Under the pieces are notes generated by a model. It saw nothing but the letters and a program-made list of their open reading frames with translations. It had not been told where the DNA came from and made no database searches. Positions 1 to 20,000 of a DNA stretch of 20,000 nt are shown one piece after another. Location: IMG/VR virus record IMGVR_UViG_2061766007_002127. One strand, written 5' to 3'. The first letter of the stretch is position 1; each line of letters begins with the position of its first letter. Both the position numbers and the translations under genes were made by a program. The DNA is from an uncultured virus (IMG/VR IMGVR_UViG_2061766007_002127) (Duplodnaviria > Heunggongvirae > Uroviricota > Caudoviricetes).

Positions 1-106
1 CTAGGAACCCGTTGATTACAAGGAACGACAGGCATGCGTCCCTGTCCTCCCTCGGCAGTTTCCTCACGGCGTCGTACAATGTGTCGAGCGTCCTGTCGTC
101 AACCAT
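1..106 (-). CDS. Hypothetical protein, 5' part only (runs off the window)
   Basis: ATG at 106 overlaps the end of the upstream ORF; reads MVDDRTLDTLYDAVRKLPREDRDACLSFLVINGFL with no stop before the edge. Confidence 0.6.
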   Translation of the reverse strand, partial: MVDDRTLDTLYDAVRKLPREDRDACLSFLVINGFL

Positions 107-491
107 TCTTCCTCTCCTCTATCAATGCGAGCCTCTTCTCCTCCCTTTCCCTCCACTCGGACACCTTCCTCTCGTGGTGCAGGTCGTACATCATGTGCTC
201 TGCGAGGAACGGGCATGACGACTGCCCCTCCTTCAGATGGATTTTCCACATGAAGTCCTCGGCGTTCCCCTCGTACATGCCTATCTCGTCGGAGCCCCGC
301 ACCCTGTCCCAGCCAGGAGGGGGGTTCTCAATGAACTCGGACGCATCCTCTATCTCGACGAAGTTGCACGTGTCGCCGAACCTCGTCGAGGAGTCGTTCA
401 TGGACAGGTACCACCTGCCCTCGGAATTCCTCAGGATGCAACGGGGGTTCGACCCCTTCCCACACTGGTGCCTGCAGAAGTTCAGGTTCAT
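99..491 (-). CDS. Hypothetical protein (130 aa)
   Basis: MNLNFCRHQCGKG...LIEERKNG*. ATG at 491 overlaps the upstream TGA (ATGA, 488-491). The longer 99..1079 ORF is an artefact of N gaps. Confidence 0.75.
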   Translation of the reverse strand: MNLNFCRHQCGKGSNPRCILRNSEGRWYLSMNDSSTRFGDTCNFVEIEDASEFIENPPPGWDRVRGSDEIGMYEGNAEDFMWKIHLKEGQSSCPFLAEHMMYDLHHERKVSEWREREEKRLALIEERKNG

Positions 492-1869
492 TTCTTCTCG
501 TCCTCGTCGTCGTCCCATCCGAGGAGCTTCTTCATCTTGTCGAACTCCTTCTGCTGGTCCTTGTCGAACATCCCGTCGAGCCCGCCCATCTCGCTGGCAA
601 TCCTGTCGACAGCCTTCTGGTTGTCGTCGTGCTGTCCGTCGGTGAACTCGGAAGCCCTCTCGTCCTTGATGAAGTGCTGTACCTTGGAAGCCTCCAGCTT
701 CATCGGCTCNNNNNNNNNNNNNNNNNNNNNNNGAGATGTTCCTGACGGCATGCACCTTCCTCATCGTGATGGTGATGTCGTCTATCAGGCACGGGAAGTT
801 CCCGTTCGTGTCGAAGCCCTCGAAGCGTTCCACGCCATGCTCCATCGCGTGATGGACGTAGCCCTCGCCAGTAGGCACGTCGCCGCCGTCCTCGACAATC
901 GANNNNNNNNNNNNNNNNNNNNNNNNNNNNNNNNNNNNNNNNNNNNNNNNNNNNNNNNNNNNNNNNNNNNNNNNNNNNNNNNNNNNNNNNNNNNNNNNNN
1001 NNNNNNNNNNNNNNNNNNNNNNNGCACCATACGCTCGTGTTGACGAAGTAGAACACGTTGTCCACGTCCTTGCTGTCATCGTTGCAATTGCCGCAATTGC
1101 ATTTCGCCTCCTCGAGCTTGGACTTCATTCCGTTGAGCTTCTCGATGAGGTCTTTCAGACCGTCCATGTCCAGACCTGGGATGGCAGACTGCCCATGAGC
1201 CTTCTCTGCCTCGTCGTCCTCGTCGGTGCTCCACATTCCGTCTGGCACACTGCCGTTTGGCTTGCGTGCCCCGATTGTCTGGAACGTCGTTCCGTCGGAG
1301 TGCATACCGTCTGGACGGTGGTGGAAGAAGTCCTCGATGTCCTTCATCATCTTGTTCGCGTCGAGATGGTCGTTCTCGTGAGCCTCCTCGACGCCGTCCT
1401 CGTACAGCTCGTCGGCATTCTCCTCGCTCCCGTATGCGCACCATTCCCTCTCGCACAGGAGATTGCCCTTCTCGGGGACGTATGCCTTCACGATTCCGTC
1501 CTCGACGTACAGGATGGCGTTCAGGGGAACCTCCCAGTCGCCGCCACAGTCGAACCCGAAGAACAATTCGCCCTTCGATGTCCTGTTAAGACCGTCGAAC
1601 CCCTCTCCGTTCGTGTATTCGCCGCCAGCAGCGACGTTCTCCGTGTCGACGTTCACGTTGAAACGGTTGTCATATGTGATGACGCTGATGATGTCGTAGA
1701 TGCTCTCGTTCGCGATTCGCTCCCAGTCGTCCCTGTCGACATCGTCGAACGTCTTGTAGTCGTCTGCGTAGTCGGAATTTGCTTCTGGGTCTCTCAGCGT
1801 CTCAAGGACGGCACGGAAGAACTCCTTCTCGTCCGTGCAGATGTTTCTTTTCACTGTCTTCTTTCTCAT
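488..1869 (-). CDS. Acidic hypothetical protein (~450 aa, two N gaps) with a GGDWEVP motif
   Basis: AAGGAG RBS before ATG 1869 (MRKKTVKRN...). Coding pieces in three frames join across gaps 903-1023 and 710-732 and end ...DDDEDEKK*. Could be two genes if a stop lies in a gap. Confidence 0.7.
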
Positions 1870-1916
1870 TGGAAATCTCCTTTGTTGCTTGTGGAAAACT
1901 GAAAATTCTCTTTCAC

Positions 1917-1946
1917 ATAATATGCCCCGTTTCCACGAAAAGTCAA
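1917..1946 (-). promoter_or_regulatory. Sigma70-like promoter TTGACT-N18-TATTAT (class A)
   Basis: Minus strand TTGACTtttcgtggaaacggggcaTATTAT upstream of ATG 1869; same layout at 6141-6170 and 7744-7773. Confidence 0.65.
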
Positions 1947-2014
1947 GCTCGGATTCCACATTTCGGTTATCGTCGCCACATTGTTTTACATTCCAGACAC
2001 ATGGAGGAGCAGAC

Positions 2015-2245
2015 ATGAACCAGTTCGGAACGGAAAACGCGAAGGCGATATGCCACAGGCTCGAAATGGAGGAGTCCATAATCAGGGACATGATGAACCA
2101 GCTTTCCCAGCTCAAGGCGAACCAGCACTCCGAGTTCACGGAGTACGACAAGAGCACGCTGGAGTATTCAATGAAAAAGGCAGGCGAGGCAGTCGAGTGC
2201 CTGCACCTGTCCACGCTGAACCTCAAGGGAATTCTGCCGAACTAG
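2015..2245 (+). CDS. Small helical hypothetical protein (76 aa), opposite strand
   Basis: GGAGGAG RBS before ATG 2015; MNQFGTENAKAICHRLE...GILPN*; its TAG overlaps the methyltransferase stop in CTAG 2242-2245. Confidence 0.75.
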   Translation: MNQFGTENAKAICHRLEMEESIIRDMMNQLSQLKANQHSEFTEYDKSTLEYSMKKAGEAVECLHLSTLNLKGILPN

Positions 2246-2994
2246 AACAGGTCCATCTGGCTGGACGGCTCGGCTTTCCTCCCGAGCGTGCCATTCAATC
2301 TGTCCACTATGATGCTGGCGTACTTCGCGTTTATCTCGCATCCCACGCATCTGCGACCGAGCTCCCTCGACGCCAGCAATGTCGAGCCTATCCCAGCGAA
2401 CGGCTCGAACACGAGGTCTCCAGCGTTCGACGAGTTGCGCACCAGCGTCTTCATGAGCTCCACTGGCTTCTCCGTGTCGTGCATGTTGGAGCCGTCCTCG
2501 TTCTTGAGCTTCTTGATTGGAATGCTCAGGATGTCTGGGGTCGAGAAGTCGTTTATGTCCCTCGCAGAGCCTCTCCTGAACATCAGGATGTACTCGAAGC
2601 AGTTCATGTAGAACCTGCCGCAAATCTTGTTGCCCTTGTCCCATATCAGGGACTTTATGAATCTGAACCCAGCGTCGGTCGCGGCGTTCAGGCACTCCAT
2701 CAGGTTGACGTGGTTGACCATCACGTAGCAGTGCGTGCCGTCCTTCAGTATCCTGTGGAACTCTGGGAGGTAGTCGGAGAACTGGATGTCGTTGTCGTCG
2801 AATATCCTGCCGTTCCCAGCCTCCTTGCTTCTCCAGTATCCACCCATGGTGCCAGTCGTGCCCTTCGTCGTGACACGGTACGGGGGGTCGGTGCATATCA
2901 GGTCGACGGATTCGTCTGCCATGCCTGCCATGACCTCCATCGCGCCTGCGTTGTAGAGCGTGATGCCGTCCCTGTCGTACACTGGCTCGCTCAT
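2242..2994 (-). CDS. DNA methyltransferase, N6-adenine/N4-cytosine, beta class
   Basis: Catalytic DPPY near N-terminus (SVDLICTDPPY), HDTEKP, and C-terminal SAM-binding EPFAGIGST followed by GCEI. Confidence 0.92.
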   Translation of the reverse strand: MSEPVYDRDGITLYNAGAMEVMAGMADESVDLICTDPPYRVTTKGTTGTMGGYWRSKEAGNGRIFDDNDIQFSDYLPEFHRILKDGTHCYVMVNHVNLMECLNAATDAGFRFIKSLIWDKGNKICGRFYMNCFEYILMFRRGSARDINDFSTPDILSIPIKKLKNEDGSNMHDTEKPVELMKTLVRNSSNAGDLVFEPFAGIGSTLLASRELGRRCVGCEINAKYASIIVDRLNGTLGRKAEPSSQMDLF

Positions 2995-3548
2995 TTCAGA
3001 CTCCCCAGTATGAANNNNNNNNNNNNNNNNNNNNNNNNCATCTCGATTGCGTGGACGCCCCAGTCCTCAAGCAGTCCCCTGATAATCATGTCTATCTTCC
3101 ACTGGAAGTACGTGTTCACCGTCCTGATGCCGTTGTCCTCAAGCCAGCCGTTCCTGTACGGGAAGTAGAACAGGTGCGTGTAGTTCGCCATGTTCTCCCT
3201 GCATATCCTCTCCAGCATCGAAATCTCGTCTGGGGAGTACTTCTCGACGGACAGCAACGAGTACGCGAAGCACTCCAGCGTCGTCCTGTCCGTGACGAAC
3301 CCACCCGTCATCAACTGCTCCTGGTTGATTTTCCTGTCGACAATCTCGTACTCGATTTCCTTCTCAGACAGGAACTTCTCGACGCACTCGCACTTCGACA
3401 CGTCGTACCCACGCGCATTCAGCAACGGTCTCGTGATGTCCTTCGACTTGAGGAACACGATGTCAAGTGCTTTCCCGATTTCAGTGGCGACGCCCGACTT
3501 CCCGAGCCCAGCGCTCCCGATAAGACCAATTTTGTATATGTCTGCCAT
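2991..3548 (-). CDS. P-loop ATPase/kinase (AAA_28 / NMP kinase-like)
   Basis: Walker A GSAGLGKS, VTDRTTLE motif, C-terminal EDNGIR; AGGAG RBS before ATG 3548 (MADIYKIG). Confidence 0.75.
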   Translation of the reverse strand: MADIYKIGLIGSAGLGKSGVATEIGKALDIVFLKSKDITRPLLNARGYDVSKCECVEKFLSEKEIEYEIVDRKINQEQLMTGGFVTDRTTLECFAYSLLSVEKYSPDEISMLERICRENMANYTHLFYFPYRNGWLEDNGIRTVNTYFQWKIDMIIRGLLEDWGVHAIEMXXXXXXXXFILGSLK

Positions 3549-3571
3549 TTCAGTTGTTCTCCTTCTGGGGA

Positions 3572-3582
3572 AATATGGCTTG
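3572..3582 (-). promoter_or_regulatory. Conserved upstream motif CAAGCCATATT (class B)
   Basis: Exact 11-mer 23 nt upstream of ATG 3548; identical copies at 6934-6944 and 16445-16455. Confidence 0.6.
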
Positions 3583-3584
3583 GA

Positions 3585-3617
3585 AAACAAAAAAAGCCGA
3601 GCATCCCTGTTCGGCTT
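3585..3617 (-). terminator. Intrinsic terminator
   Basis: Minus strand AAGCCGAACA-ggga-TGCTCGGCTT hairpin followed by TTTTTGTTTT, just after the 3639 stop. Confidence 0.75.
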
Positions 3618-3638
3618 GTGGAAAACGTCTGGTCGCGC

Positions 3639-4121
3639 CTACTCCATCAGCACCCTCGTCAGGTGTATGCCCACCATGTCCTTCGGTCGGTACACGTACA
3701 GGCTGTTCCTGTTCATGCCGTCGAACAACGGGAAGAGCCTCTCCTCAAGGAGCATCTGCCTGACCATGTCCTTCGAGTACGTCCCGTTCCATCTCGACCT
3801 GTTGTCGAGCACGTACTGCGAATATTCCTCCTGAAGCCCGTTGTCGTCTATGAATGACCTCATGGCGCTCTCAGAGCTCAGGTACCCCACGCTGTCGCCA
3901 GTCTCCCTCTGGATGTACGCCCTGTACTCGTCGTAGCGCTCGGCGACGAAGCCCCTCAGACCGTGGTGGTCGTCGTCCTGCACCCCGTCGATGACCATCT
4001 GGACTATATCAGGAAGCCCGAGCTCCTCCTCGGAGAGGAACACGGACTTCATGAACCCGACGACCATCTGGGTGCTTACGCCCCTGACGACCTCCCAGTG
4101 GATTGAATCGCTACTCGCCAC
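3639..4121 (-). CDS. Hypothetical protein (160 aa)
   Basis: Open frame with the local codon style; GTG start overlaps the end of the ferritin gene. Confidence 0.75.
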   Translation of the reverse strand: MASSDSIHWEVVRGVSTQMVVGFMKSVFLSEEELGLPDIVQMVIDGVQDDDHHGLRGFVAERYDEYRAYIQRETGDSVGYLSSESAMRSFIDDNGLQEEYSQYVLDNRSRWNGTYSKDMVRQMLLEERLFPLFDGMNRNSLYVYRPKDMVGIHLTRVLME

Positions 4122-4643
4122 AGAATTCCTCTTTCAGCATCTCAAGGTCGTACTTGTGCTCGCACTCGTCTGCCAGAATGGAACGGCAGAGGCGCATGGT
4201 GACCTCATCGACGCCCTTGCAGTAGTCGATAATCTTCTCGTAGTAGGCGATGGCGTCTGCCTCTGCCTTGATGGTGATGGACAGCTCCTCGCATACGTCG
4301 CTGGAATTCACCTCGGTCCACGGGTTGCCGAGCGTCTGCCACTCGTTCGGGTTGAAGATGGGCGTGCCGCCGAGCTGCTTGATGCGCTCCATAATCTTCT
4401 CGGCATGCTCCTTCTCCTCCTTCTCGTGCTGTTCGAATTCGTCCATCGAATCGCAACGACCGTTTCCACGGACGAGATGCTTGCACACCCAGTACTGGTA
4501 GGAGGNNNNNNNNNNNNNNNNNNNNNNNNNNNNNNNNNNNNNNNNNNNNNNNCGTTCCTGTCCGTTTTTGTCTTGTTCTCGTCCACGAGACCCTCAAGAG
4601 CCTGTATGTACTGGTCGATTTCTCCTGCTGTGACTTTTTTCAT
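4111..4643 (-). CDS. Ferritin-like protein, DPSL/bacterioferritin type
   Basis: YQYW...EQHEKEEKEHAEKIMERIKQLGGTP...IKAEADAIAYY...ILADECEHKYDL: two ExxH di-iron motifs and the ERIxQLGGTP signature. N-terminus MKKVTAGE (ATG 4643) joined across gap 4506-4552. Confidence 0.88.
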
Positions 4644-4686
4644 CTTCTTTCTCCGATTATGGTACATGGTTCAAAAACACAAACGC

Positions 4687-4706
4687 CACAATTATTCTAC
4701 CATCAT
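4687..4706 (-). promoter_or_regulatory. Upstream motif ATGATGGTAGAATAATTGTG (class C, extended -10-like)
   Basis: 17/20 identical to 8895-8914; lies between a terminator and the ferritin start. Confidence 0.55.
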
Positions 4707-4708
4707 AT

Positions 4709-4740
4709 AAACAAAAAAGTCCACGGATTGCCATGGACTT
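4709..4740 (-). terminator. Intrinsic terminator
   Basis: Minus strand AAGTCCATGG-caat-CCGTGGACTT followed by TTTTGTTT, after the 4767 stop. Confidence 0.75.
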
Positions 4741-4766
4741 CGGTTTTTACCCAAGGGGGGCGTCGT

Positions 4767-5330
4767 CTATTCCTTCATCAGCCTCCTGTGGCTGGAGAGG
4801 ATGTCGTTCGCCTTTCCGACGTTCATCCTGCGTTGCTCCATCCTGTCGACGTCCTCCTCGGTGATGGAGGTCTTAATCCTGACCAGCCCTGCCGTGACCA
4901 AATCCTTCATCGACTGCAACGCAAATCCCTTCGCCTTCCATCCCTCGTAGTACATCGCCGTGCCGTCCTTCCTCGCACGAAGCTCCTCAAGCCTGTCGCT
5001 CCACTCCTGAAGCTCCTTCTCGTGCTTCGTGTTCATCAGGGACTCGATGTTCTTCTGCGTGTCCTTCTGACCAGACTTTCGTATCGTCACGCTGCACACG
5101 TCGTACAGCTCGGCGTACCTCGCCTTGTACCTGCGCTCCATCTCGTTGTACTCTGCCTCTGCCTTCTTCGCCAGCGTCCCGTAGTACGCTATGCCAGCAG
5201 CCTGCACCCTGAGCGACTCGAGGAAGTTCTCCTCCGTCACCTGAAGCGCGTCGTAGTCAGGCTCGTCGAACCTGTATGCGTCGAATTCTATGTTGCTCCC
5301 CTTCTCGAATGCCTCGTCGAACTTGTCCAT
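4767..5330 (-). CDS. UvsY-like recombination mediator (putative)
   Basis: Helical/coiled-coil 187 aa; LQVTEENFLESLRVQ...YYGTL...YAELY...KGFALQSM pattern resembles T4-like UvsY proteins (by eye). Confidence 0.55.
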   Translation of the reverse strand: MDKFDEAFEKGSNIEFDAYRFDEPDYDALQVTEENFLESLRVQAAGIAYYGTLAKKAEAEYNEMERRYKARYAELYDVCSVTIRKSGQKDTQKNIESLMNTKHEKELQEWSDRLEELRARKDGTAMYYEGWKAKGFALQSMKDLVTAGLVRIKTSITEEDVDRMEQRRMNVGKANDILSSHRRLMKE

Positions 5331-5334
5331 GTCT

Positions 5335-6033
5335 TCACCCCTGCGCGTTCGCCACAGCCTTGCCAGTGCTTTTCAGCCTCGCGTTCCTGTAGCCCATCTT
5401 CATCTCAACGTCGTAGTCTGGGTCGCTACTGTCAATCATGACGTTCCAAGCCATGTCCTGGAACTTCTCAAGCATCATCCCTGCCGCCAGCGCCGACATC
5501 TTCAGGCTGTCGACCACGTCGGACAGGCACCCAGGCTTGCCCTTGAACACGATTTCGTCGCCCACTGCGATGTATGCGTAGTGGGACACCTTCCCGTCGC
5601 ACTCCCTCCTGCGTATGCAGACGTCGAAGTCCTTGCCGTCCCTGTCCATCAGGTACAGCGTCCTCGACAGCGACGAGAAGCACTTCACACCGAAGTCGTC
5701 GTCCATAGGAGGCAACGCCTCCCATCCGACCGACTTCACTATCCTTGCGCCGTCCTTCTTGACCTTGTCGCAACGGTCGAGTATGGCGAACACGATGTCT
5801 GCGCAACGGGATATCCTCGACATGAGGTTCTCCATCGTCGTGTAGGGGTCTTCGCCCTTCTCGTTGAACATCGTGTAGCCTAGCTCCTTCGTCCCGTTCT
5901 GCTTGAGCGACACACCTGCGATGTAGTAGACGCTCGAACTGGCTCCCCAGACGGATTTCCTAATCTTCTTGAGGTTCACCACCATGTTGCTCCGTGGGAC
6001 ATCCCACGCCTGCGAACTGACCATTGTCTCCAT
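5335..6033 (-). CDS. Hypothetical protein (232 aa)
   Basis: Long open frame with typical codon style, preceded by a class A promoter. Confidence 0.8.
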   Translation of the reverse strand: METMVSSQAWDVPRSNMVVNLKKIRKSVWGASSSVYYIAGVSLKQNGTKELGYTMFNEKGEDPYTTMENLMSRISRCADIVFAILDRCDKVKKDGARIVKSVGWEALPPMDDDFGVKCFSSLSRTLYLMDRDGKDFDVCIRRRECDGKVSHYAYIAVGDEIVFKGKPGCLSDVVDSLKMSALAAGMMLEKFQDMAWNVMIDSSDPDYDVEMKMGYRNARLKSTGKAVANAQG

Positions 6034-6140
6034 GATTTATTTCAACTCACATCATTAAAACTGCACAAAATCCGACATTTTAAGGATGAATCTCAAATCG
6101 AGAACTTGGAAGCCAAGTCGGAATTTGTTTCCAAGCGTCT

Positions 6141-6170
6141 ATAATATGATGCGTTACCGTAAAAATTCAA
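6141..6170 (-). promoter_or_regulatory. Sigma70-like promoter TTGAAT-N18-TATTAT (class A)
   Basis: Minus strand TTGAATttttacggtaacgcatcaTATTAT in AT-rich intergenic DNA. Confidence 0.55.
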
Positions 6171-6171
6171 G

Positions 6172-6909
6172 CTACATCCCCGTCCTTTTCAGCTCCTTCA
6201 CCTTCTCGTCCAGCCTCTCGCACGCGGCGATGCCGTCTGCATCTTCGTACTTCTTGGCGAACGCCTTCATGAGGTCGAAGAACTTCGATGCGGCGATGAC
6301 ACCGTTGTCGTAGTCGATTATCTTCTGGGCGAACCCAGAGCATGAAATCCTCTTCTGCAGGGGGAGGGCTATGTCGAGGAGCATCGTCCTCGTGCTCTCC
6401 TTGCTGATGTTCTCCTTCCTCATCCTCAGCTTGTCCTTCATCTGGTACAGGTACTTCTTCACGACGTAGTTGCTGCACATGTAGTTTATCTGGGGAGGCA
6501 TGAACTTCTTGTTCTCCTCAAGGGCGCAGTAGTCGTCGAAGAACCACTCGATGAACTCGATGTACGTGCCGCCCTCGGCTTTCAGCTCGTTTATCACCCT
6601 CGCGATGTTGCACTGGTTGACGGGCGTTATCGGGTCGGTGAACTCGAACGTTATCCTCTCAAGGTACTTCTTCTTGAAGCACGCGATGAAGCGGCGCTTC
6701 TCTGCAGTTATGCTCTCGTCGGAGTCGTCCCTCTCTCCAGCCCTGCCGACTGCCTCTGCTATCTTCAGCTCGTTCATCAGCGTGGTCAGGGCGACGTTCA
6801 CCTTCGGGGGGAGCCTCCCCCAGTCTGCGTCCGTAGCCCACTGGAAGACGTGGTTCCTTATGTCGTCGATAAGCTCTATGTATCTCGTAGGTCTGGTTCC
6901 AGCCATCAT
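6172..6909 (-). CDS. Hypothetical protein (245 aa)
   Basis: GAGGAG RBS, long open frame; no family recognised. Confidence 0.85.
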   Translation of the reverse strand: MMAGTRPTRYIELIDDIRNHVFQWATDADWGRLPPKVNVALTTLMNELKIAEAVGRAGERDDSDESITAEKRRFIACFKKKYLERITFEFTDPITPVNQCNIARVINELKAEGGTYIEFIEWFFDDYCALEENKKFMPPQINYMCSNYVVKKYLYQMKDKLRMRKENISKESTRTMLLDIALPLQKRISCSGFAQKIIDYDNGVIAASKFFDLMKAFAKKYEDADGIAACERLDEKVKELKRTGM

Positions 6910-6933
6910 TCACTCCTCATGGTTCAACAAGCA

Positions 6934-6944
6934 AATATGGCTTG
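6934..6944 (-). promoter_or_regulatory. Conserved upstream motif CAAGCCATATT (class B)
   Basis: Exact 11-mer 24 nt upstream of ATG 6909. Confidence 0.6.
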
Positions 6945-6949
6945 TAAAA

Positions 6950-7432
6950 TCAGATGTCCTTCGTCATCCTGTCGATTGACCTGACGAGCGACTCGTTCTC
7001 CGAGAGCATCAGCGTCGTGAGGTAGTCCTCGTGGTGCGTGTTCTTCAGCGCGATGATGACGCGGTTGAGGTACTTCTTCTCCTCGTCCATGAAATGGAGG
7101 AGGATGTCTGGCTTGTCGTACTTCTCTGCGAGGTCGATGACCTTGTTCGAGAACACCCTGTCGTCGATGCGAGACTGGATGACATCCATGGCGTCGTCCA
7201 GGTTGTAGCCATGTGCGCAGAGGCATTCGAGGCAACCTGCCGCGATGTGCTGGTTCTGGCTGGTCAGGAACTCCTTCATCCAGTCCAGCATCTCAAGCGT
7301 GTAGAACCTGTCCAGCCCTTTCGCGACCGTCCTGAACATCGCCTCCGAGAACATGCCACGGAGACACCTGCTCCTGAGCGCCTTGACGTTGTTCTCGGCA
7401 ATCCTGCCGTATGTGTTGGACACATCTGGCAT
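6950..7432 (-). CDS. Hypothetical all-helical protein (160 aa), possibly HEAT/ARM-like
   Basis: Start MPDVSNTY at 7432 lies just after the upstream stop; amphipathic helical pattern. Confidence 0.75.
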   Translation of the reverse strand: MPDVSNTYGRIAENNVKALRSRCLRGMFSEAMFRTVAKGLDRFYTLEMLDWMKEFLTSQNQHIAAGCLECLCAHGYNLDDAMDVIQSRIDDRVFSNKVIDLAEKYDKPDILLHFMDEEKKYLNRVIIALKNTHHEDYLTTLMLSENESLVRSIDRMTKDI

Positions 7433-7434
7433 GT

Positions 7435-7680
7435 TCACAGCACTCCAGCAAGCTTGATGATTGGCACCGACACAATCCACAACAATGAGAACACGCTAAT
7501 CAGCATGTCCTCGATGAACAGCAACACGCCGTCTGGAAGGCTTCCGAACACGTCGAGGCTTCTCTTGAACGACTGGAGGTTTTTTCTCGCCATTTTCATC
7601 GCCGTAGCCTGTATCGCGACTGCGACAACCATGTACAATGCCAGTGCAATCCATCCCATGATTTTCAATGTCGTCATCAT
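7435..7680 (-). CDS. Small membrane protein, two hydrophobic segments
   Basis: IMGWIALALYMVVAVAIQA and MLISVFSLLWIVSVPII; AAGGAG RBS. Confidence 0.75.
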   Translation of the reverse strand: MMTTLKIMGWIALALYMVVAVAIQATAMKMARKNLQSFKRSLDVFGSLPDGVLLFIEDMLISVFSLLWIVSVPIIKLAGVL

Positions 7681-7743
7681 TTCACAATCTCCTTTGCTAG
7701 AATTTTACCAACGGTTTCGACTAGCCATCTTGCCAGTCTGGAT

Positions 7744-7773
7744 ATAATATACGCCGTTTTTCGGATTTGTCAA
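7744..7773 (-). promoter_or_regulatory. Sigma70-like promoter TTGACA-N18-TATTAT (class A)
   Basis: Consensus -35 TTGACA at 7773-7768 and TATTAT at 7749-7744, directly downstream of a terminator. Confidence 0.7.
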
Positions 7774-7775
7774 AT

Positions 7776-7821
7776 GGAAAACGAAAAAATCGCCATGCTT
7801 TTTGAAAGGCATGGCGATTTT
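7776..7821 (-). terminator. Intrinsic terminator (possibly bidirectional)
   Basis: AAAATCGCCATGC...GCATGGCGATTTT inverted repeat with flanking A/T tracts after the 7843 stop. Confidence 0.85.
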
Positions 7822-7842
7822 CAATCATTCTAATCCGAAAGA

Positions 7843-8838
7843 CTAGAAGTGCTGGAGGTTTCCACTGAACACCCTCGCAAGTCCCTTGCCGACGCCGACG
7901 ACGACGGAAATGAGCTCGTTCACAATGTGGATGATTGTCTGCACGCCCTTCTCGACGCTTTCAGCCATTGAACGGACGGCATCCTTGATGTTCTCCCAGG
8001 CAGTGTCCATGGCATTGGAAATCTTTTCAAGTTCGGTTCCGACAACTTCTGCGACCTCGTCAGCCTTCTCGCCGATTGCGCCACCGACCTTCTTGGAAAC
8101 GGCGATGATTTTGTTGACGCCAGCGACGGCGAGCTTCCACGCGCCACTTGCAACCTTCCAGCCAATCCAAAGAGCGCCGATGATGACACCAATGGTGAAC
8201 TTGCCTATTGTCTTTCCAAGTTTTGCAGCCTTTTCCTTGACAAGGTCCATGAATCTGTTGAGACCATTGACGACAGACTGGATTCCGTCATGGATGCCCT
8301 TTGCGATGTCGATGATGAAATTCGCAGAATCCTTGACAGTCTGGGGGTCGAGGTCTCCGAGGCTCTCTGCCACAAGAACTTTGTGGGCAAGCTTCAGCCT
8401 CGCGTACCTTTGGCATTCTTTTTTGAGCTTCGCAGCCTTCAGATAAAGGTTGTGGGCAGCAAGGTTAATGGCATAGAAGTCCTTTACCTGCTTTTCGTTC
8501 GCATTGGCGATTTTAATGTCGCCGAGATATTTCGCCACGAAACTGTAGTTTTCCCTGTAAAGCTTCGAGCTTGCGCCCTTTTCATCCAGCTCCTTGACAT
8601 CATTTGCGAAATCCTTTGCAGATTCGCCGATTTCATTCATTCCCTGCGCAATTTCATTTCCGACTTCTTTGAATTCGGATGGATTGAAAAGCTCCTTCGC
8701 CTTCTCTGCCTCTTCCTTGTCATCGCCAGTGGATTCCTCATCTCCATTGCCAGCGACGAGCATCTTGGCGACCTTCAGAAGCTCGCGTGCGATGCGCGTC
8801 TCGTTGCTTCCTTCGTTCAGGTAGTAGTTCCTTCTCAT
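7843..8838 (-). CDS. Helical Ala/Lys/Gly-rich hypothetical protein (331 aa), possibly virion-associated
   Basis: AAGGAG RBS before ATG 8838 (MRRNYYLNEG); own promoter-like motif and terminator; amphipathic helical C-terminal half with one hydrophobic stretch. Confidence 0.8.
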   Translation of the reverse strand: MRRNYYLNEGSNETRIARELLKVAKMLVAGNGDEESTGDDKEEAEKAKELFNPSEFKEVGNEIAQGMNEIGESAKDFANDVKELDEKGASSKLYRENYSFVAKYLGDIKIANANEKQVKDFYAINLAAHNLYLKAAKLKKECQRYARLKLAHKVLVAESLGDLDPQTVKDSANFIIDIAKGIHDGIQSVVNGLNRFMDLVKEKAAKLGKTIGKFTIGVIIGALWIGWKVASGAWKLAVAGVNKIIAVSKKVGGAIGEKADEVAEVVGTELEKISNAMDTAWENIKDAVRSMAESVEKGVQTIIHIVNELISVVVGVGKGLARVFSGNLQHF

Positions 8839-8894
8839 TTCGTTCTCTCCTTTCGTGAGTTTATGGATATGTTCAAACAAACCAATGGAAATCA

Positions 8895-8914
8895 CACGAT
8901 AATTATACCATCAT
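8895..8914 (-). promoter_or_regulatory. Upstream motif ATGATGGTATAATTATCGTG (class C; TGnTATAAT)
   Basis: Perfect extended -10; 17/20 match to 4687-4706. Confidence 0.6.
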
Positions 8915-8941
8915 GCCGATATAAGCCGAAAGTTAAAATGT

Positions 8942-9945
8942 TCATTGATTCATAAGCTTCCTGTGGTCGGCGTTCCTCAGGAATCCAGACTCCTGCAAGT
9001 CCCTCACGAGCGACTCGCTCCCGTTGTCGATGACGGCATCCTCGTTCTTCCTCAGGTCGTCCCTCGTCGTGATTCCAAGCCCGTTCAGCTCGAAGGCAGA
9101 CGACTTCTGCCTCAGACCGAATTCGTCGATGATGCCTGCTATGTCGGTGGGAACCTTCCTCATCGCGCCGATTCCTGCGACCCTCAACTGCCCAGCGAGG
9201 TCGTTCAGCCCCTCCGTCTCGGCTATCATCTCCACTGCCCCGAAAAGCCGTGGCATGTCGTCGCGAATCTGCGACACGACGTGGCGTATCCACTTCGGCG
9301 TAATTCCACCGACAATCGCGCACCAGTAGGCGAAGCCGTGCATCAGCTCGCCACCAGAGAACGAGTACCCGTTCGCGAACACGGAGCTCTTGTACTCGGA
9401 CAGCTCCCACGCCTCGACGCTCGAAAGCTGGATGTGCTCCGACGCGAATATGTACGACAGCGTGAACGGGTCGGTGGCGTTGCCGTTCGCCTCTGCCTCA
9501 AGGAGCCTGGACTTCATCTCGCACAGCCTCGACGGAGGGTAGTACATCCTGACGGATATGCGCCCGAAGTCGGTGATGTTGCACTCCTCGTCGATGCACC
9601 CCGTCTCCAGCAGGTACTTCGCCACGTCGTCCCAGCTCATCGCGCATCCCTGCACGGCAGCGAGCGACCTCGAATGCCATCTCTGGAACGACTCCTCGTC
9701 GTACACCCTGTCAATCCACGGCAGGACGTGGAACGCCACGTCCCCGACGGTCGTGAGCTCGGACTTCACGGGGGGCGTCTCCTCCTCAAGGCATCGCCTC
9801 GCGTACTCTNNNNNNNNNNNNNNNNNACAGCCCTGCCAGACCTCTCGTAGCTTCTGCCAGCCCGTCCGACAGCCTGCTTCACCTCGCCCATCTCGACGAG
9901 CTCGCGTGCCCTGCGCACGCCACAGACTATGACCTCGTCAATCAT
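8942..9945 (-). CDS. Ski2/Hel308-like helicase, C-terminal half (motif VI, winged helix, ratchet/HhH region)
   Basis: Manual translation from ATG 9945: MIDEVIVCGVRRARELVEMGEVKQAVGRAGRSYERSGRAV (motif VI QxxGRAGR); after gap 9810-9826 ...PVKSEL...ITDFGRISVRMYYPP, matching the Hel308 TxxGxxxSxxY pattern. Confidence 0.85.
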
Positions 9946-10115
9946 TCCCTAGACTCTTCCTCTTCGCCGTACACGTCCCGTATCTCGTCGGTGTTCTCGC
10001 GCCACTTCGCCTTCGGCTTCTGGCTCTGCCTCTCTGGGTTGCCACCACCGTCGTACCTTCTTCCGTCGCGCCTCTTCCTAGACCAGTCCGTCTTCTGCTT
10101 CCTGTGACCGTGCAT
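9942..10115 (-). CDS. Small charged protein (57 aa; basic N-terminus, acidic C-terminus), not in ORF track
   Basis: MHGHRKQKTDWSRKRRDGRRY...VYGEEEESRE*; purine-rich RBS; its TGA overlaps the ATG of the helicase C-half. Confidence 0.65.
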   Translation of the reverse strand: MHGHRKQKTDWSRKRRDGRRYDGGGNPERQSQKPKAKWRENTDEIRDVYGEEEESRE

Positions 10116-10479
10116 TCTCGTCCTCTTCCTTGAGCCTGTCGAGGTCTATGTCGTAGTGCTCGGCAAGCCATCGCTCTATTTCCTCGTTGTACGCCTTCCT
10201 CTGTGACTTCGGTATCGGCGTGCTCCTTCCGACGGCAGGTTGCATCGCCTTCTCCCTCGTCCTCCTTCGGTCGGCTTTCCTCTCGACCTTCCTCTCCTCG
10301 ACTGGGACGTCGAACTTCTCCCACTGCGACCTGTTCACAAGCGCGTTCGCCTTGTTCCCCCTGTCGGTGAGACCCTGAAGCATGTACGTGTAGTGCCCCC
10401 GAACATCCGTCCGTATCTTGGACATCACCTCGAATTCCACCTTGCCACCCTCGACAAGCACGTATGCAGTGAACCTCAT
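10078..10479 (-). CDS. Hypothetical protein (133 aa)
   Basis: MRFTAYVLVEGG...; ATGA overlap with upstream stop at 10476-10479; GAGGAG RBS. Confidence 0.75.
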   Translation of the reverse strand: MRFTAYVLVEGGKVEFEVMSKIRTDVRGHYTYMLQGLTDRGNKANALVNRSQWEKFDVPVEERKVERKADRRRTREKAMQPAVGRSTPIPKSQRKAYNEEIERWLAEHYDIDLDRLKEEDENARSQEAEDGLV

Positions 10480-10730
10480 GTCCTTCTCCTCCTGTTCCCA
10501 AGCCTTTCCCTGAACGACCTCATCACCGACATGATACCGTCGATTTCGCCGAGGCATGCCCTTCCAGACCTCCCCTCATGCTCGAGCTCGTCCCTGAGAA
10601 GGCTCAGTTGCATCATAGCCTCCCCACATCTGTACTTGACGCGGTCGGAATCCGACATGACCTTCGCCGTCGTGGTCATGTCGATTGTGTCGTAAGGAAG
10701 TGATGGCTTGATGCTCGGGTTCCTGCTCAT
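10476..10730 (-). CDS. Hypothetical protein (84 aa)
   Basis: Fills the space between the zinc-ribbon gene and the next gene, with ATGA coupling at its 3' end. Confidence 0.65.
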   Translation of the reverse strand: MSRNPSIKPSLPYDTIDMTTTAKVMSDSDRVKYRCGEAMMQLSLLRDELEHEGRSGRACLGEIDGIMSVMRSFRERLGNRRRRT

Positions 10731-10734
10731 AATA

Positions 10735-10938
10735 TCATAATGGCTTTATCGGCTTGTCGTCCGTCTTCGTCACAGTCCACGGCATCCTCCTGTGGCACAC
10801 GTCGCAGAAGACATACCCGTCCTGCACCTTCGCCCTCATCTCGTTCCCACAGAAAGGGCAGTATCTCCTTCTCCTGCGCCTGTCGCTCTTCCTCTTGACG
10901 CTCCCGTAGAATTCCTCGTCCTTGACCGAATCGCTCAT
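10735..10938 (-). CDS. Small zinc-ribbon protein (67 aa)
   Basis: MSDSVKDEEF...RRRRRRYCPFCG...FCDVCH: two CxxC pairs; ATG overlaps the helicase N-half stop. Confidence 0.8.
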   Translation of the reverse strand: MSDSVKDEEFYGSVKRKSDRRRRRRYCPFCGNEMRAKVQDGYVFCDVCHRRMPWTVTKTDDKPIKPL

Positions 10939-11849
10939 AGCGTAACACCCATGCCTAGGGACGACGTGCATACCAGCACATTCAATCCCGAGTACTCGTT
11001 CCTGAAGTCGGCTATCATGCGCTCCCTGACCCGTTGCTGGACACCAGCGTGGTAGAACGCGCACGACACATTGTACTCCCTGAGAAATTTGCAAAGATTT
11101 TCGCCTACCGTCTTCGAGTGGACGAACACGAGCATCTTCTGCTCCTCCGAGGCGATTCTCCTCGCCTCCTTCAGGATGAACCTGTCCTGCTCGTCGAAGT
11201 CCTCTGCAATCTCCACGGACTTCACCAGCTCGGTCGGTCGCCACGACGAATTCACGTACCTCGTCGTCTTCTGGTTGCAAGCCTTCAGCCACCTGGCTAT
11301 CTCAAGGTAGTTGGACATCGTGCCAGACAGGCACACGACCCTGCACTTCGGGTTCAGCATCGTGATGTTCATGATGAGGGACTCGCTCCCAGAGCCACGC
11401 GACTCGTCCATGAGGAGATGCGCCTCGTCGAACACGAGCACCGCCACGTCCCTTATCCACCTGTCCCTGGCCCTGCATCGCAGGTTCATCGACTCGACCG
11501 TGCTCACGATGAGCCTCGAATTCTCGAAGTCGCACTGCTTCGTCTCGCTCTCCGACGACACCAGCGCAATCGGGTACGACCCGAACGTGGGATGCCTCCT
11601 CCAGTCGCCGTGCTTCTCATTGCNNNNNNNNNNNNNNNNNNNNNCGTACACTGCCTTGCTCGTGTGGCTTCTCGCAAGCTCGTAGCCCATGACAGCCTCG
11701 GCTATGACCGTCTTGCCAGACGCAGTGCTCGCCGACACGACGAGGTTGCAGTCCTCCGTGAAGAACGGGACGCACTTGAGCTGGACTGGGTTCCACTCGT
11801 CGAACCCGAATTCGCAGTACGGGTAGTCGTATGGGGTCTTGAAGTTCAT
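10935..11849 (-). CDS. Ski2/Hel308-like DEAH helicase, N-terminal half (motifs Q to V)
   Basis: WNPVQ, ASTASGKT, DEAH, LSGT, WRP, FVHSK, YHAG, CTSSLGMGVTL*; stops at the end of motif V. Confidence 0.92.
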   Translation of the reverse strand: MNFKTPYDYPYCEFGFDEWNPVQLKCVPFFTEDCNLVVSASTASGKTVIAEAVMGYELARSHTSKAVYXXXXXXXXNEKHGDWRRHPTFGSYPIALVSSESETKQCDFENSRLIVSTVESMNLRCRARDRWIRDVAVLVFDEAHLLMDESRGSGSESLIMNITMLNPKCRVVCLSGTMSNYLEIARWLKACNQKTTRYVNSSWRPTELVKSVEIAEDFDEQDRFILKEARRIASEEQKMLVFVHSKTVGENLCKFLREYNVSCAFYHAGVQQRVRERMIADFRNEYSGLNVLVCTSSLGMGVTL

Positions 11850-12049
11850 TTAGCCCTGAAACGCTCCACGAGCTCGTCAATCTGGCTCGACTTGTACTTG
11901 TATATGCTTCTCACCTCGTCCCTCTGGTCGCTCTCTGTGGCACGCCTGCACTCCTCGCAGTGCCTGCACTTGCCCGTGCATTCCTCGAATTTCTGGTCGT
12001 AGTAGCCGAAGCATGAAAAAGGTATGAATATCGTCTTTGGCGCTGGCAT
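11846..12049 (-). CDS. Small Cys-rich protein (67 aa)
   Basis: CFGYYD...ECTGKCRHCEEC; GGGAGA RBS; probable metal binding. Confidence 0.7.
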   Translation of the reverse strand: MPAPKTIFIPFSCFGYYDQKFEECTGKCRHCEECRRATESDQRDEVRSIYKYKSSQIDELVERFRAK

Positions 12050-12134
12050 ATTTTTCTCCCTGTGCTTTTATCNNNNNNNNNNNNNNNNNNNNNNNNNNNN
12101 NNNNNNNNNNNNNNNNNNNNNNNNNNNNNNNNNN

Positions 12135-12896
12135 GGGCGTGAATTCGTCGAACCTCAGCCCGAACGCCTCGCAGTACTTCCTCTTGATGCCGTATATGAC
12201 CAGCGCGAACGTGGCGTCGTCGTAGCCAGACTTCGCCTTCAGCTCGCCATACGGCACCTTGAGCCTCCTGTCGTATGAGTCGAGTATGTCGTCCTGCATC
12301 GACAGGATGATGTCGAACACCATCGACTCTGCTGGGTCGAGCCTCGACCTGAAGTCCTCGTACTGCTCGGCGAACATCAGCCTCCTTATGCCGTCGTCCT
12401 CCATCCTCTCGTCGTCCGTGCTGTACGCCAGCGCGTCCATCTTGCCGTCTGGCTCCTCCTCGTCGGAGTCCGTGTTCTGGGATGCGATGTCGTCGTACCT
12501 GAAGAACCTCGAATTGTACTTGTTCACGTTCTGCCTGAGCGTGTTTATCACGGAGTTGGCGACGATGACTATCCACGTCGAGACCATCGTCCCCTTCCAC
12601 TCCTTCCACGTGTGCCTCGACTTCACAATCTTCTTCCAGATTTCCTGGTAGACATCCTCCCACTCCATCATGACGTTGTTCTTGTGCATCACCTTGTATA
12701 TCATCTTCTTGATGCTCTCGTGGAACTCGAATTCCTCCTCCTTCGTCATGTTCCCGTACTTGAACTTTATCATCAGCCTCCTGTTGGCGTCGTTCCTGCA
12801 CACGGGCTTGACGGGATGGCGCCCCTGTATGGTCTCAAGGTAGCGTATCTTCCCGTACCTCCTCCTGAATTCATCCATGTCAACTGCCATTGTCAT
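12135..12896 (-). CDS. Sigma70-family-like factor (stop presumed in N gap 12073-12134)
   Basis: Region 2-like EDVYQEIWKKIVKS...KGTMVSTWIVIVANSVI; region 4-like RLDPAESMVF...YGELKAKSGY; ATGA-coupled to primase. Confidence 0.72.
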
Positions 12897-14152
12897 CCCC
12901 TTGGTTTTCCAGCCTTTTCGGCTATCTCCATCCTCGCGTCGTAGTTCGCGTTCCCTGCTTGCGCAGCCTGCCTCATGAACCCCAGCAGCTCCTCCCTGCA
13001 GAACTTCTTCGGGTCCTTCCCGTCTGGGAAGTTCAGCACGTCAATGGACTCGATGTCGCCGAGGAGCGCCTCGACTGCCTTCCTCGTCGCGACGCACCCA
13101 GCCACGTCCATGTCGAAGCCGAGGTACAGCTCCCTCGGGTTCATCCTCTTGAGCATCACCCGTTGCTCTGGCTTCAGGACGGTGCCGTGTATGCTGACGC
13201 AGTTGATTCCCTCCTGCAACAGCTTCATGGCGTCCCTCTCGCCCTCTACGATGACGAGCTCATCCAGGTCGAACCCACCTTCGAGCACCTCGTACTGACC
13301 GTACATGTGGTTCCTCGACTGGAATCCTGGGCAGTACAGGGTCTTCCTGTACCCCTTCCTGACCGAATCCTCCGTGACCTTCGAGTCTATCCTNNNNNNN
13401 NNNTTTCCTGTACCCCTTCCTGACCGAATCCTCCGTGACCTTCGAGTCTATCCTGCGCATCTTGTCGTATGTCTTCCTCACCCACCATTCCTCGCCCATG
13501 TAGTTCACGGCGATGTACCCACAGACATCGTGGTTCCCGTCGACGAACGGTATCATCGCCCGACCCTCGAGGTAGCCCGATTCAATCGAGCAGACCCCGA
13601 GGAAGTCCACGGTGTCCTTCGTGATGCCGTCGCTGGCGAAGTACTCAAGGCACCTGTCGCTGACGTGACCGTTCGCCATGAGCCTCTTCATCATCGCGAT
13701 GCCCTTCTGGAGCTCCTCCTGCCTCTTGGCGTCAAGAGCCTCGTGGCTCTGCTCGATGGTCGGGTCGAGCACGAAGTCTGGCTTCGGGAGGNNNNNNNNN
13801 NNNNNNNNAGCTTCGCTATCGTCTCCCCGACGGTCGCCAGACGGTACATCCTCTTGGCGATGTACACGAAGTTCGACGCCTTTCCAGACGTGAAGCACAT
13901 GCAGTCGCCGTTCTCTGCGCTCATGAACCACTTCGGCAGGTGCTGGGCGTGACCGTCGTGCAGGAAGTGGTCTGGGCAGTACCCCTTCCACTGGTTCCCA
14001 TGCACGAGCATCGGATGCACGTTCCAGGACTCTAGGATTCCACGCACGTCGCACGACGACATGACCATCCTCTTGAGCTCGTCGGTGAGCTCGATGTCCT
14101 GCGATGCAGAGCTTTCGCACGCCCTGCGAAGATGGTTCTCGAACGACCCCAT
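12893..14152 (-). CDS. dnaG: DnaG-type DNA primase (spans two gaps)
   Basis: N-terminal CPDH...CMCF zinc-binding-like domain; GRAMIPF; TOPRIM motifs IVEGERD, SIHGT, FDMDVAG, KDP. Confidence 0.9.
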
Positions 14153-14212
14153 CAGACCTTCTCCCCTTTCGCCTTCTTCTCCTTGNNNNNNNNNNATTCT
14201 CGAACGACCCCA

Positions 14213-16403
14213 TCAGACCTTCTCCCCTTTCGCCTTCTTCTCCTTGAGTATCTCAAGGAACGACTTCTTGTGTGGTATGTCGGCAGAAGTCCTCATCGGC
14301 TTCTCCTCAACAGGAGAATATGGCATGCCATCGTCGAAAGGAGTCAGAGGCTCGCTGGAATCGATGCCAGTGGGCGTGGACGGAGGAGCGATTTCCTCCA
14401 CGGGTCGCTTCTCTGGCTCTGGCTCTGGTTCAGGCTCTGGTCGCTTCTCTGGCTCAGGTTCTGGCTCAGGCTCTGGTTGCTTCTCTGGCTCTGGCTCAGG
14501 TAGGGGGNNNNNNNNNNNNNNNNNNNNNNNNNNNNNNNNNNNNNNNNNNNNNNNNNNNNNNNNNNNNGTCGGAATAGGCTTCCTTGAATTCTTCCGATTC
14601 GGCTATCTTCTCGTATCTCTCGTTGTAGTCCTTGCTGTCTGGGGCGTCTGCAATGAAGTCGTTCTTAATGGCATTCTCCTCGGCTGGCTTCTNNNNNNNN
14701 NNNNNNNNNNNNNNNNNNNNNNNNNNNNNNNNNNNNNNNNNNNNNNNNNNCTCCTGCCCGACAGCCTGCTCCACCGTGGTCTCATCGGTTGCCTCTGACG
14801 ACGAGCTTTCGACGCCACCGAAGAATGCGTCGTCCTTGAGCGACTTGCCCTCCTTCTCCATGCTCGCCTTGAGCTCCTCCACCTGCCTCTTCAGGTCGTC
14901 AGCCTTCGCCTTGTTTATCTCGTCCACGGAAATCTCAGACACCATCTGACCTGGCGCCACCGTGTCGTCGCACATCTTCTGAGCCTGCGCAGCGATGCTC
15001 TGCAACGCAGCCTCGTCCTTCGAGTCGCCGTCCTCCTCGTAGAACACGCCCGTCGGGGCGTGCATCTTCTGCCTGAACACGAACACGGCTCCGTCTCGGT
15101 TCTTCGGGACGCACAGCACGAGATGGTGCATCTGGCGCTGGTCCTCTGGAAGCTCCTGAGCCTGCGCCGTCGCCGTCTGGTTCACGATTCCGATGAGCGT
15201 GTTGGCAGAATGCACCTTCCTCTTCGTCCCGAACACGTCGGACTGGTTGAGGAACGGCTTGTCCTTCCTCTCCTGCTTCTCCGACTGGATGCCAGCCTGC
15301 GTCGCCGTAATCAACGGCACGTTGCAGTTGATGGCGACCTGCTTCAGGTCGCTCGTCACCTTGCCGCCCTCGTCGTTCTCGCTGTACGCCTTCTCGCACG
15401 GCTTCATGAGGTCGAGGTAGTCCACAACAATCACGTCGATGTGGATGCCCTGCATCTCAAGTTGCCTGTACGCACGCTCAATCCACGTGGCGTCCGTCTG
15501 CTGGGGGAACTCGTAGATGAATATCGAGCCCTTCGCGTTCCTCTCGCCGTCCGAGTACTTCCTCAGCGACATGTACTGCTCGTCCGTGTACGTCCCCTTC
15601 TTGAACACCGAGTACAACGCGCCAGAGTCGGCAGACATGTACTTGGAGCGCATCTGGAACTCGTTCTCCTCGTTGCCACAGTGCAGGACGTTCCTCCCAG
15701 ACTTCCTGATGTTGCAAGCCATCGCCTTCATCAGCGTGGACTTGCCCTTTCCCGACAGACCGAACACGACCGTCAGCTCCGCTGGGAACAATCCACCCGT
15801 CTTCTCGTCGAACGTCTTGAAGCCAGTCGGTATCCCAGCGTATATCTCTGGATGCTCCTTCCTCCTGCGCACCTCCTCGAACCAGTCGTCGGAATCCTTG
15901 TGCAGGTTGTATATCCTGTTCTCCTTCTCCACCCCACCGAGGTCTATCGACTTCCTCTTCAGGATGTTCGCAGCCTCGACGTACTCGCCAGTCTCCAGCT
16001 TGGTGTACGCCTCCCTGATGACTGCCTCGGTCGAGTTGGCGAGCTGGACTTCCTCGAGGTTCTGGAGTATCGCGTCGATGTCCTCCGTGACCGATGTCTT
16101 CCTCACGAGCTGGAACTCTGCCGTGAAGTCGTCTATCCTCGTCTTGTCCTTGACGGAGTCGAACCTCTTCTGAATCTCGAAGCCGAACTGCTCGTCGGAC
16201 AGCGTCGACCTCTTCTCGTTGAACGTCGTCGATATGCAGTCGTAGATGAACAGCCTGCTCTGGTTGGTGAAGAACTCGGAACGGTGCTTCCCCACAGTCC
16301 TCTGGAGATTGAGCTTGTCGGACAGGAGCGCATGGAGCAACTGGCGCTCAAGATTGACCGTCGACACCCTCGTCGTGACATTGCTGGCGAATTTTATAGG
16401 CAT
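14213..16403 (-). CDS. dnaB: DnaB-like replicative helicase with long acidic/Pro-Glu C-terminal tail
   Basis: GIPTGF...GGL, Walker A GLSGKGKS, IVVDYLD, ATQ, KNRDG. Tail is joined across gaps to ...KKAKGEKV*; that stop overlaps the primase ATG (TGATG). Confidence 0.9.
14403..14500. repeat. 36-nt tandem coding repeat (~2.7 copies) built from 6-nt units, encoding PEPEPEPEPEKR
   Basis: Units start at 14403, 14439 and 14475. Confidence 0.9.
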
Positions 16404-16444
16404 TGGAAAACCCCCTTTGTAGACTTTGAAACGGATTACAAACG

Positions 16445-16455
16445 AATATGGCTTG
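16445..16455 (-). promoter_or_regulatory. Conserved upstream motif CAAGCCATATT (class B)
   Basis: Exact 11-mer 41 nt upstream of the dnaB ATG. Confidence 0.6.
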
Positions 16456-16498
16456 CATTGGGGAAAAGGGGGTGGAACGAAACGCTTATGTGGGAGAC

Positions 16499-16840
16499 AT
16501 GAACAATCCGATTAACATGGAGCAATGCGAAAAGGACAAGGAAGACATCTATAACTTGTTCAAGTTCCTTGAAAGCGTTGTGAACCAAGGATATGTCATT
16601 GTCACGGATTGCAACAGGTTTTCCATCATGTTCCTGACGGCATTCTATAACATGCATAAGGGCGAGTATGACATGTCGTATAGAAGAGAGCATGATTTCG
16701 GTTCACTTGCAAGGATGCATGGCTCGAACAACCTGTCAAAGAGCATGAAAGTGTGGAAAAAGGGAGTGCAACCACCTTCTAATTGTGACATGGACCACGT
16801 GTATGACAGAAACACCCCCACGCATGTGGGGACAATATAG
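16499..16840 (+). CDS. Hypothetical protein (113 aa), possibly truncated by the CRISPR array
   Basis: GGGAGA RBS and ATG 16499; the frame reads through the terminal repeat (16809-16836) and stops in the adjacent spacer. Confidence 0.55.
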   Translation: MNNPINMEQCEKDKEDIYNLFKFLESVVNQGYVIVTDCNRFSIMFLTAFYNMHKGEYDMSYRREHDFGSLARMHGSNNLSKSMKVWKKGVQPPSNCDMDHVYDRNTPTHVGTI

Positions 16841-17539
16841 ATTTAACCTGCGCCCATAGTTGCGCGATGGAAACACCCCCACGCATGTGGGGACAATGTG
16901 GTCTTTTCTGCCATATACTTCGATGAGTAGGAAACACCCCCACGTGCGTGGGGAGAATAGGGAATTGCATTCACGATAAGCATCCTCGAAGGAAACACCC
17001 CCACGTGTGTGGGGAGAATATATCGTCAATCAACACCATATCTGGGCGGGCAGAAACACCCCCACATACGTGTGGAGAATTAGTCCACGACCTGCCTCTC
17101 CAACAACTTCTGGGAAACACCCCACATACGTGGGGAGAATTTTTTTGATGGAAAAATTAAAATTTTAATGGAAACACCTCCACATATGTGGGGAGAATAT
17201 CTCCTCGTTGATGTCGTAGACGTGGTCGGGGGAAACACCCCCACTTGCGTGGGGACAATGAGGCGAGAGCGATTTTTGACGATTATGATATAGAAACACC
17301 CCCACGTGCGTGGGGACANNNNNNNNNNNNNNNNNNNNNNNNNNNNNNNNNNNNNNNNNNNNNNNNNNNNNNNNNNNNNNNNNNNNNNNNNNNNNNNNNN
17401 NNNNNNNNNNNNNNNNNNNNNNTGCACTTACACAGACTTATACAAGGATAAAACTAGAAACACCCCCACATGCGTGGGGAGAATGTAGTCTGCAATGATG
17501 CCAGCATTTTTAAGATAGAAACACCCCCACATGCGTGGG
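16809..17539 (-). CRISPR. Type I-E CRISPR array, 11 visible repeats, probably more in N gaps
   Basis: Plus-strand repeat GAAACACCCCCAC-NNNN-GTGGGGASAAT (28 nt) starts at 16809, 16870, 16931, 16992, 17053, 17114, 17171, 17232, 17293, 17457, 17518; mostly 61-nt period, unique spacers, palindromic stem. Confidence 0.98.
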
Positions 17540-18390
17540 NNNNNNNNNNNNNNNNNNNNNNNNNNNNNNNNNNNNNNNNNNNNNNNNNNNNNNNNNNNNN
17601 NNNNNNNNNNNNNNNNNNNNNNNNNNNNNNNNNNNNNNNNNNNNNNNNNNNNNNNNNNNNNNNNNNNNNNNNNNNNNNNNNNNNNNNNNNNNNNNNNNNN
17701 NNNNNNNNNNNNNNNNNNNNNNNNNNNNNNNNNNNNNNNNNNNNNNNNNNNNNNNNNNNNNNNNNNNNNNNNNNNNNNNNNNNNNNNNNNNNNNNNNNNN
17801 NNNNNNNNNNNNNNNNNNNNNNNNNNNNNNNNNNNNNNNNNNNNNNNNNNNNNNNNNNNNNNNNNNNNNNNNNNNNNNNNNNNNNNNNNNNNNNNNNNNN
17901 NNNNNNNNNNNNNNNNNNNNNNNNNNNNNNNNNNNNNNNNNNNNNNNNNNNNNNNNNNNNNNNNNNNNNNNNNNNNNNNNNNNNNNNNNNNNNNNNNNNN
18001 NNNNNNNNNNNNNNNNNNNNNNNNNNNNNNNNNNNNNNNNNNNNNNNNNNNNNNNNNNNNNNNNNNNNNNNNNNNNNNNNNNNNNNNNNNNNNNNNNNNN
18101 NNNNNNNNNNNNNNNNNNNNNNNNNNNNNNNNNNNNNNNNNNNNNNNNNNNNNNNNNNNNNNNNNNNNNNNNNNNNNNNNNNNNNNNNNNNNNNNNNNNN
18201 NNNNNNNNNNNNNNNNNNNNNNNNNNNNNNNNNNNNNNNNNNNNNNNNNNNNNNNNNNNNNNNNNNNNNNNNNNNNNNNNNNNNNNNNNNNNNNNNNNNN
18301 NNNNNNNNNNNNNNNNNNNNNNNNNNNNNNNNNNNNNNNNNNNNNNNNNNNNNNNNNNNNNNNNNNNNNNNNNNNNNNNNNNNNNNNNNN

Positions 18391-18562
18391 GAAGTATGAA
18401 CTCGTGCTCCTTCCTGCACTGCGACGCGAGGAACGACACTATCTTCTGCGCCAGCGCGTTGTTGACGCTTGAGACGAACACGTTCGGCTTAGGCTCGACG
18501 AACCACGTCTTCAGGCATCCCCTTATCTTGTCTGGTATGCTATTCGCTATCAGCACCGTCAT
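18391..18562 (-). CDS. cas2: Type I-E Cas2 (3' end in N gap)
   Basis: MTVLIANSIPDKIRGCLKTWFVEPKPNVFVS, a typical Cas2e N-terminus; overlaps the end of cas1. Confidence 0.93.
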
Positions 18563-19405
18563 TGAAGTCTCCGAAAATGCTTTTCATGTCGTTGTTGAAC
18601 TGTTTGAGTATCTTCATCGCGTTCGCGTTGCGAAGGAACTCTGAAATCGCGTTTTCCTTTGAATATGGCACGACATCGGTCAACTTGAACGCAGGCTCTA
18701 TCGACAGCCTCTCCTTGTATAGGTCAGCCATGTCGTAGACGAACGGGAGGGGGCTTCCAGAATGCACGAATCCGATGTGTGGCGAAAACCCGAGCGATAT
18801 GGTCGCAGAGCAGATGACCGAATAAAGGAACNNNNNNNNNNNNNNNNNNNNNNNNTGTTCGTCTCGGACGCATCGCTGAAATCGGTCAAGTGCGCATTCC
18901 TGTAGTTCCATATGACCTTGTACTTGTCTGCATAGAATTCATACTGCTTCCTGACCCTCGCTCCCTCCATGCCCTTGAGTTGCTCGAGCGTCTTGCCAGT
19001 CACATTGTCATCTGGGAACCTGCTTGAGAACATTTTCCTTGCAATCTCAAGAGATTTCGACCTGTTGCAGGCAAGGCTCATCTGCTTCCTCATGTTTCTG
19101 CTGTCGGAAGTCGGGTTCAGTCCACATGCGTAGAACTTCAGACCGTTCTCGCCTGTCCAGAACACGTTGCAGTTGTACTCGGACAGAATCTTAACGGCGT
19201 CGTGCGTGACGGACGTGCCAGGTCCGAGAAGGATGCAGTTAATCACGCCACATGGAATCGAAACGACCTCTCCATCGGCGTTGATGAACTTCACGCTCCT
19301 GTCGTCTATCTCAAGCCGTCCATGCTCAAGATAGACGAATGGGTACTTGGTTTCGACACGTGGGAGAAGCTCCTTCGGAACGGTGAAAATGCCTGCGTCC
19401 ATCAT
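18540..19405 (-). CDS. cas1: Type I-E Cas1
   Basis: FVYLEHGRLEIDD, ILLGPGTSVTHDA, LKGMEGARVR, GFSPHIGFVHSG, FVYDMADLYK; frame shift coincides with N gap 18832-18855. Confidence 0.97.
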
Positions 19406-20000
19406 GCACGGGCGTATTCGCTCTTGTACACCCTCCTGTGGGTGTAGGTGTCGTACTTGCCGAACTCTGTCGTCGGGACATCACGGACGTTCATTTCGTC
19501 GATGTAGTCGTCNNNNNNNNNNNNNNNNNNNNNNNTCAGACCGTCGACAATCGCCATCGCCTCCTCCTTCGAGTCGAAAATGCCCTGTAACACGCGACCA
19601 CATGGAACGCATTTCTTGCGACCGATGTACATCTGCCAGACTGGGCGCTGGAGGCTGTCTGCGATTTCGCCTGCGAGCGTGTCGTCCTCAATCCCGAGCA
19701 ACACCATGAAGCGCTGGTTCACGAGGTAGTCCTTGTCGACAATCGATGTGTATGTCTCCGTCTTCTTCTTGTTCTCGCAAGTGAATTCGGTCATGAAATC
19801 GCCGACATCCATCTTGACGCTGGAACTGGGGTTCTTGTCAATGAACTTTATTCCTGCCTCTCTCCATCCAGTGCCTATGGTCTGGAAATCGGTTTCGATT
19901 CTGCCCTTCGTGATGGCAAAGACCTCAACGTCCATCTGGCGAAGCCTGTCGAACAGCTCGGTCAGCACCCCGTTCCTGCCCATCGCACAGCAAATCATTC
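19402..20000 (-). CDS. cas5: Type I-E Cas5 (5' end outside the window)
   Basis: ICCAMGR, DFQTIG, YL...F, LQRPVWQMYIGRKKCVP, VRDVP motifs. Confidence 0.93.
   Translation of the reverse strand, partial: MICCAMGRNGVLTELFDRLRQMDVEVFAITKGRIETDFQTIGTGWREAGIKFIDKNPSSSVKMDVGDFMTEFTCENKKKTETYTSIVDKDYLVNQRFMVLLGIEDDTLAGEIADSLQRPVWQMYIGRKKCVPCGRVLQGIFDSKEEAMAIVDGLXXXXXXXXDDYIDEMNVRDVPTTEFGKYDTYTHRRVYKSEYARA

Follow-up and report, generated by a model that had tools for sequence, protein, structure and literature searches.

A putative two-chain Hel308-like helicase encoded by two genes around a variable gene slot in an uncultured gut phage

The helicase genes and their surroundings

The window analysed, a stretch of 20,000 nt, stems from a large uncultured gut phage with an SF2 helicase assigned to the Hel308/Hjm type and encoded by two genes, here called N-half and C-half. 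The phage also carries genes for a DnaB-like helicase, a Toprim primase, a sigma-like factor, a DNA methylase and Cas1/Cas5, and the phage collection contained neither a near nor a distant DNA match to the window. The 989 nt between the two helicase genes are filled by four ORFs (cargo genes 1 to 4, Table 1), the same number that a previous sequence-only reading of this DNA had counted there.

Table 1. Features of the divided helicase locus in the window
Feature	Position	Strand	Length (aa)	Description
Upstream Cys-rich ORF	11846..12049	(-)	67	Stop overlaps the N-half ATG (ATGA)
Helicase N-half	10935..11849	(-)	304	RecA1 and RecA2 to the end of motif V
Cargo gene 1	10735..10938	(-)	67	Zinc ribbon (CPFC...CDVC), basic N-terminal stretch
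Cargo gene 2	10476..10730	(-)	84	Stop overlaps the next start (ATGA 10479-10476)
Cargo gene 3	10078..10479	(-)	133	MRFTAYV... from the ATGA-coupled start; a longer 159-aa ORF form is possible
Cargo gene 4	9942..10115	(-)	57	Charged/basic peptide (MHGHRKQKTDW...); stop overlaps the C-half start (ATGA)
Helicase C-half	8942..9945	(-)	336	True length; end of RecA2, then winged-helix, ratchet and HhH-like domains

The translation of the N-half contains ASGKT (motif I, Walker A) and FDEAH (motif II), and motif Ia is hidden by a run of 21 N at 11624-11644. In Pfam scans, the protein matched DEAD with an E value of 3e-17 and positions 12-81 of the 110 positions of Helicase_C, the latter up to its very last residue, and the N-half orthologue of locus L004 matched positions 18-301 of the 645 positions of PHROG 6819. 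The N-half ends in ...VLVCTSSLGMGVTL (TSSLGMGVTL*), followed by a TGA codon at 10937-10935, and is identical to a protein from another assembly (P0015) at 296 of 296 non-X positions. The C-half starts with an ATG at 9945 (MIDEVIVCGVRRARELVEMGEVKQAVGRAGR; MIDEVIVCG) and contributes the last beta-alpha-beta element of RecA2 with motif VI (QAVGRAGR), followed by winged-helix, ratchet and helix-hairpin-helix-like domains. RecA2 motifs IV to VI are thus complete, but shared out over two chains. In the window, the C-half appears as two ORFs of 59 aa (9766-9945) and 275 aa (8942-9769); this broken frame is an artefact of a run of 17 N at 9810-9826, which is really 24 nt long. All four runs compared (4/4) contained 7 extra letters at 9826, and a 336-aa protein from another assembly (P0129) matched the C-half exactly on both sides of the N run. 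After resolving this gap, neither half contained internal stops.

The ends of the two halves, previously read as CTSSLGMGVTL* at 10935 and as the start of a separate ORF at 9945, were found again in the sequence 989 nt apart, and no N gap separates them: the window contains 16 N runs, none of which lies between 9945 and 10935, and the nearest ones are those at 9810-9826 and 11624-11644. The ATGA coupling reported for both new ends is also present. The N-half stop overlaps the ATG of the following 67-aa ORF at 10938-10935, and the TGA of the 57-aa ORF overlaps the C-half ATG at 9945-9942. Homologues of the Cys-rich ORF occur directly upstream of the N-half in five further loci (L003, L004, L012, L013 and L027). 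No terminator-like site was found in 8800-12100, and there was one promoter-like site, no more than shuffled sequence gives. The ATGA overlaps and the missing terminator-like site suggest that both halves belong to one expression unit and would be co-translated.

Judging from profile matches to PDB entries and from the predicted fold of the C-half, the helicase is of the Hel308/Hjm type. In a PDB profile search, the N-half matched Hel308-type proteins with E values down to 4e-42, and positions 15-153 of the C-half corresponded to Hel308 residues 353-500 (E 2.4e-14). An AF2 model of a C-half orthologue (pLDDT 91.3) had its best match in Hel308 2va8 (TM 0.65, E 3e-8, about 355 columns), and comparison of the model with Hel308 2va8, 2p6r and 9b15 and with Hjm 2zj8 gave E values of 2e-8 to 9e-7 and TM scores of 0.58-0.65. 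The Pfam family HHH_5 was found only in an intact relative (L001, E 5.7e-6) and was not detected by sequence in the C-half. Further relatives of Hel308 are the Brr2 cassettes and the helicase-like domain of Pol theta.

Position and distribution of the cut

To locate the cut, the halves were aligned to a profile of 663 positions built from 21 intact relatives. The last residue of the N-halves falls on position 321, and C-halves align from their residue 4 at position 325, which places their residue 1 at position 322. Therefore, the halves adjoin at 321/322 with zero residues lost, and together they cover positions 15-321 and 325-649 of the profile. This agrees with the view of the sequence-only reading that the halves abut and that the break lies inside RecA2, as does the end of the Helicase_C match at the end of the N-half. 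No extra residues follow GVTL in the window clade, and 1-3 are present in some distant members. Residues G53, K54, T55, D149 and A151 are invariant across 19 N-halves, and Q24, G27, R28 and R31 of motif VI (QxxGRAGR) are invariant across 26 C-halves.

The same cut recurs in a large number of relatives. Among the 120 N-half-like clusters listed (36-95% identity), 117 end at most 3 residues from motif V and 115 exactly at motif V, and 29 of 31 C-half clusters start with MID[EK]V. None of these 31 clusters has a precomputed Pfam domain. At the locus level, 22 of the 26 IMG/VR loci examined are split, a count made after setting aside 17 weak partial matches (L035-L051). The C-half lies downstream on the same strand in 21 of the 22 split loci, while the remaining one stops at a contig end. 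The distance between the halves ranges from -4 to 1885 nt, and in three loci they overlap by 4 nt with no cargo at all, so the halves can stand alone next to each other. Close relatives share the split, none of them has an intact gene, and the inserted genes vary among the relatives.

In a phylogenetic tree calculated after removing 14 sequences with ambiguous tails and 5 starting after profile position 30, 39 of 42 split forms fell into one clade of 41 leaves (support 0.93). Two fused forms, P0157 (606 aa) and P0164 (659 aa), lie inside this clade, so the single-chain form is viable as well and the split as such may not be advantageous. Proteins P0172 (on a 466-kb contig), P0218 and P0254 (on a 44-kb contig) look split but occur in otherwise intact clades; they are possible independent splits, and a single origin may therefore not hold strictly. 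Relatives of P0172 are the intact L052 (51% identity, from a viral scan) and L053 (58%, ended by a contig edge, from one metagenome scan). From its distribution among these sequences, the split appears as an old inherited family trait with one main origin and not as an event of this genome. The dN/dS values, which are rough since synonymous sites are near saturation (pS 0.54-0.70), were 0.06-0.13 for the N-half and 0.11-0.23 for the C-half, and the C-half evolves faster, with 70-71% identity between relatives vs. 81-84% for the N-half. Sequence comparison therefore places both halves under apparently strong purifying selection.

Genes between the halves

The zinc-ribbon Pfam matches of cargo gene 1 were weak and all below the curated cut-offs. 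It has orthologues in L009/L011 (68 aa) and L014 (53 aa), and L007/L010 contain an unrelated 79-aa ORF in its place. Cargo gene 2 yielded no Pfam or PHROG match and has no counterpart in the slots of L009-L015. Strain variants break at the borders of this gene, where an additional 346 letters are present at 10730/10737 and one end is loose at 10480. For cargo gene 4, the Pfam and PHROG scans gave no family match either; counterparts beginning with MHG[HQ]KK are present in L009/L011, L010/L015 and L014, and the gene is fast-evolving (37-46% identity, dN/dS 0.23-1.0).

Cargo gene 3 is the conserved cargo of the window clade (119-133 aa) and belongs to a family of 32 protein clusters, all of 104-138 aa; P0316 matches it at 131 of 133 positions. 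At its N-terminus, the protein has a small beta-barrel, from which a basic linker leads to a conserved C-terminal helix (EIExWLAEHYDI). Its dN/dS is 0.15 between the window and L004, the one comparison with computable dS. An AF2 model of the 119-aa orthologue from L004 (pLDDT 83.5) had no Foldseek match at E 0.001 or better and no usable match in a protein atlas. VIA-align gave a weak best Z of 4.9 with small barrels of the Cren7, SH3 and Tudor-like kind over residues 1-59, and a fold or function name derived from SH3, Tudor or Cren7 was dropped at a Z below 5.

The slot of the window clade thus holds a zinc ribbon, a small-barrel protein and a basic peptide, and that of a deeper clade a uracil-DNA glycosylase. 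Slot content turns over even between strains which are about 97% alike. By comparison of these sequences, the gap behaves as a variable slot in which small genes are gained, swapped and lost. No pair of inverted or direct repeats was found at the ends of the insert, just short scattered repeats, and a transposon-like insertion is therefore unsupported.

Interpretation and relation to known systems

We consider it very probable that the locus encodes an ancient, working two-chain Hel308-like helicase, with reassembly and activity deduced from the gene sequences. This corresponds to the earlier proposal of a functional two-chain enzyme instead of a decayed gene, which is borne out by the recurrence of the cut in 117 of 120 clusters and 22 loci and by the range of dN/dS (0.06-0.23). 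Chain 1 would provide RecA1 and RecA2 to the end of motif V, and chain 2 would add motif VI within the final strand-helix-strand of RecA2 and, after it, the domains of winged-helix, ratchet and HhH-like type. The cut would date back to a single event close to the base of a large phage clade, with retention ever since, and a single series of translationally coupled genes would give rise to both helicase chains. These most likely join non-covalently, with RecA2 completed by strand complementation to give a working helicase; the halves are thus predicted to rebuild RecA2 in trans. The space between the genes has turned into a slot for small genes.

Rejoining of the chains to a single-chain enzyme by a group I/II intron, by ribosomal bypass or frameshift or by protein trans-splicing is highly improbable, and rejoining at the RNA level, considered by the sequence-only reading, gained no support. 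The cut does lose zero residues, as a precise splice would, and motif V is targeted by self-splicing elements: L029 and L033 contain an in-frame intein with LAGLIDADG in motif V (...AYG / C...HN / CNLPARR; Pfam Intein_splicing and LAGLIDADG), which precedes the cut by 3 residues (Helicase_C position 78 vs. 81). A further intein is located at motif II of the helicase family in L034. These three alleles carry a mobile element in a helicase motif, yet their genes stay single ORFs, unlike the split in the window. Scanned against Rfam with E values up to 10, the region 9700-11200 yielded no intron and a single chance-level snoRNA match, although a core unlike all Rfam families could escape such a scan. 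Moreover, four ORFs occupy the gap, with purifying selection on the conserved one. The cargo varies in content and length to an extent that would be incompatible with a conserved ribozyme core, and the three loci with overlapping halves leave no room for an intron. These overlapping halves sit in different frames, and no slippery heptamer was seen in the displayed junctions. Trans-splicing is opposed by termini which lack extra residues for intein halves. As noted previously, there are no signs of intein ends or of a homing endonuclease ORF. Pfam scans of the halves detected no intein family, while the same scan recovers the inteins of L033 and L025, and neither Pfam nor PHROG revealed a homing endonuclease among the four ORFs of the gap or in the relatives' cargo. 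The sole endonuclease trace was in a 68-aa protein, whose zinc ribbon weakly matched an HNH PHROG (E 0.009).

It is also unlikely, if less so, that the halves have ceased to cooperate, that one or both have a separate role (the N-half might, e.g., serve as an ATPase for a different partner), and that their linkage reflects inherited gene order only. The faster evolution of the C-half and the separation of the halves by up to 1.9 kb of cargo would fit such a situation, but the invariance of motif VI in the C-halves together with the retention of motifs I, II and V in the N-halves is expected only if they form one shared ATPase site. Furthermore, nearly all split loci (21/22) keep both halves in order on one strand, and fused forms arise anew inside the clade. 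Least probable of all is that the gene is a decaying pseudogene or that the split arose by misassembly of the gapped metagenome scaffold. While the window does contain its 16 N runs, one of which falsely breaks the C-half frame, a contig of 1834 nt from run X2 covers 9325-11151 with zero differing letters, and contigs of run X4, which belongs to another study, cover 8901-10067 and 10423-11900 and therefore bridge each junction. Altogether, both junctions are bridged by contigs of four runs from different studies, and the cut itself is repeated in the 22 loci and 117 protein clusters. No relaxed selection was seen, dN/dS being far below 1, and the intact reading frames of both halves likewise speak against decay.

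Assuming the two-chain helicase, one may speculate that the cut is used as a coupled slot whose products (the uracil-DNA glycosylase or zinc ribbon and the small-barrel protein with its basic tail) are made in step and dock as exchangeable third subunits, perhaps at the RecA2 seam. We regard this extension as rather doubtful; if true, it would amount to a modular repair helicase with an accessory activity swappable by cassette exchange. The split itself suggests that a RecA-like motor domain is divisible between motifs V and VI and has apparently remained functional in this state over long evolution in many phages, and for SF2 helicases it offers a natural experiment in split-protein complementation. 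As long as the family goes unrecognised, annotators will go on labelling the N-half as a truncated helicase and the C-half as a hypothetical protein.

Compared to the archaeal Hel308/Hjm enzymes (PDB 2p6r, 2va8, 2zj8 and 9b15), the window helicase has the motif set and the order of RecA1, RecA2, winged-helix, ratchet and HhH-like domains in common, with only 16-19% identity to the solved structures. The archaeal enzymes are single polypeptides, whereas RecA2 of the window is divided over two gene products after motif V. Among 50,697 phage records searched, the N-half matched 17 and the C-half 1; no split form was found among these records, and the two inspected (H1 and H2) are uninterrupted. 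Intact homologues of the same family, with 22-30% identity to the N-half and one gene each, are a 675-aa ORF of LR756511.1 (uncultured phage), XAI95530.1 (Microcystis phage Mvi-JY20) and the lipothrixvirus 'Holliday junction branch migration helicase' (PHROG 6819). Intact homologues read ...GLNL PARRVVILG... where the window reads GVTL* / MIDEVIVCG. In the literature searched, with thin coverage of subscription journals, we found no description of a split Hel308-like phage helicase.

Two precedents for phage genes in pieces are available. The excerpted text of Dassa et al. 2009 (PMC2677866) describes fractured, phage-like genes of DNA replication and repair that combine split inteins with a free-standing endonuclease. 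Their layout equals that of the window locus, with N-part, insert and C-part in the original order, and the model proposed there includes later loss of the endonuclease. The helicase among the eight enzyme types in that excerpt is gp41, which is not Hel308-like, and the fractured genes need split-intein halves at their new ends, whereas the halves in the window adjoin without extra residues. The other precedent is the nrdA-a / mobE / nrdA-b arrangement of Aeromonas phage Aeh1, described in excerpts of PMC3045599 and PMC2677866 as an essential gene of DNA metabolism in two collinear pieces which gives a two-chain product with no RNA or protein splicing. As in the window, two collinear genes are kept at one locus with foreign DNA inserted between them. 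In Aeh1, the inserted gene encodes a homing endonuclease, and the enzyme depends for its activity on new tails present at the cut ends (PMC3045599, as excerpted). Unlike this case, the window has neither a recognised endonuclease nor tails, its cut is kept across a large clade, and its cargo changes. Phage genes in pieces would thus go beyond recent homing-endonuclease accidents and include a stable clade-wide arrangement with a slot that turns over.

A helicase gene in two pieces

On the minus strand at 8942-11849, we read two separately encoded pieces of a Hel308-like helicase, cut after motif V inside the second RecA domain (RecA2). The sequence-only reading had described the N-half end, a gap of about 990 nt without an N run, and ATGA coupling at both ends, and all of this was confirmed. 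The N-half stop and the C-half ATG are 989 nt apart, and this distance is occupied by four ORFs (hereafter the cargo), with ATGA overlaps between the N-half stop and the ATG of the 67-aa ORF (10938-10935) and between the stop of the 57-aa ORF and the C-half ATG (9945-9942); an N-run survey of the window found none between the halves. The C-half itself appears as pieces of 59 and 275 aa because a 17-N run (9810-9826) represents 24 nt: all four sequencing runs covering the stretch insert seven further letters there, and P0129, a 336-aa protein from another assembly, is identical on either side of the gap.

Features of the helicase locus and its neighbourhood in the window
Feature	Coordinates	Strand	Remarks
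Helicase N-half	10935-11849	-	304-aa ORF, ends VLVCTSSLGMGVTL then TGA
Cargo gene 1	10735-10938	-	67-aa ORF, zinc ribbon; ATG overlaps N-half stop
Cargo gene 2	10476-10730	-	84-aa orphan ORF
Cargo gene 3	10078-10479	-	133-aa protein
Cargo gene 4	9942-10115	-	57-aa charged MHGH peptide; stop overlaps C-half ATG
Helicase C-half	8942-9945	-	ATG at 9945 opens MIDEVIVCGVRRARELVEMGEVKQAVGRAGR; 336 aa once N gap resolved
Ferritin-like/rubrerythrin-like gene	4111-4488	-	same gene run as methylase
N6/N4 DNA methylase gene	2242-2994	-	same gene run as ferritin-like gene
Cas1-like gene	18698-19405
Cas5-like gene	19402-19998

Profile searches of the PDB with both halves led to Hel308, Hjm and Brr2, with E 4e-42 for the N-half profile against Hel308 and E 2.4e-14 for C-half positions 15-153, which correspond to Hel308 residues 353-500. 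Pfam DEAD is found in the N-half at E 3e-17, and its Helicase_C match is limited to profile positions 12-81 of 110, running up to the last residue of the N-half. In PHROG 6819 ("Holliday junction branch migration helicase", 645 positions), the orthologous N-half aligns at 18-301 and the C-half at 330-468. An AlphaFold2 model of a C-half orthologue (pLDDT 91.3, 26-sequence alignment) shows a strand (4-8), a helix (19-26) and a strand (38-42) followed by helical domains; in the PDB it resembles Hel308 and Hjm most closely, over about 355 columns (TM 0.58-0.65, E 2e-8 to 9e-7).

The cut was located on a reference profile of 663 positions built from 21 intact relatives. Position 321 is the last one reached by the N-half of the window and by those of four relatives, and residue 4 of the C-halves aligns at position 325 (residue 3 at 324 in the related locus L022), so C-half residue 1 corresponds to position 322. 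The halves therefore abut at 321/322 with nothing lost, duplicated or added, as had been proposed. The intact relatives compared (675-aa ORF of LR756511.1; 671-aa protein of Microcystis phage Mvi-JY20) read ...TSTLAWGLNL PARRVVILGVHRG...QMVGRAGR across the site.

A DnaB-like helicase, a Toprim primase, a sigma-70 region 2 protein and an N6/N4 methylase are encoded around the split gene and make up a phage replication module, and Cas1 and Cas5 are also present; related IMG/VR viral contigs measure 255-329 kb. An 851-N run (17540-18390) adjoins the Cas-like genes, and the gene content suggests a phage-borne CRISPR-Cas locus at 17540-19998. N-run lengths in the window (9810-9826, 13792-13808, 13394-13403) are unreliable. 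The reading frame of the primase region (12893-14213) shifts across internal N runs, which explains its appearance as three ORFs (Zn-finger, middle and Toprim parts), and it may be one gene. A 350-aa ORF (7843-8895) and an 81-aa ORF (7435-7680) separate the C-half from a conserved 176-aa gene (6950-7480); in the relative L004, this gene directly follows the C-half, and region 7435-8895 looks like a second variable spot.

Misassembly, decay and rejoining as alternatives

Contigs of other runs and studies speak against a misassembly. An 1834-nt contig from a different run on the same sample as the window's likely source (X2) spans 9325-11151 with zero differing letters, contigs from another study (X4) span 8901-10067 and 10423-11900, and a contig from a third study (X3) spans 10489-11900; both helicase junctions thus have independent bridging contigs. 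Runs containing the stretch are labelled as bovine gut or gut metagenomes. Decay of the gene was likewise not indicated by comparing the window with its relatives L004 and L007. The amino acid identities were 80-84% for the N-half (dN/dS 0.06-0.13), 70-71% for the C-half (0.11-0.23) and 67-71% for the 119-133-aa cargo gene (0.15 for the window vs. L004 only, dS being too saturated to compute for the two remaining pairs). Saturation is nearly reached at synonymous sites (pS 0.54-0.70), which makes these ratios rough, and despite this, pN is far below pS in all comparisons; selection on the halves (rough dN/dS 0.06-0.23) is not relaxed.

Regarding a rejoining of the halves, 9700-11200 was scanned for an intron against Rfam with a limit of E 10, which returned a single chance-level snoRNA match. 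The profile alignment revealed no extra terminal residues and Pfam no intein family in the halves, while the same scans do detect inteins in loci L033 and L025. No homing endonuclease was recognised in any cargo ORF, as in the sequence-only reading, and flanking repeats of a transposon were absent. Mobile elements do target motif V, however: in L029 and L033, an intein lies three residues upstream of the cut (Helicase_C position 78 vs. 81). LAGLIDADG inteins of intact helicase relatives are located at motif V in L029 (6900-8230) and L033 (6960-8230) and at motif II in L034 (about 4884-6090).

ATGA overlaps run from a 67-aa Cys-rich ORF upstream of the N-half through both halves and the cargo between them, and no terminator-like site was found in 8800-12100; these genes probably form one coupled expression unit. 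The C-half would complete RecA2 by its last strand-helix-strand, which includes motif VI, and would add the winged-helix, ratchet and HhH-like domains fused to it. Because these domains wrap around both RecA domains in Hel308 structures, we propose that a large interface, together with strand complementation, would keep the two chains associated and restore the ATP site.

A conserved cut with a variable slot

The same cut is kept in related phages. An orthologous N-half was used as a query, and among the 120 clusters listed (36-95% identity), 117 end within three residues of motif V and 115 exactly there; the remaining three look truncated. MIDEV or MIDKV opens 29 of 31 C-half clusters. Cluster P0010, 93% identical to the L004 N-half, ends ...LGMGCNM vs. 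...LGMGVTL, its Cys occupying the +1 Cys position of intein-bearing alleles. An IMG/VR profile scan yielded 43 loci, 26 of which (L009-L034) were examined, leaving out 17 weak partial matches. The helicase is split in 22 of them, with the C-half downstream on the same strand in 21 (20 via tblastn, L021 via ORF reading) and the other one (L017) stopping at its contig end; it is a single gene in four (L030 plain; L029 and L033 with a motif V intein; L034 with a motif II intein). When 1.84 billion representatives were searched exhaustively with a profile, 1,204 proteins matched with an E value of at most 1e-30, with split forms of about 300 aa scoring best, followed by intact forms of 600-1100 aa. 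Among 50,697 phage genome records, of which 17 matched the N-half and one the C-half, no split form was found; the two matches inspected at the junction are uninterrupted.

The N-half regions of 42 split and 103 intact forms (145 in all) were placed in a FastTree phylogeny (LG), after leaving out 19 of 164 sequences (14 with ambiguous tails, five N-terminally short). One 41-leaf clade (support 0.93) contains 39 of the 42 split forms and two fused ones, P0157 (606 aa) and P0164 (659 aa). Because their junctions (GVNI-LSSN-DREHVVIVG and GVNL-SCDRAIIV) follow the pattern of the split C-half start (MADR...) rather than the canonical PARR, they may represent secondary re-fusions. The split-looking P0172 (561 aa, on a 466 kb contig), P0218 (398 aa) and P0254 (392 aa, on a 44 kb contig) branch among intact forms and finish exactly at motif V G[IV]NI; in these, the gene may have been cut independently at this position.

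The inserted genes differ among relatives in content and length, with inter-half distances from -4 to 1885 nt. The slot is empty in L012, L013 and L028, where stop and start overlap as ATGA. L009, L011 and L014 carry the window's cargo except for the 84-aa orphan; in L010 and L015, an unrelated 79-aa ORF replaces the zinc ribbon and a further ORF of 125 aa is present; L027 carries a 122-aa ORF. Twelve loci of a deeper clade contain a uracil-DNA glycosylase (UDG): L022 (Pfam UDG, E 8e-32), L016 and L025 match directly, and an HMM seeded with L016, L017, L020, L021, L022 and L024 also matches L018, L019, L023, L025, L026 and L031, with L032, a mirror of L019, outside this count. The UDG gene of L025 harbours a LAGLIDADG intein (7145-8800), and the slot of L031 an additional SLOG (YAcAr) gene. 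No UDG was found in the DNA examined from the window's clade, a gut-phage subclade with other cargo instead.

The slot also shows cassette turnover at strain level. Between 10730 and 10737, run X3 is longer by 346 letters, a contig of X3 departs at 10480, and contigs of run X5 depart at 10937-10943; these variants are 95-99% alike, and all divergence points are gene borders. The conserved 119-133-aa cargo protein forms 32 clusters, which were found only on contigs from this phage group, reaching 656 kb. Its model (pLDDT 83.5) shows a small beta-barrel at residues 1-65, followed by a linker of basic character and a helix that is conserved, with weak SH3, Tudor or Cren7-like matches in fold searches (Z 4.9 or less).

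Comparison with known systems

We found no description of a split Hel308-like phage helicase in the literature searched, which mostly lay outside subscription journals. In Aeromonas phage Aeh1, the intein-less nrdA gene is cut into pieces by mobE, and new tails formed where the gene is cut are reported to be essential (PMC3045599). In the present helicase, no endonuclease was recognised and the ends carry no tails. Marine metagenomes are reported to contain fractured genes that come with split inteins and with endonucleases standing on their own, the helicase named among them being gp41 (PMC2677866); in contrast to those genes, the present helicase is Hel308-like, and neither intein halves nor an endonuclease were recognised. 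The present case is a cut in a RecA domain of a Hel308-like helicase, which is kept across a large clade with a cargo slot turning over.
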